From: Candidatus Hydrogenedentota bacterium
GTDB lineage: Bacteria; Hydrogenedentota; Hydrogenedentia; Hydrogenedentales; SLHB01
Direction of reading: 5' to 3'
Length of the DNA: 64,000 nucleotides
NCBI GenBank assembly: GCA_045863295.1
Contig: BTWA01000028.1
Location: 5,274 to 69,273, forward strand
Part shown: piece after piece, positions 1 to 64,000 of the stretch
Numbering within the stretch: the stretch's first letter is position 1
Layout of the letters: each line of letters begins with the position of its first letter
The notes under the pieces: model-generated
Told to the model about the DNA's origin: nothing
Database searches by the model: none
What the model saw: the letters and a program-made list of their open reading frames with translations, nothing else
Program-made: the position numbers and the translations under genes

Positions 1-412
1 GGTCTACTCCAAACTGCAGTTCGACTTCGCGAACGGTGCACCCTTCACCGCGCATCTCGCTGAGGTTCGTCGACAACAGATTGTCCGGGCGAGGCGGAAC
101 CGTTCCGAATATCCAGTGGGAAATGTCGTTGAGTAGCGTTTCCCGGTGAACTTGCCATTCAGTGACGGTATTGATTACGTACTCCTCGGGCGTGTTTTCA
201 TGGGCAAGGAGTGGATTGGGAAGATTGGGGATGGATGGCATCGCATCGAAATCAGGCGGCAATTCGCCGGACTGTTCCAGCCATTGCGTCCAGGCCGGAC
301 TTTCCTGCAAAACACGTTTTAACTGGCCTAGCGTCGATTCACGGCGAGTCGCTTCGTCCGCCCACACCGATGCCGCCAACAAGTAAACGCAGAAGACCCT
401 TGCCAGCCTCAT
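1..412 (-). CDS. Partial secreted alpha/beta-hydrolase-like protein, 3' end cut by the window edge; N-terminal region resembles esterase-type proteins (glucuronoyl/acetyl-xylan esterase-like).
   Basis: Not in the ORF track (no stop within the window). The reverse strand from the ATG at 410-412 reads MRLARVFCVYLLAASVWADEATRRESTLGQLKRVLQES...LPNPLLAHENTPEEYVINTVTEWQVHRETLLNDISHWIFGTVPPRPDNLLSTNLSEMRGEGCTVREVELQFGVD, open to position 1. The N-terminus is an obvious signal peptide. The motif spacing matches N-termini I recall from secreted esterase families. Confidence 0.45.
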   Translation of the reverse strand, partial: MRLARVFCVYLLAASVWADEATRRESTLGQLKRVLQESPAWTQWLEQSGELPPDFDAMPSIPNLPNPLLAHENTPEEYVINTVTEWQVHRETLLNDISHWIFGTVPPRPDNLLSTNLSEMRGEGCTVREVELQFGVD

Positions 413-475
413 AGACATAATCCAAATCCACCTGACTGATTGGCAATATCCCTACACCGCACTTACTGGCACAAC

Positions 476-1018
476 TCAATTCGGCAAATCAGGCGCAGCA
501 GGGAAATCGCTGGGGGTATCCATTATGTGATTGAAATAATTGGTGAAAATATTGAGACAGACTACACTGACGATTTCCACGAGTTCCTGATCGGTTACGC
601 CCGCGGCCCGTAACGCATTCACGTCGTCGTCGCTCACATGACCAAGCGTATCGAGCATCCGTTGTGCAAAGCGGAGTACGGCATCGGACTTTTCGTCGAT
701 GCCTTGTCCCATTCGACTCTGAATGGTTTGCGCCTCGGTAAGGCCCGCTTTCATGGCGCCGGCTGTGTGCGCGGCCAGACAATACGTGCATTCGTTTTCT
801 TCGGCGAGCAGGAGCGCAATTTGTTCTCGCAATTTCACGGGCAGCGAGGTGCGGCCCATTGCGCCGCTGAGCGCGAGAAAGCCCTCGAGCACGGCAGGAG
901 AATTGGCCATGCATTTGTACATGCCGTAGACCTTGCCTGCTCGCTGCTGAAGGCCTTCCATAATCTCCCGGGCCTTGCCTTGTGCCTGTTCCGTATTCAC
1001 CAATTGTACTCGGGGCAT
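476..1018 (-). CDS. Carboxymuconolactone decarboxylase / AhpD-like peroxidase-fold protein
   Basis: 180 aa with the family-typical ...EENECTYCLAAHTAGA... (CxxC..H) core. An AGGAG sits 8 nt upstream of the ATG at 1018. Confidence 0.8.
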   Translation of the reverse strand: MPRVQLVNTEQAQGKAREIMEGLQQRAGKVYGMYKCMANSPAVLEGFLALSGAMGRTSLPVKLREQIALLLAEENECTYCLAAHTAGAMKAGLTEAQTIQSRMGQGIDEKSDAVLRFAQRMLDTLGHVSDDDVNALRAAGVTDQELVEIVSVVCLNIFTNYFNHIMDTPSDFPAAPDLPN

Positions 1019-1157
1019 CTTAATATCTCCTGAATACTGGGCAACTCGGATGCCGGTTTATCCGATGGCATGGTAGCAGCCATGAAACGGCGAATTCGAC
1101 ACACACGGCCCCGGCGCCAATCCAATCTACCAGGCGACGGAGCCTGCGAGGTCCGGA

Positions 1158-2717
1158 CTAGTGTGTCCATCCCGACGACAGCAACGTTCGGTCCCGAAAA
1201 AGCGCGACGTCCATCAGAGGTATGTCATCAGGGACAATAGGCCGAAACTCCATCTGGTCGAGGATATCCCGTTGGAGATCAATGCCGGGCGCGATTTCGG
1301 AAAGCAGTAGTCCTTCTGGCACGAGATGGAAAACGCATCGCTCGGTAACGAACATCGCATCCTGCTTGAGACGACGAGCCCGGTTGCCGCTATAGGTGAT
1401 CTGATCGACCTTCTGGACAAATTTGGCGGCCTTGCCTTCGGATTCAATGGTCAGTTTTCCATCTCCAACGGACGCCTTCAGGCCGCCCGCTCTGAACTCG
1501 CCGCAGAAGATACATTGCTTTGCATTTTGAGTCAGGTCGATGAACCCGCCACAGCCGATGACTTTGTTGCCCAGCCTGCTGACGTTGACATTGCCTTCGC
1601 GATCGACTTGAGCCAGACCCACGCACGTGACGTCCAACCCTCCGCCATCGTAGAAGTCGAACATTGCGGGTTGTGACACAAATGCCCGCGGGTTACGCGC
1701 TGGTCCGAAATTCTTGCCGGTGTCGGGCTGGCCACCAATAACGCCGAACTCGGTATTAAGGGTTATGTCTTCGAGGATACCTTCCTCAAAGGCCACGGCA
1801 GAAACGCCTTGGGGAATTCCCACTCCCAGATTGACGGTCATTCCAGCGGCCAGTTCGCGCGCAGCTCGGCTGCAAATAACCTTTTCGATAGTCAACGACA
1901 TAGGCTGGACGACCGAGGAGAGTGGCACGGTAGTTTCGCCGGTGAAAGACGGATCGAACTCGACGAAAAGTGAGTGTGGATGCACCTTGCGTGATGGCGC
2001 GACCACAATGTAGTCGACCAGCATGCCGGGAATACGCACCATATGTGGGTTGGCCGCCGACGCGGATAGCTGTTCGACTTGGACGATTACAGTACCGCCG
2101 CAGTTCTTCACGGCGAGCGCCAACTCGAAGGCATCCATCAGCAACGGTTCGTTCTCGCAAGTAATATTTCCCTGGGGATCAGCGGTCGTACCCCGCACAA
2201 TGCCCACATTCAATGGAATCGACTTGTAGAACAAATACTCCTCGCCATTTAATTGAACAAGCTGAACCAAATCGTTGGCGGCTTTTGTGCGACGATTGGT
2301 TTTGCCGCCGTCGATACGAGGGTCGACAAACGTCTCCAACCCAACGGTGGTCACCAGACCAGGCCGCTTGGCCGCTATCTCGCGATAGAGTTGGGCCAAC
2401 GTACCCTGCGGAAAATTGTAACACTCGACGGCGTCTTCGGCGACCATCTTGACCAACAGGTGATTGACTCCGATATGGCCCGCGATTATTCGCGAGACCA
2501 TGCCGGGCACGGCAAAATGATTCATCCCCTTTACATCTGCGCTAAATGGCCCTAAACCCGCTGTAAATAGAATGGTGAGATTATTGGGGCGTCCGGTCGA
2601 CTCAAAAGCACGCCGGAATGCTGGAAAGACTTCCTCGGTTGGCACGGGATTAACCGCAACCGTTGCATTGTCGGGCACACGGCGAATGGCCTCATCGGCG
2701 GTCACTACGGCAGGCAT
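1158..2717 (-). CDS. Family I CoA-transferase with fused alpha/beta subunits (acetate/propionate CoA-transferase, YdiF/Pct-like)
   Basis: Aligns by eye along its full length with E. coli YdiF-type CoA-transferase, for example ...EIAPGIDLQRDILDQMEFRPIVPDDIPLMD... The ORF track's start at 2741 is a TTG. The ATG at 2715-2717 (MPAVVTADEAI) has a GGGGGA 9 nt upstream and matches homologue N-termini, so I chose it. Confidence 0.8.
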   Translation of the reverse strand: MPAVVTADEAIRRVPDNATVAVNPVPTEEVFPAFRRAFESTGRPNNLTILFTAGLGPFSADVKGMNHFAVPGMVSRIIAGHIGVNHLLVKMVAEDAVECYNFPQGTLAQLYREIAAKRPGLVTTVGLETFVDPRIDGGKTNRRTKAANDLVQLVQLNGEEYLFYKSIPLNVGIVRGTTADPQGNITCENEPLLMDAFELALAVKNCGGTVIVQVEQLSASAANPHMVRIPGMLVDYIVVAPSRKVHPHSLFVEFDPSFTGETTVPLSSVVQPMSLTIEKVICSRAARELAAGMTVNLGVGIPQGVSAVAFEEGILEDITLNTEFGVIGGQPDTGKNFGPARNPRAFVSQPAMFDFYDGGGLDVTCVGLAQVDREGNVNVSRLGNKVIGCGGFIDLTQNAKQCIFCGEFRAGGLKASVGDGKLTIESEGKAAKFVQKVDQITYSGNRARRLKQDAMFVTERCVFHLVPEGLLLSEIAPGIDLQRDILDQMEFRPIVPDDIPLMDVALFRDRTLLSSGWTH

Positions 2718-2800
2718 GAATGGATTCCCCCACGGTTCCAAATACCAAGTCCCCCCACGGGAATTGTACCAGCTATTACCGCGTATTGCGGTGACAGCGC

Positions 2801-2846
2801 AAAAAAAGGACGCCCCCGAATGGTAATGGCCATTGGGGGGCGTCTA
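2801..2846 (-). terminator. Rho-independent terminator downstream of the DAHP synthase gene
   Basis: Inverted repeat ggacgcccccgaatgg-taatgg-ccattggggggcgtc (8+5 bp stem). It is preceded on the plus strand by aaaaaaa, which is a T-run after the hairpin on the minus-strand transcript. Confidence 0.7.
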
Positions 2847-2869
2847 GAAATTTACAGAATCTCAAGCGG

Positions 2870-3943
2870 TTATTGGGTAACGGCTGTCCTCTTGTGTATG
2901 ACCTCCAGCCGATCATAGGCATTGAGCAACAGGCTTTCCGTTTCTTCCCAGCCAATGCAGGGATCAGTAATCGAGATGCCGTACTCCAATTGGGACGGAT
3001 CGTCGCCCAGTTTCTGGTTACCTTCCTTGATATTACTTTCGAGCATCAGGCCGAGGATATTCTCATTGCCGGCAACGCGTTGGTCGATAACCGCCTGCCA
3101 TACAACGGCCTGTTGGCGGAAATCCTTGTTGGAGTTTGCATGGCTGCAGTCAACCATGATTCTGGGATTGAGGCCGCGCTTCGTGAGCAGGGAGAAGGAC
3201 TCGTCCAGGCTGGCCGGATCGTAATTGGTGCCAGAGCGCCCGCCACGCAGAATCAAATGTCCGTATGGATTGCCCTTGGTATTCACCACGCACGTTTGCC
3301 CGTCGGAATCGATGCCGAGAAAAGCATGGGAGTGTTCGGCGGCTTCCATGGCATCCACCGCGATTTGAAGATTCCCATCCGTCCCATTCTTGAATCCAAC
3401 AGGCATGGACAACCCACTGGCCATCTGCCGATGAGTCTGGGATTCGGTGGTTCGTGCGCCAAGCGAGGCCCACGTGACTAGATCGGCCGTATATTGGGGC
3501 GTGATGGGGTCCAGCATTTCGGTGGCCGCAGGCATGCCCATTTCATTAACTTTCATCAGAATGGAGCGGCCTTTACGCAAGCCCGTATCGATATCGAACG
3601 TACCGTTGAGGAACGGGTCATTTGTCAGGCCTTTCCAACCGACCGTGGTGCGGGGCTTTTCAAAATAGACTCGCATCACCAGACATATGCGGTCGTTGAC
3701 ACGTTTGGCCAAATCGACGAGCCGCGCGGCATAGTCCAAAGCCGCCACTTCGTCGTGAATGCTGCAAGGACCGACCACGACCAGAAATCGTGGATCTTCA
3801 CCCTTGATAATATGCTGCAGCGCGATGCGCCCTTTCACCACGGTCATGCAGGCTTTCTCGGAGATGGGGAGGAATTCCTTAAGTTCCCGCGGTGAAATCA
3901 GGGGAACAATACTGCGTATATTAATGTCCTGGGTCTTTTCCAT
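2870..3943 (-). CDS. aroG: 3-deoxy-7-phosphoheptulonate (DAHP) synthase, class I alpha (AroG/AroF/AroH type)
   Basis: Strong full-length similarity to E. coli AroG: ...VMRVYFEKPRTTVGWKGL..., ...GARTTESQ..., ...SITDPCIGWE.... The ORF track start is GTG-ATC-ATG; I chose the ATG at 3941-3943. Confidence 0.9.
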   Translation of the reverse strand: MEKTQDINIRSIVPLISPRELKEFLPISEKACMTVVKGRIALQHIIKGEDPRFLVVVGPCSIHDEVAALDYAARLVDLAKRVNDRICLVMRVYFEKPRTTVGWKGLTNDPFLNGTFDIDTGLRKGRSILMKVNEMGMPAATEMLDPITPQYTADLVTWASLGARTTESQTHRQMASGLSMPVGFKNGTDGNLQIAVDAMEAAEHSHAFLGIDSDGQTCVVNTKGNPYGHLILRGGRSGTNYDPASLDESFSLLTKRGLNPRIMVDCSHANSNKDFRQQAVVWQAVIDQRVAGNENILGLMLESNIKEGNQKLGDDPSQLEYGISITDPCIGWEETESLLLNAYDRLEVIHKRTAVTQ

Positions 3944-4152
3944 GATCACTTCCGTTGGTTCAGCGCACTGGATTGTGTGCCCATAACCCGCCTAAAATGA
4001 CGGTTTCGGGGGCCAAACCGGCTTTCCCCATTATGGCAGAGAACGGCCGGATCGTTCAATCCCGGCGTGGCTTATACCGGTTCTTTCCCGTATTAAATGC
4101 CATGCATACGGGTCGTCCTGATGGGGTGAATCAACGTAGGAGAATTCGCTGT

Positions 4153-4836
4153 ATGGTGTCGAAATTGACCGCAGAAATCGAGCAAAAGCTGTTAAGCGTG
4201 GACAGCCCGACCGTCTCGAACGCAATAGAAAAATTCAATGTTCGTAGCCGCTGGTCCGGGTATATGGGGCCACAGATTCAATGCCGCTTCCCGAAGATGG
4301 GGGCCGTCGTGGGCTATGCCACGACGTGCACCATTATCGACTACGACGAATTGAATCCTCCGGACGCCAGGGAACGCGTCAAGTGGATTGAATCCATCTA
4401 CAATATGCCAAAACCCTGTGTGTGTGTGGTCAAGGACATGACAAGCCGCAAGGGGTGGGCCTCGCATTGGGGCGAAATCATGGGTACCCAAATCCAGGTG
4501 CTTGGCGCGAAGGCAATTATCACGGATGGGGCGGTACGCGACCTGGAGGCCCTGGAAAAAATGGGCATGAAAGTATGGAGCGAACACGTAGTTGTGTCGC
4601 ACGGGTGGATCGACTGTGGCAAGGCGGATATTCCGGTGGACGTGGGCGGGCTGCTTGTCAATCCAGGGGATATCCTGCATGCGGACGTTAACGGTGTCGT
4701 GTCCATACCCCACGAGTTGCTGGACAAGTTACCTGCGGCTATCGATGAAGTATTGGAGAATGAGCGGGTAATTCTGAAGAATTTCAGGGAAAAGGGATTT
4801 GATCTGGAGGCGTTTCGCAAGCAAGTGGAACACTAA
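4153..4836 (+). CDS. RraA-like / 4-hydroxy-4-methyl-2-oxoglutarate aldolase-family protein
   Basis: About 227 aa from the internal ATG at 4153, which has an AGGAG 10 nt upstream. The upstream part of the listed ORF (3955-4152) overlaps the divergent aroG start region and was discarded. The family call comes from fold-typical length and the GxxxTDGAVRD-type motif (...AIITDGAVRDLEAL...). Confidence 0.7.
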   Translation: MVSKLTAEIEQKLLSVDSPTVSNAIEKFNVRSRWSGYMGPQIQCRFPKMGAVVGYATTCTIIDYDELNPPDARERVKWIESIYNMPKPCVCVVKDMTSRKGWASHWGEIMGTQIQVLGAKAIITDGAVRDLEALEKMGMKVWSEHVVVSHGWIDCGKADIPVDVGGLLVNPGDILHADVNGVVSIPHELLDKLPAAIDEVLENERVILKNFREKGFDLEAFRKQVEH

Positions 4837-4953
4837 AATCGAACCTATAGCGATTTACGTTTTCACGTAGCCGCAGAATATGCCGTGAGGTACTGCACTT
4901 AATCGCGAATCGCTTACATTCACGGCTATAGGTTTTCTTAAATTGCTCTAAGA

Positions 4954-4998
4954 CAAAATCCGGGACTGCCGTCCAATCAGCCGTCCCGGATTTCTTTT
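4954..4998. terminator. Bidirectional terminator between convergent genes
   Basis: ccgggactgccg-tccaatcag-ccgtcccgg hairpin, flanked by an A-rich stretch upstream and atttctttt downstream. It lies between the + gene ending at 4836 and the - gene ending at 5011. Confidence 0.6.
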
Positions 4999-5010
4999 AC
5001 TCGATTAGAC

Positions 5011-6078
5011 TTATCGAAACGTATCCATGATTTCTTTCAATACGCTGTCGGATGGGCGAATCAATCCGTCGTTCAAATGCACCAGCGGCGTGTCGATCAA
5101 ATTGATTTGATCGTGAATTGTCGGCACTTGCGCGTCGTAATACATAAGCCCGGTGTAGAAAAGCCCCTCGAGGTGGACTCGCTCCAACATGTCGAGCGCC
5201 TGACGCTGATCGGTCGGATCGTATTCGTGATTGAGCTTCTTGAGCGTAATTGTGGAGCCGTCGTGCATCTTCACAACCTGCATGGTGCCCTCGTCGTATT
5301 CCACTTCGATGTTCTCGTAACGGGGAATGAAATCGATGTCGTGAAGCGGATCCTCGAACTTTCGCGCATAGGCGCGGCTCTTGGTGGAACCCTCATGATC
5401 GTTGAACGTGACACAGGGTGATATGATGTCGATCACGGCCGATCCCTGATGGGCGATAGCCCCCTTGATCAACGCCCGCACCTGTTTCGCGTCGCCAGAG
5501 AATGAACGGGCCACGTAGCCGCATCCCATTTGAATGGCGAGGGCACATAGATCGATCGCTTCCTGGTCGATGGCACGGCCACCGCGCATGAGCGAACCCT
5601 TGTCGGCCGTTGCCGAAGCCTGTCCTTTAGTCAACCCGTAACAACCGTTATTTTCGACAATGTAAATGATGGGCACGTTCCGGCGAATCATGTGGCAGAA
5701 ATTGCCCAGTCCGATCGACGCCGTGTCACCGTCGCCACTGACGCCGATATTCAGCAACGTGCGGTTCGCAACCGACACTCCCGTAGCAATTGTCGACATG
5801 CGGCCATGGACCGAGTTGAACCCGTGCGAACCATTGAAGAAGTAGTTCGTTGTCTTGCTGGAGCAGCCAATGCCGCTGAGTTTGGCGATGCGGTATTGCT
5901 CGACATCGAGGTCGTAAAATGACTTCATGATGGAGGCGGAAATGGCATCATGGCCACACCCTTTGCAGAGCGTGGATTCGGCACCTTTGTAGTCATCGAG
6001 CATCAAGCCGAGGCGATTCGTTTTCTTGCCTTTGCCGGCTTCGGTATCCGTTTCTGTGGTCGAGAGGACGCTTTCCAT
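5011..6078 (-). CDS. korB: 2-oxoglutarate/2-oxoacid:ferredoxin oxidoreductase, beta (TPP-binding) subunit
   Basis: 355 aa. TPP-binding region ...GDGDTASIGLGNF...IYIVENNGCYGLTKGQ... with N-terminal cysteine pair CKGCGHD. Immediately downstream of korA and co-directional with it. Confidence 0.85.
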   Translation of the reverse strand: MESVLSTTETDTEAGKGKKTNRLGLMLDDYKGAESTLCKGCGHDAISASIMKSFYDLDVEQYRIAKLSGIGCSSKTTNYFFNGSHGFNSVHGRMSTIATGVSVANRTLLNIGVSGDGDTASIGLGNFCHMIRRNVPIIYIVENNGCYGLTKGQASATADKGSLMRGGRAIDQEAIDLCALAIQMGCGYVARSFSGDAKQVRALIKGAIAHQGSAVIDIISPCVTFNDHEGSTKSRAYARKFEDPLHDIDFIPRYENIEVEYDEGTMQVVKMHDGSTITLKKLNHEYDPTDQRQALDMLERVHLEGLFYTGLMYYDAQVPTIHDQINLIDTPLVHLNDGLIRPSDSVLKEIMDTFR

Positions 6079-6089
6079 GCACGCCTTCC

Positions 6090-7928
6090 TTATTTGCCTG
6101 CGAGGTCGAGGCTAATCTTTTGCACAAGGGTTTCCGCATCAAGCGGAAGGCCGTTGTAGTGAAGAACGCTTTTCAGTTTGACACTTTGTTCGGGGTATTC
6201 GCTGCGAAGAATCATGGCCATTTGCGCGTCGCGGTTTTGCTCCACGACGTAGACCGTTTTGTGCCTTTCGATGAATGACTTCACCACGCCGTTCACGGGA
6301 AGTGCTCGTATCCGCAGGTAGTCCACAGCAATGCCTTTAACCTGCTGTAAATACGCCCGGGCTTCCTGCACGGCGAGATCGCTGGACCCATAGGCAATCA
6401 CACCCACCTCCGAATGGGTGGACTCGTCCACTACCGGCACGGGCACCATTTCGCGTGCCGTGTCGAATTTACGGCCAAGCCGATCGAGGTTTTTGACCCA
6501 TTCGACAGGGCTCTCGGTGTAATTCGCGAATTCATTGTGGCCCGTGCCTCGGGTGAAGTATGCCGCCTTAGGATGATTCGTACCCGGAAGCGTACGATAA
6601 GGTATGCCGTCGCCGTCCACGTCCCGGTATCGTGCAAAGCTCTCGACCTGGTTCAACTCCTCCACGCCAAGGACCTTTCCGCGCTGCAGCGGCTCGGGCA
6701 ACGGTTTCATCGGATCGGAAAGCCACTTGTTCATGCCAAGGTCGAGGTCGGTCATTACAAAAACAAGAGTTTGCAACTGTGCCGCCAGATCAAGGGCCTT
6801 GGCCGTGAATTCGTAGCATTCTTCCATGTTGCCGGGAATAAGGAGCACATGGCGGCAATCTCCATGGGATAAGAAGTACGCCTTGGAAAGATCGCCCTGC
6901 GAGGTGCGAGTGGGCAAGCCGGTGCTGGGTCCAAGCCGCTGAACGTCAACAATGACCGACGGAATCTCGGCAAAGTAGGCCAGTCCTGCCATTTCGGCCA
7001 TCAGTGAAATACCGGGGCCGGACGTGGCGGTCATGGTCCGGGCTCCCGCCCAGCCGCCGCCGACCATCATACCCATGGCGGCCAATTCATCTTCCGCCTG
7101 GACAATGGCATAGGTGGCTTTACCGGTTTCGGGGTCCTTTCGGTACTTCGCCATATACTTACTTAAGTACTCGCAGACGCTGCTGCTGGGCGTGATGGGA
7201 TACCAGGAAGCCATGGTGACACCGCCAAACATGGCGCCCAATGCGGTGGCTTCGTTGCCCTCAATCAGGATCTTGCCCTTGGCGGCGCTGGACCGGCGAA
7301 TGACATGGGTGGGATGCCGCGAAATGTGTTCGGCCGCCCAGTCAAACCCCGCCTTGGCCGCGGCCAGATTCAATTCGACCGCCTTCTGTTTTTTGCCAAA
7401 CTGGTGCGCGATGGCCCGCGTCACTTCCTCCATTTCGATGCCAAGCAGATATGCAGTGACGCCGACGTAAACGACGTTAACTACTTTGGGACGGAGACGC
7501 GTGTCTTCACAGGCCTGAGCCACCAGCTTGTTAAACGGAACAACAATTGCGTTAATGTCATCGCGCCGGCTGAAACTCTTCAGCGTGTCCGGCAAGATCA
7601 AGGTGGCATGGGGAGCAACATCTTTGACATCGGACACGATAGTGTCGGGATTCATGGCAATGGATACGTCGACGTTGGTCCGCTGAGCAAGCCAACCATG
7701 TTCATTCACCCGAATGGTATACCACGTGGGCAACCCTTGGATATTCGACGGGAAGAGGTTCTTGCCTGCGACGGGGACGCCCATTTCAAAAATGGAACGC
7801 ATGAGAATCAAGTTTGCCGATTGACTACCCGAACCGTTGGGAGTGGCGATCTTGATGACTACGTCGTTGACGACTTGCCGCGAATCGTGCGGCTGTGGAG
7901 CGGCTTCAACTTCAGTTACTTGCGACAT
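6090..7928 (-). CDS. korA: 2-oxoglutarate/2-oxoacid:ferredoxin oxidoreductase, alpha subunit (fused gamma-alpha type)
   Basis: 612 aa, with typical KorA/PorA pyruvate-flavodoxin-oxidoreductase core motifs. It is 12 bp upstream of korB, so the two look like an operon. Confidence 0.85.
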   Translation of the reverse strand: MSQVTEVEAAPQPHDSRQVVNDVVIKIATPNGSGSQSANLILMRSIFEMGVPVAGKNLFPSNIQGLPTWYTIRVNEHGWLAQRTNVDVSIAMNPDTIVSDVKDVAPHATLILPDTLKSFSRRDDINAIVVPFNKLVAQACEDTRLRPKVVNVVYVGVTAYLLGIEMEEVTRAIAHQFGKKQKAVELNLAAAKAGFDWAAEHISRHPTHVIRRSSAAKGKILIEGNEATALGAMFGGVTMASWYPITPSSSVCEYLSKYMAKYRKDPETGKATYAIVQAEDELAAMGMMVGGGWAGARTMTATSGPGISLMAEMAGLAYFAEIPSVIVDVQRLGPSTGLPTRTSQGDLSKAYFLSHGDCRHVLLIPGNMEECYEFTAKALDLAAQLQTLVFVMTDLDLGMNKWLSDPMKPLPEPLQRGKVLGVEELNQVESFARYRDVDGDGIPYRTLPGTNHPKAAYFTRGTGHNEFANYTESPVEWVKNLDRLGRKFDTAREMVPVPVVDESTHSEVGVIAYGSSDLAVQEARAYLQQVKGIAVDYLRIRALPVNGVVKSFIERHKTVYVVEQNRDAQMAMILRSEYPEQSVKLKSVLHYNGLPLDAETLVQKISLDLAGK

Positions 7929-8300
7929 AGGCCTGAAAGAACGCGCCGCAAATTACGGCGCGAACTGTGCTTCCTCCTGCTGTTTTGACTTTCCAAAGGC
8001 GCGTTCACCGTGTGTGGTTTGTTCAAAACTCCGCCACAAACCCTATTGCCAAGGGCACTTACCGGTAAGAACGCGTCAGGAAACCACTATGTTGCTGCTG
8101 CCAGGATTGGCCCCGACCGTTGGACCAATGTAACTACAGATGCAAAATCGTGACATGATACACGCTTACCGGCAAACGGTCAACTTTTCACTTACTCCAA
8201 TTGTACCCGAAATTTTGAGGAGAACGCCGGGTATAATGCTTCGCCGGAGGCTGCGGTATGCTCTGTACCAACACCACATAATTCCAGAAAGGGCAAGACT

Positions 8301-9104
8301 TTGAACCGATTTACAGACCAACGAATCATTGTCACAGGGGCGTCGGAAGGCATCGGACGTGCGCTTTGCCTGGCCCTTGCCCCTCAGAAGCCCCGACTGG
8401 TCTTGGCAGCCCGGAACACGGATCGCCTTCAGGAAGTAGCGAACCAGTGCCAGTCGCTGGGCGCCCGGACGGAGACAGTCCCCACGGATGTATGCGAGGA
8501 GACTGCCTGTAAAAATCTGATTGACCGTTCGGTTGCGGCCTTTGGAGGCGTCGACGCGTTGGTGAACAATGCGGGGGCGACCATGTGGGCCCGGCTGGAG
8601 GAGATGGAATCGCTCGAGATCTTTGAACGCCTGATGCGTGTGAACTACTTGAGCGCGGTCTACTGCACGTACTATGCCCTCCCCCATCTTAGACGGTCCA
8701 AGGGGTTGGTTGTGGGAGTGGCGAGCGGAGCCGGGCTGACTGGAGTGCCGACGCGCACCGGGTATGCCGCGAGCAAGCATGCGATGTTTGGCTTCTTCGA
8801 TTCCCTGCGCATTGAATTGGACGGCACAGGCGTAGACGTTACCATGGTTGCTCCGGATTTTGTGCTATCCGAGATTCACAAACGCGCGATAGGCAAAGAC
8901 GGAAGCCCTCTGGGAAGAAGTCCGTTGCTACAGAACAAGATCATGACGGCGGAGACGTGCGCGGCTCTAATAGTAAAGGCCATGGAACGGCGGCAACGCC
9001 TGTTGATGACATCGTCGCGCATCAGGCTGGGCCGGTGGGTTCGCTTGATTGCCCCAAAGTTAATTGATCGAATGGCATTGAACGCCATCAGCAAAGGTAA
9101 ATGA
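8301..9104 (+). CDS. Short-chain dehydrogenase/reductase (SDR) family oxidoreductase
   Basis: ...IIVTGASEGIGRAL... Rossmann motif and a YAASK catalytic YxxxK. TTG start with AAAGGG about 9 nt upstream. Confidence 0.8.
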   Translation: MNRFTDQRIIVTGASEGIGRALCLALAPQKPRLVLAARNTDRLQEVANQCQSLGARTETVPTDVCEETACKNLIDRSVAAFGGVDALVNNAGATMWARLEEMESLEIFERLMRVNYLSAVYCTYYALPHLRRSKGLVVGVASGAGLTGVPTRTGYAASKHAMFGFFDSLRIELDGTGVDVTMVAPDFVLSEIHKRAIGKDGSPLGRSPLLQNKIMTAETCAALIVKAMERRQRLLMTSSRIRLGRWVRLIAPKLIDRMALNAISKGK

Positions 9105-9105
9105 A

Positions 9106-9140
9106 CGAAGGGCACGCCGTAACGTGCCCCTCGATTGACG
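9106..9140. terminator. Candidate bidirectional terminator hairpin between SDR (+) and xylA (-)
   Basis: gggcacg-ccgtaa-cgtgccc hairpin at about 9110-9129, with a T-rich stretch on the minus-strand side. Confidence 0.45.
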
Positions 9141-9148
9141 TACAGTGG

Positions 9149-10462
9149 CTAAAAAATATAATCGTTCAGGATGTTTTCGAGCAATTCCTGCCGGCCGCTT
9201 TGAACGACGGGCTCTCCGTTCTTCAGCGTGTACGCTTCCAGCTCTTTAAAACCGGCCTTTCCCGACTCAATCTGTTTGCCGATACCAGAATTCCATCCCG
9301 CGTATCGCTTTTCCAAGGGTTTGATTAGAACTTTGTCCTTGATGAGTCGCGCTGCGGCTTTGAGGCCGCGGGCAAACGCGTCCATGCCGCCGATGTGGGC
9401 ATGAAACAGGTCCGCGGGATCGGTGGACTGACGTCGCAACTTGGCATCAAAATTCAGGCCACCGCTCTTGAAACCACCGCCTTTTAAAATGGTGTGCATA
9501 GCAAGTGTCGTGTCGTATAGGTCCGTCGGAAACTGATCCGTATCCCAGCCGAGGAGTTGATCACCGCGGTTCGCGTCCACCGATCCAAGCAGCCCGGTCG
9601 CCACGCAGAACTCGAGTTCGTGGTGAAACGTGTGACCTGCAAGAGTTGCGTGGTTCGCTTCGATATTCATCTTGAAATGGGGCAACAGTCCGTAGGCACT
9701 TAAAAACGAGTGGCAACTTGCGGCATCGAAATCGTACTGGTGTTTGGTTGGCTCTTTGGGTTTCGGTTCGATGAAGAATTGGCCTTTAAATCGAATCGCC
9801 TTTTTGTATTCGACGGCCATATTCAAAAATGCCCCGAGGTGATCGAGTTCGCGCTTGAGGTCAGTGTTGAGCAGGGTCTCGTATCCTTCGCGTCCGCCCC
9901 AGAAGACGTATCCCTGGGCGCCCAGTTCGTGGCTCACTTCCATGGCTTTCTTCACCTGGGCGGCGGCAAAGGCAAACACCGCGGGCGACGGATTGGTGGC
10001 GGCCCCGGACATGTATCGGGGATGCGTAAACAGCGAAGCCGTGCCCCACAGGGGCTTGATTCCCGTTGCTTTCTGGAGTGTCTTGGCGATCTTAACAATG
10101 TGATCGAGGTTCTTGTTGGTCTCAGCGAGCGTGGCGCCTTCGGGGGCGATGTCGCGATCGTGAAAGCACCAGTAGTTCACGCCTATCTTGGTGAAAAACT
10201 CAAACGCAGCATACATCGTATTCTCTGCAATCGCGATGGGACTGCTGCCGGCGTTATAGGAACGCGACATGGTGGGAACGCCAAAGGGATCGGCACCCAG
10301 ATTCTTGAACGTGTGCCAGTAACAAACGGAAAACCGGAGGTGCTCCTCCATTGTTTTTCCGAGCACTTTTTCCTTGGGATTGTAGTGTTTGAAAGCCAGC
10401 GGATTCTTTGATTTCGAGCCTTCGTATTGGATGGTCTTAATACCAGGAAAAAACTCTGCCAT
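9149..10462 (-). CDS. xylA: Xylose isomerase
   Basis: Unmistakable XylA sequence (...[18 protein letters not shown]..., ...[16 protein letters not shown]...). The likely start is the internal ATG ([15 protein letters not shown]) about 48 nt inside the listed ORF, giving about 437 aa. Confidence 0.9.
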
Positions 10463-10546
10463 GGATGAAATCCCCTTTTGAAGTAGTAACCGGAAGTCTC
10501 GATTATACATGGCAGACTTTGTGCATTCACATGTATCGCAATACGA

Positions 10547-11449
10547 TCACCTGCCGCGCACTGCACAATATAATGCCTTGAGGCTCTCTACGTGCCATGG
10601 CTGTCGAATGGTCGCTTTCAACGCGTACTTTCGCGCGGTACGGACATTCCCAATCCCGAGAGCCCACCATGCCCACTTCAAATATGTACCGGCTTCGGAC
10701 TGGCTGGGCGGAATAGCCGGAATTAAGTCCCCCGGAACTGGTAGCCCGCGACGTTCCATCGTCTCTTTCAGCGCCCGGAATGCGGCCATGCGCTGCTTCT
10801 CGTAGGTGTCATGGCTCAGGCTTTTCAGGTGCTGCCGGTATCTCAAAAGCATTTCCGGGAGATTGGCCAATCGCCCGCGTTCCGCCATCCGCAGAAAGAG
10901 GTCGTAGTCTTCGCTTCCCTCAAATCCCGTGCGGTAGCCGCCCGCGGCGATCGCGACGGAGCGCCGCAACATGCAGGACGGATTGACGATGGCCGCGCTG
11001 CTATTGGGCGCGAGGTGCCAAGCTTCAATTTCTTCATGGGATTCGAGGCACTCAAGTTCGGTAAGCGCATCACCGTCAGGATCGACGAGCATCGCTTTTG
11101 CCCCCAACACCACGCATTCGGGATGGTCATCCATATACGTCAGTTGCCGTGCAAACCGCTCGGGAAGTGCCACGTCATCGGAATCCATCCAGGCAATCAA
11201 TTCGCACGACGCCTCGTGCAAAAGTTCATTGCGGACATTGGAAATGCCTCGATTCTCATGCGAGATCACGCGGATTCGCCGGTCCCGGTCCGCGAGCGAC
11301 TTCAATATTGCGACCGAGGCGTCATTGGATCCGTCATTGACGGCGACCAGCTCAAAATCCGAAAAACTTTGATCCAGGATGCTTTGTACCGCCTCCAGCA
11401 GATATCGCTCCGCATTGTAGACGGCCATGCAGCAGGAAATTCTGGGCAT
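10547..11449 (-). CDS. Glycosyltransferase family 2
   Basis: N-terminus MPRISCCMAVYNAERYLLEAVQSILDQSF..., then a DxD-type DSDD, typical of GT2. Confidence 0.8.
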   Translation of the reverse strand: MPRISCCMAVYNAERYLLEAVQSILDQSFSDFELVAVNDGSNDASVAILKSLADRDRRIRVISHENRGISNVRNELLHEASCELIAWMDSDDVALPERFARQLTYMDDHPECVVLGAKAMLVDPDGDALTELECLESHEEIEAWHLAPNSSAAIVNPSCMLRRSVAIAAGGYRTGFEGSEDYDLFLRMAERGRLANLPEMLLRYRQHLKSLSHDTYEKQRMAAFRALKETMERRGLPVPGDLIPAIPPSQSEAGTYLKWAWWALGIGNVRTARKYALKATIRQPWHVESLKALYCAVRGR

Positions 11450-11590
11450 ACTCTGCTCCGATTGCCAATCAAACCCAAAGCATACCCGCTACGTAAGGTG
11501 CGCGCCAAGTGGAACCTATTTCACGTTTCGATGTTCGAGTGCATCCTGATATGATAGACAACAGGACAAAGATACTCGCAAGGACACACC

Positions 11591-12607
11591 ATGGCGTTAC
11601 TTTCAGTGGACAATCTGCATGTCTATTTCCATACCCGCGACGGAGTGGTGCGCGCAGTAAACGGACTTTCGCTGGAGATTGCCCCGGGAGAGACCATTGG
11701 AATCGTCGGTGAATCCGGTAGCGGAAAATCCGTCTCCATGATGTCGTTGCTGGGTCTCGTGCCTATGCCGCCGGGGCGCGTCGAGTCGGGCCGCGCCATA
11801 TTCAACGGCGTGGACTTATTGACCTGCTCCAGGCGGGTTTTGCGGGGTTTCCGCGGCAAACAAATTGCCATGATCTTCCAGGATCCAATGACTGCGCTAA
11901 ATCCGTACATCACGGTCGGCCGACAACTGATCGAACCGCTGCTTATTCATGAAGGCCTGTCTACATCGGATGCATGGAATCGCGGCGAGGCGATGCTTCG
12001 CCAAGTCGGCATACAGGACGCGGCCAAGCGCATGAAGGCGTTTCCTCATCAGTTTAGCGGCGGCATGCGCCAACGCGTCATGATTGCCATGGCATTGATA
12101 ACCCGACCCCAATTGCTGATTGCGGACGAACCGACTACTGCTTTGGACGTGACCGTTCAAGCGCAGATTCTTGAGTTGATACGGGGGTTGCAGCGGGAAA
12201 TGGGGATGGCAGTCCTGTTGATTACGCACGATCTGGGCGTGGTTGCGGGCACATGCGACCGGGTTCTGGTCATGTATGCCGGCGGCCTCGTCGAAACAGC
12301 GTCCACAGCCGCGCTGTTTGAACATCCCAGACACCCCTATACAACCGCGTTGATGGCATCGTTACCAGCGGTCCGTTCTAAAAACACTCCACTCTACAGT
12401 ATTCCTGGCCTTCCCCCCGACCCATCCGTGCAGTATCAAGGATGCCCGTTCAAACCGCGCTGTGCCTTTGGGGTAGCCGAATGCGAAACCGGTTTTGCCG
12501 GACTGGAACGCGTGGCGGACGGCCATGTTTCGGCGTGCCTTCGAGTGCAACGGGGCGACATCGCAGGCAATGAGGCGCTCGACGTGTCCCACGAGTGCGT
12601 GTCATGA
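11591..12607 (+). CDS. ABC transporter ATP-binding protein, oligopeptide/dipeptide (OppD/DppD) type
   Basis: Walker A GESGSGKS, signature [12 protein letters not shown], Walker [13 protein letters not shown], and the peptide-ABC C-terminal Cys-rich tail. Confidence 0.85.
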
Positions 12608-13644
12608 CGGCGAACGGGCCGATCCTAGAATTACGTGGAATCAAAACGCACTTTCCCGTGCGGGAAGGGCTGATTTTCGACCACCATGCGGGTACGGTGA
12701 AAGCCGTTGACGGGGTTAGTTTACAGGTCCAGCCGGGCGAAATTCTGGGTCTCGTGGGCGAATCCGGATGCGGTAAATCGACGTTGGCGCGAACGGTCCT
12801 CGGCCTGGCCCCGATTACGTCGGGAACAATCCATTTTGAAGGCAGAGACATTACCCGGCTTCGGCGCAACGAACTGCGTTCCATTCGCCCCCGGCTCCAA
12901 ATGATCTTTCAAGACCCGTATGCATCCCTGAATCCCCGGATGACGGTTTCGGATACGCTCGCTGAACCCTTGAAGGTGCACCGCATTGTTCCTCCGGATG
13001 AGTCGGCAAAACGGGTAAACGAACTGATGGAAAAAGTCGGGCTCGCGCGGCGTTACGCCCGTAAATATCCGCATGAGTTTTCCGGCGGACAGCGGCAGCG
13101 GATCGCCATTGCCCGTGCCCTTGCCATGAATCCAAAAGTCATTCTGGCCGATGAACCCGTTTCGGCGTTGGACGTTTCGATACAGGCGCAGATACTCAAT
13201 TTGTTGGCCGACCTGCGAAAACAGGAGGGATTGACGCTTCTGTTGATTTCTCACGATCTCGCGGTTGTGAATCACGCTTCGGATCGTATCGCGGTGATGT
13301 ACCTCGGAAAAATTGTGGAAATCGGGGCTGCGGAATCGGTGTATCGAATGCCGCTTCACCCGTATTCCAAGGCGCTGCTAAGTGCGATTCCGCTGCCTGA
13401 TCCGGAGAAGGAGCGATCGCGGAAGCGCATCTTCTTGAAAGGCGATCCGCCTTCACCACTCAACCCGCCTTCGGGATGTTCCTTTCATCCCCGCTGCCCC
13501 TACGCTGAAGATGTCTGCTACGGCGAATCGCCCCATTTGGAAACAATGGACGGCCAACGGCAGGTGGCGTGCCACTTCGCTCGGGAAATCGCCTCCGGCA
13601 AAAAGGCACCGGATGCGGCGGCCTTGTCTGTCTCGTCCGCGTAA
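12595..13644 (+). CDS. ABC transporter ATP-binding protein, oligopeptide/dipeptide (OppF/DppF) type
   Basis: Walker A GESGCGKST, signature FSGGQRQRIAIA, Walker B ILADEPVSALD. Overlaps the upstream ATPase gene by 13 nt. Confidence 0.85.
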   Translation: MRVMTANGPILELRGIKTHFPVREGLIFDHHAGTVKAVDGVSLQVQPGEILGLVGESGCGKSTLARTVLGLAPITSGTIHFEGRDITRLRRNELRSIRPRLQMIFQDPYASLNPRMTVSDTLAEPLKVHRIVPPDESAKRVNELMEKVGLARRYARKYPHEFSGGQRQRIAIARALAMNPKVILADEPVSALDVSIQAQILNLLADLRKQEGLTLLLISHDLAVVNHASDRIAVMYLGKIVEIGAAESVYRMPLHPYSKALLSAIPLPDPEKERSRKRIFLKGDPPSPLNPPSGCSFHPRCPYAEDVCYGESPHLETMDGQRQVACHFAREIASGKKAPDAAALSVSSA

Positions 13645-13658
13645 TCCCGTAAAATTCG

Positions 13659-14684
13659 CTAAAAAAGAGAGTCTTGGGAAGTTGCGGCAGGCGGGTCCAG
13701 CGCAAAATGCTTGTACGCCCTCGGAGTAGCCACACGGCCCTGGGGGGTGCGCTTCATAAACCCGATTTGGATCAGAAAAGGTTCATGCACCTCTTCCAAT
13801 GTCTGCGCCTCTTCTCCCACCGCCACGGCCAACGACGACAACCCCACGGGACCGCCGTTGAACTTGTCGATGATGGTACGCAAGATAAGTTTGTCCATGT
13901 CGTCCAAACCAAGGGCATCGATGCGAAGTATGTCCAGCGAAGCGGAGGCTATATCCCGCGTGATGACACCGTCGCCCCGGACCTGCGCATAGTCGCGGGC
14001 TCGGCGCAACAACCGGTTGGCAATGCGCGCGGTACCGCGCGAACGCGAGGCAATCTCCAGCGCGCCCGATGGATCGATTGCCATGCTCATAACGCGGGCC
14101 GAACGCAAGATGATCCTCTGCAATTCTTCGGGCGAATAGAATTCAAACCGGCACGTGTCGCCAAAGCGGGCGCGTAACGGAGGCGTCAAAAGTCCGGCAC
14201 GGGTCGTCGCTCCTATTAGCGTGAACGGCTTCAACCCTATCTTCATGGAGCGCGCCGTAGGACCCTTGCCCAACATGATATCCACCTCGAAATCCTCCAT
14301 GGCCGAATACAGCGTTTCTTCGACCGCATGGTTCAACCGGTGGATTTCGTCAATGAACAGAATGTCAAATGATTCCAAGCTCGTGAGGATGGCGCTCAAG
14401 TCCGCCTGCCGCTCGACAACGGGACCGGATGTGGATTTGATGTTCACTCCCATTTCATTGGCAAGGATGCGCGCCAACGTCGTCTTTCCGAGTCCGGGGG
14501 GACCTGTCAAGAGAATGTGGTCAAGCGGTTCATTGCGGCCGCGCGCCGCCTCAATGCCGATATGAAGTTTGTGCTTGATGGGCTCCTGACCCGGAAATTC
14601 CTCCAGGCGCTGCGGCCGGATGCGCTCGTCAATCTCCCGATCGTCCGGAGTGGGGCTGTTCCGGATAATGTCATCCTTGGGCAT
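13659..14684 (-). CDS. ruvB: Holliday junction branch-migration helicase RuvB
   Basis: ...[22 protein letters not shown]..., ...LFIDEIHRL..., and a full-length RuvB alignment. Sits 3 bp downstream of ruvA. Confidence 0.95.
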
Positions 14685-14687
14685 GCG

Positions 14688-15290
14688 TCAAACCTTGGAT
14701 AGCGAGCGTAGCGCCGCCTTCACGAGGTCCTCGTCCTTCGCTTCATCGCCCAGTGCTTTGCGGGCTTTGGCCGCTGCCTTGCGGGCCTCGGGCAGCGTAC
14801 AGCCCAGGGCGCACAAGGCGGCAATAACGTCATCCGACTCCGGAGTGCCGCTCTCTTGCGGAGAACCGAGAATCGCCTCCAGTTCCGCGTCCTGTCCCAA
14901 TCGCGCTTTCATTTCGAGCACAATCCGTTGGCCTGTCTTCTTGCCCACCCCGCTGATGCGCGTAAACGCAGTCACGTCGTGATTCATGACCGCCTGTCCA
15001 AACGCCTGCGGCGACATGACCGACATAATCGCCATGGCCGCCTTGGGTCCGATGCCCGTGATGCCCAACAACGCAATAAACAGGGCCTTCTCATCCGTTC
15101 GCAGGAACCCGTAAATATTGAAGGCGTCTTCGCGGATGTAACAATAGGTCTGCAACGTTGCCGTCGTCTGCAGCGCGAGGCGTTGCCGGACCAAGTCCGG
15201 CGCAAATACCTGATACCCCACCCCGCCCACTTCTAAAACGACGTGATCGATGTTTTTCTCGGTGACCGTGCCACGTAGATATGCGTACAT
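14688..15290 (-). CDS. ruvA: Holliday junction DNA-binding protein RuvA
   Basis: MYAYLRGTVTEKNIDHVVLEVGGVGYQVFAP... is the canonical RuvA N-terminus, with helix-hairpin-helix regions following. Confidence 0.9.
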   Translation of the reverse strand: MYAYLRGTVTEKNIDHVVLEVGGVGYQVFAPDLVRQRLALQTTATLQTYCYIREDAFNIYGFLRTDEKALFIALLGITGIGPKAAMAIMSVMSPQAFGQAVMNHDVTAFTRISGVGKKTGQRIVLEMKARLGQDAELEAILGSPQESGTPESDDVIAALCALGCTLPEARKAAAKARKALGDEAKDEDLVKAALRSLSKV

Positions 15291-15369
15291 AAGCGTAGAT
15301 GGTAGTCAAAACAACGGAGCAATTCCAGAGCCGATGGACCCTGAACCGATTTTTTTGGCATAGTCCCTC

Positions 15370-16491
15370 ATGCCGCGCAAAGGTAAAATGATCCGAGGCC
15401 CCGGGATATCAGTGGGTTTGTTGCTGATACTAGTGGTGCTGTTCTTGTGGGTCTTGTTTGTTCTCCGCACACCTGAAGGGCGCGCGATACGTGCCCGGAT
15501 TCAAGACTCGGTCACGACCAGACTTAAGTCGTCCGGTGCCATACCGGCCGTTGAATCCGGTGCAATCCAAGTCTACTTCGCTCCGGGCTCACAAGATACT
15601 TCGGATGAAATCGATGACGCTTTGATCGCGGTGCTGCGAGCCGCCGATTCGTCGCTGGCCTGTGCGTTCTATGATTTTGAGTGGGAACCCGCGGCGGACG
15701 TGCTCGTGGCACAACACCAGCGCGGAATTCGGGTCCGGATTGTGTCGGATTCGGACTACGATGACCGCAGTGCCGTGCAGCAATGCGTTGCCGCGGGGAT
15801 TCCGGTGACCTTCGACGAGCGCGAACCGTTCATGCATAACAAATTCGTTGTGGTGGACAATCGTATCGTATGGACCGGATCGACCAACGTCACGCGGAAT
15901 TGCCTGTTTCGCAACGACAACAACGCCCTGCGTCTGGAATCGCGGGATCTCGCGGCCAATTTCGCGTCAGAATTCGAGGAACTGTTTGCGGGGCTGCACG
16001 GCAGGAAATCCCCCAAGGCGACGCCATTTCCAGAGGTAACCGTCGGGGGCATGCAGGTTGAATGTTTTTTCGCCCCGGAAGACAACGTGCAAGACGAAAT
16101 TGTGGGCGAAATCGCCGCGTCGGCAAGCAGCATCGATTTCATGGCGTTTTCCTTCACGGCGGAGCCTTTGGCCAAGGCAATGGAACAGCGCATGCAAGAC
16201 GGTGTGCGCGTTCGCGGCGTGTTCGAAACGCGAAACGCGGGATCAAAGTACAGCCGTGACGAGTGGCTGGCGGAACACGGCGCGGAAATTGTCCTGGACA
16301 GGAATCCATACACCATGCATCACAAAGTCATGATTGTCGATCGGCGGTCCGTGATCACAGGGAGTTACAACTTCAGCAAGGCCGCAGACACGCAAAACGA
16401 CGAAAATCTCTTGATTCTGCACAATGCAGACATCGCAGAACGATTCGAAAGGGAATTCGAAAGACTGCTGCAGGCCGCCAGGACGAACTAG
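15370..16491 (+). CDS. Membrane-anchored phospholipase D superfamily protein with two HKD motifs (PLD / cardiolipin-synthase-like)
   Basis: N-terminal transmembrane helix (GLLLILVVLFLWVLFVL). Two HKD motifs: HNKFVVVDNRIVWTGSTNVT and HHKVMIVDRRSVITGSYNFS. Confidence 0.8.
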   Translation: MPRKGKMIRGPGISVGLLLILVVLFLWVLFVLRTPEGRAIRARIQDSVTTRLKSSGAIPAVESGAIQVYFAPGSQDTSDEIDDALIAVLRAADSSLACAFYDFEWEPAADVLVAQHQRGIRVRIVSDSDYDDRSAVQQCVAAGIPVTFDEREPFMHNKFVVVDNRIVWTGSTNVTRNCLFRNDNNALRLESRDLAANFASEFEELFAGLHGRKSPKATPFPEVTVGGMQVECFFAPEDNVQDEIVGEIAASASSIDFMAFSFTAEPLAKAMEQRMQDGVRVRGVFETRNAGSKYSRDEWLAEHGAEIVLDRNPYTMHHKVMIVDRRSVITGSYNFSKAADTQNDENLLILHNADIAERFEREFERLLQAARTN

Positions 16492-17459
16492 CCTTTACGC
16501 CGGTTTTCAATCCACCACCGGAGTTGCCCCCATGCCAGCGGCACTTTGGCAAAATAGGTGTGCAATGCATACACCAGCGCCACTTTCAGCGAGGTACCGC
16601 GCCGAACAGTCTGCACGAATTTGCGAACGATGATCAGAAGGGCCATGAACGCGAACAGTTCGTCAATCCAAAGTGAAAGAAAAAAGGATGCGGAGAGAAT
16701 GGTGACGATAATGGCGCCCCAGATGTAGTTCGAACGCCGCTCACGCGACCACATGGGATCGTCCGTGCCGGCGCACCGCGCGGCGATTTCGGCATAGGAT
16801 CGCCCATTGCGCACGTACTGCTTCCAGTACGACCGGAAGCCCGCCAGCGCAAGGTCATGATAGGCCATCACCTTGGGGAGTTGATAAATCTTGAGACCCT
16901 GCTCGCGCCGAATTCGCCAACACAGGTAGGGCTCCTCCCCGTACGCCACGTCCTCAGGAAAGCCCCCGGCTTGCTCAAACGCGGAGCGGCGAAACAAAGC
17001 GCAGCCGCCGCACGATTCCACCGCGCCTTCGTCAGCCGGCCAATCCAGTTCGAGCACCTGGTGCCAGAGTCCGTCGTTCACTTCCTCAAGAATCCCGCAA
17101 ACGGCCGCCGCAACCGGATGGTCCGCCATGAACGCGGCGGCGGTCGCCGGCCAAGCGGGGTGCAATACCATGTCTCCATCGACAAAATGCAGATAGACGC
17201 CGCGCGCATGGGCCGCGCCATGATTCCGGTTCTCGGCCGCGCGCCGCCTCTTTTCGCCGCCCACCACTCGATTCACGCCAATCCGTTCTGCAATGGCGGC
17301 ACTGCCGTCGGTGGAAGCACCGTCGGCGTAAATGATCTCCCACGACCACCCCTCCAAATGGGCGTCCTGAATGGACCGGAGGCAGGCCTCGAGGTGGCGA
17401 GATTCGTTGTATCCAATCACAATGAAGGAAATGTCGATGGCGTCGGGAGACATGTTCAA
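16488..17459 (-). CDS. Glycosyltransferase family 2 with C-terminal membrane segment
   Basis: ...ISFIVIGYNESRHLEACLRSI...DGASTDGS... GT2 N-terminal fold, a DGD motif and a C-terminal hydrophobic helix. Confidence 0.75.
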   Translation of the reverse strand: MNMSPDAIDISFIVIGYNESRHLEACLRSIQDAHLEGWSWEIIYADGASTDGSAAIAERIGVNRVVGGEKRRRAAENRNHGAAHARGVYLHFVDGDMVLHPAWPATAAAFMADHPVAAAVCGILEEVNDGLWHQVLELDWPADEGAVESCGGCALFRRSAFEQAGGFPEDVAYGEEPYLCWRIRREQGLKIYQLPKVMAYHDLALAGFRSYWKQYVRNGRSYAEIAARCAGTDDPMWSRERRSNYIWGAIIVTILSASFFLSLWIDELFAFMALLIIVRKFVQTVRRGTSLKVALVYALHTYFAKVPLAWGQLRWWIENRRKG

Positions 17460-17612
17460 CTCAGGTTAAAGGGGGCGGTGCGGCGCATGTTGTACATCGA
17501 AACGTGCGATGTTTTCCACTTTGTGCCTTCTGGCGCAGGCACAAAGTGGCTTGAGACCAAGGGTTTCGCTACACTCTGGGAGGGTTTGCAGCCGAATCGA
17601 GGTTTTCTAGCC

Positions 17613-18821
17613 GTGTCAATTCTAATCGAGATATTGCTCTTCTTATGGGCAATTCCCCTCGGCCTTATTGTGACGTATCAGGCCATCGTCACCGGGGCCG
17701 CCTACGCGTACCGGCCGCAGCGATCCATCGGCGCGGAACCCTTGCGATTCGCGGTAGTGGTGCCCGCGCACAACGAGGCAACCGAGATTGCGGCCACTGT
17801 TCATGGAATTCAAAAACAGGAATATCCCGAGGACAAGTTCCGGCTGTTTGTGTTGGCGGACAACTGCACCGACCAAACCGCGCGCGAGGCGGCCAAGGCC
17901 GGATCCGAAGTTATTGAACGCACGGATCCGCATAATCGTGGCAAAGGCCAGGCGTTGCATTGGTTGTTTGGATCCCAATTGGCCCGGTTTAAGGACTTCG
18001 AGGCCGTCGCCTTGGTGGATGCGGACACAGAAGTCAGCCCCACCTTTCTCCAATCCATGTCGGATACCTTGCACGTGCCGGGGGTGAGAGCCGCGCAGGG
18101 CCTTTACCGTGTCAAGAATCCGGGCGAGAATTGGCGTACGGCCCTGACATTTGCGGGATTCTCCATCGTAAACTGCCTGCGGCCCATGGGCCGCTCCCAC
18201 CTCGGTGGAACCGCTGACTTAAAGGGCAACGGCATGGCACTACGGATGGATCTCGTCCGCGAATTCGGCTACCCCGCCCAAACGCCTGTTGAAGATACGG
18301 AGTTCGCCCTTCTTCTCCTCTTGTCCGGCTACCGGGTGGCCTTTGCCGAGGATGCGGTAGTGCTTTCGGAAATGCCCGCGACCCGGACCCAGGCGGAATC
18401 CCAGCGAAAACGGTGGGAGGGCGGCCGGATGCTGCTGCTGAAAATGTTTGTTCCGAAATTGTTGAGGCGGTTTACGAAATCCTTCGATCCTGCGCTCCTG
18501 GATGCGGCCCTCGATCTGTGCACCCCACCACTAACCCTTCTGGTAGCCATCGAATTGGCCGGATTTGCGGCCTCGTGTCTGGGCGGCCCGGTTTGGATGG
18601 CCGTATTTGGATCGCTGCTGTTACTGACCGCATTGCAGGTGACTTCCGCGCTCTATGTGAACAAAGCGCCCGGCCGCGTGTGGATGGCCCTGGCAGCCGC
18701 ACCCCTATTCATCTTCTGGAAGATTCCCTTATATTTGCGGATCGCATCCCAAGGATCGCCCAAAACTTGGGAGCGCACTCAAAGGCGCGCCGAAGCCGAG
18801 AATCACGACACCAAAAGCTGA
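17613..18821 (+). CDS. Membrane-embedded processive GT2 beta-glycosyltransferase (PgaC/IcaA/cellulose-synthase-like)
   Basis: N-terminal TM helix, then ...AVVVPAHNE...LADNCTD...VDADT... and QRKRW (the Q(Q/R)xRW processivity motif), plus several C-terminal TM helices. The listed ORF (16857-) is an in-frame read-through over the divergent GT2. The start is uncertain: GTG 17613 (GAGG 10 nt upstream) or ATG 17487. Confidence 0.65.
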   Translation: MSILIEILLFLWAIPLGLIVTYQAIVTGAAYAYRPQRSIGAEPLRFAVVVPAHNEATEIAATVHGIQKQEYPEDKFRLFVLADNCTDQTAREAAKAGSEVIERTDPHNRGKGQALHWLFGSQLARFKDFEAVALVDADTEVSPTFLQSMSDTLHVPGVRAAQGLYRVKNPGENWRTALTFAGFSIVNCLRPMGRSHLGGTADLKGNGMALRMDLVREFGYPAQTPVEDTEFALLLLLSGYRVAFAEDAVVLSEMPATRTQAESQRKRWEGGRMLLLKMFVPKLLRRFTKSFDPALLDAALDLCTPPLTLLVAIELAGFAASCLGGPVWMAVFGSLLLLTALQVTSALYVNKAPGRVWMALAAAPLFIFWKIPLYLRIASQGSPKTWERTQRRAEAENHDTKS

Positions 18822-18900
18822 GCGTCTTGATGAACGGCGAATGCGCCGGGCACGGGCACTTTCACTTATCGCATTGCACTCTGATTTGAGGAAACAGCCA

Positions 18901-20088
18901 TTGAAACAAGCCGTACATTTTGGAGCAGGTAATATAGGCAGGGGGTTCCTGGGTCAGTTGTATTTCGAATCCGGGTATCACACCACATTCATCGATGTGT
19001 CGGACGATCTCGTTGAGGGATTGAACAAGCACGGAGGATATCCACTTCGAATTGTCGGCGACGACATTCGCGAAGTATCCATTGGCGAGTGCTCTGCAAT
19101 CCACGGCCGGGATTTCGACGCAGTCGCGGCGGCTTTGGCACAAACGGACCTGGCGTCTACCGCCGTCGGACAGGCCGCACTGCCACATATTGCGCCGCTG
19201 ATTGCACGAGGCATTCAACGGCGGTTTTCCGATGATCGTGCTGCCCCGCTGAATGTCATCATTTGCGAAAACCTGTTGGATGCCGCAAACGTGGTTCGCC
19301 AGATGATCCGCGCTCACTTGCCGGAAGCATGGCACGCGACGCTGGACAGCCACGTTGGGCTTGTGGAGGCCTCAATTGGCCGAATGGTGCCCATTATGAC
19401 GATGGAACAGCGAGCCGAGAGTCCCTTGTTGGTCTGTGTGGAACCGTATTGTGAACTGCCCGTGGACGCAAACGGTTTCAAAGGAGACATCCCACCGCTC
19501 AACCATTTGAAACCGCAGGAAAACTTCACGGCCTACGTGGAGCGAAAACTGTTTGTACACAATGCCGGCCACGCCTGTGCGGCCTACCTGGGATATTTGC
19601 GGGGCCACGAGTATATCTGGCAAGCCATGGGTGACGGCGCGGTTCGCCGCGAAGTGGAAAAAGCCATGCACGAATCCTGTCTCGGCTTGCACGCCCGGCA
19701 CGGCATGGACCTGTCCGCCCTCACGGAGCATGCCGCGGATTTGATTCATCGATTTCAAAACAAGGCCCTAGGCGATCAGGTATTGCGTGTGGCGGCCGAC
19801 CCCGTGCGCAAGCTCGGACCCAAGGATCGACTGATTGGAGCGTGCCACATGTGTCTGGACCAGAATGTCGAGCCGCGTAGTCTTGCGTTTGCAGCAGCCG
19901 CCGCCATGCGGTACGATCCACCGTCCGACAAAGCAGCGGAAATGGTGCAGCGCATCTTTCACGAAAGCCATATGGATGGCGTGATGCGTGAAGTCTGCCG
20001 CGTTTCGGCCGATTCACCACTGGGCCGTTTGATAGCGGAGCAACATAACCGGCTTTCCCGAGAGGGATGGCTGCGGAAAAAGGCGTGA
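18901..20088 (+). CDS. Mannitol dehydrogenase family protein (mannitol-1-phosphate 5-dehydrogenase-like)
   Basis: From TTG 18901 the N-terminus is (M)KQAVHFGAGNIGRGF, almost identical to E. coli MtlD MKALHFGAGNIGRGF. GAGGAAA lies 9 nt upstream. The ATG at 18841 would add an N-terminal extension not supported by homology. Confidence 0.7.
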   Translation: MKQAVHFGAGNIGRGFLGQLYFESGYHTTFIDVSDDLVEGLNKHGGYPLRIVGDDIREVSIGECSAIHGRDFDAVAAALAQTDLASTAVGQAALPHIAPLIARGIQRRFSDDRAAPLNVIICENLLDAANVVRQMIRAHLPEAWHATLDSHVGLVEASIGRMVPIMTMEQRAESPLLVCVEPYCELPVDANGFKGDIPPLNHLKPQENFTAYVERKLFVHNAGHACAAYLGYLRGHEYIWQAMGDGAVRREVEKAMHESCLGLHARHGMDLSALTEHAADLIHRFQNKALGDQVLRVAADPVRKLGPKDRLIGACHMCLDQNVEPRSLAFAAAAAMRYDPPSDKAAEMVQRIFHESHMDGVMREVCRVSADSPLGRLIAEQHNRLSREGWLRKKA

Positions 20089-20161
20089 GCGCCCATTGTA
20101 TGGGTCTGCCGCCTGTCGCACGCGTAAATAACTGTTTCACAACCGATCGATAGGAATCGCC

Positions 20162-21484
20162 ATGCAGGAAGTTTTGCTACCCCAACTGGGACAGTCCGTG
20201 GAAGAAGCGTCCATCGTTGCGTGGATTCGCAAGGAAGGCGAAGCAGTAAAAAAAGGCGATCCGCTGTTTACCGTTCAAACCGATAAGGCAGAAATTGAAT
20301 GCGAGTCAACGGCGGAAGGCGTGTTGAGAAAGATACTTGTACAACCGGACACGCTGGTTCCGGTCATGACCGTCGTGGCCTTGGTAGGCAAAGTCGATGA
20401 AGCGCTCCCCGACTTGAGCAAGTACGGATCCACCCGGACAACCCCGTCTGCGCCGGCCACGCCGTCGGCCGAGTCCCCGGCTCCCGTGCCGGTCGCGGTT
20501 ACGCAAGCCCCCCCTGCCCTGCTACCGCAAACCGACAAAGTACCGGTGTCGCCCCGCGCCCGCCGAACCGCCGCTGAAATGAAGATCAACCCGGCGCTTG
20601 TGGCGGGATCCGGCGTCGAAGGCCGAGTGATGGAAGCTGACGTCAAGGCCTTCGCAGAGTCAATAAGCGCTGTTAAGATGACGCCTACCGCGCGCCGGAT
20701 GGCGCTGGCTAGCGGAGTCGATCCCCGCGGTTTAAGCGGAACTGGCCCCGGAGGCAAGATTACCAAGGCCGATGTCGGCGCGCCTAAGGGCGGGCTTGGA
20801 CCCGCTCCGGAAAGGCCGGCCGCGGGCGACGTGCAGCGAGTTCCATTGACTCCTATGCGCAAAATAATCGCCAGGCGCATGGCGGAAAGTCTCTTCAGCG
20901 CCCCGCATTACTATGTCACGATTGAAGTTGATATGGCAGCGTGCGCCCAATTCCGTGGCGCCTTGCCGTTTAAGGTCTCCTACAACGACCTGTTGTTACG
21001 TGCTGTTTGCCGCGCCTTGGAACATCATCCCATGGTCAATGCGCGTTGGGCGGGCGAAGCCATTGAGATTGTAGGAGACGTAAACCTCGGCGTTGCAGTC
21101 GCGCTGGACGCCGGACTGATTGTGCCGGTTGTGAAGCAAGTTCAGCGCATGTCCCTCCAGGACATTGCCCGGGAGAGCAAAGCGCTTATCGACAAGGCCC
21201 GCACCAATAAACTCACGCCAGACGATTACAGTGGCAGCACTTTTACCATCTCGAATCTGGGTGTATTCGGCGTCGATCATTTTACGGCGATTATCAACCA
21301 GCCCGACAGCGCCATCCTCGCCGTGGGGCAGATCAAAGATACGCCCGTCGTTATTGACGGCGGTATCCACGTGCGTCCAGTAATGAAACTGACAATGTCG
21401 AGCGATCATCGTGTGATCGATGGCTCGCTGGCAGCTCAGTTCATGGGCACGTTGAAGCAGATCCTGGAATCAGCGGATTTCTGA
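20162..21484 (+). CDS. 2-oxoacid dehydrogenase complex E2 (dihydrolipoamide acyltransferase)
   Basis: N-terminal lipoyl domain (...FTVQTDKAEIECES...), an Ala/Pro linker, an E3-binding domain and a catalytic domain with the SSDHRVIDGSLAAQF (DHRxxDG) motif. Confidence 0.9.
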   Translation: MQEVLLPQLGQSVEEASIVAWIRKEGEAVKKGDPLFTVQTDKAEIECESTAEGVLRKILVQPDTLVPVMTVVALVGKVDEALPDLSKYGSTRTTPSAPATPSAESPAPVPVAVTQAPPALLPQTDKVPVSPRARRTAAEMKINPALVAGSGVEGRVMEADVKAFAESISAVKMTPTARRMALASGVDPRGLSGTGPGGKITKADVGAPKGGLGPAPERPAAGDVQRVPLTPMRKIIARRMAESLFSAPHYYVTIEVDMAACAQFRGALPFKVSYNDLLLRAVCRALEHHPMVNARWAGEAIEIVGDVNLGVAVALDAGLIVPVVKQVQRMSLQDIARESKALIDKARTNKLTPDDYSGSTFTISNLGVFGVDHFTAIINQPDSAILAVGQIKDTPVVIDGGIHVRPVMKLTMSSDHRVIDGSLAAQFMGTLKQILESADF

Positions 21485-21543
21485 AGCGGAAACCCATCGT
21501 ATATACGTGATGCGGTGCAACCCAACCAAGACAAGGCATTACA

Positions 21544-22938
21544 ATGAGCAGCATGTATGACGTAGCGGTGATTGGCGCGGGGCCGGGCGGGTATGTCGCG
21601 GCCGTCCGGGCGGCGCAGTTGGGTGGCAGAGTCGCCGTAATCGAAAAAGCCGAATTGGGCGGAGTATGTCTGAACTGGGGATGCATCCCCACCAAAACGC
21701 TTATCTACGCGGGCGAGCTCTTCAAGAAGCTAAAGAAACCGGAGCAATACGGCATCAGCGCGGACAATGTGCGTCTAAACCTGGACCCGCTTATGAAGCG
21801 CAAAGAACAAGTAGTGCGCGGCAACCGGGCGGCCGTAAAGAACCTGTTTACAACGAATGGAATCGACCATATTCAAGGGGAAGCGCAACTCACCGGCCCC
21901 AAGGAAATCACCGTCAACGGAGAAATCGTTCGCGCCAATTCCGTAATCATTGCGACAGGCAGTTCGTCCGCTGGATTGCCAGGAATCGCGCTGGATGGAA
22001 AGCGGGTCATAACGTCCACTGAAGCGCTGGAACTGCGGGAACTGCCGGAACGTATTGCCGTGATCGGGGCGGGCGCTATCGGCATGGAATTCGCCTCCCT
22101 ATGGAATATCTGGGGCGCGAAGATGACTGTCCTGGAACTCATGCCCCGCATACTTCCGCTTGAAGATGAAGAAGTCAGCGCATACATGCACTCGCTGTTC
22201 AAAAAGCGCGGCATGGATATCCGGGTTGGGACGATGGTGTCAAAACTGGATGCGCGTACTGATGGTATTAAATTGACTTTGGAAGGCGAACACCCTGGAA
22301 CCGTGGATACCGACCTCGTATTGGTTGCCGTGGGACGAAGATTCCACTCCGAAGTAGTGACCAAAACTCCGGGGCTGGGCGTCGAAGTCACGCCTCGCGG
22401 CGCGATCATCGTGAACGAGCGCATGGAAACCACGCTGCCGGGAGTGTATGCCATTGGCGACGTGACTGCAAAGACGCTATTGGCGCACGGAGCCTCAAAC
22501 GAAGGATTGATTGCGGCCGCAAACGCCATGGGCGGCAACAAACAAATGGACTATCGCGTCATCCCCGCATGCACGTTTACGTCGCCGGAGGTGGCGCACG
22601 TGGGCATGACGGAAGCGCAAGCCCGTGCGACCGGTCGCGACATTCACGTGGGCCGCTTTGGCTTCTCGCACAGTGGACGCGCCTTCACTATGGCCGACAC
22701 GGAAGGATTCGCAAAAATCATCGGTGACGCGGGAACGGATGAGGTGCTTGGTGTGCATATCTGCGGGCCGGAAGCCGGTGAACTCATCGCACCGGCCGCC
22801 TTGGCCATGCGCCTGGAAGCCACCGTAGAGGAACTATTCGATACGGTGTATACCCATCCGACACTTTCCGAAGTGCTCATGGAAGCGGCGGGAGACTATT
22901 TCTCGCTTGGCATTCACACACCACCCAAACGCGGATAA
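21544..22938 (+). CDS. lpdA: Dihydrolipoyl dehydrogenase (E3)
   Basis: FAD motif VIGAGPGGYVAA, redox disulfide GGVCLNWGCIPTK, NAD motif VIGAGAIGMEFA and a C-terminal dimerisation HPTLSE. Confidence 0.9.
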   Translation: MSSMYDVAVIGAGPGGYVAAVRAAQLGGRVAVIEKAELGGVCLNWGCIPTKTLIYAGELFKKLKKPEQYGISADNVRLNLDPLMKRKEQVVRGNRAAVKNLFTTNGIDHIQGEAQLTGPKEITVNGEIVRANSVIIATGSSSAGLPGIALDGKRVITSTEALELRELPERIAVIGAGAIGMEFASLWNIWGAKMTVLELMPRILPLEDEEVSAYMHSLFKKRGMDIRVGTMVSKLDARTDGIKLTLEGEHPGTVDTDLVLVAVGRRFHSEVVTKTPGLGVEVTPRGAIIVNERMETTLPGVYAIGDVTAKTLLAHGASNEGLIAAANAMGGNKQMDYRVIPACTFTSPEVAHVGMTEAQARATGRDIHVGRFGFSHSGRAFTMADTEGFAKIIGDAGTDEVLGVHICGPEAGELIAPAALAMRLEATVEELFDTVYTHPTLSEVLMEAAGDYFSLGIHTPPKRG

Positions 22939-22957
22939 ATCAAATCGACTGACCAGT

Positions 22958-23010
22958 TCCTGAACACGGTATGTTCAAGTCCTGAACATGTCCGCGCATG
23001 TTCTTCGTGC
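22958..23010. promoter_or_regulatory. Two tandem palindromes with TGAACA/TGTTCA half-sites (candidate operator or terminator-like hairpins)
   Basis: ...tcctGAACAcggtaTGTTCaag (5 nt spacer), then tcctGAACATGtccgcgCATGTTCttc (7-bp perfect arms). Each starts with the direct repeat tcctgaaca. Located between the lpdA stop and the next gene. Confidence 0.3.
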
Positions 23011-23168
23011 GTCAATCAACCGGTTCGTGCGATTTCTCCAGCAAATTCGCACTTGGTACAGTTCCTGCTTTACTACATTTGCCGCTCAATGGATCGCTTC
23101 GCGACATTGGCAGGCAAAATGTCTGTTTGTATCGTGCAGATTACAACACAGTTTGTGGAGCTGTCCAA

Positions 23169-23570
23169 ATGCGTACTCGGAATCCGTCCACCGTGTCATG
23201 CCGTTCGAACTTCAAACGCAGGGTCGTAGCCGTTCTCGGCGGCGTGTCGTCGCTGATTCTGACGCTAGGCTGTCCGATTCAGATTCCCTCGGTGGCAGGG
23301 GCCTGGAACCTAAAACTGGACGCAAATTGCGATAAGGCAGGAATTGTCCAAGAGGTTTTGACGTTGGCCGGGAAGGACAGTGCGTATGTAGAGGCATCGA
23401 TTTCCGGAGTATGGGAAAAAGATGGTGAGTTTATCGAAGTAACGCTTGGATTCCCTATGGGTGAATCGTTGCGGCTGCGAGGCATGGTCAGCGGAAACAC
23501 CATGGAAGGCACGTTCGATTATTCCAAATCCTTGGTGACCGGGTGTTGGACAGCAACGCGCGCGAACTAA
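23169..23570 (+). CDS. Hypothetical small secreted protein or lipoprotein
   Basis: Internal ATG at 23169 with GGAG 10 nt upstream. Signal peptide ...RRVVAVLGGVSSLILTLGC (lipobox-like LTLGC). No recognisable domain. Confidence 0.45.
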   Translation: MRTRNPSTVSCRSNFKRRVVAVLGGVSSLILTLGCPIQIPSVAGAWNLKLDANCDKAGIVQEVLTLAGKDSAYVEASISGVWEKDGEFIEVTLGFPMGESLRLRGMVSGNTMEGTFDYSKSLVTGCWTATRAN

Positions 23571-23612
23571 TGCATATGAATGTTCATTACCACAGGTAAC
23601 GGGAGAAATCGT

Positions 23613-24455
23613 ATGACAGGCCAAGAAAAGGTAATGCGTTGGGGCATAACGGAATGTCTCCCCTTGCTCGCTGTTGCAGCAGCAATCGTGCTGCTATGTA
23701 CGAGTACCACGGCCGCGGCGGCGCCCAGACCTGAACTCCAGGGAACATTACTTGTGAATATTTTTCCTCTAGAAGCGGTGAGCGCTGGTGCGCAATGGTC
23801 CGCGAGTAACGGCTTGATGCAGACCGGATGGCTGAACAGCGGTGCCGCAGCGTTCCTTGATCAAGGTGTTTATACGATTTCGTTCGCGCCCGTTGCGGGG
23901 TGGATTGCGCCTTCGCCCATCCAGGTTCAGCTAACCAACAGCGTCCTTGCTGAATCCGGCACGTATCAAGCCGAGAATGAAGCCCAAACGCTTTCCCCTC
24001 CTCAAAATGTAAGCGCAACCGATGGAACCTTCGTCGATTTCGTTCGAATTACCTGGGATGGGGTGGACGGCGCAACCGGATACGAAGTCTTTCGTGAAGA
24101 TACGGAAAAACCGGAAATCGAACAGCCCATCGCGACCGTTACCACAACGACCTACGACGACACCTCCGCCGGCGAGAGCCAGCTCCTGCAGGCAAATTGC
24201 CAGCCGTATCCCGACTATGTCGTGCATACTTACCGTGTACGCGCTTTTGACTCGAGTTCCACCAGCGTAGTCAGCGAACCGGACACGGGGTACCGCGGCA
24301 TCGTGGGCGTAGATGACCCATCGAAGAAGGCCGGGCTTCTGTTTGCCTCTATACCCACAAGGCACTTCGCCGGGGGAATCGGCATCCTGATTGCCGTTGC
24401 AGTCGTGCTTACCGGTCTGAATTCAACGGGACGGACCAAACGACAAACCGGTTAA
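23613..24455 (+). CDS. Hypothetical secreted protein with a fibronectin-III-like domain and a C-terminal membrane anchor
   Basis: ATG at 23613 with GGGAG 7 nt upstream. Signal peptide LPLLAVAAAIVLL...AAA. FN3-like segment ...NVSATDGTFVDFVRITWDGVDGATGYEVFRE.... C-terminal hydrophobic helix GIGILIAVAVVLTGL followed by basic residues. Confidence 0.5.
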   Translation: MTGQEKVMRWGITECLPLLAVAAAIVLLCTSTTAAAAPRPELQGTLLVNIFPLEAVSAGAQWSASNGLMQTGWLNSGAAAFLDQGVYTISFAPVAGWIAPSPIQVQLTNSVLAESGTYQAENEAQTLSPPQNVSATDGTFVDFVRITWDGVDGATGYEVFREDTEKPEIEQPIATVTTTTYDDTSAGESQLLQANCQPYPDYVVHTYRVRAFDSSSTSVVSEPDTGYRGIVGVDDPSKKAGLLFASIPTRHFAGGIGILIAVAVVLTGLNSTGRTKRQTG

Positions 24456-24609
24456 TTTCCGCTCCGAAGCCACGCAAGTCTGGCCACATCGCCAAAGACA
24501 ACGAGACTTTCTCAGTATTCACGCGTGCAGACCGCCGAAACGAGCCGATTGGCTCGACAATTTGGTCCTGTAGTCCGTATCATCTGCCGTTTGCAGCAGT
24601 GCCGCTCAA

Positions 24610-26913
24610 TTGAGTCACGGGAATCGGACGGTGGGGCCAAAACAGCGAAGAGTCTTGGAGCAATCCGTTTGTCTTGGGATCATTGCGATCTCGGCGGCGC
24701 TGTTGCTGTATCCAGCCATTTTGGGTGAAGCCACACCGGTTTCGCTCAGTCCGATCTTTTCTTGGGCGCCATGGCAGGATGCCACACCCGATTCACTCCG
24801 TCCTTCTGTAGCGGATCGCGCTACCGATCCCGCCCAGAAATTTCTCCCCTGGTACGTTTTTCTTAATACCGCTGGCTTCTCCGAAGACATCTTTTGGAAC
24901 CCATATGAAGCCGGCGGAGTGCCGTTTTTTGCGCTTTGGCGGACACGTTGTCTCTCGCCGTTCTCGCTGCCGTTCTACGTGTTCGATCCTTTTATGGCCC
25001 TTTCAATTTCCTTGTTTGCGAAATTGCTCGTGGCCGGTGCAAGTGCTTTCTATGCGGCAAAGCGATTTGGTTTCGCGACGTCCATGGCGCTATTTGTCGG
25101 CCTCACCTTTCAGTTAAGTGCGCCTTTGGTCTTCTGGAGTGTCTGGCCGTTAGCCGATGTAATGCCATGGTTTCCTTTGCTCGTAATATTTTGCGAACGT
25201 CTCGCCCTTGGACATTACCGCACTTGGCCGTTGGGTGCGCTTACCTTGGTGCTCATGTTGTTGGGTGGCGATCCGGAGTCGGTCCTCATGCTGCTGGCGT
25301 TCGGGGCCTGTTCTCTGGTGGTGCGTGCCGTAATGACGCGCTCCGGCGCGGGCTCGCTGCTTGGCGCCGTTTCCACGCTTATCGGTACCTTGTTTCTTGC
25401 ATTGTGCGCAATGGCCCTACAGGCAGGACCGTTCCTTGAATGGTTGCGGGAAGCGGCATCCACGGGCCGCCCCGAGGCATTGACGTCCCCGGGATTGTCC
25501 GACCTGTCCGCTCTGCTATTTGCTCCTTACATGTCCTTATCCAATTCATGGGAAGCATGGCGAGGGCATACCCTGGTTGTTTCCCTATTGCACGCTGGTC
25601 TGGTTTCAACGTGGATGCTGGTGCTTTGGATTTCATTGCGACGCCTCGCCCATGTCGGAGAAAGGCGGCGCATCGAACCACTGCTGTTTTCAACTCTGCT
25701 GTTCACGGTGCTGGGGCTGGTCGTATATCCGGTGTTGCGGTCGTTGCCGCCGCTTGCTTGGCTGAATCCCGAGCACTTCTTGTTGACGAACGGGTTTATT
25801 CTCGCCATAGCCGCGGCGGCGACGGGCGAAGAATGGCTTCAACTGAAGGCAGACGGATGCTCCGAAACGTTGAAACGATTCGGCGTCCGGTTGGCCGTCG
25901 TCGTTGCACTTGCCGGCGTGTTGGCGGCCATGAATTTCGGCGACAATTCATGGGGGCTTGAAGTCGGTCTGGGTGTGGTTTTGTTGGCCGGGCTGCTTGC
26001 CCTCATAGGAGCAACCCTACTGTACCCTTCCATACGCGTGCTGGGATATGGCATGTCCGTCCTGGCCTTCTTGAATTTGTATCCGTTGGCCTCCTTAAAC
26101 ATGCCGTGGAGCGAACGCGACGCGTTCTTTCCCAACACGGAATTCGTTTCCTCGCTTGAAGAAACCGGCTCCCGTTTGTCGGGCAGCGAAGGGTTGGCCC
26201 AGTGGCCGTTGACCGCCCACTTCATTGCACAGTTTCATGCCTTCAGTGGGACACAGACCAAACGTCATGCCCTGTTCGAATCGGCCTTGGCGCACGATGC
26301 ACTTCTGTCCCGGCGCACGGGTTCTCCTTATTTGCTCCTGACACAGGCCGACATTCAGGGCGCATTCGCGCAAATCAGACCGCACTTGCGCATCAAGCAT
26401 GTATTCTCCTCCGGTGCAGTCTTGTTTGAAGATCCGGAGGGGTATCCGCGAACGTGGTTGGCATCCTCTGTTCAAGCTGTTGACTCACCCGACGCAACCA
26501 AAATCGCTTGGGAAGCGCCTCCCTTGATGGAGCATGTTGAAGTGCCGTTCGCCCCTGCGGAAGCCCCCGGCGTCGCACACATTGAGAGTCCGGAAACGCA
26601 CACACGGCTTAAAGTGAATGTCGATTCCACGGCGCCAGGATTGCTTGTGCTGGCGGACAGTTGGTATCCCGGATGGACTGCAAAAGTGAATGACGTCGAG
26701 ACCGAAGTATTGCCTGTCGACGCGATGTTTCGTGGCGTAGTGACGCCTGCGGGCAAAAGCAGCGTTGTCTTCGAATATGCGCCCAATTCCCTGGAATCGT
26801 GGGCGGTCGTATCGCTGCTCTCTTGGCTCATTATACTCGCCGGAATAGTCTATCTGTTGCCAGGGGCCATTCGCAGAATACGGCAGCAATCCTCTTGGTC
26901 TTGGATTGAGTAA
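24610..26913 (+). CDS. Large polytopic membrane protein, YfhO-like (putative glycosyl-/lipid-linked transferase)
   Basis: 767 aa. About 12 N-terminal TM helices, a large C-terminal extracytoplasmic region and a final C-terminal TM helix, which is the architecture typical of the YfhO family. The start may be internal. Confidence 0.5.
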   Translation: MSHGNRTVGPKQRRVLEQSVCLGIIAISAALLLYPAILGEATPVSLSPIFSWAPWQDATPDSLRPSVADRATDPAQKFLPWYVFLNTAGFSEDIFWNPYEAGGVPFFALWRTRCLSPFSLPFYVFDPFMALSISLFAKLLVAGASAFYAAKRFGFATSMALFVGLTFQLSAPLVFWSVWPLADVMPWFPLLVIFCERLALGHYRTWPLGALTLVLMLLGGDPESVLMLLAFGACSLVVRAVMTRSGAGSLLGAVSTLIGTLFLALCAMALQAGPFLEWLREAASTGRPEALTSPGLSDLSALLFAPYMSLSNSWEAWRGHTLVVSLLHAGLVSTWMLVLWISLRRLAHVGERRRIEPLLFSTLLFTVLGLVVYPVLRSLPPLAWLNPEHFLLTNGFILAIAAAATGEEWLQLKADGCSETLKRFGVRLAVVVALAGVLAAMNFGDNSWGLEVGLGVVLLAGLLALIGATLLYPSIRVLGYGMSVLAFLNLYPLASLNMPWSERDAFFPNTEFVSSLEETGSRLSGSEGLAQWPLTAHFIAQFHAFSGTQTKRHALFESALAHDALLSRRTGSPYLLLTQADIQGAFAQIRPHLRIKHVFSSGAVLFEDPEGYPRTWLASSVQAVDSPDATKIAWEAPPLMEHVEVPFAPAEAPGVAHIESPETHTRLKVNVDSTAPGLLVLADSWYPGWTAKVNDVETEVLPVDAMFRGVVTPAGKSSVVFEYAPNSLESWAVVSLLSWLIILAGIVYLLPGAIRRIRQQSSWSWIE

Positions 26914-26914
26914 G

Positions 26915-26960
26915 TAAAAAAAGAAAACCCGCACAGAAACGCCTGTGCGGGTTGCAATAA
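26915..26960. terminator. Bidirectional rho-independent terminator
   Basis: aaaaaaagaaaa-cccgcacag-aaacgc-ctgtgcggg-ttgcaat: a 9-bp GC-rich stem with an A-run and a T-rich flank. It sits between convergent genes ending at 26913 (+) and 26971 (-). Confidence 0.75.
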
Positions 26961-26970
26961 CTACGTACGA

Positions 26971-28083
26971 TCACGATCCCTTGTTGATGGCTTTCTCTAT
27001 TTTTTCATTCTCCGGCATACCCAACGACCTGGCCTTGTCGTAGTGAATCTTGGCGTTTGACGCGTTCTTCTTCTCCGTGGCATACCACCAAGCCAGATTG
27101 TAATGTGCCGGACCGTATTCGGACTGGGCCGAAACTAATTCGGAGCACATCCGAATCGCATCGTCTACCTGCTTGTTGTGCGACAAAGCGACGGCATAGG
27201 CATTTGTCGCGTCGGCCGAATCCGAGGCCAGACTAATGGCCTTCTTGAAATGAACGGAAGCCTCCTCGAACTTTTTGCGATTCATGGCTAACTTGCCCAT
27301 GTGATACGCGCCCGTGGCACTCTGTTCCAGTCCAAGGGCATACAACAATGTCGAAGCGCTGTCCTGAACCGCCGATTCAAATCGTTCACGTAGAATCTTA
27401 CCGCCTTCCGCTGTCCAGCGGTTCACTGCTTCGTCATCCACGGTAAACTGAGGCGACGTGACGTTGATGCCTTGCCGGCTGGTTGGGTCCCCCAAGTCGG
27501 TGTCCGCCAACACGAGGTCGTTGGTAACGACAAGCGTATCGCTCCATACGGTATCGATACCCGGCAACTGCACCAATTTGCCATCGAGCCTGACGGCCAG
27601 AATCCCGCTGGGACCGTAAATTCCATACTGCGTGACCAAATCCAGAACGAGATCGTAGTCATCCTTGGCCAGATCCTCGTACCGTACGTCTATCACATCC
27701 TGCCGCGACTGAAACCCAGCCGTCGAACCGAGAGGAGCCACACTCTTCAATTCGCTGGTTACCGCGGCGTCGAGGCGCTCCGAAAGTATCTTCTCAAACG
27801 CTTCAGCAGGCTTATAATCTTTCAGCGCGTCGTGAATGCGGTCGCGATAGACCGCGTTGACCACCGCATCCGCGCCCGAACCGAGAACGAGACCAGTCGT
27901 TCCTGCAACTTTCAATGTCTTGCCGGCAGGCGACACCGCGACGATCATATCACTCGGCGTCGCTTTCACGGACCACGCCGGCTTCGCCGCGTTGCTCAAC
28001 GAGGGCGGAACGTCGGGGGTCGTTGCGCAGCCTGCGGCCAAAATCAAGCCTCCGAGAAACAAAAATCCCTTCTGCAGCTTCAT
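26971..28083 (-). CDS. TPR-repeat lipoprotein
   Basis: Start chosen at MKLQKGFLFLGGLILAAGC (lipobox LAAGC). The C-terminal about 120 aa carry TPR-like repeats (...AYHMGKLAMNRKKFEEASVHFKKAISL..., ...AHYNLAWWYATEKKNASNAKIHYDKARSLG...). Confidence 0.65.
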   Translation of the reverse strand: MKLQKGFLFLGGLILAAGCATTPDVPPSLSNAAKPAWSVKATPSDMIVAVSPAGKTLKVAGTTGLVLGSGADAVVNAVYRDRIHDALKDYKPAEAFEKILSERLDAAVTSELKSVAPLGSTAGFQSRQDVIDVRYEDLAKDDYDLVLDLVTQYGIYGPSGILAVRLDGKLVQLPGIDTVWSDTLVVTNDLVLADTDLGDPTSRQGINVTSPQFTVDDEAVNRWTAEGGKILRERFESAVQDSASTLLYALGLEQSATGAYHMGKLAMNRKKFEEASVHFKKAISLASDSADATNAYAVALSHNKQVDDAIRMCSELVSAQSEYGPAHYNLAWWYATEKKNASNAKIHYDKARSLGMPENEKIEKAINKGS

Positions 28084-28133
28084 ACCTTCTCCTCGATTCG
28101 CACTGGGGGTTGGTCCGTCTTCGAAGTTGCCGC

Positions 28134-28892
28134 TTACTCTTCCTTGATATAAATATTGCGGAACTGAACTAAACTGGAAGCGCTGTTCCACTCATCCTTG
28201 GCCGCATCGTAGCCGCCATGGTGCTGCAATGCAATAGGGCCCTTCGCGGGCACGCCGGGCAATTGGGCATTCTCAATCACCTTCTTGCCGTTCAATTCCA
28301 CGGTAAGACGGTCGCCTTTCATCGTAATGACAAACGTGTTCCACTCGCCCACAGGATTGTCCGCGTTCATTTTGGGGGTGACGCCGGCACGAACTTCCGG
28401 CGTTGCACTTTCGGACATCCGGTAGCCATACACCTCTCCAGACCCGATGGGCCAACACCAGATGTTGACTTGCGCATTCGGCGTGCCGCGCAAATAGATA
28501 CCGGAGTCCGCATTGGGCATCTTCGTGGTAATGGTCTTGCCGTCGGCATCCTTTTGGTCCGTTCCATCAGGCAACACGGTCGGCACAGGATAACCTTCGC
28601 CTTTGGTTTCTTTGATGCGCCACTCACAGTGCAACGTGAAATCTCCGTACTCGCCGGCGCTCCACAGACTTTGGTCGCCTTTGCGGCCTTGTTTTGGATT
28701 GCAGTCGATTGTACGGTCGACGACGGTCCAGATATCTCCCGCACCGTCGGGGAGTTTCCACCCGTCAAGATCTTCGCCATTGAACAACGGCTTCCAACCA
28801 TCCCCAGCGGGCGGCTCCGCCATCGCTGGCGACGCAAAAAAGAATGGAGTTGCGAGCAAGAGTGCGAAGCAAGGCAGAATCAGGCGCTTCAT
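28134..28892 (-). CDS. Secreted DUF1080 / 3-keto-disaccharide-hydrolase-like (concanavalin-like) domain protein
   Basis: Signal peptide MKRLILPCFALLLATPFFFASPAMA. Family hallmarks are a WKxx..G.W start, GDFTLHCEWRI, IALQHHG and VQFRNIYIKE. Confidence 0.8.
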   Translation of the reverse strand: MKRLILPCFALLLATPFFFASPAMAEPPAGDGWKPLFNGEDLDGWKLPDGAGDIWTVVDRTIDCNPKQGRKGDQSLWSAGEYGDFTLHCEWRIKETKGEGYPVPTVLPDGTDQKDADGKTITTKMPNADSGIYLRGTPNAQVNIWCWPIGSGEVYGYRMSESATPEVRAGVTPKMNADNPVGEWNTFVITMKGDRLTVELNGKKVIENAQLPGVPAKGPIALQHHGGYDAAKDEWNSASSLVQFRNIYIKEE

Positions 28893-29010
28893 GACAAGGT
28901 CTCCTAAATCGTGAACGAGTTACATCGCCACAGTATGCAGGTTGTCCGTCAGAAAAGAAAAGCTTTGCACAAATCAGGGACACCCAACCGGGCGCAACTG
29001 GAGTTCCCGG

Positions 29011-29643
29011 CTACTTCAACTCCTTAATCCGGACGTCCTTGTACCAAGCCTCACTCGGCGGACCGGAATGAATCTGCAACCCAATGATCCCGGTGCGCGC
29101 AATGGCGTCGTCCTCCTCGGTATAGTCCACCGTCTGAACGCCGTTCAGCCAAAGCTGGATCCGCGGCCCTTCGCATCGAATGACATATTCATTCCACTCG
29201 CCGGGCTTCAACGCCTTCTTCAAGGTGGCCTCGTCGGGACCCGCCAACACTTTGTTCCTCCGAGACTCGTCGTACAGGCACCCCCAGTACCCTTCCCCCA
29301 TGTCAGCCTGGTAACCCGACACCTCATGATGGTCAGGAATGCGTGTGGTGCGAAACTGGACTCCTGCGTTGGCCTTTTCCCCCACTAGCTTAAACTTCAA
29401 AGTCAGCTCGAAATCGCCATACTCGCGCTTCGTACACAGAAACTCATTACGCGGTATCGCGTCCTCCATCGACCCACCCACAATGGCCCCGTCTTCGACA
29501 CGAAAGAAATCAAGATTCCCCTCCCATCCGGCAAAGGTCTCCCCATCAAACAGCGGCGCCCCGGCGTCCTTTGCTACGGCTGTTAAAACCACGGCCAATG
29601 CAACAATTGACCCAAAGCGTGCGAACGCGATCACTTTCATCAT
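29011..29643 (-). CDS. Secreted DUF1080 / 3-keto-disaccharide-hydrolase-like domain protein (paralogue)
   Basis: Signal peptide. ...FDGETFAGWEGNLDFFRVEDGAIVG..., GDFELTLKFKL, IGLQIHSG and VRIKELK follow the same family pattern as 28134-28892. Confidence 0.8.
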   Translation of the reverse strand: MMKVIAFARFGSIVALAVVLTAVAKDAGAPLFDGETFAGWEGNLDFFRVEDGAIVGGSMEDAIPRNEFLCTKREYGDFELTLKFKLVGEKANAGVQFRTTRIPDHHEVSGYQADMGEGYWGCLYDESRRNKVLAGPDEATLKKALKPGEWNEYVIRCEGPRIQLWLNGVQTVDYTEEDDAIARTGIIGLQIHSGPPSEAWYKDVRIKELK

Positions 29644-29733
29644 GGCTTGCTCTCCACCCGAGATTTCGCCATCATCTTACTCCAATCGCCGTTTTAACCG
29701 CCAAGCCTGCGAAACTGACGAGAGACGCGTCGC

Positions 29734-30294
29734 ATGAACAACTTAATAACGGCAGTGTCCGAAGTAAATGACTTCATGGCCTCAAAGGGCTGGACCTACT
29801 GCCTAATTCGCGGCCTCGCTGTTCAGCACTGGGGTGAGCCCCGCACGACGCTAGACGCAGACTTCACGTTGATTACGGGCTGGGGCCAAGAAGCCCCCTA
29901 CATAGACACACTCTTGAGTCAGTTTGAATCGCGCATACCAGATGCCCGGCAAATCGCGTTGACCCATCGGATCCTTCTCGTTCATGCGTCCAATGGCGTG
30001 CCAGTGGATATTGCACTAGGGGCCATACCTTTTGAAATCGAAATGATGAATCGTGCCACCCATATCGACCTCGCGCCAGGTTGCAGCGTCCCCTGTTGCA
30101 CTGCCGAAGACTTGTTCATTATGAAGGCATTTGCCGGCCGGCCGAAAGATTGGGGAGACGCCGAAAGCATCCTGGCCCGGCAGCCGCAACTTGATGTAAA
30201 CTACATCAGGCAACATCTATCAGATCTTTGCAGCGCCAAAAAGGATACACTAACTCTTCAGAAAGCGTTGGCACTGCTCGGAGCGGCCTCATGA
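29734..30294 (+). CDS. Pol-beta-superfamily nucleotidyltransferase-fold protein (AbiEii/DUF1814-like motif set); putative toxin/abortive-infection-type component
   Basis: 186 aa. Nucleotidyltransferase motifs ...RGLAVQHWGEPRTTLDADFTLI... ([DE]h[DE]h = DADF) and a later VDIAL (h[DE]h). The C-terminus has a K..A..R.KD..D motif (MKAFAGRPKDWGDAESIL), as recalled for AbiEii-type NTases. Its TGA stop overlaps the next gene's ATG (ATGA). Confidence 0.45.
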   Translation: MNNLITAVSEVNDFMASKGWTYCLIRGLAVQHWGEPRTTLDADFTLITGWGQEAPYIDTLLSQFESRIPDARQIALTHRILLVHASNGVPVDIALGAIPFEIEMMNRATHIDLAPGCSVPCCTAEDLFIMKAFAGRPKDWGDAESILARQPQLDVNYIRQHLSDLCSAKKDTLTLQKALALLGAAS

Positions 30295-30539
30295 ATATGC
30301 CTTCCCCAGAAGAACAGCGCACTCTTATTCTCCAATGGGAGGAAACCGGCCGATTCCTCGACGAACTCCGGCGAAAAGAACTGCGCGGCAAACCCTACAA
30401 CTGGCAAGAAGTCGACACCCTGCTCCAACTCGCCGACAACTACGACGGCCCCATCGATTCCAGCGGCATCATCGAAATGCAACGCCTCTTCATGCAACAC
30501 CCATTCTATAAAGACCCCAAAAACAAAATCACCGGCTGA
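30291..30539 (+). CDS. Small hypothetical protein (82 aa) translationally coupled to the upstream NTase-fold gene
   Basis: ATG at 30291 overlaps the upstream TGA, with GGAG 8 nt upstream. MNMPSPEEQRTLILQWEETGRFLDELRRKELRGKPYNWQEVDTLLQLADNYDGPIDSSGIIEMQRLFMQHPFYKDPKNKITG. No recognisable domain. Confidence 0.4.
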   Translation: MNMPSPEEQRTLILQWEETGRFLDELRRKELRGKPYNWQEVDTLLQLADNYDGPIDSSGIIEMQRLFMQHPFYKDPKNKITG

Positions 30540-30909
30540 TACCCAGTACAAAGCCTCGCAAGCTGGAGTTTCCTAGGCATCCTAATCTACAGTACAGACG
30601 CAAGGAGGCGGTAGCCAGACAGAAAATAGGATTCGGGGGAAAATGCCGCGAATTTTTGGCGGTCGATTTGGCATCGTGCCGATTTCTCCTTACCTGCAAA
30701 TCTTGTTGCGAAAGCCTTTCAAAAATTCATACCTTTGCGCCGGGTTTTCGGGTTTATCCTTGAATCCAAAACCGTTCTCGCGGTACACTACGCCGTATTT
30801 TGTCCCCAGGGGTTTTTTTGGCGGATGGGGTTCGTGATCGCGACTGGGTTCGCGCCTACCTCACTCACTGCAGCACGCTCTCCACGGGCGATTTAAGGAG
30901 ATTGGACAC

Positions 30910-33666
30910 ATGGCTAAAGCGAAGAAATACGTGTATTTCTTTGGCGGCGGCAAGGCCGAGGGCAAAGGAAGCATGAAGGAGCTGCTGGGCGGCAAGGGTG
31001 CAAACCTCGCCGACATGTGCGGCTTGGGAATTCCGGTACCGGCCGGCTTCACCATCACGACCGAAGTCTGCACCGAGTACTACAAAAACAAGAACAAGTT
31101 GCCCAAGGAAGTCGGCATTCAGGTCGAAGAAGCCCTGAAAAAGGTCGAAAAGGTCATGGGCAAGAAGTTCGACAATCCGAAGGACCCGCTCTTGCTGTCG
31201 GTCCGCTCGGGTGCGCGCACCTCGATGCCGGGCATGATGGAAACCATGTTGAACGTCGGCCTGACCAAGGCGACGATTCCAGGGCTCATCGCGCAGAGCG
31301 GCGACGAACGCTTTGTGTGGGACGCGTACCGCCGGTTGATTACCATGTACTCCGACGTGGTGATGGAAAAGGCGGCGGGAATTACGCCGGAAGACGGCCA
31401 CGGCGTGCGTCATCAGCTCGAACACGCGATGGACGCCATGAAGAAGGCCAAGGGAGTAACGGAAGACACCGACCTCGACGCGAACGATCTGAAGCAGCTC
31501 TGCGAAGAGTACAAGAAGATCGTGAAAAGCGTGTTGGGCAAACCCTTCCCCGATGATTCCCGCGAACAGATGTGGGGCGGCGTCAAAGCCGTGTTTCAAT
31601 CCTGGATGGGCCGCCGTGCAATTTCCTACCGCCGTATCGAAAGCATCCCCGACGAATGGGGCACGGCCGTCAATGTGCAGGCCATGGTGTTCGGCAACAT
31701 GGGCGAATCGTCCGCCACGGGCGTGGCGTTTACGCGCGACCCCTCGACGGGCGACGAGAAGTTCTACGGCGAATGGCTGGTGAACGCGCAGGGTGAAGAC
31801 GTGGTGGCGGGTATCCGCACGCCATCGCCCCTGAACGAAGCCACCAAGACCGATCACTCGAAGCACCTTGTGTCTCTGGAGAAAGCCAATTCAAAGGCCT
31901 ACAAGGAACTGGTCGCGATCCGGAACAAGCTGGAAAAGCACTATCGCGACATGCAGGACATCGAATTCACGATCGAAAAAGGCCGTGTGTGGATGCTTCA
32001 GACCCGCACGGGCAAACGCACCGGCACGGCTGCGGTCCGCATGGCCGTGGAGATGTGTGAAGACAAGCTGATCGACAAAACCACCGCGATCATGCGCGTC
32101 AAGCCGGAACAGTTGGATGAGTTGCTCCACCCGATGCTCAATCCCGCCTCCGAAAAATCGGCGAACGTGCTGGCAAAGGGCTTGCCGGCGGGTCCCGGCG
32201 GCGGCGTCGGCCAAATCGTGCTCGATGCCGACAAGGCCGAACAATGGTCGAAACAAGGCAAAAAGGTAATCCTGGTCCGCAACGAAACGTCGCCAGAAGA
32301 CGTCCACGGAATGCACGTGGCGCAAGCCATCCTGACCGCCAAGGGTGGCATGACCTCGCACGCGGCCCTCGTGGCCCGCGGTTGGGGCAAGTGCTGCATC
32401 GTGGGTTGTTCCGCGCTGGACATCAATACGAAGACCCGTGAGGTCAAAGTAAACGGCAAGACCTTCAAGGAAGGCGATTGGTTCTCCTTGAACGGTTCGC
32501 GCGGCATTGTCTACGAGGGCCAGGTCCCTGTGAGCCCGGCGGACCCGGACAAGAACCCCTGGTACAAGAAGTTGATGAAGTGGGTCGACGAGATCCGCGA
32601 AATCAAGGTGCGCACCAACGCCGAGCGCCCGGAAGACGCGCAACAGGCAATTGTGTTCGGAGCGGAAGGTATCGGCCTGGCCCGCACCGAGCATATGTTC
32701 TTCGAACCGGAACGCATCATTCACGTGCGTGAGATGATCCTGGCCGAAGACGAAAATGTCCGCCGCGCCGCTGTGATGAAGCTGCTGCCCTTCCAGAAGA
32801 AGGACTTCATCGGCATTTTCAAGGCCATGGCCGGTAAGCCTGTGACGGTGCGTCTGCTCGATCCGCCGCTGCACGAGTTCATCACGCTCGACGACGCTCA
32901 AGTGAAGGAATTGTCGAAACAGATCGGCATTTCCCCGGAAAAGATCACGAGCCGCATGCGCGCGCTACACGAGTTGAATCCCATGCTGGGCCACCGTGGC
33001 TGCCGCCTCGGCATCGCCTATCCGGAAATCACCGAAATGCAGGCTCGAGCCATCCTCGAAGCCACTGCTGAACTCACCAAGCAAAAGGTCAAGGTGCTGC
33101 CGGAAATCATGGTGCCTTTGGTCGGCCACGTCAACGAATTGGCCCACCAAGAAGCCATCATCCGCCGAGTGGCGGACGAAGTGGCCAAGAAGTACGGCGT
33201 GAAGAAGCTCGAGTACATGGTCGGCACCATGATCGAAGTACCCCGCGCCGCGCTTACGGCCGACAAGATCGCGAACGTGGCGGAGTTCTTCAGTTTCGGC
33301 ACGAACGATCTGACTCAAATGGGCTTCGGTTTTTCGCGCGACGACATCGGCGGTTTCCTGCCCTCGTATCTTGATGGCAAAGTCTTGCCAGCCGACCCCT
33401 TCCAGACCCTGGATCAGGAAGGCATCGGCCAACTCATCAAAATGGCGGTGGAACGCGGCCGCGATTCGCGCCCCGGCCTGAAGTGCGGCATCTGTGGCGA
33501 ACACGGCGGCGATCCGGCTTCCGTCAAATTCTGCCACCGTGTTGGCTTGGATTATGTAAGCTGTAGCCCATTCCGCGTGCCAATCGCGCGCCTTGCGGCG
33601 GCGCAAGCGGCGATCGAAACGCCGCGTAAGTCCAAGGGCAAAAAGAAGGCGGGCAAGAAGAAATAG
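30910..33666 (+). CDS. ppdK: Pyruvate, phosphate dikinase
   Basis: Full-length PPDK with ATP-grasp N-terminus, phosphohistidine region ...GGMTSHAALVARGWGKCC... and a PEP-utilising C-terminus. A strong AAGGAG RBS precedes the start. Ends with an unusual Lys-rich tail ...ETPRKSKGKKKAGKKK. Confidence 0.95.
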   Translation: MAKAKKYVYFFGGGKAEGKGSMKELLGGKGANLADMCGLGIPVPAGFTITTEVCTEYYKNKNKLPKEVGIQVEEALKKVEKVMGKKFDNPKDPLLLSVRSGARTSMPGMMETMLNVGLTKATIPGLIAQSGDERFVWDAYRRLITMYSDVVMEKAAGITPEDGHGVRHQLEHAMDAMKKAKGVTEDTDLDANDLKQLCEEYKKIVKSVLGKPFPDDSREQMWGGVKAVFQSWMGRRAISYRRIESIPDEWGTAVNVQAMVFGNMGESSATGVAFTRDPSTGDEKFYGEWLVNAQGEDVVAGIRTPSPLNEATKTDHSKHLVSLEKANSKAYKELVAIRNKLEKHYRDMQDIEFTIEKGRVWMLQTRTGKRTGTAAVRMAVEMCEDKLIDKTTAIMRVKPEQLDELLHPMLNPASEKSANVLAKGLPAGPGGGVGQIVLDADKAEQWSKQGKKVILVRNETSPEDVHGMHVAQAILTAKGGMTSHAALVARGWGKCCIVGCSALDINTKTREVKVNGKTFKEGDWFSLNGSRGIVYEGQVPVSPADPDKNPWYKKLMKWVDEIREIKVRTNAERPEDAQQAIVFGAEGIGLARTEHMFFEPERIIHVREMILAEDENVRRAAVMKLLPFQKKDFIGIFKAMAGKPVTVRLLDPPLHEFITLDDAQVKELSKQIGISPEKITSRMRALHELNPMLGHRGCRLGIAYPEITEMQARAILEATAELTKQKVKVLPEIMVPLVGHVNELAHQEAIIRRVADEVAKKYGVKKLEYMVGTMIEVPRAALTADKIANVAEFFSFGTNDLTQMGFGFSRDDIGGFLPSYLDGKVLPADPFQTLDQEGIGQLIKMAVERGRDSRPGLKCGICGEHGGDPASVKFCHRVGLDYVSCSPFRVPIARLAAAQAAIETPRKSKGKKKAGKKK

Positions 33667-33688
33667 TCCGGCTTGTCTCACGAAAGAT

Positions 33689-33730
33689 GAACCGCGCCCG
33701 TGGCCAAAAGCCGCGGGCGCGGTTTTTGTT
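33689..33730 (+). terminator. Rho-independent terminator after ppdK (usable bidirectionally)
   Basis: aaccgcgcccg-tggccaaaagc-cgggcgcggtt: an 11-bp perfect GC-rich stem followed by tttttg. Confidence 0.8.
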
Positions 33731-33745
33731 CAACAATGGTGAAAT

Positions 33746-34561
33746 CTACTTGAACCGGTTCAGCACGGTTTGCCGGTAACGTTCCTCACCCAATGTTCCC
33801 TGCGTCTTCATATCGGCGGGAAATTGCGCAGCCAATTGTTGTAGCAAGACAATCCGGTTCTGCGTCAACGGATGCGACGACAGCAAGGCGAAGGGCATTG
33901 AGCCGCCCCCGGACTGTTCCTGTTCCAGCATCCGGCTCATAAACGAAACCATGGCGTCGGGATTGTAGCCCGCGCGAAACAGTACGTCCATGCCCAGTTT
34001 GTCGGCCTCGCGTTCCTGATCGCGCGAAAACTTCAACGTGGCCATTCCGCCAATTATTTGCGCGCCTGCCTGCCCGATGGGTTTTCCTTCGAGCGCGGCA
34101 TTTGCCGCCGCAATCAGCAGTTCCAGTTGTTGTTGCCTGGCAATGGATTCGCCGTGATGCTCTGCCGCCACGTGGGCAATTTCGTGGCCCATTACAGACG
34201 CCAGTTCCGCCTCGTTCTGGCAGAGCTTCAACAGGCCCGTATAGATATACATATGCCCGCCCGGGAGCGCGAATGCGTTTAGCTCGTCCTTCTCAATGAC
34301 GGTAAACCGGTATTCGACGTTCTGCCGTGGCGACACCCGCGCCAGCCGGTCGCCAATCTCGCCGATGTACTTCTGAATGGACGCGTCGTCAAGCACTTTT
34401 TCCGTCTTTTCGACTTCTTGTGAAAGCTGGGCACCAATTGCCATTTCCTGCTCTTCGGACAGAGCGCTGGGCGGGGTGTAGGTGCCTTCCCCCGTGGTGG
34501 CGCAACCGGACACAACTCCGGCCGCGATCAGAGTCAATCCGATGATCCAAGGCAGTCGCAT
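33746..34561 (-). CDS. M48-family zinc metallopeptidase lipoprotein
   Basis: Lipoprotein signal LIAAGVVSGC. HExxH motif in ...VMGHEIAHVAAEHH.... Confidence 0.8.
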   Translation of the reverse strand: MRLPWIIGLTLIAAGVVSGCATTGEGTYTPPSALSEEQEMAIGAQLSQEVEKTEKVLDDASIQKYIGEIGDRLARVSPRQNVEYRFTVIEKDELNAFALPGGHMYIYTGLLKLCQNEAELASVMGHEIAHVAAEHHGESIARQQQLELLIAAANAALEGKPIGQAGAQIIGGMATLKFSRDQEREADKLGMDVLFRAGYNPDAMVSFMSRMLEQEQSGGGSMPFALLSSHPLTQNRIVLLQQLAAQFPADMKTQGTLGEERYRQTVLNRFK

Positions 34562-34686
34562 TCATGCAATTCCTTATGGTATGGCGGTATTCCGCCTGAT
34601 GCTGCCGCGCAAGAAACGAAACGGGGTATGCAAGCAAAGCCAGCATACCCCGAGTCTCTACAAGCAAATCAATCAGGTCAAACCCA

Positions 34687-35205
34687 TTAGTCGCCCTGAT
34701 ACAGCGGTATCTTTGAGCCGCACTGTTGTACCGGAAGTATTTCCTCAAACTTCTCTGGCGAAACGGACGGGCCCTTTGATGTGCAATGCGCATTGAAGGC
34801 TTTGCGCAATTCGTTCGCGATTTCTACTGCATTTCGCTGTTCGATGTGGTGGCGCTGCATGGCAAAGAACGGCTTTCCGTCTTTAAACAGGATGACGTTG
34901 GGAGAACTTGGCGGCAATTCTGGTCCGATGAGTTGGCGGGCGCGTTGCGTGGCTTCGGTGTCCATTCCGGCAAAGACAGTATACAGCTTGTCGGGAATGA
35001 GGTCATTTTGCAGGGCCAACATGACCCCAGGCCGACAGGCACCGGCGGCGCATCCGCACACCGAATTAATGACGAGCATGGCCGTGCCCGTGGACTGTCC
35101 CAAGGCTGCGTCTACAGCGTCAGGCGTTGTCAAAGGCGTTATGCCCACTTCCACCAGTTCCTCCCACATGGGCCGAACGGCTTCCGGATCGTACATTGGA
35201 GGCAT
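34687..35205 (-). CDS. Bacilliredoxin-like (BrxA/BrxB, YphP/YqiW, DUF1094) thioredoxin-fold protein
   Basis: Characteristic CGC active-site context ...MLVINSVCGCAAG.... The start was moved to the internal ATG (MPPMYDPEAV) with GGGGAG 11 nt upstream. Carries a roughly 30-aa C-terminal extension compared with Bacillus homologues. Confidence 0.6.
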   Translation of the reverse strand: MPPMYDPEAVRPMWEELVEVGITPLTTPDAVDAALGQSTGTAMLVINSVCGCAAGACRPGVMLALQNDLIPDKLYTVFAGMDTEATQRARQLIGPELPPSSPNVILFKDGKPFFAMQRHHIEQRNAVEIANELRKAFNAHCTSKGPSVSPEKFEEILPVQQCGSKIPLYQGD

Positions 35206-35495
35206 ACTTGGAAACTCCCCTTGGGTTTTCAGAGGCTGGTAGGATATCAGGCGAGCCCCGCTGCAGGCGAGTTTTGCCTCGCTTGGCGCCATCCCTTGCC
35301 TTTTCCCCTCGAACATGCTTGTACAGGGGGTTTATTCCCCGTTTGTAGGCCGAATCGGGCGCGGGCGAAACCTGACACCCTCCGGGCTCGTCTGTCATTG
35401 TGACTCGTACTTACCGGTTTTGAACGGTTTGCCCCGTGGGTAATATGGTGTAGGCTACTTGGCGGAGTCAGGTTGAGAGCAAAGGGGAACTGGGC

Positions 35496-36434
35496 ATGTC
35501 AGGCGCTGCCGCGTCTCGCGTTGGGTTTATGTTTGCCGTCGTAGGTCTGATATTGGCAAGCGGGTGTCCACTTAATCCGCCGGCCAAAGGATTTCCAGGA
35601 CCTTACAGCTACGTGGAATGGAAGACAGATTACGCGAACGGGTTTCCCCTCAGTATTTACTATCCCAACCGCGACACCTTCAAGGACAAGGCACCGGTGA
35701 TTATTTTCAACACCGGCTGGAATCAGGCACGCGGGTCTTACCTGGAATATGGGAGGCAACTGGCGGAATGGGGATTTGTCGTCGCCATACGTTTCTTTCC
35801 AAATCCGGACGTCCTGGGAATAGGACTAGACATAAATCAAGAGGAGGCGCATGTGGCGTTGGTTAGCGCCCTGATCGACTGGCTTGGCGAGCAGAACGAG
35901 AATTCCGCATCTCCCCTGTTTGAGTTGTTGGACATGGAGAAAGTCGGGGAGGCTGGCCACTCTCTAGGGACCAATTCGAACATGGCCGCGGCCATTGCCG
36001 ACGATCGCATCAGGGCAATAGTTAACCTGGATGGCTGGTTCGATCACCCCGGTGGAGACTTCGTGACACATCTGCCGCACAAGAACGTGGCGATCATGTG
36101 GATAAACGCGGACCAGGGGTTATGCACTGCGCGCGGACTTCCTGATTTGATCGACTTGTATGATTACGTTCCTTCGCCCGCAGCAGACGTGATGATTCAC
36201 GGTGCTAGTCATATTGATTTCATGATTCTGCCAGCTTTACAGATGGAGTCGGCGAGCATCGTGTGCGGCCGGGGCCAACGGGATCAGGCAGAAGTACGTA
36301 CGCTCGCTCTCAAGTACATGATATGCTGGTTTAATGTCCAGCTAAAGGGCATGACCGAATTCGAGGATTATTACAAGGGCGCGAAGGCTAAGTCGGACGA
36401 GAACGAATTTGACGTTTCGTTTCGATGGAAATAG
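35496..36434 (+). CDS. Alpha/beta-hydrolase-fold lipoprotein (esterase/lipase-like; chlorophyllase/PAF-acetylhydrolase-like)
   Basis: Lipobox LILASGC. Nucleophile elbow GHSLG (G-x-S-x-G). Later conserved Asp/His candidates (NLDGWFDHPG, IHGASHIDF). Confidence 0.7.
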   Translation: MSGAAASRVGFMFAVVGLILASGCPLNPPAKGFPGPYSYVEWKTDYANGFPLSIYYPNRDTFKDKAPVIIFNTGWNQARGSYLEYGRQLAEWGFVVAIRFFPNPDVLGIGLDINQEEAHVALVSALIDWLGEQNENSASPLFELLDMEKVGEAGHSLGTNSNMAAAIADDRIRAIVNLDGWFDHPGGDFVTHLPHKNVAIMWINADQGLCTARGLPDLIDLYDYVPSPAADVMIHGASHIDFMILPALQMESASIVCGRGQRDQAEVRTLALKYMICWFNVQLKGMTEFEDYYKGAKAKSDENEFDVSFRWK

Positions 36435-36546
36435 AGCCGTCGCCATTGCATGAGTTCTTGAGTATCGCGAACAGGACGCTCCCTCCCCCCATTTCAGTCC
36501 GCATTCAGATTTGAGGTGCTCAAGTACACTAAGGGGGACTCTTTTC

Positions 36547-37902
36547 ATGAGCCAGTGCAACGGCACACACCGTATTCCAGGTTGCAGGCGATTGCGGTAT
36601 GGGATCGTTATTCCACTTGCTTTCCTCTCTGCTGGAATTGTAGCCGCGGACGACACGTCGTTGGCAAATGCCATTCTAGGGGACACGCGTCTGGACACCG
36701 TATTGACCCTTGCCAGGTCCACTGTTTCATCGGGTTTCAGCGCGGGATCGGGGTACGGCGAAGTCTGGATTCGCGACTTTACCACGTTTATGGAACTTGC
36801 CTGTGAAGTTCATCCCAAAGAACTTGTGCGCGACAAACTCCTGACCTTTTTCCACTTTCAGACCGAAAATGGGGATATCGCCGATGGATACATCCCCAGA
36901 GAGCAGGCGAACATCTCTTATAAGTACCGCGAAAGCGCGTCGATGCCGGACGTGCTCGCACACAAGAATACAGTGGAAACGGACCAAGAAAGCTCGCTTG
37001 TCATTGGCGTTTGCCGATATGCGCGTTGTACCGGGGACACGGGGATCTTTGCGGAAGACATCAACGACATGACTGTCTCACAGCGTTTGGAACGTGCACT
37101 CGGTTATGTGCACGGACATCGGTTCGATGTTACGCACGGTCTGGTGTGGGGCGCCACGACGGCTGACTGGGGCGACGTTCAACCCGAACATGAATGGGGC
37201 GTCGAACTTGACGAAAGCAGCCATCTTGCGATCGACATTTATGACAACGCATTGTACCTAGTTGCCATTGACGAATACCTGAATTCGGGAGCTGCGATTG
37301 ACGAGGACACGCGGATCAAATGGCATGGAATTCGCCAGACTATTGCGGACGCCGTACGCGCTCATCTCTGGGACAAGGACCGTGGCAAGTTCGTGCCGCA
37401 TATTTATCTCGAATCGTCGCCGTTTCCGGCAAGTTATGACGAGTCTGCCGTTCACTTTCACGGCGGCACAGCGGTTGCAATTGAGGCTGGACTCTTGTCC
37501 AGGCATGAAGTTACCCATGTACTACGTCAGATGAGGGCGAATGTACAGGCCGCCGGCGCGGCCTCCATCGGTTTGACTGTGTATCCTCCCTATCCAAGAG
37601 GCTTCTTCAAGAACCCCGGAATGGGGCCATACAGTTACCAGAATGGCGGTGATTGGACATGGTTCGGCGCGCGAATGATCAGGCAACTTGTACGGCATGG
37701 CCTGGTTGAGGAAGCGTACACCGAGTTGTTGCCAATGCTTGATCGAGTTATTGCCAATAAGGGTTTTCATGAGTGGTACACTGTGGACAACAAACCCAAG
37801 GGATCGGACACGTACCGAGGGTGCGCGGGAGTACTATACTCGGCCATTGTTGACCTGAGGGCTTGGGCTGCATCTCACGCGAATCTGGATATCAAGGAGT
37901 AG
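36547..37902 (+). CDS. Putative (alpha/alpha)6-barrel glycoside hydrolase (GDE_C/GH63/GH15-like)
   Basis: ATG at 36547 with AGGGGG upstream and a signal-like N-terminus. Motifs GYGEVWIRDF, DWGDVQPEHEWG and YQNGGDWTWFGARMI resemble six-hairpin glycosidases. The family assignment is tentative. Confidence 0.5.
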   Translation: MSQCNGTHRIPGCRRLRYGIVIPLAFLSAGIVAADDTSLANAILGDTRLDTVLTLARSTVSSGFSAGSGYGEVWIRDFTTFMELACEVHPKELVRDKLLTFFHFQTENGDIADGYIPREQANISYKYRESASMPDVLAHKNTVETDQESSLVIGVCRYARCTGDTGIFAEDINDMTVSQRLERALGYVHGHRFDVTHGLVWGATTADWGDVQPEHEWGVELDESSHLAIDIYDNALYLVAIDEYLNSGAAIDEDTRIKWHGIRQTIADAVRAHLWDKDRGKFVPHIYLESSPFPASYDESAVHFHGGTAVAIEAGLLSRHEVTHVLRQMRANVQAAGAASIGLTVYPPYPRGFFKNPGMGPYSYQNGGDWTWFGARMIRQLVRHGLVEEAYTELLPMLDRVIANKGFHEWYTVDNKPKGSDTYRGCAGVLYSAIVDLRAWAASHANLDIKE

Positions 37903-38611
37903 TACCTTTGATCACCGCTCTCAGTGAGTTCAAAATTAACTTGGTGATGGCAATTTTTTGGGCTGGTGAACCTGCCGCGAGCCTCTGATTGACTTCTAGT
38001 TCAATGCCGAGATAGCGTGCGGCCGAATATCGTCTCCTTAAGTGCGTAGTGAATCCGTCGGAAACACCCCGGTAGGGCGCATTCCGCCGCACCACGTACT
38101 CCGGTGCGATATCGTGAATCAAGCATTGCCACCGGTGGCAAAGCGCCTTCTCCCCCGGCCGCTTTGGATCGTATAACAAGCCGACGTCCATCCGTCTGAC
38201 TTGCCCGTGAAGGACGGGCGTAAATGTATGTACGGAGACATGCAAGACCCGGTCGTGATTAGTTAGCAGTCCTTCAATCTTCCTTTCGACTTCAGTCCGA
38301 TACGGCATATAGTACGTCGAGAGAATCGACTCTCGAACGGCATCCGGCGCATTCTTTGTGATGTCTGAGAACAAGGAGGGATTTCCGGGAGACCGGTTGA
38401 GTTCCACTAGCAAGCGAGTAATCGTGGAAAAAAGCAGTGGTGCATTCAGTTCTTTGGCGAGACAGCGTGCCAGAGGCAGCGCGCCGGGATCGTAACCCCG
38501 ATGGCTCTCCAGGCGATTATTATGTCCTTTGAAGATCGCCAGGTACTGCTTTGGTACCCGGTTGCCTCCATGTTCACACGTGAACAGGAGTGCCGTGGAG
38601 CGCGCCATCAA
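37892..38611 (-). CDS. N-formylglutamate amidohydrolase (FGase)-family hydrolase
   Basis: N-terminus ...LLFTCEHGGNRVP... and downstream ...HVSVHTFTP... are typical of the FGase/zinc-carboxypeptidase-like family. Last gene of a 4-gene overlapping operon. Confidence 0.75.
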   Translation of the reverse strand: MMARSTALLFTCEHGGNRVPKQYLAIFKGHNNRLESHRGYDPGALPLARCLAKELNAPLLFSTITRLLVELNRSPGNPSLFSDITKNAPDAVRESILSTYYMPYRTEVERKIEGLLTNHDRVLHVSVHTFTPVLHGQVRRMDVGLLYDPKRPGEKALCHRWQCLIHDIAPEYVVRRNAPYRGVSDGFTTHLRRRYSAARYLGIELEVNQRLAAGSPAQKIAITKLILNSLRAVIKGTTP

Positions 38612-39845
38612 ACTGTTCTCCGCGTTGCAGACATTCGCACAAGGAGCGGTACACGTTCTTCAGATTTGCAACATTCACGTTGCCGCCGACGGCGCGCACG
38701 ATGCGCCGGGAAAGCGTGCCATGGCGAAGAATATGGTTTACCGGCCCGAGTAGTCTTACTTCATCGTCAGAGCACTTTGGAACCAGGTTCTTATAGATGT
38801 GACTCCACAGTTCACCCGCCGTAGCGCTTTGCCCGTTGAAGCCGAACGCGTTGAGGTATTCGCGATTGTCTATCGGCGCATCTTCGGCCGTCCGAACGGT
38901 ATCGCGCAGAATTTCCGCCAACGGAGGTACGGCCCACTTTTTTTGTTCGTCCCAACCGCACCAGTCCTCTTCCACTAACGCCCTAATTGTCTTAGTAACC
39001 AACATCACAATGGCAATATCCGCGGCGGGGCATTCCTGGACGTCCAGGAGGCGCACCTCAATGGTGTCTCTTTCGAAACGTGCAATGGCTCCGCGAGCAT
39101 TGAGCCATTCATCCTGCAAAACGGCATCAGGATCAAGCGGAGCAATTTCACGGTACAACGGCTGCAAGATATTCCGTTCATATTCGTCTGGCGTGAAAAC
39201 GGGTTCCGGTATGACGTCGCCGGTGACCATGGGCACCTTGGCACAGTTTGTTCGATATACTTCCAGCCGGTAATCCATGGGGCCCGCTAGTTTGGCGTCG
39301 GCAAACGGGGAACTGGCGGCTATAGCGGGCAGGAGGGGCAGGACTAGCCGAATCGCGGCATGCAGGCGGCCAAATTCCTCGTCGCCGCAAAACGGCAAAT
39401 TGATGTGCGCGCTCTGCAGATTGGCCCATCCGTGTCCCTTGCAATCGAATATGCGGTTGAAGGCATCGTAAATGGGCGAGTTTTCATGAGGCCAGAGCCT
39501 CATTTCGGCGTGCGGATCCATCCACGGGTGCATGGCGGTGGGCATCAGTCGCCCGCGCATTGGATTCAGAATGCGGTTTACGTCTCGTACGTGTTGGTCG
39601 AAATGGGTCGAAAGGCCCGCAAGCGACGCAGCCGGCCCGTTTGTTTTGAATTCGATGACGTGCAGGGTCAACTCATTTGACCAATTCAGCAGTCCGCGGT
39701 CAACTTCGTTAACGTACGAGCCGGCGACTGCTTTGATGACTTCGTCGCATGCGGGAAAGGTATTCAGCGAGTCCTCGCGGACGATCATGTATTCAAGTTC
39801 CACGCCAAACCCTTCGAACAAATGCAGGGGGGAATTTGGTGTCAT
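38574..39845 (-). CDS. Glutamate-cysteine-ligase family 2 (GCS2, YbdK-type) carboxylate-amine ligase
   Basis: N-terminus ...LHLFEGFGVELEYMIV..., with full-length resemblance to YbdK-type GCS2 proteins. Its start overlaps the upstream ATP-grasp stop (ATGA). Confidence 0.8.
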   Translation of the reverse strand: MTPNSPLHLFEGFGVELEYMIVREDSLNTFPACDEVIKAVAGSYVNEVDRGLLNWSNELTLHVIEFKTNGPAASLAGLSTHFDQHVRDVNRILNPMRGRLMPTAMHPWMDPHAEMRLWPHENSPIYDAFNRIFDCKGHGWANLQSAHINLPFCGDEEFGRLHAAIRLVLPLLPAIAASSPFADAKLAGPMDYRLEVYRTNCAKVPMVTGDVIPEPVFTPDEYERNILQPLYREIAPLDPDAVLQDEWLNARGAIARFERDTIEVRLLDVQECPAADIAIVMLVTKTIRALVEEDWCGWDEQKKWAVPPLAEILRDTVRTAEDAPIDNREYLNAFGFNGQSATAGELWSHIYKNLVPKCSDDEVRLLGPVNHILRHGTLSRRIVRAVGGNVNVANLKNVYRSLCECLQRGEQFDGALHGTPVHV

Positions 39846-41311
39846 TTGTGCGTGCCAGGCTCCTTCAGGGCTTCGATCCGGCTCAGGAAGACGCCCATTA
39901 TCTTGTTGTAGAGTTCGTCTTTCACAAGGCTGTCTTCCACCCCGGCATCAATGCTTGGATTATCGTTCACCTCGATTACACTCACCTGGTGCCGGTGCTC
40001 TTTCAAATCAACTCCGTAGAGTCCATCTCCGATGAGATTGGCGGCCTTGACGGCGGTCTTGATGACGGCAGACGGGGTTGCCTCGATGGGCACGCAATCA
40101 TGCTCGCCGTAGGTAATGTTTCCACTTTGTTCCGTTTTCTGTATTTGCCAGTGTTTGCTTGCCATGTGATACCGGCACACGTATAGCGGCTCGCGGTTAA
40201 GTACACCGACGCGCCAATCAAACGTGGTGGGCATAAACTCTTGTGCGATGATCAATTCGGACCTGTCCAGCAAGCGTTCGCATTCGCTTAGAAGCGTCTC
40301 GCGATCGTTCACCTTGATGACACCTTGGGAAAAAAAGCTGTCCGGTTGTTTCAAGATGCAGGGCAGTCCAATAAGGTCGTGCAAATCTTCGTAATTATCG
40401 CGGTGAACAATGACGGTTTTTGGGGTGCGAATGTTGTTCTTGCCGAGCAACTCGGCCAGATACACTTTGTTGCTGCAGCGCAGAATGGATTCAGGGTCGT
40501 CGATGACGACTAGTCCGTCGGCCGCCGCCCTTTGCGCAAACCGGAAGGTATGGTGATTGACCTGGGTCGTCTCCCGGATGAAGAGAGCATCGAACTCGGC
40601 GAGCCGGCCGTAGTCTTCCTTTTCGATGAACTCTGGCTCCATGCCAAGCGCTTTCGCGGCGCGTTCGAACTTCCGCAAGGCGCGCTCATTGGACGGCGGC
40701 ATTTTCTCTTCCGGATTGTGCAAGATGGCGATGTCGTATCGTGCAGTCGGCTTTTTCCGCACGGCAAACCGGGGACGCGAGAAATAGACCTTAGCTGCTT
40801 CCAGCACGAATTCCCAATGCTCGTCGGGAATGTCCTTTGCTCCAATTGGGGCTATCCGCTGCAACTCCCACTGTTCTTCAAAGGTGAAATGAGCCCGCAT
40901 CAGGGGCACATGAAACGCGTTCATGAGTGCTTTGCACAGTTTGTCGTACCTTCGGGCCATATTCTGGCCGAAATAGATGCTTAGGGTGAATTCCTTTGAT
41001 TGCAGCGGCCGAAGGCAGTGCTGCATCATCTCTTCCAGGTCTTCGGATGCGTAGCGCAGCAGCGTGACGGACTTCATGTCTTGAATCGTGGTCACGGCAG
41101 GGACGGGCCGGTGTCCGCGCGCGGCGGCAATCAGTGAAACATAATAGCCGAGACTCTGATACCGATACGACCGGCAGAGATTGAATACCAGCATGCCGCG
41201 GTCGCCGCTATATTCCTGGCTGGTAACATAGGTCCGGGCATCCACTACATCGACCCCGGGAAAATGGAGTGGCCAATGCTTGGTGTTGTCAACGATAATG
41301 AGCGCTTGCAT
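39842..41311 (-). CDS. RimK-like ATP-grasp ligase with about 190-aa N-terminal (RLAN-type) domain
   Basis: C-terminal 290 aa are RimK-like (...NKVYLAELLGKNNIRTPKTVIVH..., ...GLPCILKQPDSFFSQGVIKV..., ...IEVNDNPSID...). The N-terminal 190 aa form a separate domain consistent with the 'RimK-like ATP-grasp N-terminal' domain that I recall from comparative-genomics work. Confidence 0.8.
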   Translation of the reverse strand: MQALIIVDNTKHWPLHFPGVDVVDARTYVTSQEYSGDRGMLVFNLCRSYRYQSLGYYVSLIAAARGHRPVPAVTTIQDMKSVTLLRYASEDLEEMMQHCLRPLQSKEFTLSIYFGQNMARRYDKLCKALMNAFHVPLMRAHFTFEEQWELQRIAPIGAKDIPDEHWEFVLEAAKVYFSRPRFAVRKKPTARYDIAILHNPEEKMPPSNERALRKFERAAKALGMEPEFIEKEDYGRLAEFDALFIRETTQVNHHTFRFAQRAAADGLVVIDDPESILRCSNKVYLAELLGKNNIRTPKTVIVHRDNYEDLHDLIGLPCILKQPDSFFSQGVIKVNDRETLLSECERLLDRSELIIAQEFMPTTFDWRVGVLNREPLYVCRYHMASKHWQIQKTEQSGNITYGEHDCVPIEATPSAVIKTAVKAANLIGDGLYGVDLKEHRHQVSVIEVNDNPSIDAGVEDSLVKDELYNKIMGVFLSRIEALKEPGTHK

Positions 41312-42032
41312 GGCTTGGGGAGCGATCTCCGTCTTTCGGCTGGAGGACGAGCAGATTGGCGTCGTAGGTCAGAACGCCCAGGAGGATGGAACAGATCAGC
41401 CGGTCCATATTGACTTTGTAGAATTGGGTATCGGAGACCGGATTGGGGTCCTGCGGGTCGGCCACGAGCACTTCCCGATCTTCCTTGTCGTATCCACAGA
41501 GCACCACAAAATGGCCCTGCGGCTCGCCGCGTACATCGTCGAAATCGTCGTTGGGACCCCACTCTCGGGCGGTTCGGTACAGGTAGGTGGAACTCAACCC
41601 AGTGAGTATGGGAACGCCGCGCTTCAAGTACCGGCGAATGAGTGACGGGGTAAGGTCTTGCAACCCCAGCCTACCGCCGGCGTCAAGGTATTTCAGATAG
41701 GCTTGCGTAGCCACGTGGAACCGCTTTCCGGACTTGTTTTTGGCTTGGGCGCGTAGCTTGTCGGCCAAATCGGTGCCGGGAACGTCAAACCATGTAGGGT
41801 CGAACATTTGCAGGTTGAAAGTATAGATTTTCGCGTCATATCCTCGCTGCAGGGCCTGCCCAGCCAGCATTACGGCCAATGTACCGCCATTTTCGAGCCG
41901 GGGCGTGGCATCGATAACCTCTTCCAGAGAATACGTGTCGCCGTAGTAATTGTAGACGGCATGCAGACACGTGGGTCCGCAGGTAAATTCGTCGGGTTGG
42001 GCCAATATGCCTAATTGAAGCCGGGCGTCCAT
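41289..42032 (-). CDS. Standalone peptidase C39-like (double-glycine-leader-type papain-fold cysteine peptidase)
   Basis: Start chosen at the ATG at 42030-42032 (MDARLQLG...) with AAGGA 5 nt upstream. Upstream ORF sequence overlaps the divergent + gene start and was discarded. C39 signature QPDEFTCGPTCLHAVYNYYGD (Q...C-G-x-x-C-L) and His motif GHFVVLCGYDKEDREVLVADP (H-h-V-V...DP). First gene of the operon. Confidence 0.7.
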   Translation of the reverse strand: MDARLQLGILAQPDEFTCGPTCLHAVYNYYGDTYSLEEVIDATPRLENGGTLAVMLAGQALQRGYDAKIYTFNLQMFDPTWFDVPGTDLADKLRAQAKNKSGKRFHVATQAYLKYLDAGGRLGLQDLTPSLIRRYLKRGVPILTGLSSTYLYRTAREWGPNDDFDDVRGEPQGHFVVLCGYDKEDREVLVADPQDPNPVSDTQFYKVNMDRLICSILLGVLTYDANLLVLQPKDGDRSPSHASAHYR

Positions 42033-42216
42033 GTGTCCTTCTTGGGGCGCGTACCAATCCCCCATCGGCCTGTCAACGCGCCTCTGTCCTTGATTATACA
42101 GGTTGTAAAGCGACCAGCGGTAGCGCACGGCCCCCGGTGGAGAGGGGTTGGCAGACCTGTTCGCGTGATGTATAGTGGGGTATCGGGCAAGAAGCTTCAA
42201 TTCCTGGGAGTCCATC

Positions 42217-44007
42217 ATGCGGATCAGAAATACTGTAGCGCTGTTCTTTGTCGTTGCGGCCTTGGTATGCAGTTCCGCCATAGCCGAAGTGAAGGTTGGC
42301 GATATTCCGGCCGAATTCCGATTTAAGGATATCCGGTATGTCGAGCGTTCGTTGAGTGAGTTGGGCGAGTCGAAAGCCATAGTGGTGATGGCTTCCTCAA
42401 CCACCTGCCCGGTGGCTCAACGCTACTTGCCGGTTTTTCAGGCGTTGTCGGATCAATTCGGACATGAGGCCACGTTTGTCCTCATAAATGTCAGCGCTGA
42501 TGACTCCATCATGGATATGGCTCAACAGGCCATTGACTATAATCTCACGGTAACGCTGGCGAAAGACATAGACGGCACCGCTGTGAAAGCGCTTGGGCTG
42601 ACTCGAACGCCGGAGGTGGTGGTTTTGGACAGCGAAAGGCGCGTTCGATACCGCGGGCGTGTAGACGGTCAACACCGGGTTAGTGGAGTGAGTCCGGATT
42701 CGGGTCGTGCAGACCTTGCCTTGGCGTTGGAACAGGTATTGACAGGAAAGACGGTCGAAGTCACAGAGACACCGGTTGACGGCTGCGTAATATCTGAACC
42801 AGTGACGACGGCGGAAAAGGCTTACACGTATACGAGAGACGTTGCACCGATCTTGGACGCCCATTGTGTGAAATGTCACCGGGTCGATGGCGGGGCTCCA
42901 TTTTCATTGCAAACCTATTCGCGCGCGGCCGCTATGGCAGACATGATTGCGGAAGTCATTACTGAGGAGCGTATGCCACCGTGGTACGCGCATTCCGCGC
43001 ACGGAACGTTTGTGAATGCGCCGTCCATTTCGGACAGTGACCGGCGAATTGTGGCCGGGTGGGCTCGCGGCGGAAAGATTGAAGGCGAGGCCGAAGACCG
43101 GCCGGAAGCGCCGGTGTTTGCGGACTCCAAATGGCGCATTGGAGAACCGGATCTGGTGATCACCGCGAAGGATGAAATGCAGATTCCGGCAACGGGCTAC
43201 ATCAAGTACCAGTACATTCCGATGCCGTATGTATTTCCGCACGACACGTGGATTCAGGGTCTGGAGATCAGGCCCGAGAACGCAACGGTGCTTCACCACT
43301 GCAACATGATCTATATGCTGCCGGGCCAAGAGTATAGCCAAGAGACTCAATTCCTTACGGGATACGTACCGGGGGGTGCACCCGTGGATTTGGACAAGAA
43401 CCGGGCAATGATGATACCCAAAGGTGCGACGCTGGTTCTCCAAGCCCATTACGTGACTACCGGCAAAGAAGAAAGGGACCGTGTCTCCATTGGTATCCGG
43501 TTCGCAAAAGAGCCGGTGGAGAAAAGAGTCTATTATAAAATCATTAACAACGATTCATTTGCGATTCCAGCGGGCGATCCATTTTATTGCGTAACAGCCG
43601 AGGATTCGATGGAGGAGGACAGTACGGGCATCGCGATGTTTTCACACATGCACCTGCGCGGACGGGACATGCTGTTCAATGCGCACTTCCCTGACGGCAA
43701 GAAGGAAACGTTGCTGAGTATTCCCAACTATGACTTTAATTGGCAGCTGTCGTATGTGTGGGAACCTTTCACGAAGAAGTTTCCCAAAGGCACGCGCATC
43801 GAAGTGATTGCACACTACGACAACTCTTCGTTCAATCCGTACAATCCAGATCCTTCCGCGGTGGTCAAGGATGGCCCTCAAACCTTTGAAGAAATGATGT
43901 ACGGGTTCTTCTTCTACACCCGGGATGGCGAAAACCTCAATCTGGCCGTGAATCCGGAAACTGGCGAAAGCATGGGTGAAAAAGTGGCGGCTGCCGTGGC
44001 GCCGTAA
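42217..44007 (+). CDS. Secreted three-domain redox protein: thioredoxin/redoxin-like + Planctomycete-type cytochrome c (CxxCH) + copper type-II monooxygenase-like C-terminal domain
   Basis: ATG at 42217 (GGGAG upstream) with a signal peptide. Redoxin-like ...AIVVMASSTTCPVAQRYLP.... Heme motif ...VAPILDAHCVKCHRVDGGAPF.... C-terminal His/Met pattern VLHHCNMIY ... HYVTTG ... FSHMHLRGRDM ... M, reminiscent of PHM/DBH CuH/CuM ligands. Confidence 0.6.
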   Translation: MRIRNTVALFFVVAALVCSSAIAEVKVGDIPAEFRFKDIRYVERSLSELGESKAIVVMASSTTCPVAQRYLPVFQALSDQFGHEATFVLINVSADDSIMDMAQQAIDYNLTVTLAKDIDGTAVKALGLTRTPEVVVLDSERRVRYRGRVDGQHRVSGVSPDSGRADLALALEQVLTGKTVEVTETPVDGCVISEPVTTAEKAYTYTRDVAPILDAHCVKCHRVDGGAPFSLQTYSRAAAMADMIAEVITEERMPPWYAHSAHGTFVNAPSISDSDRRIVAGWARGGKIEGEAEDRPEAPVFADSKWRIGEPDLVITAKDEMQIPATGYIKYQYIPMPYVFPHDTWIQGLEIRPENATVLHHCNMIYMLPGQEYSQETQFLTGYVPGGAPVDLDKNRAMMIPKGATLVLQAHYVTTGKEERDRVSIGIRFAKEPVEKRVYYKIINNDSFAIPAGDPFYCVTAEDSMEEDSTGIAMFSHMHLRGRDMLFNAHFPDGKKETLLSIPNYDFNWQLSYVWEPFTKKFPKGTRIEVIAHYDNSSFNPYNPDPSAVVKDGPQTFEEMMYGFFFYTRDGENLNLAVNPETGESMGEKVAAAVAP

Positions 44008-44029
44008 TCCAATATGCATACGCTTGTAT

Positions 44030-44068
44030 AGAGATGAACGGTCATGGTGCCGTTCATCTCTGTTTTTT
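44030..44068 (+). terminator. Rho-independent terminator
   Basis: gagatgaacgg-tcatggtgc-cgttcatctc perfect inverted repeat, immediately followed by tgtttttt. Confidence 0.85.
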
Positions 44069-44083
44069 AAGGGGACTGCATGG

Positions 44084-44530
44084 ATGACCTTCCAAATAAG
44101 ACCATTCATGGATTCGGATACTGATGCTGTAGTGGATCTCTGGCGGGCATGCGGGCTAACTGTAGCGTGGAATGATCCGTACAAGGATATTTTGCGGAAG
44201 CGGCATGTGGGGCCGGAGTTCTTTCTCGTGGCGGAAGCGACCCACCGTATCGTTGGAACAGTCATGGGTGGTTACGACGGCCACCGAGGAAACGTAAACT
44301 ACTTGGGAGTTCTCCCGGATGTCAGGGGCGACGGGGTGGGCCGACAACTCATGGATGCCGTTGAAGTGCTGCTAATGGCGGCCGGATGTCCAAAGATAAA
44401 CTTGTGCGTACGTGCCACAAACATAGGCGCCATCGGATTTTATGAGACACTTGGCTATTCGCGCGATTCGGTGGTCTTGCTTGGAAAGCGACTAATTCCG
44501 GACATTCTGGACGTCCCATCGGGAATTTGA
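44084..44530 (+). CDS. GNAT-family N-acetyltransferase
   Basis: ATG at 44084 (AAGGGGA upstream). About 148 aa with an acetyl-CoA-binding region ...RGDGVGRQLMDAVEVLLMAAGC... (Q/RxxGxG/A-type motif). Confidence 0.8.
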   Translation: MTFQIRPFMDSDTDAVVDLWRACGLTVAWNDPYKDILRKRHVGPEFFLVAEATHRIVGTVMGGYDGHRGNVNYLGVLPDVRGDGVGRQLMDAVEVLLMAAGCPKINLCVRATNIGAIGFYETLGYSRDSVVLLGKRLIPDILDVPSGI

Positions 44531-44556
44531 CACGGATCGCCCGCAACCGCCATAAT
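44527..44556 (+). promoter_or_regulatory. Candidate sigma-70-like promoter for rpmG
   Basis: TTGACA (44527-44532), 18-nt spacer, CATAAT (44551-44556). It overlaps the GNAT stop codon. A second TTGACA lies at 44568-44573. GGAG sits 10 nt upstream of the rpmG ATG. Confidence 0.35.
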
Positions 44557-44614
44557 ACCGCCTCTTGTTGACAAGGATTTTGCGCAATACGTCCGCTTAA
44601 CGGAGTTATGAACG

Positions 44615-44785
44615 ATGGCGAAGAACAAAGGGAACGTCGTGCAGGTGATTCTGGAGTGCACCGAAGCACCCGGCACCTCGCGATATTACACAACCAAAAA
44701 CGTGCGGAACACGACCGGCCGCATTGAGAGGAAAAAGTATAATCCCTCGTTGCGCAAGCACACCGTGCACCGCGAAAAGAAGTAA
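44615..44785 (+). CDS. rpmG: 50S ribosomal protein L33
   Basis: Missed by the ORF track (56 aa). [56 protein letters not shown] matches the L33 pattern (MAK...I.LE.T...G..YYTTKN.R......E.KKYNP..RKH..H.E.K). Confidence 0.9.
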
Positions 44786-44805
44786 CTTCAGCAACGAATA
44801 CATTG

Positions 44806-44850
44806 CCGCGCCCGCTGGTAAATTCCGGTGGGCGCGATTTTCTTTACGTT
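44806..44850 (+). terminator. Terminator after rpmG
   Basis: ccgcgcccgctgg-taaatt-ccggtgggcgcg hairpin followed by attttctttacgtttcgttt. Confidence 0.6.
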
Positions 44851-44883
44851 TCGTTTGGGTCCGGCGACCAGACAAGCAGGCCG

Positions 44884-46281
44884 TTACTGGCCCGGCCTTT
44901 GGTGCGTATCGACTATTGCATCCATCCATTGTGAAAGTCTTCCTCGCAACTCGGTGACCACCGCCACGTTAGCTGGATCGCTTATCACGTTCTTCAGTTC
45001 GAACGGATCGTCAAGCTGATCGAACAGCGCTTCTTCGTTTGTGTCGGTCAGGACGTATTTCCACCGGTCGCCACGAATCATACGGTGACCCATACCTACC
45101 GTGGCACCCACGCCGGTACATTCGCTGAAGACGTAGTCGCGAACTGTCGCATTTGGATTCGCAAAGACCGGAGTGAGCGAACGGCCTTGAATGTGATCGG
45201 GAAGGCGAATCCCCGCGAGATCCAGGAGCGTAGGATAGATATCCAGGCTGGAAACGAGGGCTTTGCTTCGCGCACCTTCTTTGACCACGCCAGGACCGTG
45301 AGCCAACATTGGCACACGCACCGATTCTTCATGCATGGTGATCTTATTACCGAGGCCGTGATTACCCAGATGGTACCCGTTATCCGCCAGGAACAGGATT
45401 ACCGTATTTTCGTAGTGGCCCGAATCCTTCAGGTTGGAGATCAATTCGCCGATCTGGCGATCAAGGTGCGAAATAGTTGCGTAATAGGCACGGGTGAACT
45501 CGACAATCTGGTCCCTGGTGCGCGGCGGCCCTGAAGGGAGATCGTTATAGTTCTTCACGTACTCCGAATCGCGGTAGTACTGTTCACCCGGTTTGCCTTG
45601 GTTGTAGAGGCTGCCTTTCGGAGGCTTTTCCATAAAGTTTGGGTCCGGTTGGATGTTTGCCTCTTTATAGAGATCGAGAAATTCCTGTTCAGGCAGTAGC
45701 GGCACGTGAGGTTGATGAGGCGCGACCCACAACAGGAACGGAGACTCCTTCCCCTTTCGGCCTGCCAGAAATTGTGCCGCATCGGCGAACGTGGTCAGGT
45801 CGTTGTAGTCACCGTTCTCTTTGCCTTCAGTGAATCCATATTCCAACGGAGATTTCAAATGGGACTTGCCGCAGAAGCCGGTTACATAGCCGGCATCGGT
45901 AAGGTCGTGTGCGAACGTTCTGTATTTGCCTTGATCCACGACGTTGGTCAAAAATCCTGTTTGATCCAAGGCCACCGAGCCGTGCTGCTGCGGGAAAAGA
46001 CTGGTAAGAATGCTGGAGCGGCTGGCCACGCAAATAGGCGACGCAACATAGGCATGTTCGAATATCGTGCCGCCGCTTGCGAGGCGATCAAGGTTCGGCG
46101 TTTGCACGATGGGGTTGTTGTACCCAATTGCGCGGTACACCCAGTCGTCGGCAAAAATCACAAGCAAGTTTGGCCGTCGTGATTGCTGCGCGTAGCCGGC
46201 TTCGCCCGACGGAGCTAGCAAGGCAAGGGTTCCCGCGGCCGCGCATCGGAGAAACTGCCGTCGATTGGGTTGGTAGGTCAT
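44884..46281 (-). CDS. Tat-secreted formylglycine-dependent sulfatase (arylsulfatase family)
   Basis: Start chosen at MTYQPNRRQFLRCAAAGTLALLA (twin-arginine signal). Sulfatase N-terminal motif ...LLVIFADDW... and FGly motif region SPICVASRSSILTS (a C-x-A-x-R variant of C/S-x-P/A-x-R). Confidence 0.85.
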   Translation of the reverse strand: MTYQPNRRQFLRCAAAGTLALLAPSGEAGYAQQSRRPNLLVIFADDWVYRAIGYNNPIVQTPNLDRLASGGTIFEHAYVASPICVASRSSILTSLFPQQHGSVALDQTGFLTNVVDQGKYRTFAHDLTDAGYVTGFCGKSHLKSPLEYGFTEGKENGDYNDLTTFADAAQFLAGRKGKESPFLLWVAPHQPHVPLLPEQEFLDLYKEANIQPDPNFMEKPPKGSLYNQGKPGEQYYRDSEYVKNYNDLPSGPPRTRDQIVEFTRAYYATISHLDRQIGELISNLKDSGHYENTVILFLADNGYHLGNHGLGNKITMHEESVRVPMLAHGPGVVKEGARSKALVSSLDIYPTLLDLAGIRLPDHIQGRSLTPVFANPNATVRDYVFSECTGVGATVGMGHRMIRGDRWKYVLTDTNEEALFDQLDDPFELKNVISDPANVAVVTELRGRLSQWMDAIVDTHQRPGQ

Positions 46282-46562
46282 GTTTCTACCCTTTTGTTTG
46301 GTTCGTGTTGGAACTTGCCAATTGATTTCCGCCCGAGTATGCATCGTATCGTAGGGGTTGAAGAATGCGAATCGCAACATCTTTACCGGTTTCACGGCAA
46401 GTATACCAACACAATGGCCTTGTAAAATGCGAGCTTTGGAAAGACACCAGACGACGGATCATTCGACAAATTATCGTTCTTGGAGCATGGTTCCCATGTG
46501 GCTCCCGTTGCGGCGGTCACGGATGTGGTGGAGGCACTTGCGAAGTCGACGACTGACTTGCC

Positions 46563-47594
46563 TCAAATCTCCAATACGATCTTGCCGAATTGTTCTCCGT
46601 TTTCCATGCGCATAGTGGCTATGCGAACATCCGCATGAGCAAAGGCGGTGTCTACCACCGGCTTGAGTTTGGACATATGCACAGTGTCCAGCATCTGGCG
46701 GAAATCTTCTTGCGTTCCCATGGTAGAACCCATAACGGTCACGTGGTTCCAATACAAAGCGGAGATGCTGACCTGTGCAGAGGCGCCGCTAGTGACACCG
46801 CAATGCACAATGCGGCCGCCTCGCCGGACCGTATCGAAATTGATTTGCCAGGTGGCCGCGCCAGTAGTGTCAAAGGCGACGTCCACTCCGCGACCGCCGG
46901 TGATGTCCTTGACAGCCAAGGCGACGTCTGGGTTGGCGGAGTAGTTGATGGCGTGATCCGCGCCCAGTTCGCGTGCACGTCTCAATTTTTCGTCGGACGA
47001 TGATGTGACGATGACTTCCGCTTGAATCAGCTTGGCGAGTTGAAGAGCGGCCAGCGCAACGCCTCCTCCGATGCCGTGAATGAGAATGCGTTCTCCGGGC
47101 TTCGTCTTTGCGCGGGAAAACAGCATTCTCCATGCGGTAATGTGCGCAAGAGGTAGTGCGGCCGCCTCCGCCGGAGTCAGATGAGACGGTTTGGACATGA
47201 TGTTCGCGGCGGGAAGCGCTACCTTCTCGGCAAAAGTACCGGGGCGGCTCATGCCCACGATGCCGAAGTACAGGCATTCACTGTGTTCACCCCTCCGGCA
47301 AAACTCGCATGTTCCGCAACTCAAACCCGGATTGATGACGACTTCCGTGCCCTCCTTGATGTCCTTCACGTGGCGGCCTACGGCAGAAACAATGCCGGCG
47401 GCATCGGATCCGAGTACGTGGGGAAACATCAGTTCAAGACCGGGCCGGCCTCGTCTCACCCAAATGTCGAGGTGGTTCAATGCGGCTGCCTTGACATCAA
47501 CGACGACTTCATCGACGTCGGGTTTGGGATCGGCAACTTCTTCAATATGGATGTGTTCGATTCCACCATTCTGATTGATTACAGCGGCTTTCAT
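46563..47594 (-). CDS. Zinc-containing alcohol dehydrogenase (MDR superfamily)
   Basis: Start at MKAAVINQ. Structural-zinc CGTCEFCRRGEHSEC, catalytic-zinc region GSDAAGIV and Rossmann GIGGGVALAALQLAK. Confidence 0.85.
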   Translation of the reverse strand: MKAAVINQNGGIEHIHIEEVADPKPDVDEVVVDVKAAALNHLDIWVRRGRPGLELMFPHVLGSDAAGIVSAVGRHVKDIKEGTEVVINPGLSCGTCEFCRRGEHSECLYFGIVGMSRPGTFAEKVALPAANIMSKPSHLTPAEAAALPLAHITAWRMLFSRAKTKPGERILIHGIGGGVALAALQLAKLIQAEVIVTSSSDEKLRRARELGADHAINYSANPDVALAVKDITGGRGVDVAFDTTGAATWQINFDTVRRGGRIVHCGVTSGASAQVSISALYWNHVTVMGSTMGTQEDFRQMLDTVHMSKLKPVVDTAFAHADVRIATMRMENGEQFGKIVLEI

Positions 47595-47710
47595 GGTGAA
47601 TCTCCCGATGGGTTTGTCACTGTGGTGCACAAGTTTCCATTATAGGACTTGCGAAAGCGATAGGAAATCGGGCAATTCCCCGGGGTTTTGAACCGGGGGG
47701 CCGGAAAGTG

Positions 47711-48862
47711 TCACGCAATCTCGCGGTAACATGCGGCGAGTTGGCGCGCGCTGGCGTCCCATGTGAGTTCATATGCGCGTTTAAGCCCCATTGCCGACCG
47801 GTTGGCATTTCCGTTGCTGTCTTTCCACATAGTGCAAATGCCCTCCATTATGGATTCGGTGCTGAGCGGATCGACGTACACGGCGGCACTTCCTGCCACT
47901 TCGGGCAGTGAAGAGCTTGACGCGGTCAGCACAGGCGTGCCGGCAGCCATGGCCTCCAGCACCGGCAGTCCAAATCCTTCGTAGAGCGAGGGATAAAGGC
48001 ATGCGTGCGCGCCTTTGAGCAGCGCAACGGCTTCGCGCCGGGACAAATATCCGGCGTGCAAAACACTGCCGTTTCGGCTTTGGGTTTCTATCGCGTCAAA
48101 GGTGCTCTCGGATTTCCAACCGCGCTTGCCTGCAAGCACAAGCGCTGGCAAATCGGGGAATCGTTCTCGCGCATGCACGTAAGCGGCAATCAGCCGCACA
48201 AGATTCTTGCGGGGCTCGATGGTTCCGAGATGGATGAAATAGGGGCCGGAAACACCTATACGCCGCAACGTTTCACTGAGGAATTCCGGACCGAAGTCTT
48301 CTGCAAACTCGGTGTTGTCAACCCCGTTGGGAATTGCGCGAATTCGATCAGCGGGTACATTCAGTATGTCCATCATTTCCTGTTTGCAGTGTTCGGAAAC
48401 GGTAACAATGATATCTGCCTCTCGAGCGCACTGGCGCAGCAAGGTCTTTTGAACGTCGATAGTACGGGGTGTATGTGTCTCTGGAACGCGGTAGCACGAA
48501 AGGTCGTGCACTGTAACAACGCGGACCGCTTTACTCGCGGCGGGAGTTTGATGGCAGAGGTTGTGGGCAATGCGCGCTGGGCCGGAGAACCATTCGATAG
48601 GTGGCCAGGAGAACCGGGTCCAGGCGTAGTATTTGAGAAGCCGGCTGTGACCGTATATGGCTTCACGCGTTGCGCTTGGAATTTTGCCTGACAGCATGGG
48701 GACGGCGTGGCGATCGCCAGTTGCAAAAATGCGGAGGTCCAGTTCCGGGTGCAGCCTCGCCAGCGCTTGAATTTGGAATAGAGCCGCATAACCGACGCCT
48801 GTCATAGGGGTCTCGGCGGCACAACTCATATCAAGAGCGACCGTGAGGGAGTTCATGTGCAC
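47711..48862 (-). CDS. Glycosyltransferase family 4 (GT-B, group 1)
   Basis: The C-terminal half carries the ...PSLYEGFGLPVLEAMAAGTPVLTASSSSLPEVAG... EX7E-type GT4 signature. Confidence 0.8.
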   Translation of the reverse strand: MHMNSLTVALDMSCAAETPMTGVGYAALFQIQALARLHPELDLRIFATGDRHAVPMLSGKIPSATREAIYGHSRLLKYYAWTRFSWPPIEWFSGPARIAHNLCHQTPAASKAVRVVTVHDLSCYRVPETHTPRTIDVQKTLLRQCAREADIIVTVSEHCKQEMMDILNVPADRIRAIPNGVDNTEFAEDFGPEFLSETLRRIGVSGPYFIHLGTIEPRKNLVRLIAAYVHARERFPDLPALVLAGKRGWKSESTFDAIETQSRNGSVLHAGYLSRREAVALLKGAHACLYPSLYEGFGLPVLEAMAAGTPVLTASSSSLPEVAGSAAVYVDPLSTESIMEGICTMWKDSNGNANRSAMGLKRAYELTWDASARQLAACYREIA

Positions 48863-48899
48863 CGCCTTCAGCGGCCTTGTTCAGGCGGACGCGCGGGAA

Positions 48900-49688
48900 T
48901 CATATGGGAGTGGCCCGTTGATCGCGCCGTGCATATGCAGGGTCAGCGGGCGAGGGTTCCTTGCTGGGACGCTCTTCCAGGATGTGCACAAGCGAGTCCA
49001 AATCCTCCCCATTCGGTTTGGGCTGCGCTTCGCGCTCAATGAGCTTGAAGGCGAGTTCCGTGGCACGCATCTGAATCTCTTCAGACGAGCCGTGCATCAT
49101 CTTTTGCAGCAGAACTTGTTTCAACGTTTCCTGGGTCAGTCCGGACGCTGGGGCGGCGGCATCACCGGCGGAGTATTGCGCGGGTCTTTGTACACGTACG
49201 ACAGTCGGCGGGGGATCCGGCACCGCAGGTTTATGTTCGAGCACGAGGCCGCGCGCAATGTTCATTGATATGACGCACTGTTGCCGCGCGGCGTCGATGT
49301 CGGAGTTGCCTGGATACTGAACCGATAGGTCATTAAAAAGGACTAGAGCCTCGGCATATCGCTTGTTGAAGTACAGGTCGACTGCTTCGGCGAAGCGCCT
49401 CTTGGCATCGTCGGTGGGCCGGTGCCCGTTGTGGGAGATCGATTCCTGGCGCGTAGCCTGAGGAGAGGCGGCCTCTCCCCCTACTGTGAATGCATGGCCG
49501 CAGGATGGGCACGAAACCGCACGCCCCAGCGGACGGCCAGGCGCGACAGGCGTTTTCACCGGCACTGCACTTTCCTTGGTGATGGCAATGGTCTGGCCGC
49601 AGCCTGGACACAGGCCCATCTTGCCCAAGGCGGACTGGGGTACTTGAATGCGTTCGCCGCAACTGCATATGACCATCAAGCGTCGCAT
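48900..49688 (-). CDS. Hypothetical protein with two N-terminal zinc-ribbon motifs and a TPR-like helical region
   Basis: CSCG...CPGCG and CPSCG Cys pairs within the first 70 aa. A TPR-like segment (...YFNKRYAEALVLFNDLSVQYPGNSDIDAARQQ...) follows. Confidence 0.45.
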   Translation of the reverse strand: MRRLMVICSCGERIQVPQSALGKMGLCPGCGQTIAITKESAVPVKTPVAPGRPLGRAVSCPSCGHAFTVGGEAASPQATRQESISHNGHRPTDDAKRRFAEAVDLYFNKRYAEALVLFNDLSVQYPGNSDIDAARQQCVISMNIARGLVLEHKPAVPDPPPTVVRVQRPAQYSAGDAAAPASGLTQETLKQVLLQKMMHGSSEEIQMRATELAFKLIEREAQPKPNGEDLDSLVHILEERPSKEPSPADPAYARRDQRATPI

Positions 49689-49722
49689 GGTCTACACGCG
49701 GATCCTCATTGAGTTGGCCGGT

Positions 49723-51489
49723 TCAACGACGGCCCAGAAAACGCAACAAAGCTTCCACCATCATTTTCTGCTCGTCTTGTCCCGGTACGTCCATAATATC
49801 GGGCAACGAATTGGTATCTCGCACGGGAGCATCCGATCCATCCAAATCGACAGAGGCGGCCATCGGGGCATTCGCCGCAAGGGCGTCGGTAGGATGCAAG
49901 CTCTCGATAGCGTGGTTCAGGCGTTGCACTTCCCGGCCTTTGGCATCTACTTCACCCCGGGCATTTTCCAATTCAATCGAGAGTCGCTCAATTTCGAACT
50001 GGCGGTCTTTGACCTCGGCCTGCAATGTTTCGATCGTTTCCTGACGCCTACGTGCCTCTCCCAATGCGTGTTCGGTCCGTTCCTCCGCATCTCGCAGATG
50101 CTCTTCAAGTTGCCTCAACGTCGACGCACGATCCAGATCCCGGTCTTCCGCGTCTTTCAGGGATTGCTGAAATGTTTCTCGATCCCCGGTGAGTTCCACT
50201 ACTTGATCACGCAGAATATTCATGTCCAGCGCGTTGGTACGGCAGGTGTCGCGAAGTGTGTCGACCTCCTGCCGGGTACGGCGCAATTCGTCTTCGAAGG
50301 CTGCCTTTTCGAGACGGATAACTTCCACTTCCTGGCGAAGTTCATCGAGCTTGGCTTCCGCTGCGTCAGCCCTTTCGTCCGCCTGATGCACCTCGGCGGC
50401 GCGTTCCGCCGCAATACCTTTCAGTGTGGCGTGCTCGTTGTTCAAAAGCTCTAGTTCGCTTTCCAAAGAGCGCAACCGCTCCGCCGTATCGTCGGCGGCG
50501 ATTCGCACAGAATCACGCGAGTCTTCCAAGCGCTGAATATCGGTTTGAAGCATTCGAATCTGTTCGTCTTTGGCGGCGGACGCCATGCGGCTTTCAATCA
50601 AGACGTTATTCAGATTCTCATTCTCGGCTTCCTTCTGTTCGATCTCGGCTTGCAACAAGTCGATCGACTGGCGAAGCCCGTCCAATTCGCGGCTCAACCG
50701 ATCGCGGTCGGCCAATGCACCGGCGGACTCTGTCTGGTCCTCATCACTGGCCTCCAGTGCATCCTGCAATTGGCGACGGAGTTCTTCGGTTTGTGCCGCC
50801 GATTGGTTCAGCTCTTCCAACAACCGGTCTACTTCACGCGTTTTGGCACGAAGTTGATCCTGTAGTTCTTCAACATGACCGATGCTTTCCGGGACCGGTG
50901 CAACGGCCATTGGCTCCAGGGCGTTTGCACGGGCCGCCAAAAGCGCCGATTCGAGTTCGGACACTTTGGATTCGGCATTTCGTACCGATTGGTCCGCCGC
51001 TGCTATTTCCGCCTCAAAATCTTCCATTCGACGAGCCGACTGAAGCGCCTTATCCTCCAGTTCGCGGACTTGCCGCTCGAACCGGGAGGCCGCTTCACGC
51101 GATTGGTCCAGATCGGCCCGGAGGCCCTCGGACCTTTTTTCGGATTCTGCCAGAGCGGCTTTCAGTTGACTGATTTCGCGCTCCAGATCGAACCCGGGAG
51201 TTGCGCTTTTGAGTGGCGCGGCCGGTTTGGCCGGCAGGGTTGCGGCGGATGGCTTTGCAGGCGGTTTGGCAAAGGTAGCCGGAGACTTGGCTGTACTTAC
51301 GGAGGTAGACTCGGGCTTTCCCAGGTCCATGGGAACGAGCACCACCCGTTTACATCTGCGGCACCAAGTGTGTTTTCCCACATTATCGGCATCAACAACC
51401 AATATTGACGAACATCGGGGGCATTCGAATGTGAGAGCTTTCTCGGGGTGTTCCATTCGGGCCATGGGTGGTATTCCAATCGTCTTCAT
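49723..51489 (-). CDS. Hypothetical zinc-ribbon + long coiled-coil protein (SMC/cytoskeletal-like)
   Basis: 588 aa. N-terminus has a CPRC...CRRC zinc ribbon, then an Ala/Pro/Lys-rich linker, then about 400 aa of heptad-rich E/R/L/A coiled coil. Ends with a short conserved-looking tail (...MMVEALLRFLGRR). Confidence 0.5.
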   Translation of the reverse strand: MKTIGIPPMARMEHPEKALTFECPRCSSILVVDADNVGKHTWCRRCKRVVLVPMDLGKPESTSVSTAKSPATFAKPPAKPSAATLPAKPAAPLKSATPGFDLEREISQLKAALAESEKRSEGLRADLDQSREAASRFERQVRELEDKALQSARRMEDFEAEIAAADQSVRNAESKVSELESALLAARANALEPMAVAPVPESIGHVEELQDQLRAKTREVDRLLEELNQSAAQTEELRRQLQDALEASDEDQTESAGALADRDRLSRELDGLRQSIDLLQAEIEQKEAENENLNNVLIESRMASAAKDEQIRMLQTDIQRLEDSRDSVRIAADDTAERLRSLESELELLNNEHATLKGIAAERAAEVHQADERADAAEAKLDELRQEVEVIRLEKAAFEDELRRTRQEVDTLRDTCRTNALDMNILRDQVVELTGDRETFQQSLKDAEDRDLDRASTLRQLEEHLRDAEERTEHALGEARRRQETIETLQAEVKDRQFEIERLSIELENARGEVDAKGREVQRLNHAIESLHPTDALAANAPMAASVDLDGSDAPVRDTNSLPDIMDVPGQDEQKMMVEALLRFLGRR

Positions 51490-51548
51490 GTTGGCCGCAT
51501 TATATCACTTCCAACGCATAACTGTATATTGTGTATTTTGACTTCAAT

Positions 51549-52334
51549 TCAGGGAATCAACCCAAGCAGTTGCGAGTGCACGTGCCCGTTTGTGATGGCG
51601 ATGCCCTGCCGTCCCGACAGTGTCTGGACCGATGAGCCGTCCAATTTGGAACTACTGCCGCCAGCTTCTTCGGCAATGAGCATGGCGGCGGCGAAATCCC
51701 ACGGATTCAGACCCACGTGAACGTAAATATCACTGTCGCCTGTCGCAATAGAGCAAATACCAATCACCGCCGCACAATAACACCGGACCTGGCCCACCTG
51801 TTCCATGAGCGGGCGGAACGTATCCACTGTAGCGGCTCTGTCCCGTTGAACAGAGAAATCGATTTCGGCGCGCGCCATGGTCAGGTCCGTGACGTTGGAC
51901 ACGTGTAACCGCTGGCCATTGCGCGTTGCGCCGGCGCCCCGCTCGGCCAGGAAGAGCGTCTCCTGCATAGGTACCAGGACACCGCCCGCGGCCACTTCCC
52001 CATCTTGGCAAAAGGCAATCGACACGCCGAATGCGGGGAATAGACTGCGGACGAAATTCTGGGTGCCGTCAATGGGGTCAATCAGCCAGACCCGTCCGGC
52101 ATTTTGGTGGGGCAATTCATGTAGGCCGGACTCTTCGCCGACGATGATGTCGTCGGGGTATTCGTCGCGGATGCGCGCGACGATGCGCTCCTGGACTGCC
52201 AGGTCCACTTCCGTCAGCATATCGTTGGGGTCTATTTTGTGGGATATGTGCACTTCGTGCCGGGCATTGTACCGGTCACGAACGTATTCAGAGACCGCCC
52301 TCAATTCCGCTTCGATGAATGCTATTTCTGTCAA
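51549..52334 (-). CDS. Inositol monophosphatase family (SuhB/ImpA-like)
   Basis: Motifs ...VGEESG..., ...WLIDPIDGTQNFV... and ...GGSSSKLDG.... Confidence 0.8.
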   Translation of the reverse strand: MTEIAFIEAELRAVSEYVRDRYNARHEVHISHKIDPNDMLTEVDLAVQERIVARIRDEYPDDIIVGEESGLHELPHQNAGRVWLIDPIDGTQNFVRSLFPAFGVSIAFCQDGEVAAGGVLVPMQETLFLAERGAGATRNGQRLHVSNVTDLTMARAEIDFSVQRDRAATVDTFRPLMEQVGQVRCYCAAVIGICSIATGDSDIYVHVGLNPWDFAAAMLIAEEAGGSSSKLDGSSVQTLSGRQGIAITNGHVHSQLLGLIP

Positions 52335-52513
52335 GTGAGTACCGCCTCTCTGCCTTTGCCGCTCACGTTGTTCGCGTTGGCGGGCAACAATTCGAATCCA
52401 GTTTGCATTTATTTAGTCTCCGTCGAGATTGATGGGGACGTTCCCTGGCTGCCCGGATTCTGGATCGTTGTCGATAGGCACGACTGACATCCCTGTGCGC
52501 GTTACGCGCGCGT

Positions 52514-53245
52514 TCACGTATGCGATGCGGCGCGCTGTTGGTGGCGGACACCGGCCGCACCGGCAATGATGACGTCCGTGGCGATACCAAGAAAGAGCCC
52601 GTGGCCCACGAGACCCGCAATGGCATCGAGTTCACCTGCGAGCCCTTTGAGATCGGGAATCGGCCCGAATCTGCCGTCCAGAATCAGGTTGCCCTGGTCG
52701 CTGAGAAAGGGTTTTCCGTCGGCGCCTTGACGGACAGTGACCTCTTTGGCAAGCGCGGCAATGCGTTCGCGCACGGGCCTCAACGCGAAGGGAATGACTT
52801 CGATGGGCACGGGAAACAAGGTGCCCAGCCGGGGCGAACACTTGCTTTCATCTACCACGATAATGACGCGCTTCGATGCACTTGCCACGATCTTTTCGCG
52901 TATTAGTGCGCCGCCGCCGCCTTTGATGACATTCAGATCGGGGTCGATTTCATCGGCGCCGTCTATGGTCAGATCCACGTGGGGATGGTGCTCTAGTGTG
53001 GTCAGGGGCACCCCCAGTTTTTCAGCTTCGCCCTGCACAAACAGCGAACAAGGCACACCGCGAATATCTTTGAGTTCGCCGGTTAGAATGCGTGCCGCAA
53101 TGCGCCGAATTGCATGAATTGCCGTTGAACCGTGGCCCAAGCCCACGATCATACCGTCACGCACCGAGTCCACCGCCTGTTCGGCCGCCTGCTTTTTGTA
53201 AAAGTCTTTTGGATCCATTGCCTGTTGCATCGTACCCTTGCTCAT
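52514..53245 (-). CDS. rpiA: Ribose-5-phosphate isomerase A
   Basis: ...DGMIVGLGHGSTA..., ...DLTIDGADEIDPDLNVIKGGGGALIREK... and ...GLVGHGLFLGIA... match RpiA throughout. The start may be an internal Met near residues 6-10. Confidence 0.85.
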   Translation of the reverse strand: MSKGTMQQAMDPKDFYKKQAAEQAVDSVRDGMIVGLGHGSTAIHAIRRIAARILTGELKDIRGVPCSLFVQGEAEKLGVPLTTLEHHPHVDLTIDGADEIDPDLNVIKGGGGALIREKIVASASKRVIIVVDESKCSPRLGTLFPVPIEVIPFALRPVRERIAALAKEVTVRQGADGKPFLSDQGNLILDGRFGPIPDLKGLAGELDAIAGLVGHGLFLGIATDVIIAGAAGVRHQQRAASHT

Positions 53246-53282
53246 TGGCTCAAAAAAGAAAAATGCGCCGCCTTAGGCACGC

Positions 53283-53360
53283 ATCGGGAGTTCCAAACCG
53301 GGAAGCGAACCGAATGGTAGCGAAGCCGGGGCTGGAATTCCAGCCGATGGTCTCGCGGTT
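53283..53360. repeat. Nested inverted repeats (structured element) in the divergent rpiA / membrane-protein intergenic region
   Basis: Outer arms gggaagcgaaccg ... cggttcacttccc (13 bp with 1 mismatch). Inner perfect palindrome ggctggaattccagcc. A D-loop-like AATGGTAG is present, but the element does not fold as a canonical tRNA. Confidence 0.3.
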
Positions 53361-53475
53361 CACTTCCCGTCCGTGCGCCAGGCGGATTATGATCTGCGAA
53401 GCCCATCGGGATACGTTGATGCGGACGTCGATCTTCGGTACAGTCGCGGACATACCCATGTTGCGGAGACTAGCG

Positions 53476-53922
53476 ATGACTGTACAGACAGGCGGAAGGC
53501 AGGTCCTTGTCCACGGGCTGGCGCTGATACTCGCCGGGTTGCTTTGGGGCATGTGTGTTCCATTGACGCCGTATCCGAGGCTTGCGCTGGGCGCCCACAT
53601 CCAATTTAATGTCAACGGCATGTTGCTTATTCTGCTGTCGCTCGTGCTGACCAAGGTACCCAACCGTTCCGGAGCCGGGACTGCCGGGGCCATGGTTTTT
53701 ACAGCCTGGATGACCTGGCCGATGGCGTTGTCGGAAGTGGCGAATGCATGGTGGGGAACGAGACAAGTCCTACCTATTGCGGCGGAGCAGGCGGGCGCTA
53801 GCGGGGGCGCGACATGGCAAGAACTCATTGTGACTGCGTGCCACATCCCCGGGTCGATTGGTTTGATTCTCACAGTGGGACTGTTGTTGTCGGGCGTTCT
53901 AAGACAAGTTGACCCGGGATGA
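53476..53922 (+). CDS. Hypothetical small polytopic membrane protein (about 4 TM)
   Basis: ATG at about 53476 with GGAG 8 nt upstream. MTVQTGGRQVLVHGLALILAGLLWGM... is highly hydrophobic. The upstream part of the listed ORF overlaps rpiA and was discarded. Confidence 0.45.
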   Translation: MTVQTGGRQVLVHGLALILAGLLWGMCVPLTPYPRLALGAHIQFNVNGMLLILLSLVLTKVPNRSGAGTAGAMVFTAWMTWPMALSEVANAWWGTRQVLPIAAEQAGASGGATWQELIVTACHIPGSIGLILTVGLLLSGVLRQVDPG

Positions 53923-54103
53923 GGAGTGCGTGGCCACTGGCAAGAGCGGAAGCGGTCAACACACAAAACTAGATTTCGTAGAGCCACTTTCATTCACCGG
54001 CCGATTTGACAACCGCGCGAGTCCGAATGAGAATGAGATTATTGGCGCCGCTCGCGGAGTTTTCCGCGGATGTACACATTCATTGCGAGGGGGAAATCGA
54101 ATC

Positions 54104-54550
54104 GTGAAACCGAGTGACGAGATTCGCAATCCGTCGCTATTCTCGATCCAACTCGTCGCGGGCTGTATCATTACGATGATTTTTGTCTATGTGGCGGCCG
54201 GTTGGGGATTGATCGCCACAGGGGTAATTCCGAAAGAGGGGCTGGGCGACCTCAGTCCGAGCGCATACACCACGCTGTCACTAGTGTTTGTGGCAATAGG
54301 TCTGCCGATCATTGGGGCATCGTTTCCGATCAAGCGCGCGCTTCAAACCAAGATTTCGGCGAGAAATGGTACGGGTCCATCCAATGCAAGCGCCATTGCA
54401 GTTGCTATTGCGATCTGCGAGGCACCCGCCTTGTTCGGGTTCACCTTGGCAATGCTGGGCGGAATTACACCTTACTGCTGGGTGCTCTGGTCATTGAGCT
54501 TCGCCGCGTCCATCTTACATTTCCCGTTGCGGATGCCTGAGCGGCCATAG
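54104..54550 (+). CDS. Hypothetical small polytopic membrane protein (about 4 TM)
   Basis: GTG at about 54104 with GGGGGAAA upstream. VKPSDEIRNPSLFSIQLVAGCIITMIFVYVAAGWGLIATG... The start is uncertain. Confidence 0.4.
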   Translation: MKPSDEIRNPSLFSIQLVAGCIITMIFVYVAAGWGLIATGVIPKEGLGDLSPSAYTTLSLVFVAIGLPIIGASFPIKRALQTKISARNGTGPSNASAIAVAIAICEAPALFGFTLAMLGGITPYCWVLWSLSFAASILHFPLRMPERP

Positions 54551-54564
54551 TAGGAGAATCATCC

Positions 54565-55683
54565 ATGTGCTCATTGATTTCCATGATCTTCATCAGCGCC
54601 GCCGCGGGCGCGACCGCCGCAACCGGCACGGGCGATCGTTGGGTGAATCCCGCGGTCACTCCACTTGAATGCACGCGCAACGGCACTTTTTTCCAGCGAT
54701 CGGACGGTTCGCTGTTGACCATTGAGTCGGGACAAGTCAGGGCAAGCACGGATGGCGGTGTTTCCTGGACGCCCGTTGGCGTTCCGTTCGATGCAGGCGC
54801 CCAATTTGAGCATGTGGGCCATGTGGGCCAGTTTATGCAAATGCGAGATGGTTCATGGGTGGTTGTATATCTCGATATGGCCCATATCAACTGGGGCTGG
54901 AATGATGAACGAGGCGAACCAAACCCCGATGTGAAGCTCGAGATGTGGTCTGTACGGAGCAAGGACGAAGGCACGACGTGGATAGATAAGCAGCGCGTCC
55001 TGGATGGATACAATGCGGATTTTATGGGCTTTATCGAAACAAGGGACGGCCGCTTGGTCGCCTCGGTCGAACATTTGGATCCGAACATCAAGCGATGGGT
55101 CGCGATGTCACTGTGGTCAGACGATGGTGGGGTTACCTGGAACAAGAGCAATGTGATTGATTTGGGCGGCCATGGTCACCACGACGGCGCCCTGGAACCG
55201 TCCGTCGTGGAATTGAAAGACGGCCGATTAATGATGTGGATACGCACGAACCATGATTACTTCTGGAAGGCGTATTCGAACGACGGCGGTCGCAATTGGC
55301 GTCACGTGGAGCGAAGCACGGTTGAAGCGAGTAGTGCTCCCGCGTGGTTAGGCCGAATGGCTAGCGGCCGCCTCGGCCTACTGTGGAATCCCGCTAAAGC
55401 GGAAGGCGCCACGGTAATCGATCGCCGGCCTCCTGGACCGGGCCACGCCAATCCGACATCCTGGTTTCGGGAAGAACTCTGTATTGCGTTTTCCGATGAC
55501 GACGGCGAGACATGGTCTAAACCGGTTGTAATTGCGCGGCAGCCAAAAGGGCAGCTGTCGTACCCGTACTTTCTTGAACGGGCGCCTGGGGAACTGTGGG
55601 TGTTTACCCGGTACACGTTTATGCCGGGCGGCGCGGCGGCGCCGCTGCAGGTGCGGCTGAAGGAACAGGATTTTGTGAAATAA
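54565..55683 (+). CDS. BNR/Asp-box repeat protein, sialidase/GH33-like beta-propeller
   Basis: Five Asp-box (S-x-D-x-G-x-T-W) repeats: STDGGVSW, SKDEGTTW, SDDGGVTW, SNDGGRNW, SDDDGETW. Confidence 0.7.
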   Translation: MCSLISMIFISAAAGATAATGTGDRWVNPAVTPLECTRNGTFFQRSDGSLLTIESGQVRASTDGGVSWTPVGVPFDAGAQFEHVGHVGQFMQMRDGSWVVVYLDMAHINWGWNDERGEPNPDVKLEMWSVRSKDEGTTWIDKQRVLDGYNADFMGFIETRDGRLVASVEHLDPNIKRWVAMSLWSDDGGVTWNKSNVIDLGGHGHHDGALEPSVVELKDGRLMMWIRTNHDYFWKAYSNDGGRNWRHVERSTVEASSAPAWLGRMASGRLGLLWNPAKAEGATVIDRRPPGPGHANPTSWFREELCIAFSDDDGETWSKPVVIARQPKGQLSYPYFLERAPGELWVFTRYTFMPGGAAAPLQVRLKEQDFVK

Positions 55684-55766
55684 TTGCGCATAGACTCGCA
55701 CATTTGGGCCATGAATCCAGTGTGGGTATTTGCGCATCTCCCGTTCGTTTTGAGTAGGTACATGTA

Positions 55767-57071
55767 ATGAAGAAGACTGAGTCCGTTCGGTGGAGTCTCA
55801 TGGCACTGTGTTGCTTCGTCACGGTGGCGGGGGCTGTCGCGGACCGATACGATGAACCGCCGATTGAGTACAGCAAGGCCGACGATAGCAATGCCGTGTC
55901 CCAAATGGCGGCCGATTTGGCCGATGGCACGCTGGTTCTGGAACGGAGTGCTCCGTTTGGATATCTGAAGCCGTTGCTGGCGTACCTGGGAGTGCCGCAG
56001 GAGTCTCAAGTGCTGGTTTTCTCCAAAACCAGTCTCCAGACCCGATTCATTTCGCCCGATAGCCCTCGCGCTATTTACTTTAATGACGACATCTATGTCG
56101 GGGCCGTGAAGTACAGCGGCACAATAGAGATTTCGACGGCGGACCCGAAACTTGGAACGGCATTCTACACGCTCTCAGAACACGAATCGGGCCGGCCCAT
56201 GATAACTCGTCAAACCGACAACTGTCTGCAATGTCACGCGTCCACCCTTACCGACGGATTTCCGGGGCACATAGTACGATCTGTTTATCCCGATGCCGAG
56301 GGCTTTCCCATTTTGCAGGCGGGCACCCATGTCACGACGCATGAGAGCCCATTTGTTGAGCGCTGGGGCGGCTGGTATGTCACCGGAACGCACGGAAGCA
56401 TGCGGCACATGGGCAATTCGATTGCCGTTCCCACCGAGTACGCTGCGGAAATCGATACCGAGGCGGGAGCAAACAGAACTGATCTGACACACGTGGCGGA
56501 TCTGGGAGATTACCTGACCCCACACAGCGACATTGTCGCCCTGATGGTTCTTGAACATCAGACACGAATGCATAACTTGATGACGTCCGCGGATTTCGAA
56601 ACCCGTCTCGCCTTGCGTGATCAGGCCATCATGGACGAGGCGCTCAATCGGTCTGGCGGTGAGCTGAGCGAATCCACGCAACGCCGGATTGCAAGCGCCG
56701 GATCCAAGCTGGTTGACTACTTGCTGTTCGCGAGGGAGGTGCCCCTGAAAAGTGCCATCGCTGGAACGTCGGGGTTCGCGGAGTGGTTCACAGCCCAAGG
56801 TCCACGAGACAGCCTTGGCCGTTCCGTGCGCGAGTTTGATCTCCGGACCCGCCTGTTCAAGTATCCGTTAAGTTACCTCATATATTCTGCGCAATTCGAT
56901 GCACTACCTGTGGAAATGAGAGAATACGTTTATGCTCGGCTGTGGGGCATCCTTACTGGCGGGGCCGATGCAGAACGCTACCCCCATTTGGATGAAGGAA
57001 CGCGCAAGGCTATCCGCCAAATCCTGGCGGAAACCAAGACAAACCTTTCCAGCCATTGGAAAGCTGATTAA
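55767..57071 (+). CDS. Secreted protein with a single c-type heme-binding motif (putative cytochrome c-family protein)
   Basis: Signal peptide MKKTESVRWSLMALCCFVTVAGAVA. CXXCH in ...TRQTDNCLQCHASTLTDGFPGH.... No further domain recognised. Confidence 0.5.
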   Translation: MKKTESVRWSLMALCCFVTVAGAVADRYDEPPIEYSKADDSNAVSQMAADLADGTLVLERSAPFGYLKPLLAYLGVPQESQVLVFSKTSLQTRFISPDSPRAIYFNDDIYVGAVKYSGTIEISTADPKLGTAFYTLSEHESGRPMITRQTDNCLQCHASTLTDGFPGHIVRSVYPDAEGFPILQAGTHVTTHESPFVERWGGWYVTGTHGSMRHMGNSIAVPTEYAAEIDTEAGANRTDLTHVADLGDYLTPHSDIVALMVLEHQTRMHNLMTSADFETRLALRDQAIMDEALNRSGGELSESTQRRIASAGSKLVDYLLFAREVPLKSAIAGTSGFAEWFTAQGPRDSLGRSVREFDLRTRLFKYPLSYLIYSAQFDALPVEMREYVYARLWGILTGGADAERYPHLDEGTRKAIRQILAETKTNLSSHWKAD

Positions 57072-57175
57072 AGTAGGGCGATAGCTTCGCCTATGCCATT
57101 CGTTGCAGGGTGCTTCCGCAAATCGTTACACTCGCGCAAAGAGGCGGAACGCTGTATACACGGGGGAGGCATCCC

Positions 57176-58171
57176 ATGCACATGAAAATAGGTGTTTGCA
57201 TCGTACTCGCGGGCATGATGGCGGGATGCGGCGGGCAGTCCCCTGCGGGAAATGAACCTTCGCAGTCTTCGCAGCCAGTTTCGCCCACCGCGGACACGGT
57301 CAAGGTGGCTTTCGTCACTAACAACCCCTCAGACTTCTGGAAGATTGCCGAAGCCGGTACCCGGAAAGCCTCCGAGGAATTGGGGTGCGAGGTGGAGTTT
57401 CGGGTACCTCCCAATGGCACGGCGCAGGAACAGCAGTCCATTCTTGAGGATCTCGTTACCCGGGGTATCGACGGCATTGCCATCAGCCCGAAAGATCCCG
57501 TGAATCAAACGTCCATGCTCAACGCAGCGGCGGCCAAGGTGCCGTTGGTGACGCAGGACTCCGACGCGCCTGACAGCGACCGCATCTGCTATATCGGCAC
57601 AGACAATTACGAAGCGGGTATTGCCGCGGGAGGACTCATCAAGCGCGCCCTCCCGGAAGGCGGAAAGATCATGTTGTTTGTGGGCACGTTGGATGCTCAA
57701 AACGCACAGGATCGCAAGCGTGGAATCGAGGAAGCGTTGAAGGGGTCCAACATCACGATTGTCGACACGCGCACTGACGAAACCGATCGCGTAAAGGCGA
57801 TCAACAACGTTCAGGACGCGCTCGTATCGACGCCCGATTTGGTGGGAATGGTCGGTCTTTGGAGTTATAACGGCCCGGCGATTCTGAATGGCGTACGCGA
57901 TTCGCGCAAACTGGGCCGAGTAAAAATCATCTGCTTCGACGAGGAAGAGGAAACGCTCCAAGGCGTAAAGGACGGCCATATCGCGGGAACTATTGTGCAG
58001 CAGCCGTTCGAGTTTGGCTATCAATCAGTTAAATTGCTGGTGCAGTTGGCGGCGGGTGATCAATCCGGAGTTCCGGAATCGAAACAGCTGGTCATACCGG
58101 TAAAGACAATTACCCAGGAAAACTTGGAAGCGTTTTGGAGCGAACTCAAGCAACAGACGGGCAAAGCGTGA
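57176..58171 (+). CDS. Sugar ABC transporter substrate-binding lipoprotein (PBP type 1, RbsB/XylF-like)
   Basis: ATG at 57176 (GGGGGAGG upstream). Lipobox LAGMMAGCGG. ...VKVAFVTNNPSDFWKIAEAGTRKA... resembles RbsB-like binding proteins. Confidence 0.8.
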   Translation: MHMKIGVCIVLAGMMAGCGGQSPAGNEPSQSSQPVSPTADTVKVAFVTNNPSDFWKIAEAGTRKASEELGCEVEFRVPPNGTAQEQQSILEDLVTRGIDGIAISPKDPVNQTSMLNAAAAKVPLVTQDSDAPDSDRICYIGTDNYEAGIAAGGLIKRALPEGGKIMLFVGTLDAQNAQDRKRGIEEALKGSNITIVDTRTDETDRVKAINNVQDALVSTPDLVGMVGLWSYNGPAILNGVRDSRKLGRVKIICFDEEEETLQGVKDGHIAGTIVQQPFEFGYQSVKLLVQLAAGDQSGVPESKQLVIPVKTITQENLEAFWSELKQQTGKA

Positions 58172-59199
58172 GAAAGTCAGTCGGCTTGACAGGTTTCTTG
58201 GCTGTCTTGGTGGCAGGTACTATCGCCTGGGAACTGGCCACAACGGGTAGAACGACCTTTCTCACAGCTGAGAATGGTAAGAATCTGCTGACGCTAGTTG
58301 GGCTTTACGGTATTTTGAGCCTCGGCCAGTCGATCGTCATTATCACCGGGGGTATCGATCTTTCCGTCGGCAGTCTGGTTTGCCTTGCGGGGTCTTGCGC
58401 TGCTTTATGGATGGACAAGGGAGACGGGACTTCACCCTACATTGCTATCCCCGCGGTCCTATTCCTGTGCGCTGGCGTGGGCCTATGGCACGGCGTACTC
58501 ATCACTAAAGCGCGCATGCAACCATTCGTGGTTACACTTTGCAGCCTTTTCTTCCTGCGTGGGTTTGCGCGGTTGATCACAGAGGACGGCACACAAGGGT
58601 TTGGCAGCGCGTTCGAAGGGTTGCGCTGGCTGGGCGGCGGTTCAATTTACGATCTTATTGGCGGCCGTGCCGACGGCATGGTACCCCCGCCCGAAAGTTT
58701 CATTCACATAGCCATGGACCTGATGCCTGCCTCGTTCCTGGTCATGTTGGTGCTGGCCTTGGTTCTTGGCCTTTACCTGCACCAGTCGCCGCAAGGACGG
58801 CACATATTTGCCCTTGGCGCCAATGAAGAGGCGGCCCGTTTCAGCGGAATTCGCACGAACCGGCTCAAGTTGATCGCCTACATTGCATGTAGTCTGATAT
58901 CCGGACTGGGTGGTTTGCTCATGGCATTCAAAAGTAACTCCATTCAGCCCTCCAACTTCGGCAGCTTCTATGAGTTGTACGCCATTGCCGGCGCGGTTCT
59001 CGGTGGTTGCAGTCTGCGCGGAGGGTCGGGCGTAGTTGTGGGAGTTGTACTTGGCACCGCGATAATCCGCGTTTTGTACAATATGGTCAATTTGCTGAGC
59101 ATCCCCAGTCAGTTGGAGTATGTTGTGATTGGTGGTGTAATCCTTGTGGGCGTGTTCGCCGATGAGGTATTTTCACAGCGGTCACGAACCGCACGTTAG
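58167..59199 (+). CDS. ABC transporter permease (RbsC/branched-sugar type)
   Basis: About 10 TM helices with ...ITGGIDLSVGS... typical of RbsC-family permeases. GTG at 58167 overlaps the binding-protein stop. The ATG at 58135 lies inside the upstream gene. Confidence 0.75.
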
Positions 59200-59230
59200 A
59201 ACCACGATCGACCGGATCGGACAGAGCCCT

Positions 59231-61483
59231 ATGTCGAATTACGAATACGCCGGATACCTGAAATCCATCCTTTACGCTCCAGACCCGGGCGAAGCAGCCA
59301 GGGCGGAATCGGTTTTTTTCAGCGCGGACGACATCGCAAAGTGGAGCGTCAAGGATTTTGACGTGGAAGCGGAGTGGAAGCGGATTCCAGTCCACCGATC
59401 GCGAACGGACCAGGGTGTCCGGTTGGTTGGCCGGTTTGAAGACGTCACCCGAATTGATCTGGTGCCCAAAAATGCACCCCGCTTTTGGGTGCCCTTGGGA
59501 ACGCTCAATCTTCAGGACAACCGCTTTCCCATTGATCTGAACTGGTACCCGATTCTTGAAGTAACCTACCGGTGCGCGAGCCCGAACGCAAGCCCGTGCT
59601 TGGCGTGGACGTATGCCGGAGGAAAGTGTTTGGAATCCCTGCCGGTTACTCAAGCGATGCGGACGGTGGTCAAGATGCTGCCTTGGAACGGCTTTCCCAC
59701 TTTCCTGGACAAGCTCGTCTTGCGGCTGTACTCCAATTCCCGTACCACAGAGACCCTTGAAGTTGAGTCTATTCGATTCCGCAAGTTGACGCCCGAAGAG
59801 CGGGAGGCTTGCGACCGCGATCTTGCCCGCCTGGATTCCACTCCTCGTCCGATGGCCAAGGAATGCTCGGCGTCGTTCTCGCCACTGGGCGTGACCATGA
59901 ACGCGGACACGGTGCGCCGCAATGCCCAACTCCTGGGGGTATCGTTAGGCGAGTATTGGGATCTGGCGATGGAGGACATCGTCCGTCATCACCACAATGC
60001 GGTCATTCTGGATCGAGCCCAGGAGTTGTCGGAACCGGAGTGGTCGGACTTGTTGTCGACCATGGCGCATCACGGGGTGCGGCTCGTACCTCAACTAAAC
60101 TTGGACGTTGAGAATGAAGAGTACGTTCGGGAAGCGGTGGAGGCCTACGTCCGGCCACGAGCCGGCGACGATACCATTCTTGCGTGGCGAGTGAGCGGAT
60201 GTGATGAAGACACGTCGTTGCACAAGCTGATCGCGCTCCGCAAACTGGTGGACGAGGCCGACTCGCGGCATCCGCTTGCCATTTGCACACGCGGAATCAA
60301 CTCATATGCTGCTCTTGCTCCTCATTTTGATATCAGCGGAATCTCGTATGTCGAATCGCATTCGCCGTGGCAGTTGGGCGAAGTGGTGCGCACTCACCAG
60401 CAATTGTGCAAGGGACAACAGTTCTGGCTCGACGGTCCGGCGTTCGTCTACGCGACAGATACGCCGGAGTGGAGTACCTGCCCTGAAATGCGACTGATGG
60501 TAAATCTTGCATTTGCCAACGGCGCCCGTGGATGGTTTAGCCATGCATACTGCAACGATCCGTTTTGGGTTACTGGCAGTTATCAAAGGACCTTAACCGG
60601 GCCCTTTCTCACGTTCAGCGACCTATGGCTGGAATTGGACCGGCGGATGGAGCGCCTCGCGGCAGTTACGCCGCTGCTGCTGGAAACCGAGCCTGCGTCT
60701 ATTCCTCGATTGTGGTACGCCCAGAGTTCCATTGCCGAAGACAACTATAAATTGCCGGAGGGCATGGCGGCCGTAAGCTCTTACCGGCTCAAGGGTCCCG
60801 ACTTCGACCTCTTTTTTGTGGTCAGCAATGACGTGCGCGGCATGTCCGCGCTGTACGCCAACATTCCGCAGGATGCGTTAGAAGGGAATCAAATCTACGA
60901 CCTGACTGACTTCATGCAAGAGCGGGTATGGAAGCCGATGAATCTTGAGCGCCATTTGGAAATGTTTCCGGGGCAAGCGCAGGTGGTATTGCTGGGCCGG
61001 CCAGAAGTATGCGATCGGATTCACCACGTGGTGTCGAAGCACCTTATCAATGTGGATATGCAGCAATTAAATTTCTATTTGAAGATGGCACGCACCTATG
61101 GATTGGATATGGGGCCGGTCGAAGATCTCCTAAGCAAAGCTACAACCGGAGACACGCTCATTGATCTGGCCATGACCGATCAGGCGCGCGACTTGTTGGT
61201 GGACATGATCTACAATACGCCGGACATCTTCCAACCCAGAAGCCATATTATTGAAATCAGCTCAGCCCTTTGCGCGTGCGACGGTGTCCTCTGCAGGATG
61301 ATGAGCCGGGGCAAGGTGGAAGAAGCGATGGAATGGGGGCAGCGTGTAATTCCGCTGGCCCGTGAGGTGACGCGTTACCGCATTGAATTGCGGCGTGGGC
61401 TTGGTCACGACATCACCCCGCATACGGCGGATATAGTGAAGCGCACCCATTCACTGCTCAATGAGTTACGAAATCTGCGGTGA
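59231..61483 (+). CDS. Large hypothetical protein (about 750 aa), possibly a TIM-barrel glycosidase-like enzyme
   Basis: ATG at 59231 (MSNYEYAGYLKSILY...). No unambiguous motif. The middle region (...HNAVILDRAQELSEPEWSDLLSTMAHHGVRLVPQLN...) is suggestive of a glycoside-hydrolase-like barrel, but this is unsupported by any signature. Confidence 0.45.
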   Translation: MSNYEYAGYLKSILYAPDPGEAARAESVFFSADDIAKWSVKDFDVEAEWKRIPVHRSRTDQGVRLVGRFEDVTRIDLVPKNAPRFWVPLGTLNLQDNRFPIDLNWYPILEVTYRCASPNASPCLAWTYAGGKCLESLPVTQAMRTVVKMLPWNGFPTFLDKLVLRLYSNSRTTETLEVESIRFRKLTPEEREACDRDLARLDSTPRPMAKECSASFSPLGVTMNADTVRRNAQLLGVSLGEYWDLAMEDIVRHHHNAVILDRAQELSEPEWSDLLSTMAHHGVRLVPQLNLDVENEEYVREAVEAYVRPRAGDDTILAWRVSGCDEDTSLHKLIALRKLVDEADSRHPLAICTRGINSYAALAPHFDISGISYVESHSPWQLGEVVRTHQQLCKGQQFWLDGPAFVYATDTPEWSTCPEMRLMVNLAFANGARGWFSHAYCNDPFWVTGSYQRTLTGPFLTFSDLWLELDRRMERLAAVTPLLLETEPASIPRLWYAQSSIAEDNYKLPEGMAAVSSYRLKGPDFDLFFVVSNDVRGMSALYANIPQDALEGNQIYDLTDFMQERVWKPMNLERHLEMFPGQAQVVLLGRPEVCDRIHHVVSKHLINVDMQQLNFYLKMARTYGLDMGPVEDLLSKATTGDTLIDLAMTDQARDLLVDMIYNTPDIFQPRSHIIEISSALCACDGVLCRMMSRGKVEEAMEWGQRVIPLAREVTRYRIELRRGLGHDITPHTADIVKRTHSLLNELRNLR

Positions 61484-61793
61484 CGCAATGGTACCCCTGG
61501 CCGGATTCCGGCCCGGAATTACAATACTGCGATTCCCTGGGAACTCTGGCAGCCAGCCAGACATTGTAATGGGTAGGATCGCCGGATTCAGACTCAATTT
61601 ACATCCCCCGTGGAGCCAACCCCTTTCAACCGCAACGGGTTAGGCGATATACTGTGCCGAAAGAAACCGGAAGTCGATCGGCGAAACCGTAGCCTTTCTG
61701 GTGCTTGGCAGGTGGACCGGGATGCCAATGCGGATGGCTGCGCGTACAAGCGAACACGGTGGAAGTCCTGCTTGTCCCTAGCCAGATCCGAAC

Positions 61794-62637
61794 TATGGAA
61801 AAGAAACTGCATTGGACGTTTCGAATGAGGAAGGAGCGTTGCGCGTTGCTTAGAATTCCCTTAATCCTTTGGGTCGCCTTGGGGGCGCATTTCTGCGCAT
61901 GGTCCCATGCGCAGGATATTCCAAATCTGGAATCCGGCACCCCTTCCGAGACCGCTGCCAGCCAGGAAGCCTCATCGTCCACCGACAATGCCGGTGCCGG
62001 TAGCGGATTTGAGGCCATGACCTTGATGGACATGATTCGTGCGGGCGGCGTGATTTTGTACGCCATCATGGCGTTGAGTGTCTTTTCGCTGGTTATGGCC
62101 GTGTATTACCTGATTACCATAACGCCGGGCAGAGAGGCGCCTTCGTCGCTAATGAAACGCGCGGTAGCCCAGGTTCGTGCGGGGGATGTTCGAGGCGCAT
62201 ATCAAATGTGTGAGGAACGCGACGAACTGCTGGCGAATGTACTGCGGGCTGGACTCAAGATGTATGGGCATGACCGTTTTGTGATCCAAGAGGCGATGGA
62301 GAGCGAGGGCGAACGCGGAGCCGCACAACTCTGGCAACGTATTTCCTATCTTAACAATGTCGGCGCAATCGCACCATTGTTGGGCCTGTTGGGCACGGTG
62401 TGGGGCATGATGGGCGCGTTTGGAACCATCGCATTTAACAACACGGAATCTCGCGGCGAAGCAATGGCCTATAGCGTGGCGCAGGCCATGGTGACTACTG
62501 CCGCGGGCTTGATGCTGGCGATACCGGCTCTTCTCATCTACTACTATCTGCGAGGCCGTGTGGTCGCCATTGTGTGTTCGGTAGAATCATCTGCGACAGA
62601 GATGGTCGAACTACTGGCGCGGAGAAAAGAGGAATGA
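61794..62637 (+). CDS. exbB: MotA/TolQ/ExbB proton-channel family protein with N-terminal signal/extension
   Basis: C-terminal core ...NNVGAIAPLLGLLGTVWGMMGAFGTIA... with 3 TM helices. The N-terminus (MRKERCALLRIPLILWVALGAHFCAWSHA) looks like a signal peptide. Confidence 0.8.
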
Positions 62638-63056
62638 ATTTTCGTAAGCACAGCGAGCATGAAGACAGCTCTCTCCAACTGGCACCGCTTATTGACATCG
62701 TCTTCTTGACGCTGGTGTTTTTCATGACAACCACGGTTTACTCCTCTCAAGAACGCGAAGTGGACATTCAATTACCCACGGCGAGCACCTCTCAGCAAAT
62801 TGAGCGGGCACGCGGCGAGATTTATATAAACATTCGAGAAGACGGACAGGTTGTCTTGAACAACCGCGAACTTACCCTCCCCGAATTGCAGGAAGTGTTA
62901 TTTCAGGTGGCAGAGAGTTTTCCAGGCGGTTCGGTGATTGTTCGCGGCGACAGGCTTTCTCACTTGGGTGTGGCCCTTGGCGTATTGGACTGTTGCCGCA
63001 AAGCCGACATACAAAACGTGTCGTTTGCGGCAGTGCAGGATGAGTATGCGCAATAA
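62634..63056 (+). CDS. exbD: ExbD/TolR biopolymer transport protein
   Basis: ATG overlaps the exbB TGA (ATGA). ...LAPLIDIVFLTLVFFMTTT... TM helix followed by a periplasmic domain. Confidence 0.8.
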   Translation: MNFRKHSEHEDSSLQLAPLIDIVFLTLVFFMTTTVYSSQEREVDIQLPTASTSQQIERARGEIYINIREDGQVVLNNRELTLPELQEVLFQVAESFPGGSVIVRGDRLSHLGVALGVLDCCRKADIQNVSFAAVQDEYAQ

Positions 63057-64000
63057 ATTCGGCATTTGGGCGGCGACTGCCCTGATTTTCGCATCCGGGA
63101 CAGTAGCGTCCTCCGCGCAGGATTCCGCTGAACAGGCCAAGATTGACGTGGCAAACAGCTTCTTTGCGTACGGGTTTCACGATATTGCTGCCGAATCGTA
63201 TCGCGAGTATTTGGATGCGTATCCAGAAGGTGCCTTTGCTACGGCTGCGTGGTACCGGCTCGGTGAAAGCGAGTATAACGCGCGTCTATATGATTCCGCG
63301 CTGGCGGCGTTTGGCGAGTTGCTCAAGCGTGAGGTCGACACTGAGACAAGACTCCAAGCCACCCTACGGCGAGGCGAGATCCTCTACCGACTGGAACGAC
63401 CGGACGAGGCTGTCCCTGTGCTCGAGTCTTTGGTGGGGCCCGACATTACAAGCGATGTCCGGGCCGGGGCGTTGTACTACCTGGGCAAACTCCGATTTGA
63501 CGGCGGCGATCCCGCGGCGGCCGCGAATGCATTGCAGATGCTCATCCAGGAAATACCAGAGACTCCCCTGGTTCCGTATGCCCGGTATCAGTTGGGCATG
63601 GTCCTACTGGCGCAGAATGCACTCGATTCTGCGGCGGCGGAATTCGCGGCGGTATCAGCGTCAGATGCAGATTCCACGCTTCGAATGGAGAGTCTGTTTC
63701 GCGCGGCAGAAACCTACGATAGGCTCGGCTGGTTCGATGCTGCTGAAAAGACTTACCGGCAACTGCAAACGGATTTCCCGGAATCCGTATACGCGGAACG
63801 GGCAGCGTACGGATATGCATGGGCTTTGTTTCACGCCGGCAAGTTTGATCAGTCTCGCGCGTCGGCCGCTGACTTTGCGAAGAAATACCCGCAATCCGAA
63901 TTTGTCGCAGGAATGCGCTACCTGGAGGCCAATTGCGTTCAACAGTCCAAGGACTACAACGCAGCGCTCGAACTGTATCAATCGGTGCAGGCGGACTTTC
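63040..64000 (+). CDS. TPR-repeat secreted protein, partial (runs off the right window edge)
   Basis: Not in the ORF track (no stop). MSMRNKFGIWAATALIFASGTVASSAQ signal peptide, then repeated TPR-like units (...AAWYRLGESEYNARLYDSALAAFGELL..., ...ARYQLGMVLLAQNALDSAAAEF..., ...AYGYAWALFHAGKFDQS...). Confidence 0.65.
   Translation, partial: MSMRNKFGIWAATALIFASGTVASSAQDSAEQAKIDVANSFFAYGFHDIAAESYREYLDAYPEGAFATAAWYRLGESEYNARLYDSALAAFGELLKREVDTETRLQATLRRGEILYRLERPDEAVPVLESLVGPDITSDVRAGALYYLGKLRFDGGDPAAAANALQMLIQEIPETPLVPYARYQLGMVLLAQNALDSAAAEFAAVSASDADSTLRMESLFRAAETYDRLGWFDAAEKTYRQLQTDFPESVYAERAAYGYAWALFHAGKFDQSRASAADFAKKYPQSEFVAGMRYLEANCVQQSKDYNAALELYQSVQADF

Follow-up and report, generated by a model that had tools for sequence, protein, structure and literature searches.

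The DUF1814 toxins, among them AbiEii and MenT, form a large family. To our knowledge, how antitoxins control them by inducing their auto-phosphorylation was established only between 2024 and 2026, and for only two unrelated antitoxin types. AbiE (AbiEi/AbiEii; Streptococcus agalactiae and Lactococcus), MenAT3 (TglT/TakA) and MenAT4 belong to the same PF08843/DUF1814 family as the 186-aa protein studied here (ORF A). Their toxins AbiEii, MenT3 and MenT4 share with ORF A the same four catalytic motifs and a conserved Ser/Thr two residues ahead of DxD, and they are presumably about 100 residues longer. In DUF1814 toxins this Ser/Thr is used in antitoxin-induced auto-phosphorylation (PMC11375011; bioRxiv 10.64898/2026.01.19.700257). 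The antitoxins of these three systems are winged-HTH proteins of COG5340 encoded upstream of the toxin, MenA3 having about 22 kDa (PMC11375011), whereas the partner of ORF A (ORF B) has 82 aa and no HTH.

The nearest system is MenAT1 from Mycobacterium tuberculosis (MenT1 Rv0078A and MenA1 Rv0078B; PDB 8AN4, 8AN5 and 8RR5), in which a minimal pair, MenT1 (196 aa) with MenA1 (68 aa), has been characterised by experiment (PMC10435456, PMC11375011). Like ORF A, MenT1 is a DUF1814 nucleotidyltransferase of minimal size, about 190 aa, and it is the top match to ORF A in both sequence and fold, while MenA1, like ORF B, is a very small helical partner without a DNA-binding domain (PMC10435456). Both pairs are tightly linked two-gene operons. 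MenA1 induces the auto-phosphorylation of MenT1 (PMC11375011), an observation later extended to AbiEii (bioRxiv 10.64898/2026.01.19.700257). Nevertheless, ORF A and MenT1 share only about 20% identity, and ORF B is longer than MenA1, with an additional invariant SG..E..Q motif at the C-terminus. The toxin gene comes first in the clade of the locus studied here, whereas in MenAT1 the antitoxin gene is upstream, and the hosts of MenAT1 are Actinobacteria, unlike those of the present family. An earlier note on this DNA had suggested an unusual minimal variant; the minimal size holds, but it is not unprecedented given the sizes of MenT1 and MenA1. Since MenT1 was non-toxic in E. coli and MenT2 had no detectable activity (PMC10435456, PMC11375011), membership of the family is no guarantee of toxicity.

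In the window (the whole stretch of DNA analysed, 64,000 nucleotides from a Candidatus Hydrogenedentota bacterium), the pair and all of its features given below by coordinates are on the + strand. The putative toxin gene, ORF A, extends from 29734 to 30294 and the putative antitoxin gene, ORF B, from 30291 to 30539, both with ATG starts. As read from the sequence, the stop of ORF A and the start of ORF B overlap in ATGA at 30291–30294, which is an arrangement of translational coupling. For ORF A, the ATG at 29734 is the earliest start codon in frame, and the frame opens just 15 nt upstream. A 103-aa form of ORF B starting at TTG 30228, proposed by a mechanical call, was unsupported, because B starts at an xTGA overlap in 38 of the 41 same-order relatives (A-then-B). 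The overlap is also kept in 28 of 31 loci with the B-then-A order. In addition, a Shine–Dalgarno-like GGAG lies at 30280–30283, within the 3' end of ORF A and 7 nt upstream of the ORF B start, and such a motif precedes B in 30 of the 41 A-then-B loci.

Upstream of ORF A, the minus strand carries two genes for PF06439 3-keto-disaccharide hydrolases, the nearer one divergently oriented; no AbiEi/COG5340 partner of ORF A was found, the upstream gene being this hydrolase. Downstream, ppdK (30910) follows after a gap of 370 bp, and with M48 peptidase and disulphide isomerase genes the neighbourhood is a housekeeping one. Neither a sigma-70-like promoter site nor an operator-like inverted repeat was found upstream of ORF A; promoters of another type may be in use in this organism. 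An Rfam search around the module gave no match, and there was no further copy of the module within the 64-kb window. The earlier note had described the ATGA overlap of a 186-aa and an 82-aa gene, a partner without DNA-binding motif, and a location between carbohydrate-related genes and ppdK with a 370-bp gap. All of this was confirmed, the partner having no HTH and only helices in its AF2 model.

ORF A scored 26 bits (E 1.1e-5) against Pfam PF08843 (AbiEii/DUF1814), above the gathering threshold of 22.5 bits, and 28 of 31 relatives matched the same family at E ≤ 0.01. The profile search, which the earlier note had named as a check, thus led to AbiEii/DUF1814 and not to a housekeeping family. 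Searched as a single sequence against PDB sequences, ORF A gave MenT1 as its sole significant match (E 4e-5), and the family profile matched MenT1 8an4 with E 2.2e-10. The five best Foldseek hits of the AF2 model (pLDDT 94.7) were all MenT1, making it the nearest solved structure, with TM values of 0.74–0.77, apart from the phosphorylated (phospho-T39) form 8rr5 at 0.57. The match to 8an5_B had E 8e-11 and TMq 0.76 over 181 aligned columns, with LnuA far behind (E 4e-4). DUF6036 (PF19502), DUF2204, TM1012, LnuA and ANT(2'') have the Pol-beta fold in common with ORF A (Foldseek TM about 0.5), but their matches are much weaker than those of MenT1. Weak DUF6036 matches were seen in 19 of 31 relatives, with ORF A itself at 12.8 bits versus a cut-off of 23.6. 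For several of these enzymes the substrates are antibiotics and not RNA. No NCBIfam match was obtained for ORF A or ORF B. Family membership and modelled fold place ORF A among the minimal, MenT1-like DUF1814 (AbiEii/MenT) nucleotidyltransferases.

The motifs in the translation are D41-A-D43-F, V91-D92-I-A-L and M130-K131-AFAGR136-PK-D139-WG-D142-AESIL. The codons of T39-L-D41-A-D43 are at 29848–29862, where D41 and D43 form the DxD metal-binding motif and T39 aligns with the phospho-acceptor T39 of MenT1 (HMMER alignment to 8an4); it is thus a Thr two residues ahead of DxD, in the position of the phospho-acceptor of DUF1814 toxins. The third catalytic acidic residue, D92 (30007–30009), lies in the hDh motif, and the K131–D142 segment (KAFAGRPKDWGD) is encoded at 30124–30159, with K131 aligned to K137 of MenT1 and D142 to its D152. 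G27, T39, D41 and D43 are also in register with the residues of the same number in MenT1. Across the 84 family members, G27, T39, K131, D139 and D142 are conserved in all 84, D92 and R136 in 83, and D41 and D43 in 81. The Pol-beta motif set and the AbiEii-like C-terminal motif that the earlier note had recognised are therefore present and conserved in 81 to 84 of 84, with the exception of R26 in the GG motif. The roles of the MenT1 residues are described in PMC10435456 and PMC11375011, and K137A and D152A constructs of MenT1 are listed in PMC10435456.

ORF B belongs to a large family without Pfam domain or name, with 525 homologues and, at E ≤ 1e-3, 1,991 clusters (at 50% identity) of unannotated helical proteins of 70–90 aa. 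The protein itself had no Pfam match. Its AF2 model contains helices at residues 6–31, 38–49 and 60–69 (pTM 0.42) and is extended, without a compact fold: a long helix is joined by a loop to a short one, and there is no DNA-binding domain. The N-terminal helix (residues 6–31, encoded at 30306–30383) has pLDDT 90–96, and one of its faces bears the conserved W16, L23, R27 and L31. Conservation in the family is strongest at the motif S58–F67 (SGIIEMQRLF, 30462–30491; consensus SGLVEQQRxF). Among 42 sequences, S58, G59 and E62 are invariant and L60, Q64 and F67 are at least 90% conserved; W16 and L23 are likewise invariant in the family. A fold search with the model returned nothing (E > 7), a null result that was expected because the model consists of extended helices with a low pTM.

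Supported similarity of ORF B to MenA1, AbiEi or HEPN was not found. To compare it with MenA1, the sequence of the latter was taken from PDB 8an5_C, found with a query rebuilt from published primer sequences. Homology of ORF B to MenA1 was rejected: the ORF B profile searched against PDB sequences missed 8an5_C at E ≤ 10, and hhalign gave a probability of 0.1%. By eye, the N-terminal helices can be matched in register, with L12, L14, E18, G20, R27 and R32 coinciding. The ungapped in-register profile score was −12.5 bits (z = 2.0) and was equalled by 2.5–4% of shuffles. Since the alignment was chosen after the fact, this match is not significant and was kept as a lead only.

In five relatives (L017, L028, L034, L039 and L043) B is fused C-terminally to a DprA-like domain, which was found only as such a fusion; no conserved third gene was found. 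Two of the fusions, L043 and L017, were tested against the PADLOC antitoxin models; both matched PsyrA (E 6e-16), and L043 also matched ShosA. The likeness to PsyrTA and ShosTA is confined to this DprA-like antitoxin domain on the five B relatives; the window ORF B lacks it, and no PsyrT- or ShosT-like toxin gene was found beside the fusions L017, L039 and L043. These fusions, together with a modelled shape that parallels that published for MenA1, make ORF B look antitoxin-like.

The two genes stand together in different genomes. A adjoins B on the same strand at 84 of 86 related loci in more than 10 phyla, and only 44 of 3,741 locus pairs have flanks in common, so the co-occurrence proposed as a check in the earlier note was found, in unrelated contexts. 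The family is distributed patchily over uncultured Hydrogenedentota, PVC-group bacteria, Acidobacteriota and other hosts, and the flanks of the relatives are mostly metabolic or transport genes. The A and B proteins co-diverge: their pairwise distances correlate with a Mantel r of 0.78, a value reached by 0 of 999 permutations. Two clean clades can be distinguished, one with A-then-B order (the window plus 40 loci) and a sister clade with B-then-A order (34 loci). The reversed gene order pointed out in the earlier note is therefore real in the clade of the window (41 loci), but not in the sister clade, which has the canonical order. One metagenome-assembled genome holds two divergent copies of the module. 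Starting from a B homologue, a 190-aa gene, for which no Pfam match is on record, was seen to overlap its end by 4 nt, where A sits in that clade. Small, co-directional, linked genes that are inherited together in varied contexts conform to the generic pattern of toxin–antitoxin systems.

We consider it reasonably probable that ORF A and ORF B are a chromosomal toxin–antitoxin module of the MenAT1-like kind, in which we infer the toxicity, the tRNA target, to which nucleotides would be added at the 3' end, the binding and the phosphorylation. The system is of a known type, and the part that differs is ORF B, from a large undescribed family. ORF B would be the cognate protein antitoxin, made from the same mRNA through translational coupling. 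ORF B would dock on ORF A through the conserved, amphipathic helix at its N-terminus, the invariant SG..E..Q motif at its C-terminus, or both. Docked ORF B would probably sequester ORF A and occlude its active site. It would probably also push T39 toward the bound NTP and, by analogy, may induce ORF A to auto-phosphorylate at this residue and switch itself off. Such a mode would be a mixed type II/type VII one, as shown for MenA1–MenT1. A bolder version, which we regard as unlikely, is that ORF B represents a class of mini-antitoxins, new and widespread, that target MenT-like nucleotidyltransferases, and not a simple MenA1-like plug. S58-G59...E62..Q64 would then enter the toxin active site as a pseudo-substrate, to be nucleotidylated or phosphorylated, or act as the trigger of T39 auto-phosphorylation. 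If so, the order flip between clades and the PsyrA/ShosA-like fusions would mark the small module as a portable neutraliser that has recombined with further antitoxin domains.

The module would add a third antitoxin family for DUF1814 enzymes, unannotated and very small, which accompanies a minimal MenT1-type enzyme in either gene order and in many phyla without cultured members. If ORF B neutralises ORF A, it would put to the test the notion that any helix repositioning the T39 loop can serve as a general off-switch for DUF1814 enzymes, and about 2,000 clusters of small hypothetical proteins would gain a function. The gain in annotation is modest, two hypothetical proteins becoming a MenT-like toxin and a putative antitoxin.

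The earlier note had left the choice between a toxin–antitoxin and an abortive-infection-like pair. The former is supported by the profile searches and by the co-occurrence at 84 of 86 loci, while the latter, in the AbiE sense of a phage infection that frees or activates ORF A, shuts down translation and aborts the phage cycle, seems improbable. It can appeal to a Pfam family named for AbiEii, to the B fusions with a domain matching the defence antitoxins PsyrA and ShosA, and to one relative adjoining SNF2/PLD helicase and MmeI/Eco57I-type methyltransferase genes and another adjoining a DNA methylase; moreover, toxin–antitoxin modules of the superfamily can protect from phage (PMC7725324). Yet PADLOC gave no match for ORF A or ORF B even at E ≤ 10, the AbiEi/COG5340 partner is absent, and no defence island was found, the surroundings being housekeeping in the window and metabolic or transport-related in most relatives. 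Mobile elements did not yield the module either: tblastn with A against the PLSDB plasmids and INPHARED phages found no match, nor did a scan of IMG/VR. A reversal of roles is very improbable. Type VII HEPN/MNT pairs are led by the nucleotidyltransferase gene, whose product serves as antitoxin to a HEPN RNase that bears an Rx4-6H motif and is encoded by the second gene. Applied here, ORF A would be an antitoxin nucleotidylating a toxin, ORF B, at its invariant S58. The layout does resemble HEPN/MNT, with a small Pol-beta-fold nucleotidyltransferase gene overlapping a following gene for a small helical partner, and an invariant Ser-Gly lies in the best-conserved stretch of B. The window copy also contains RLFMQH (R-x4-H), for which ORF B was considered as a HEPN protein and rejected, as this His is not conserved and the Rx4-6H motif is absent from the B family. 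Furthermore, ORF B is too short for HEPN, with three predicted helices and no compact fold; ORF A carries the C-terminal K...D..D domain of DUF1814 toxins and not the short MNT architecture; and B comes first in the sister clade and bears antitoxin-type fusions in some relatives.

A possible but doubtful alternative to the active MenAT1-like module is that the pair is a decaying remnant, silent in this genome even if the family is active, because the toxin was inactivated by G26R. The codons of R26-G27 (29809–29814) correspond to the hGG nucleotide-binding motif, and R26 is unique to the window copy, with G in the other 83 of the 84 family members and in MenT1. Since Arg replaces a near-invariant Gly, ORF A may be attenuated or inactive here. 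The family does decay, as seen from truncated A copies without B at L047 and L050. Against a remnant, both ORFs are full length, with the 4-nt overlap and every other catalytic residue preserved. The substitution comes from one changed base (GGC to CGC) and, the genome being assembled from a metagenome, could be a variant of the assembly or of the population. It is also rather unlikely that the pair is a two-subunit regulatory or housekeeping enzyme, with ORF A nucleotidylating a cellular target or small molecule, ORF B as specificity or regulatory subunit, and no growth arrest. A patchy spread over more than 10 phyla with hardly any conserved flanks, two divergent copies in one genome and truncated A without B at two loci all argue against it, as do the wide margin of MenT1 toxin structures over LnuA in Foldseek, the invariant phospho-acceptor T39 and the antitoxin-type fusions of B. 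On the other hand, such an enzyme would agree with the strong conservation of ORF A in length (about 186 aa) and sequence (45–64% identity across phyla), with contexts that are largely metabolic, with the absence of the module from the plasmid, phage and viral collections searched, and with LnuA, ANT(2'') and TM1012, small-molecule nucleotidyltransferases, as distant fold neighbours. It would also agree with C23 and C122, which are invariant in the ORF A family and missing from MenT1, a hint of a family-specific feature.

The coordinates and the ATGA stop/start overlap reported for the gene pair in the earlier note were borne out by the sequence. ORF A, the putative toxin gene (29734-30294, + strand, 186 aa), opens with the ATG at 29734, which is the earliest start codon in the open frame, and its stop codon shares the ATGA at 30291-30294 (+ strand) with the start codon of ORF B, the putative antitoxin gene (30291-30539, + strand, 82 aa). 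A GGAG sits 7 nt 5' of the B start. Both products are annotated as hypothetical in the source Candidatus Hydrogenedentota MAG (AMXMBFR84_36640 and AMXMBFR84_36650).

The nucleotidyltransferase motifs that had been claimed for A were found in the translation (D41-A-D43-F, V-D92-I-A-L and M-K131-AFAGR-PK-D139-WG-D142), and the profile search assigned the protein to AbiEii/DUF1814, with 26 bits to Pfam PF08843 against a curated cut-off of 22.5. The same family was matched by 28 out of 31 relatives, and no match to A was obtained in NCBIfam or PADLOC. Compared with all PDB sequences, A showed MenT1, the toxin of M. tuberculosis MenAT1 (8an4, 8an5, 8rr5), as the sole significant match, with E of 4e-5 for the single sequence and 2.2e-10 for the family profile. 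The AlphaFold2 model of A was confident (pLDDT 94.7, pTM 0.89), and the best five Foldseek matches to it in the PDB were all MenT1 chains (E 8e-11), with TM scores of 0.74-0.77 in four chains and 0.57 in the T39-phosphorylated form; LnuA, ANT(2'')-Ia, TM1012 and CCA-adding enzymes matched far more weakly.

Residue correspondence was taken from the HMMER alignment, in which G27 of A corresponds to G27 of the GG nucleotide-binding motif of MenT1, T39 to the phospho-acceptor T39, D41 and D43 to D41 and D43 of the DxD metal-binding motif, K131 to the catalytic lysine K137, and D142 to D152, mutated as D152A in PMC10435456, where mutant constructs of MenT1 are listed for T39, D41, K137 and D152. 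Among 84 genome-derived members of the A family, no substitution occurs at G27, T39, K131, D139 or D142, and D41, D43 and D92 are kept in 81-83. Given the PF08843 assignment, the sequence and fold match to MenT1 and these kept residues, A is a MenT1-type minimal DUF1814 nucleotidyltransferase. It differs from MenT1 in C23 (29800-29802) and C122 (30097-30099), which are Cys in 83 of the 84 members and absent at the aligned MenT1 positions; they may serve a redox, metal-binding or structural purpose. Residue C121 is Cys in 27 of the 84.

At codon 26 (29809-29811), the window copy of A has CGC, encoding R; G is present at this position in MenT1 and in 83 of 84 relatives. By a one-base change (GGC to CGC), the hGG nucleotide-binding motif has thus lost its first G to R26. 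Judged from the sequence, the putative toxin of the window may be attenuated or inactive through R26, or the changed base could be a variant of the MAG.

Pairing with B was studied in 86 loci. Of these, six are from metagenomes and 80 were obtained by scanning a single genome for each species; the 80 are distributed over Hydrogenedentota, Kiritimatiellia, Verrucomicrobiota, Lentisphaerota, Planctomycetota, Acidobacteriota, Bacteroidota, Nitrospirota, Bdellovibrionota, Omnitrophota and others. A B homologue lies beside A on the same strand in 84 of them, so the pair does occur together elsewhere. In the two exceptions (L047, about 2100-2277, and L050, about 6380-6760), the A homologue is shortened near its C-terminus and followed by unrelated sequence with no B homologue, probably through decay of the copy or a break in the assembly. 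The pairwise distances among A proteins correlate with those among B proteins (r = 0.78, with none of 999 permutations as high), and only 44 of 3,741 locus pairs have flanking genes in common. A and B form a unit. One MAG (JAFGHX01, Kiritimatiellae Zod_Metabat.16) holds two divergent copies on separate contigs, both A then B (L030 and L051), which suggests that the genome has paralogous copies, provided that its binning is right. A look-up from a B homologue gave a gene of 190 aa that overlaps the end of the homologue by 4 nt and has no Pfam hit on record; by position only, this candidate occupies the place that A holds in that clade.

The toxin-first order, noted earlier as opposite to the canonical one, is real. 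A neighbour-joining tree of A from 75 related loci (L001-L084) gave two clean clades, one of 41 loci, window included, with A then B, and a sister clade of 34 with B then A. Since the tree splits by order, toxin-first is the derived or ancestral state of one clade and not an oddity of this genome. The 4-nt xTGA overlap is present in 38/41 A-then-B loci and in 28/31 B-then-A loci. Where B is the second gene, 30 of 41 loci have an SD-like motif ahead of it; where A is second, only 4 of 31 do. This distribution would tend to give more B than A in the toxin-first clade.

B had been described as lacking a recognisable DNA-binding motif, in agreement with the absence of any match in Pfam, NCBIfam, PADLOC or the PDB. 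Profile searching recovered 525 homologues, all of them nameless and free of assigned domains; in an exhaustive search, 1,991 clusters passed E<=1e-3, of which 918 also passed E<=1e-10. The partner family is one of previously undescribed, widespread, small proteins (70-90 aa), with W16, L23, S58, G59 and E62 invariant and R27, L60, Q64 and F67 nearly so. In the AlphaFold2 model (pLDDT 82.6, pTM 0.42), residues 6-31 form a long helix and 38-49 a short one, with a loop before the C-terminal helix at 60-69; the model has no compact fold and gave no Foldseek match. A HEPN domain was ruled out, as the R-x4-H of the window copy is not kept in the family. B resembles MenA1, the antitoxin of MenAT1, in size, helical shape and absence of a DNA-binding domain, although homology is undemonstrated: hhalign with the MenA1 sequence of PDB 8an5_C gave a probability of 0.1%, and an in-register match of the N-terminal helices, chosen post hoc by eye, was equalled by 2.5-4% of shuffles and is not significant.

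In five loci from Kiritimatiellia, PVC-group and Lentisphaerae bacteria, B continues at its C-terminus into a fused domain of some 200 aa (L017, 6558-7352; L028, 1409-2275; L034, 1501-2424; L039, 6564-7382; L043, 958-1827). This domain matches the DprA-like DNA_processg_A (PF02481) in all three tested (L017, L034, L043). Of the PADLOC antitoxin models, PsyrA is matched by both domains tested (L043, L017) and ShosA by that of L043 as well (E of 6e-16 for PsyrA and 1e-7 for ShosA). No PsyrT- or ShosT-like toxin gene was found beside the three fusions examined (L017, L039, L043). That B is joined to a domain serving as an antitoxin in other systems is an independent hint, consistent with B as the neutralising partner.

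The 3' ends of tRNA are extended with nucleotides by MenT1, MenT3 and MenT4 (PMC7450476, PMC10435456), and MenA1 spans two MenT1 protomers, inducing auto-phosphorylation at T39 (PMC10435456, PMC11375011), a logic now extended to AbiEii (bioRxiv 10.64898/2026.01.19.700257). By analogy with these closest relatives, A would be a nucleotidyltransferase toxin acting on tRNA and B would neutralise it through binding, probably also inducing T39 auto-phosphorylation. MenAT1 has no transcriptional autoregulation (PMC11375011), which agrees with B lacking a DNA-binding domain and with no operator-like repeat being found at the window module. The earlier interpretation was essentially right, and the module is best filed under the known MenAT/AbiE (DUF1814) kind, as a MenT1-like minimal toxin with a small partner and a clade-wide inversion of gene order. 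New here is the B family, which could reveal how tiny proteins switch DUF1814 enzymes off.

The abortive-infection half of the earlier proposal gained no positive support. The module is not recognised by PADLOC, was not found in plasmid, phage and viral collections (PLSDB, INPHARED, IMG/VR) and has housekeeping surroundings. The carbohydrate-related genes directly upstream are two tandem PF06439 paralogues (3-keto-disaccharide hydrolase/DUF1080; 28134-28892 and 29011-29643, both - strand), the translation of the latter opening with a hydrophobic stretch. Downstream, the 370-bp gap before ppdK (30910-33666) was confirmed; the gap (30540-30909) has no Rfam match, just weak terminator-like hairpins (30668-30682, 30780-30796) and short repeats, and is probably where the promoter and leader of ppdK lie. 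The only flanking gene in common with the related locus L006 is ppdK, downstream on the same strand in the window and upstream on the opposite strand in L006 (950-3727), so that the module lies upstream of ppdK in both, in opposite orientations.

Neighbourhoods sampled elsewhere contain sugar metabolism, ABC transport, restriction-modification-like genes and other TA pairs. Beside the module lie a Gp49(HigB-like)/HTH_37 pair in L005 (4970-5690), a PIN-domain gene in L043 (2052-2426), an SNF2/PLD helicase with an MmeI/Eco57I-type methyltransferase in L087 (7577-12561) and an N6_N4 DNA methylase in L017 (3574-5898). The contexts of most other relatives are metabolic.

Follow-up and report, generated by a model that had tools for sequence, protein, structure and literature searches.

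Four overlapping minus-strand genes, encoding a cysteine peptidase, an RLAN-RimK ligase, a GCS2 ligase and an FGase-type hydrolase, occupy positions 37892-42032 of the window, the 64,000-nt stretch of Candidatus Hydrogenedentota DNA (Table 1). All junctions were read directly and bear out the chain of overlaps described in an earlier note on this DNA. The peptidase and RLAN-RimK genes share 23 nt (ATG 41311 against TGA 41289-41291), and the RLAN-RimK stop and the GCS2 start share an ATGA at 39842-39845. The GCS2 and FGase genes overlap by 38 nt if the latter starts at TTG 38611 and by 35 nt if it starts at ATG 38608, the two candidates being adjacent codons with a GGAG 6-9 nt upstream. The four overlapping genes form one translationally coupled operon, and the unit comprises exactly these four because it is bounded at its 5' side by a divergent gene at 42175 (+) and at its 3' side by a convergent gene at 36511-37902 (+), which overlaps the end of the FGase gene by 11 nt.

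Table 1. Coordinates of the operon features and of the region upstream of them
Feature	Position	Strand	Basis
Divergent intergenic region	42033..42174	-	TATAAT 42098-42093; purine-rich AAGAAGGA 42043-42036
C39-like (papain-fold) cysteine peptidase, 247 aa	41289..42032	-	Pfam; invariant catalytic residues
RLAN domain, ~residues 1-190 of the 489-aa ligase	40742..41311	-	Pfam RLAN 1e-44
RimK-type ATP-grasp module, ~residues 191-489 of the ligase	39842..40741	-	Pfam RimK 9e-9
GCS2-family carboxylate-amine ligase (glutamine-synthetase-like fold), 423 aa	38574..39845	-	Pfam GCS2 7e-19
FGase-family (N-formylglutamate-amidohydrolase-like) metal hydrolase, 238-239 aa	37892..38611	-	Pfam FGase 3e-25

The open frame of the peptidase extends from 41289 to 42404 and is longer than the gene read from ATG 42032. 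This ATG is most likely the real start, as the public annotation gives a 247-aa protein (P0121) that is 100% identical, homologues align from residue 1, and the purine-rich AAGAAGGA lies immediately 5'. Upstream of it the sequence reads as a perfect -10-like hexamer, which may mark a putative promoter; in 42033..42174 a consensus scan returned no promoter on the minus strand because the -35 element is poor. No Rfam riboswitch match was found within 37000-43000. Judged by eye, the N-termini do not look like signal peptides, and the four enzymes are read as probably cytoplasmic. None of the four proteins matched a PADLOC defence model at E<=0.01, and a reading as a defence system was rejected. 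Among the genes near the operon in the window, one codes for a redoxin-domain protein and another for a bacilliredoxin-like one.

The four enzymes

In the profile search every domain named by the earlier note (C39, RLAN and RimK, GCS2, FGase) scored above its Pfam cut-off. The peptidase matches Peptidase_C39_2 (9e-11, 42.9 bits against a cut-off of 24) and also Peptidase_C39 (7e-7), and combines a papain-like fold (AF2 model: pLDDT 79.8, pTM 0.81) with the Gln/Cys/His/Asp set of the C39 family. The residues in question, Q12, C18, H174 and D192, show no variation in two homologue sets, of 34 and of 68. Both motifs quoted earlier are present, containing Q12/C18 and H174, with D192 following, so that the catalytic Cys/His are intact, as claimed, and the inactive C39-like fold raised as an alternative is not what was found. 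In sequence and fold the nearest proteins are the double-glycine protease domains of PCAT/ComA transporters. Unlike those leader peptidases, the operon enzyme is a stand-alone 247-aa unit with an insertion of ~80 aa between its Cys and His parts, and has neither an ABC exporter partner nor a nearby GG-leader precursor.

The RLAN-RimK ligase (39842-41311, minus strand, 489 aa) exceeds the gathering score for both of its Pfam domains, RLAN (PF14401; 152.3 bits against 25) and RimK (PF08443; 35.7 bits against 21), which by profile makes it a member of the RLAN-containing RimK-like family. It is 50-67% identical to hundreds of homologues of 486-494 aa with the same two domains, and its cross-phylum identity, at 50-60%, is unusually high. 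RLAN, the family-defining N-terminal domain, holds many invariant polar or basic residues (N44, Y51, Q52, R65 and others). A search for a solved structure of RLAN found none; the structures closest to its AF2 model (pLDDT 73.5, pTM 0.45) are those of ArgX/LysX. The RimK module has RimK, LysX and Pseudomonas RimK as PDB relatives and keeps K321, D365-W366-R367 and E447-x-N449 invariant; the invariant R246, R367 and N449 align with R64, R189 and N262, the poly-Glu contacts of P. aeruginosa RimK. The protein is related to RimK only, and orthology was rejected on scores below the cut-offs of both the NCBIfam family model (TIGR00768; 4e-19, 69.1 bits against 143.4) and the S6--L-glutamate ligase model (NF007764; 24 bits against 331). 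MptN is the second-best NCBIfam match (1.5e-17, 64 bits against 350), and the score against the LysX equivalog model is also far under its cut-off. Assignment as GshB fails likewise (PRK05246, 17.6 bits against 272; PRK12458, 43.9 against 408).

GCS2 is the family of gamma-glutamyl-cysteine ligase. The operon protein is placed in it by a Pfam score of 68.8 bits against 21 and by its retained acidic and His residues, predicted to bind metal; E16, E18, E58, H62, E65, H147, N149, R251, R256, E263 and R265 are invariant in 68 sequences. It has no PDB relative at E<=0.01, and its best NCBIfam match, PRK13517.1-1, reaches 47 bits against a cut-off of 332. Neither YbdK (TIGR02050, 36.8 bits against 176.4) nor GshA is an acceptable identity, every GshA model falling far short (30.4 bits against 249 for the cyanobacterial gshA model). 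The activity typical of FGase is cleavage of N-acyl-Glu. The FGase-like protein scores 90.1 bits against 28.9 and keeps E13, H14, H37, D41, H124, H128, E204 and E206 invariant in 39 sequences; its closest structure is the uncharacterised Atu2144 (2odf, 6.5e-23). HutG was rejected for it (TIGR02017, 18.9 bits against 278.75; hut genes absent nearby). With catalytic residues invariant in their homologues, all four enzymes look active.

Conservation and sister architectures

A close RLAN-RimK homologue occurs in at least 600 genome loci, and neighbourhoods were counted in the best 80, which represent ~13 phylum-level groups. Co-conservation of the four genes had been set beforehand as a test of the operon, and it holds in these loci: RLAN-RimK has a C39-like gene as its immediate upstream neighbour in 69/75 and GCS2 as its immediate downstream neighbour in 62/72, and GCS2 is followed by FGase in 40/59. 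Junctions in the reference loci usually overlap, with median gaps of -4 (C39-like/RLAN-RimK), -4 (RLAN-RimK/GCS2) and -12 nt (GCS2/FGase), and a neighbourhood check started from the peptidase gives the same picture. Dozens of unrelated genomes repeat the order together with the tight junctions, which is more than chance would give. The window operon follows the conserved C39-like/RLAN-RimK/GCS2/(FGase) pattern in order, strand and overlapping junctions; it is an unexceptional example of a widespread operon type, to which the window adds nothing unusual. The peptidase, earlier taken for an unusual addition to an RLAN/GCS2/FGase triad, belongs to the canonical arrangement and is the most constant, core partner of RLAN-RimK, ahead of FGase, which is absent from about one third of loci. 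Some RLAN-RimK genes stand alone, and the ligase therefore has no strict need for a GCS2 product.

Only the four operon genes are conserved across the 80 loci. The genomic contexts are unrelated, no flanking Pfam family exceeding 3/107 nearest neighbours, and no conserved transporter or regulator was found near the operon in the 80 loci and 107 neighbours. In agreement with the earlier remark that no precursor gene is visible, these loci contain no conserved small ORF (15-70 aa, or >=60 aa) in or beside the operon, and the junctions are too tight to hold one. As only four genes are conserved and no substrate gene is linked to them, the substrates must be universal.

Cultured carriers are Legionella adelaidensis, Thiobacillus thioparus, Pontibacter, Marivirga and Blastopirellula marina; the operon is also present in Proteobacteria, and Azospirillum and Pseudomonas aeruginosa have related forms. 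Clustering at 50% identity divides the RLAN proteins of public data into 971 groups. In the literature that could be searched, no experimental study of the operon was found. A neighbourhood of RLAN-RimK, GCS2, FGase and a papain-like peptidase, the same domain set as here, was reportedly predicted by comparative genomics by Iyer, Abhiman, Burroughs and Aravind in 2009 (Mol Biosyst 5:1636), work that is also said to be the source of the Pfam RLAN family.

In Azospirillum the gene immediately upstream of RLAN-RimK encodes a fusion of GNAT with the C39-like DUF3335, and monocistronic GNAT-RLAN-RimK fusions also exist. Judged by their domains, these sister architectures have a GNAT acetyltransferase domain in place of the GCS2 ligase. 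Amine capping is common to gamma-glutamylation and acetylation, a logic followed by N-acetyl-aspartyl-glutamate and by NAGGN, the latter made by the GNAT+ATP-grasp enzyme Ngg (PMC8070244). A review (PMC10318531) cites Iyer et al. 2009 for C39-like DUF3335 fused to GNAT 'peptide ligase/acetylase' domains, the architecture found in Azospirillum.

Proposed function and competing explanations

The general reading of the earlier note, an uncharacterised amide-ligation and processing system whose substrate is encoded elsewhere or is a metabolite, holds. The explanation preferred here, proposed tentatively, goes further: the four genes would make up an autonomous module of the cytoplasm, able to build and trim a small acidic, N-capped glutamate peptide or oligomer, non-ribosomally and from free metabolites. 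GCS2 would activate the gamma-carboxylate of glutamate and couple it to an amino acid or a comparable amine, yielding a gamma-glutamyl cap or primer. RLAN-RimK could then add one or more alpha-linked glutamates to the carboxylate left free at the C-terminus, while RLAN, basic and highly conserved, would hold the acidic acceptor or growing product. The C39-like peptidase, whose gene is usually start/stop-coupled to that of the ligase, may cut or transfer the chain for length control or turnover, a role likened to that of the unrelated protease RimB for Pseudomonas RimK. Finally, the FGase-like hydrolase, often but not always present, would take off the terminal N-acyl-Glu bond and recycle glutamate. 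What the sequences establish are the domain identities, the intact catalytic residues, the conserved operon structure and the lack of a co-conserved substrate gene. We infer which substrates are used, in what order the enzymes act and what kind of product results, and each chemical step would follow from family membership at the level of fold or superfamily.

The capped-peptide model draws on analogy, as characterised members of three of the four families perform glutamate chemistry. For RimK-family enzymes the acceptor of alpha-Glu is a C-terminal carboxylate, whether on a protein, a cofactor or free glutamate (PMC8141765; PMC11957791), and the match of R246/R367/N449 to the poly-Glu contacts of RimK points to a predicted acidic-acceptor site. 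Also in favour are the invariant catalytic residues, the autonomy of the four-gene unit, the GNAT variants, and the precedents of MyfA/MyfB for two successive ligases and of RimK/RimB for a ligase with its peptidase. Against the model stand the equivalog models of RimK, MptN, LysX, GshA, GshB, YbdK and HutG, all far below their cut-offs, as well as the loci without FGase and the standalone RLAN-RimK genes; nor does any linked exporter or regulator hint at a physiological purpose for a free peptide.

A bolder form of the model, which appears doubtful, makes the product an undescribed class, a gamma-glutamyl-primed oligo- or poly-alpha-glutamate, either a cyanophycin-like acidic polymer or a short peptide. 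GCS2 would act as primer maker, RLAN would tether the lengthening chain while the RimK module acts on it, and the C39-like and FGase-like enzymes would serve as dedicated depolymerase and end-trimming hydrolase. If this were true, bacteria would widely use the product as a store, a buffer or a chelator of divalent cations, and the GNAT variants would make an N-acetyl-capped version of it.

The main rival, protein modification, seems rather unlikely. RLAN-RimK would here glutamylate the C-terminus of a conserved, unlinked protein, S6 being the obvious candidate; RLAN would dock the protein, the two hydrolases would trim its tail, as in RimK/RimB or eukaryotic TTLL/CCP, and GCS2 would attach a branch or cap through a gamma linkage, comparable to the use that PafA makes of the C-terminal Glu of Pup. 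The data also fit a protein substrate, as bacterial RimK has just one established role in vivo, the polyglutamylation of S6, and a protease encoded with it takes the glutamates off again (PMC4741518, PMC11957791, PMC10092738). The operon has no linked substrate gene, a situation shared with rimK and rpsF. All four proteins are very highly conserved across phyla, and this, including the ligase identity noted above, would fit docking on a conserved, universal macromolecule. LysX/ArgX bind a carrier protein, LysW, and the RLAN model appears to resemble their N-terminal part. Ribosomal proteins are also acetylated by GNAT domains, and the GNAT partners could be RimI-like protein acetyltransferases. 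This reading is weakened by the distance of the ligase from the RimK family (69 against 143 bits) and S6-ligase (24 against 331) models, and by the fact that characterised GCS2 and FGase members are not known to act on anything other than small molecules. Deletion of Francisella FTT0178, a 490-aa 'rimK' that is probably an RLAN-RimK family member, caused no attenuation, which is unexpected for a ribosome-tuning system, weak as this evidence is (PMC2675058).

Synthesis of a glutathione-like thiol is improbable. GCS2 would make gamma-Glu-Cys and the ATP-grasp would add a third residue, like GshA and GshB, with the papain-fold enzyme as a phytochelatin-synthase-like transpeptidase that oligomerises or degrades the thiol and FGase recycling the product. 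A GS-fold ligase with an ATP-grasp ligase is indeed the fold pair of glutathione synthesis, and the redoxin-domain and bacilliredoxin-like neighbours would suit it, but these are not kept at other loci, and the swap of GCS2 for GNAT in the sister architectures would not be tolerable for a thiol pathway. Proteobacteria, which also carry the operon, in general already make glutathione. With GshA, GshB and YbdK models far under their cut-offs and an ATP-grasp of RimK/LysX rather than GshB type, glutathione synthesis proper is rejected, and what survives of the earlier "glutathione-like" is an analogy of folds.

RiPP or bacteriocin maturation, in which the C39 peptidase would remove the double-glycine leader of a ribosomal precursor modified by the two ligases, is very improbable and largely refuted: although the peptidase is nearest to PCAT/ComA double-glycine protease domains, the Gly-Gly leader-peptidase flavour given to it earlier fails on the missing ABC-transporter fusion or neighbour and the missing conserved ORF at 80 loci (15-70 aa or >=60 aa), the junctions are too close for a precursor gene to fit in, neither ligase is of the graspetide type, and the module occurs in unrelated contexts.

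The options are thereby narrowed to exclude a RiPP, a defence system and glutathione synthesis proper, and the peptidase emerges as a core partner of the ligase. A strongly conserved, widely distributed operon type thus joins two amide ligases to two hydrolases without a linked substrate gene; its product, once known, would reveal either a new glutamate-based metabolite or polymer, or a second, RimK-independent bacterial protein glutamylation.

Comparison with known systems

Pseudomonas RimABK resembles the operon in placing a RimK-type ligase beside a dedicated peptidase, RimB, which trims the Glu chain and modulates RimK, removing glutamate and stimulating poly-Glu synthesis (PMC11957791). 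The two ligases also have in common the Arg and Asn residues that contact poly-Glu. RimB, however, is a retropepsin, whereas the operon peptidase is a papain-fold cysteine enzyme; the operon ligase has the extra 190-aa RLAN and scores under the RimK family cut-off; GCS2 and FGase are without counterpart in the Rim system; and the RimA/c-di-GMP component is absent from the operon.

GshA and GshB with phytochelatin synthase likewise combine a glutamine-synthetase-like gamma-glutamyl ligase, an ATP-grasp and a papain-fold enzyme acting on the product, but no equivalog model of that pathway is matched and the operon ATP-grasp is of the RimK/LysX type. In MfnD/MyfA, MyfB, MptN and CofF, enzymes of methylofuran/methanofuran and of F420/H4MPT glutamyl tails, a gamma-glutamyl-amine ligase is followed by a RimK-like alpha-Glu extender, as exemplified by the C-terminal poly-Glu extension carried out by MyfB after MyfA (PMC8141765). 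There the first ligase has an ATP-grasp fold, whereas in the operon it has the GCS2 fold, and the operon includes two hydrolases and no linked cofactor-biosynthesis genes. With LysW-LysX/ArgX, finally, the operon shares an ATP-grasp module related to LysX, and ArgX/LysX are also the best matches of the RLAN model.

Organisation of the operon and its enzymes

Four minus-strand genes, whose frames and junctions were read directly, encode a C39-like peptidase, a RLAN-RimK ligase, a GCS2 ligase and an FGase-like hydrolase as one translationally coupled unit, so that the overlapping operon described in the earlier note is real. The peptidase and ligase genes overlap by 23 nt, the ligase and GCS2 genes share an ATGA, and the GCS2/FGase overlap measures 38 nt with a TTG start or 35 nt with the adjacent ATG at 38608. 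The peptidase frame is open as far as 42404; ATG 42032 was taken as the start on the basis of the 247-aa public annotation (P0121, 100% identical), an alignment of 33 homologues and a purine-rich stretch just upstream, and the annotation and alignment led to the longer 371-aa frame being dropped. Bounded by a divergent gene upstream and a convergent gene downstream, the unit comprises exactly four genes. Its GC content is that of its surroundings, and window positions 37000-43000 gave no Rfam match at E<=1 to a riboswitch or other RNA.

Genes of the operon and neighbouring features in the window
Feature	Position	Strand	Product	Domain match or remark
M48 peptidase	33746-34561			adjoins the bacilliredoxin-like ORF
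Bacilliredoxin-like ORF	34687-35316	-		Disulph_isomer (PF06491) 5e-49; CGC motif
Convergent gene	36511-37902	+	463 aa	no Pfam match at E<=1e-4; overlaps final 11 nt of FGase gene
FGase-like hydrolase	37892-38611	-	239 aa	FGase, Pfam 3e-25
GCS2 ligase	38574-39845	-	423 aa	GCS2, Pfam 7e-19
RLAN-RimK ligase	39842-41311	-	489 aa	RLAN 1e-44 and RimK 9e-9, Pfam
C39-like peptidase	41289-42032	-	247 aa	Peptidase_C39_2, Pfam 9e-11
Divergent gene	42175-44007	+	610 aa	AhpC/TSA-redoxin domain
GNAT acetyltransferase (small)	43976-44530	+		two genes upstream of operon

Among the neighbours, the bacilliredoxin-like ORF points to a redox system of bacillithiol type in the source of the window, a metagenome-assembled genome of Candidatus Hydrogenedentota. 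The divergent gene product has a signal-peptide-like N-terminus and a C-terminal region of ~400 aa that carries a CxxCH haem-binding motif (HCVKCH) and has no Pfam match. The GNAT gene is probably unrelated to the operon, since its placement is not kept in other loci.

The four domain assignments made earlier stand, each Pfam match lying above the gathering score of its family. None of the four proteins reaches a characterised equivalog in an NCBIfam scan: the RimK family model scores 69 bits against a cut-off of 143, MptN 64 against 350, LysX 60 against 276, the best GshA-type model 47 against 332, YbdK 37 against 176 and HutG 19 against 279. All four therefore represent distinct subfamilies within their superfamilies. 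Residues that show no or almost no variation across 34-80 homologues include Q12, C18, H174 and D192 of the peptidase, in agreement with the intact C39 catalytic signatures noted earlier, as well as K321, D365-W366-R367 and E447-x-N449 of the ATP-grasp module, E16/E18, E58, H62, E65, H147/N149 and E263/R265 of GCS2, and E13-H14, H37, D41, H124, H128 and E204/E206 of FGase. Judging by this conservation, the four enzymes are apparently active. No signal peptide is apparent on reading the four N-termini, and the system is accordingly read as cytoplasmic.

The AF2 model of the peptidase is good (pLDDT 79.8, pTM 0.81) and shows a papain fold of C39-like type into which ~80 aa of additional helical sequence are inserted; taken alone, this predicted fold would fit cleavage of an alpha-peptide, an isopeptide or a gamma-glutamyl bond alike. 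For the RLAN domain, whose model is moderate (pLDDT 73.5, pTM 0.45), no solved structural relative was found. Its best matches, ArgX/LysX structures, suggest that the domain descends from the N-terminal region by which such an enzyme binds its acceptor or carrier, a proposal that stays a fold-level lead because profile-profile comparison of the RLAN half with the other half of the ligase gave no sequence signal. The many invariant basic and polar residues of RLAN would fit a genuine binding site for an acidic ligand.

Many C39-like proteins in the homologue alignment share a C-terminal "HAxxHRR" tail, which was considered as a ligase substrate or independent motif and rejected: it is an out-of-frame reading of the conserved RLAN N-terminus, MxxLIVV(N/D). 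Within the 23-26-nt gene overlap, at 41289-41311 in the window, CTC ATC GTC GTT AAC reads ..CAT CGT CGT TAA in the other frame. The tail is disordered in the peptidase model and missing from homologues with a 4-nt overlap.

Conservation and genomic context

Thousands of proteins in public data are homologous to the RLAN-RimK ligase at an identity of ~60%, and a scan with one genome per species gave at least 600 loci with a ligase homologue. Gene order was assessed in the best 80 of these, which, going by record titles, span about 13 phylum-level groups, namely Planctomycetota, Pseudomonadota (Gamma, Beta), Bacteroidota/Balneolaceae, Myxococcota, Desulfobacterota, Acidobacteriota, Nitrospirota, Nitrospinota, Verrucomicrobiota, Spirochaetota, Fibrobacterota, Sumerlaeota and Omnitrophota, with Blastopirellula marina, Pontibacter, Marivirga, Thiobacillus thioparus, Desulfosediminicola and Lentisalinibacter as cultured carriers. 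On the same strand, a C39-like gene lies directly upstream of the ligase in 69 of 75 assessable loci (median gap -4 nt), GCS2 directly downstream in 62 of 72 (-4 nt), and FGase follows GCS2 in 40 of 59 (-12 nt), to which Pfam adds at least two divergent FGases. A peptidase-based search recovers the same four-gene unit, as does an NCBI-annotated Legionella adelaidensis record. The genes are thus co-conserved, and of all partners of the ligase the C39-like gene is the most regularly present; the earlier note had implied that it is an unusual addition to a RLAN/GCS2/FGase triad, and it is instead canonical.

Beyond the operon, little is shared. Clustering of ORFs of at least 60 aa within 8 kb on either side, over 80 loci, yielded nothing beyond the four operon genes and antisense shadows of these, and the family ranking next occurred at 9/81 loci. 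Small ORFs (15-70 aa) lying no more than 700 bp from an end of the operon were common only to near-identical genome pairs. With other matches in both size classes confined to such pairs, a precursor peptide within these spans was rejected. A flanking function kept across loci, whether in transport, regulation or metal homeostasis, was likewise rejected, no Pfam family appearing more than three times among the 107 nearest flanking genes, and a defence system was discarded as PADLOC gives no match for the operon proteins. Lacking conserved neighbours and any Rfam or PADLOC match, the module stands on its own: it sits in unrelated contexts without a linked precursor, carrier, exporter or regulator, and its substrates must be universal. 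Nothing in this context supports the leader-peptidase reading proposed earlier.

Neighbours at single loci are anecdotal (MgtC, CorA, SMBP, fur, MFS, CitMHS). Metal genes lie by some copies (loci L092 4426-5004 and L093 1234-1812; also L075, L083 and L088), where an MgtC gene and the start of the C39-like gene overlap; CorA together with a small metal-binding protein flanks a Nitrosomonas copy, and the Legionella copy has fur in its vicinity. An MFS transporter takes the place of FGase after GCS2 at two Phycisphaerae loci (L016 6451-7842, L077 10890-12164).

Sister architectures and literature

A search of 1.84 billion representative proteins with the RLAN profile yielded 971 clusters at E<=1e-3. 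Besides the ~490-aa RLAN-RimK form, three arrangements occur. The first is a single GNAT-RLAN-RimK polypeptide of 636-663 aa (P0296, P0359, P0383; loci L084-L090), encoded by monocistronic genes in variable, unrelated contexts; at L084 and L085 the gene is preceded by a CitMHS/DcuC-type di/tricarboxylate transporter and another GNAT. The second, on plasmid p1 of Azospirillum brasilense Sp7 (L082 4763-5989), is a 408-aa fusion of GNAT to DUF3335 (C39-like), whose gene ends where a RLAN-RimK gene starts, with neither GCS2 nor FGase within 6 kb of the pair. The peptidase domain of the fusion aligns with the window peptidase family over its whole length, including the insertion (hhalign E 5e-4), and the pair is a sister architecture with an acetyltransferase in place of the GCS2 ligase. 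Stand-alone RLAN-RimK genes, the third arrangement, are found in Nitrosomonas, Gallionella and a P. aeruginosa record (L081, NZ_CP133752, 38432-40021). The last encodes 529 aa annotated "RimK family alpha-L-glutamate ligase" and lies near ggt and a glutamate/aspartate ABC transporter, a neighbourhood that we take to resemble the chromosomal PA1338-PA1347 region. ORFs upstream of two stand-alone genes (L060, L068) were considered as divergent C39-like proteins and rejected, hhalign giving no match. The idea that Ngg (NAGGN synthetase) is a RLAN protein of known function was tried with tblastn: RLAN-RimK and GNAT-RLAN-RimK queries against all PLSDB plasmids, presumably including S. meliloti pSymB with its ngg gene, gave no Sinorhizobium match, and the likeness is one of analogy only.

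No experimental study of the operon was found in the literature searched, nor any characterisation of RLAN (PF14401) or DUF3335 proteins. A review devoted to papain-like peptidases (PMC10318531) refers to Iyer et al. 2009 on GNAT-DUF3335 fusions, so the peptidase-amidoligase association is already part of the comparative-genomics literature. Deletion of Francisella tularensis FTT0178, a 490-aa "rimK" product annotated as glutathione synthase/S6 modification enzyme, left virulence in mice unimpaired (PMC2675058); the length of FTT0178 is typical of the RLAN-RimK family, of which it is a possible member. The operon kind is thus computationally recognised, experimentally uncharacterised and very widespread, and the window copy is an ordinary member; interest rests on the family rather than on this instance. 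The uncharacterised ligation and processing system of the earlier note survives in outline, shorn of its emphasis on a C39 leader peptidase.

A candidate glutamate-based pathway

The operon pairs two ATP-dependent amide ligases that differ in fold with two hydrolases, and is conserved as a block. Characterised members of three of the four families work on glutamate, which by analogy may bear on the operon: GCS2 enzymes activate the gamma-carboxylate of glutamate, and FGase enzymes cleave N-acyl-Glu. RimK-type enzymes add alpha-Glu to the C-terminal carboxylate of a protein, a cofactor or free Glu (PMC8141765, PMC11957791). The poly-Glu contacts of P. aeruginosa RimK, R64, R189 and N262, correspond to the invariant R246, R367 and N449 of the window ligase. 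Together with the exchange of GNAT for GCS2 and a peptidase position like that in rimB-rimK, these features lead us tentatively to favour a small capped peptide or oligomer rich in glutamate, with both synthesis and trimming taking place in the cytoplasm.

The main rival reading, a rather less probable one, makes a conserved protein such as S6 the target of glutamylation. It has the RimK precedent, and the lack of a linked substrate gene, the very high conservation of the operon proteins and the LysX-like RLAN fold all speak for it; in several respects it accounts for the data just as well. A glutathione-like thiol pathway proper is improbable, as the GshA-type and YbdK models fall far below their cut-offs, and a RiPP maturation system, with no conserved precursor ORF, exporter or carrier linked to the operon, is most improbable of all.

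For the capped glutamate peptide, the ability of GNAT to stand in for GCS2 suggests that an amine would first be capped, with acetyl (GNAT) or gamma-glutamyl (GCS2), and the capped substrate would then be extended by the RimK module. The same cap-then-extend logic operates in N-acetyl-aspartyl-glutamate synthesis. It is also that of Ngg in NAGGN synthesis (PMC8070244) and of MyfA/MyfB of methylofuran (PMC8141765). The position of the peptidase gene, finally, mirrors that of rimB in rimB-rimK, where the protease takes off glutamates and stimulates the ligase (PMC11957791).

Follow-up and report, generated by a model that had tools for sequence, protein, structure and literature searches.

A gene in a 64-kb stretch of DNA from a Candidatus Hydrogenedentota MAG (the whole analysed stretch, hereafter the window) raises the question of what a single polypeptide might do with a thiol-redox module, a heme site, and a C-terminal stretch of about 290 residues that resembles the copper enzymes of animals. 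A first-pass annotation of the DNA had proposed three domains for this protein (thioredoxin-like, cytochrome c, and PHM/DBH-like), and all three proved to be present. Textbooks present PHM and DBH as the standard "non-coupled binuclear" copper monooxygenases. In their family, a solvent cleft separates the two Cu by about 11 Å, a distance that narrows to about 4 Å in closed PHM, and ascorbate is the reductant. The animal enzymes make noradrenaline (DBH) and amidated peptide hormones (PHM, the catalytic core of PAM). Tyramine β-monooxygenase and MOXD1 are relatives, and the family is represented in Pfam by PF01082 and PF03712. The PHM ligand sets and a scheme for electron transfer from CuH to CuM have been described, although the route from reductant to CuH to CuM is still debated (PMC9064607). 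We conclude from the analysis below that the window protein is probably a copper monooxygenase of the PHM/DBH type that works in the periplasm without ascorbate, with two mononuclear Cu sites and its own heme c electron module.

Results

A complete gene for an exported protein

The open reading frame is a real gene (Table 1) whose product has 596 residues, the 597 given earlier having counted the stop codon. An identical protein (P0001) is recorded at NCBI as a hypothetical protein from a Candidatus Hydrogenedentota MAG. A Shine-Dalgarno-like GGGAG is located 8 to 12 nt 5′ of the start codon. The promoter candidate is suggestive only, because promoter-like sites in the region are no commoner than in shuffled sequence. 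On the 3′ side, the terminator-like hairpin and the most likely start of the downstream GNAT gene (ATG 44084) together indicate a monocistronic transcription unit. The proposal that the protein is secreted agrees with its N-terminus (MRIRNTVALFFVVAALVCSSAIA, followed by E), which is the sole hydrophobic segment of the protein and fits a predicted Sec signal peptide. Attachment of a c-type heme requires periplasmic export.

Table 1. Features of the gene and its product, with positions in the window.
Feature	Position	Strand	Basis or remark
Sigma-70-like promoter candidate, TTGGCA-17-TATAGT	42148..42176	+	10/12 matches; 41 nt 5′ of ATG
Gene, complete	42217..44007	+	ATG at 42217, stop codon ends at 44007; 596 aa plus stop (597 codons)
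Predicted signal peptide, aa 1-23	42217..42285	+	Cleavage between AIA and E; sole hydrophobic segment; equivalent N-termini in homologs
Thioredoxin/redoxin-like domain, aa 25-193	42289..42795	+	Pfam above cut-off; PDB sequence and fold matches
Invariant C64 (TTCP)	42406-42408	+	Within redoxin-like domain
Invariant C190 (DGC)	42784-42786	+	Within redoxin-like domain
Mono-heme cytochrome c domain, aa ~200-290	42814..43086	+	Invariant heme motif; Haem_bd/Cytochrome_CBB3 matches below Pfam cut-offs
CVKCH, residues 217-221	42865-42879	+	Invariant
M253 (in RMPP), putative axial ligand	42973-42975	+	Invariant; axial role inferred
PHM/DBH-like N-terminal beta-sandwich, CuH subdomain, aa ~300-434	43114..43518	+	Foldseek to DBH/PHM; hhalign; Pfam in P0156
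H360/H361	43294-43299	+	hhalign = PHM H107/H108, CuH
Q409 and H411	43441-43449	+	hhalign = PHM Q170/H172; H172 = CuH ligand
PHM/DBH-like C-terminal beta-sandwich, CuM subdomain, aa ~435-585	43519..43971	+	Foldseek; hhalign; Pfam Cu2_monoox_C
H477-M478-H479	43645-43653	+	hhalign: H477/H479 = PHM H242/H244, CuM
Family-specific invariant motif FxWQxxY, aa 507-513	43735-43755	+	CuM subdomain
Family-specific invariant motif HxDNSxxNPxNPDP, aa 533-546	43813-43854	+	CuM subdomain
E559-M560	43891-43896	+	hhalign = PHM E313/M314; M314 = CuM ligand
Intrinsic-terminator-like hairpin, 15-bp stem, then T run	44028..44073	+	20 nt 3′ of stop codon

The C-terminal region matches PHM and DBH in predicted fold

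An AlphaFold model of the protein (pLDDT 89, pTM 0.86) was compared with the PDB by using Foldseek. The C-terminal ~300 residues matched human DBH (4zel) with an E of 4e-12 over 315 columns that span both subdomains, and about 25 rat PHM entries were recovered with E values of 1e-9 to 1e-11 over ~290-300 columns and a TM of about 0.55-0.6 (PHM-normalised). Superpositions on DBH and PHM gave a high RMSD of 6-7 Å, as would be expected if the two subdomains meet at a different hinge angle. Alignment of the family profile with the rat PHM catalytic core by hhalign, for which the PHM sequence was verified against PDB entries, returned a probability of 93.9%, an E of 1.5e-7, and a score of 56.2 over 259 columns, whereas 30 shuffled PHM sequences scored no higher than 23.6 and the reversed sequence scored 15.1. 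A shallow profile built from three-domain homologs only had yielded the identical ligand mapping at a probability of about 5%, and was superseded by the deeper one. Against the assignment, neither the full-length nor the C-terminal profile recovered a PHM or DBH chain when PDB sequences were searched by plain HMM. The homology is detectable only by fold search and by alignment of a diverse profile.

The Pfam models of the copper domains give a graded picture. The window protein itself stays under both cut-offs, which also speaks against the assignment: PF03712 (Cu2_monoox_C) requires 23 bits and reaches 11.6, and there is no match to PF01082. Two relatives pass for PF03712, namely P0117 at 31.3 bits and P0156 at 25 bits, and the latter also matches PF01082 (Cu2_monooxygen) at 20.5 bits (cut-off 30; E 6e-4). 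Among 38 aligned three-domain homologs (alignment A1), 12 match PF03712 at E ≤ 1.

Conserved His and Met residues fall on the copper-ligand positions

The first-pass annotation had likened the His/Met spacing of the C-terminal region to the CuH/CuM ligand pattern, and had named as its refutation a structure prediction or alignment that places these residues off the copper-ligand positions. The alignment gave the opposite result. All six residues are predicted to correspond one-to-one to PHM copper ligands, H360, H361, and H411 to the CuH set and H477, H479, and M560 to the CuM set. The only invariant His residues of the whole protein in A1 are H221, H360, H361, H411, H477, and H479, and M560 is likewise invariant. 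Because every invariant His outside the heme motif, together with M560, maps on a PHM copper ligand, we regard the pattern as real and not the product of chance. Q409, E559, C217, C220, and M253 are also invariant in A1 (n = 38), and this entire set of copper-motif and heme-site residues is equally invariant in a second alignment (A3, n = 16, mean column identity 31%) in which 12 members are Trx-less. Among 127 representatives whose C-terminal domain is complete, the HH, HxHxxG, and EM motifs are kept in 126-127, the latter two in all 127.

The substrate-binding residues are a different matter. PHM R240 is replaced by an invariant F475, N316 by a variable Y562, and Y318 by F564 in the hhalign alignment to rat PHM. 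These PHM residues, which we take to be the binders of the peptide substrate carboxylate and backbone, are the peptidylglycine-specific ones, and the window protein has not kept them. Their loss means that the chemistry could differ from hydroxylation. It also lends something to the alternative that the protein is a PHM-fold heme/copper redox protein rather than a substrate monooxygenase, acting perhaps as a periplasmic oxidase or reductase that removes O2-derived species (superoxide, H2O2) or nitrite/NO, or in copper handling, with electrons from thiols or cytochromes. A standalone, widely conserved gene with no partner genes would suit such a role, as would the Prx-like thiol domain fused in most members and the label of the source organism, which we read as pointing to a low-oxygen reactor. 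Peroxide reacts with the PHM Cu sites (PMC9064607), and PDB titles list nitrite-bound PHM crystal structures. However, the full CuH/CuM ligand set is present exactly as in the hydroxylating enzymes, including the weak Met ligand, Q-x-H-Y, and E-M, and the extra invariant motifs of the CuM subdomain (Table 1) look like a defined binding site and not a bare metal site. We therefore consider this alternative unlikely, and favor a monooxygenase whose substrate differs from that of PHM.

A c-type cytochrome domain precedes the copper domain

The region between the two other domains has the features of a class I c-type cytochrome as judged from its sequence, namely CxxCH, a distal Met, and a signal peptide on the same chain. 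No variation occurs at C217, C220, H221, M253, or P254 in A1, nor in A3 with its Trx-less relatives. The matching Pfam models remain under their cut-offs throughout. Cytochrome_CBB3 scores 17.5 bits on the window protein (cut-off 27), and among the 38 homologs of A1, Haem_bd matches all 38 and Cytochrome_CBB3 matches 34. Thus, the CxxCH heme site that had been reported stands, but the Planctomycete-cytochrome-c-like context assigned to it does not, and we rejected a PSCyt1 (PF07635) identity because this model has no match in the window protein and matches only one of the 38 homologs, at an E of 0.16. A genuine PSCyt1 domain, scoring 103.7 bits, is carried by a neighboring gene at one homolog's locus (L005). 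A further CxxCH-containing open reading frame in the window (55767-57071) was considered as a paralog or partner and rejected as unrelated; it has no Pfam match.

The thioredoxin-like domain is an optional module

The N-terminal domain is the part of the protein that Pfam recognizes. AhpC-TSA (44.5 bits, cut-off 26), Redoxin (42.3 bits, cut-off 26.6), and Thioredoxin_8 are the only Pfam families above cut-off, and the modeled domain resembles PDB entries 3u5r, 2cvb, and 2ywi (Foldseek E about 1e-13, TM about 0.8). The redoxin-like domain had thus been correctly called, although not as one with a single Cys, since it contains two that never vary, C64 and C190. The CxxC active site of the ResA/TlpA/CcmG type is absent: the window protein reads S-T-T-C64-P and the family consensus is TTxCP. 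The invariant distal C190 may act as the partner of C64. The peroxiredoxin signature (PxxxTxxC plus Arg) is partly represented, with Thr/Ser at −3 from C64, an invariant R130, and no Pro at −7, and Prx5 (2xhf) aligns weakly, with the Cys offset by two residues. In a deiodinase, the counterpart of C64 is the Cys at the Sec position, and in 3u5r, 2cvb, and 2ywi it is the CP-motif Cys. At 82 loci, none has an in-frame stop at the C64 position and each encodes a single full-length open reading frame, and thus there is no evidence for selenocysteine variants.

We found more than 1,455 homologs of the window protein, and the family splits into at least 10,958 clusters when grouped at 50% identity. 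Its hosts are Planctomycetota, Verrucomicrobiota, and Hydrogenedentota, with one record from Acidobacteriota (Bryobacteraceae). Planctomicrobium sp. SH661, Singulisphaera sp. Ch08, and Gemmata algarum are cultured planctomycetes that have a homolog. Note that some host bins are named after anaerobes, for example a Kuenenia-labelled MAG, which is awkward for an O2-dependent enzyme and may reflect binning errors. Among the representatives, 84 have the trx-cyt-phm architecture and 54 have cyt-phm, the rest being fragments, and about 60% of relatives have the Trx domain whereas about 40% do not. The cytochrome c domain sits directly N-terminal to the copper domain in every N-terminally complete representative examined. 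Because the cytochrome is always present in complete relatives while the Trx domain is often missing, the heme c and the two Cu sites appear to form the core of the protein, and the same pattern supports the heme as the electron donor.

This distribution also bears on the reading implied by database names, which include "alkyl hydroperoxide reductase," "thiol-disulfide isomerase," and "redoxin domain-containing protein." Under that reading, the protein is a thiol peroxidase or thiol-disulfide oxidoreductase in which the Trx/Prx-like domain is catalytic and the rest accessory. The Pfam result and the alignments of C64 given above agree with it, as do the source names themselves and an Fe-SOD gene that adjoins one homolog. 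Nevertheless, at least 37 complete relatives have no Trx-like domain and yet keep all heme and copper ligands, the CxxC motif is missing, and conservation along the protein peaks at the metal ligands of the other two domains. We regard a thiol enzyme as highly improbable and the family as misnamed in databases. The name "thiol-disulfide isomerase" was evidently propagated from three-domain relatives, since one Trx-less relative bears it.

Genomic context and appended domains

The divergent ligase/peptidase neighbor described for this locus is present, across a gap of 184 bp (peptidase ATG at 42032) or 151 bp (start at 42065). However, this adjacency is not kept at the loci of relatives, and a functional link to the C39/RimK/GCS2/FGase operon as a family feature was rejected because it is local to this locus. 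No conserved neighbor or operon partner was found across the 82 loci, so that gene context points to neither a substrate nor an electron donor, and the contexts of P0038 and P0189 contained no informative neighbor. The commonest neighbors were DUF1501 (16/82), aldehyde dehydrogenase (10/82), and PSCyt1-FGE (10/82), all of them large paralogous families.

Appended C-terminal domains were surveyed in 20 long relatives. Some carry CBM48/AMPK1_CBM (P0162, P0206), GDSL/AlgX-type esterase (P0180, P0220), or alpha/beta hydrolase (P0176) modules, and in others the appended module is of the ankyrin, TPR, EF-hand, or GAF-like kind. We dropped these additions as a clue to the substrate because they are too heterogeneous. 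The carbohydrate-related modules and the esterases and hydrolase, a sulfatase gene located nearby within the window, and the standing of the host phyla as glycan degraders would agree with the same enzyme core acting on a polymer (a polysaccharide or cell-envelope glycan) in the manner of an LPMO with a built-in cytochrome donor. Such modules occur in a minority of the 20 relatives, however, a carbohydrate-binding module is absent from the window protein, and the frequencies of sulfatase, DUF1501, and FGE neighbors were judged unremarkable for gene-rich paralogous families. A polymer substrate is accordingly very unlikely in our estimate.

Discussion

The domain identities, the fold, the conservation and mapping of ligands, the presence of the cytochrome, and the single-gene layout were all computed here, and they suggest a mechanism. 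Its inferred elements are the metals in the sites, the way in which electrons run, the need for O2, the part played by the Trx-like domain, and the nature of the substrate. After Sec export, one heme would be attached covalently to C217 and C220, with H221 and M253 as axial ligands. The heme c would take single electrons from a periplasmic pool, supplied by soluble cytochromes or by the fused thiol domain, before passing them to CuH (H360, H361, H411), standing in for the ascorbate of the animal enzymes; the fused heme c itself argues for a reductant other than ascorbate. CuH would then reduce the catalytic CuM (H477, H479, M560), where O2 would bind and a C-H bond would be hydroxylated in a substrate other than a peptide with a C-terminal glycine. 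The Trx-like domain (C64/C190), which about 60% of the family has, would be an accessory thiol-redox module that the core chemistry can do without.

More broadly, it is possible, although we advance the idea tentatively, that these proteins constitute a very large, unrecognised bacterial clade of ascorbate-independent PHM/DBH-type copper monooxygenases wired to periplasmic electron carriers through an obligatory fused cytochrome c. Such a clade would be the equivalent in prokaryotes, and perhaps the evolutionary origin, of the animal enzymes of peptide amidation and catecholamine synthesis, and would act on a conserved periplasmic substrate bound via the family-specific motifs of the CuM subdomain. 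If this is true, the PHM/DBH enzyme family is not confined to animals and algae but is widespread in environmental bacteria. Thousands of "redoxin," "thiol-disulfide isomerase," and "alkyl hydroperoxide reductase" entries would need re-annotation, and Planctomycetota, Verrucomicrobiota, Hydrogenedentota, and Acidobacteriota could be searched for a new periplasmic reaction that depends on O2. As a natural bacterial enzyme, the protein would be a tractable model for PHM and DBH, because the covalent heme c donor would provide a spectroscopically visible point of electron entry, making transfer from heme to CuH to CuM directly measurable. We found no literature on bacterial PHM/DBH-like proteins, on this fusion, or on experiments with the family, in a search of incomplete coverage that does not prove their absence.

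Parts of the protein have known counterparts. Residues 25-193 align end to end with 3u5r (SMc02350), 2cvb/2ywo (Thermus thermophilus), and 2ywi (Geobacillus), and ResA, StoA, TlpA, and CcmG are more distant relatives of this domain. The window protein and 3u5r, 2cvb, and 2ywi share the CP-motif Cys, the C-terminal GC Cys, and the T-P (cis-Pro) loop, which is conserved in the family. Those proteins are stand-alone, uncharacterised thioredoxin-like single domains, whereas the window protein is a fusion, and the CNHC of 2cvb and 2ywi is TTxC in the family, the first CxxC Cys being missing as it also is in 3u5r. A parallel case, and no relative, is presented by the PSCyt1-FGE-sulfatase fusions of Planctomycetes and Verrucomicrobia (locus L005, 9511-11268), in which a periplasmic cytochrome c is likewise joined to a domain from a copper/O2-dependent enzyme family in the same phyla, but both the cytochrome family (PSCyt1, a strong match) and the catalytic fold (FGE) differ.

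The delivery of electrons from a heme to a copper oxygenase has precedents. The cytochrome domain of cellobiose dehydrogenase (CDH) feeds LPMOs, and cytochrome b561 with ascorbate feeds DBH and PHM in secretory granules. By analogy with these examples, the window protein may follow the common principle of a one-electron heme carrier that serves a mononuclear copper oxygenase. There is no homology to either system, and the heme here is c-type, covalent, and part of the same polypeptide.

The closest comparison is with PHM and DBH themselves. The predicted two-beta-sandwich fold is common to both, over both subdomains, the six copper ligands are equivalent, and the motifs HH, LQxHY, HxHxxG[KR], and EM are shared. 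Only 12-18% of residues are identical to those of PHM and DBH. The logic of long-range CuH-to-CuM electron transfer is presumably also alike. Unlike PHM and DBH, the window protein is bacterial and periplasmic, presumably does not use ascorbate, and belongs to a family in which a cytochrome c is fused immediately N-terminal to the copper core, in most cases together with a Trx-like domain. It has neither the DOMON domain of DBH nor the PAL domain of PAM. Relative to PHM, it has gained the invariant FxWQxxY and DNSxxNPxNPDP motifs and a 7-residue insertion, and has lost R240, N316, and Y318.

Predicted fold and copper ligands of the C-terminal domain

The C-terminal region of the 596-aa protein (residues ~300-585) gave only a faint Pfam match, to Cu2_monoox_C (E 0.19). 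By using Foldseek against the PDB with a confident AlphaFold model built from 38 homologs (pLDDT 89, pTM 0.86), we found that the predicted domain resembles human dopamine beta-hydroxylase (DBH; 4zel, E 4e-12, 315 columns) and ~25 rat entries for peptidylglycine alpha-hydroxylating monooxygenase (PHM; E 1e-9 to 1e-11, ~290-300 columns), with matches to both enzymes spanning both beta-sandwich subdomains.

The rat PHM catalytic-core sequence was checked against PDB entries and then aligned with family profiles. A shallow profile already contained the ligand mapping, weakly, and a deeper profile to which relatives lacking the thioredoxin-like (Trx-like) domain had been added aligned with a probability of 93.9% (E 1.5e-7, score 56.2, 259 columns), as compared with a maximum score of 23.6 for 30 shuffles of PHM and 15.1 for reversed PHM. 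In the deeper-profile alignment, H360 and H361 correspond to PHM H107 and H108 and H411 to H172 at the electron-transfer copper (CuH), whereas H477 and H479 correspond to H242 and H244 and M560 to M314 at the catalytic copper (CuM); the adjoining non-ligands Q409 and E559 align with Q170 and E313. For PHM, the ligand sets and the scheme of electron transfer follow a published summary (PMC9064607). Of the 14 His residues present, the six invariant ones are the heme ligand and the five mapped to copper sites. Given the predicted fold and this mapping, the His/Met spacing that the first-pass annotation had likened to the CuH/CuM pattern appears to fall on all six PHM ligand positions. The Cu2_monoox_C cut-off is exceeded in two relatives, by P0117 with 31.3 bits and by P0156 with 25 bits; P0156 also matches the N-terminal Cu2_monooxygen family (E 6e-4). 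We regard the domain and ligand assignment as very probable.

Because rat PHM R240 aligns to an invariant F475 and PHM N316 and Y318 are not kept in the family, the substrate, judged from the alignment, is not a glycine-extended peptide. Two invariant, family-specific motifs without PHM counterparts lie in the CuM subdomain, FxWQxxY and HxDNSxxNPxNPDP, the latter holding a 7-residue insertion relative to PHM. These motifs suggest a defined substrate common to the whole family and could shape a loop that binds substrate or an additional metal; our confidence in any particular substrate is low.

Cytochrome c and thioredoxin-like domains

In the second domain (residues ~200-290), CVKCH (217-221) and M253-P254 within RMPP are invariant and are unchanged in distant Trx-less relatives, which agrees with the heme site previously proposed and is the sequence pattern characteristic of a class I cytochrome c with one His/Met-ligated heme. 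Matches in Pfam were sub-threshold but consistent (Haem_bd in 38/38 members, Cytochrome_CBB3 in 34/38). The "Planctomycete cytochrome c" context is unsupported, since PSCyt1 matches just one of the 38 (E 0.16); a true PSCyt1 domain, encoded by a gene in the neighbourhood at a related locus, reaches 104 bits.

Residues 25-193 exceed the Pfam cut-offs for AhpC-TSA (44.5 bits), Redoxin and Thioredoxin_8, as expected for the redoxin-like N terminus described earlier. However, the single Cys ascribed to it is incomplete, because C64 (TTCP) and C190 (DGC) are both invariant among the 38 homologs and found in 119/120; alignments of this domain extend to residue 193 and take in the second Cys. The nearest solved structures by sequence and fold are the uncharacterised thioredoxin-like proteins 3u5r, 2cvb/2ywo and 2ywi (phmmer E 1e-9; profile E 3e-23; Foldseek E ~1e-13, TM ~0.8), and the ResA, StoA and TlpA-type reductases are farther away. 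C64 aligns with the latter Cys of CNHC in both 2cvb and 2ywi, with the lone CP-motif Cys of 3u5r and with the Sec-position Cys of a deiodinase. No CxxC motif occurs in this domain.

Family distribution and architecture

At least 592 species-representative genomes, mainly of Planctomycetota, Verrucomicrobiota and Hydrogenedentota, encode full-length relatives (~45-55% identity), with cultured Planctomycetota hosts including Gemmata algarum, Singulisphaera sp. Ch08 and Planctomicrobium sp. SH661. With a profile of the C-terminal domain, clustering at 50% identity gave 10,958 clusters at E<=1e-3, of which 2,029 remain at E<=1e-30. Some homolog-bearing contigs carry labels outside the main phyla: L044 (a MAG labelled Candidatus Kuenenia stuttgartiensis), L003 (Bifidobacteriaceae), L076 (Bacteroidales) and L059 (Nitrospirales). 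These labels, which include anaerobes, could reflect binning errors or real transfers, and either way bear on the O2 need of the enzyme.

Among 156 representatives, 84 have the Trx-cytochrome-PHM-like architecture, 54 are cytochrome-PHM-like and fragments make up the remainder; the cytochrome is present in every protein with a complete N terminus. In 12 complete two-domain proteins with their own signal peptides, the CxxCH, M-P, HH, H, HxH and E-M residues are invariant at a mean column identity of 31%. Because the cytochrome is never missing and Trx-less forms keep the ligands, the conserved core, as read from these sequences, is heme c plus two copper sites, with the Trx-like domain an accessory part.

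Database names for the family ("redoxin domain-containing protein", "alkyl hydroperoxide reductase", "hypothetical", "thiol-disulfide isomerase") would imply a thiol peroxidase or isomerase, but this reading is weak because Trx-less forms retain everything else. The NCBI name "thiol-disulfide isomerase" is evidently propagated from three-domain relatives in the case of P0189 (HZO54725.1; 406 aa, Bryobacteraceae), a two-domain protein that bears it without a Trx-like domain. NCBIfam holds no model for the family, and full-text literature searches returned nothing on it.

Variant architectures were surveyed in P0122 (1251 aa), P0148 (1064 aa), P0162, P0206, P0180, P0220, P0176, P0158 and P0231. 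Some longer relatives duplicate the whole three-domain unit in tandem, and P0206 carries a BlaR1-type M56 peptidase/sensor domain at its N terminus. C-terminal add-ons comprise CBM48/AMPK1_CBM, GDSL/AlgX, alpha/beta hydrolase, ankyrin, TPR and EF-hand modules. The few CBM and esterase fusions hint at an LPMO-like polymer oxidase, but the add-ons are heterogeneous.

Gene structure and genomic neighborhood

Features of the gene and its surroundings in the window
Feature	Position	Strand	Remarks
Four-gene operon	37892-42032	-	Peptidase_C39_2-like; RLAN + RimK-type ATP-grasp; GCS2 (glutamate-cysteine ligase family 2); N-formylglutamate amidohydrolase (FGase)
Promoter-like site	42148-42176		TTGGCA-17-TATAGT, upstream of the three-domain gene
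Three-domain gene	42217-44007	+	ATG to end of stop codon; 596 aa
FxWQxxY motif	43735-43755		residues 507-513
HxDNSxxNPxNPDP motif	43813-43854		residues 533-546
Terminator-like hairpin	44028-44063 or 44028-44073	+	strong; 15-bp stem then T run, just past the stop
GNAT acetyltransferase gene	44084-44530	+	downstream, beyond the hairpin; probable ATG start
Sulfatase gene	44884-46395	-	Sulfatase + SGSH_C; just downstream, opposite strand
434-aa ORF	55767-57071	+	one CxxCH; no Pfam match at E<=0.1; unrelated to the three-domain protein by BLASTP

The open reading frame stands as annotated, except that the 597 residues reported included the stop codon. A longer frame from GTG 42175 is unlikely because this codon falls on the 3' border of the promoter-like site's -10 hexamer, homologs begin at the equivalent Met, and an identical 596-aa protein is recorded at NCBI for a Candidatus Hydrogenedentota MAG. 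Export was predicted correctly: the N-terminal MRIRNTVALFFVVAALVCSSAIA|E is a typical Sec signal and the sole hydrophobic segment. The mechanical start of the GNAT frame (GTG 43976) overlaps the hairpin, making ATG 44084 probable, and with the hairpin directly after the stop the three-domain gene is predicted to be a single transcription unit.

The ligase/peptidase operon is indeed divergent, with a gap of 184 bp (peptidase start 42032) or 151 bp (42065) rather than 185 bp. It resembles a peptide or amide ligation-and-hydrolysis system. It was not found beside homologs; an all-against-all comparison of ORFs from 82 loci revealed no conserved neighbour, and two individually inspected homolog contexts were unrelated to each other. 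We therefore reject it as a partner and consider the arrangement a local accident. The commonest neighbours were DUF1501 (16/82), aldehyde dehydrogenase (10/82) and PSCyt1-FGE (10/82); the first and last of these are members of paralogous families that are very large in these phyla. The frequency of such sulfatase-like genes near some homologs seems, by judgement, unremarkable for families of this size. One ORF at a related locus (L005, 9511-11268, +) joins a PSCyt1 cytochrome c domain to an FGE-sulfatase domain (formylglycine-generating enzyme-like), and similar ORFs occur at ~10/82 related loci. The 434-aa ORF may encode an uncharacterised heme protein.

Proposed mechanism and relation to known enzymes

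PHM and DBH must be reduced twice in sequence, one electron at a time, usually by ascorbate (PMC9064607). We think it reasonably likely that the three-domain protein is a periplasmic, heme-fed copper monooxygenase of PHM/DBH type that carries its own one-electron donor. In this scheme, the heme c domain would reduce CuH, which would pass the electron on to CuM, where O2 would be activated and a substrate hydroxylated. This is the best-supported reading: c-type heme would be a natural replacement for ascorbate in the bacterial periplasm, and the main argument is its obligatory fusion. We consider it less likely that the heme and copper sites clear O2-derived or nitrogen species with no substrate hydroxylation. 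For the monooxygenase, the Trx-like domain may admit electrons from a membrane thiol-reductant pathway; equally, it could serve to control peroxide or to assist maturation.

The three-domain interpretation is thus supported in fold, domains and ligands, with its Cys count, PSCyt label, length and operon partnership revised. The protein shares the predicted fold and aligned copper ligands of the PHM/DBH family but does not reach the curated Pfam thresholds and lacks the specific PHM substrate site, and for these reasons we class it as a new variant, bacterial and of PHM/DBH type, and not as an orthologue of either enzyme. The PSCyt1-FGE fusion is a second case, in the same phyla, of c-type heme joined to a domain from a copper- and O2-dependent enzyme family.
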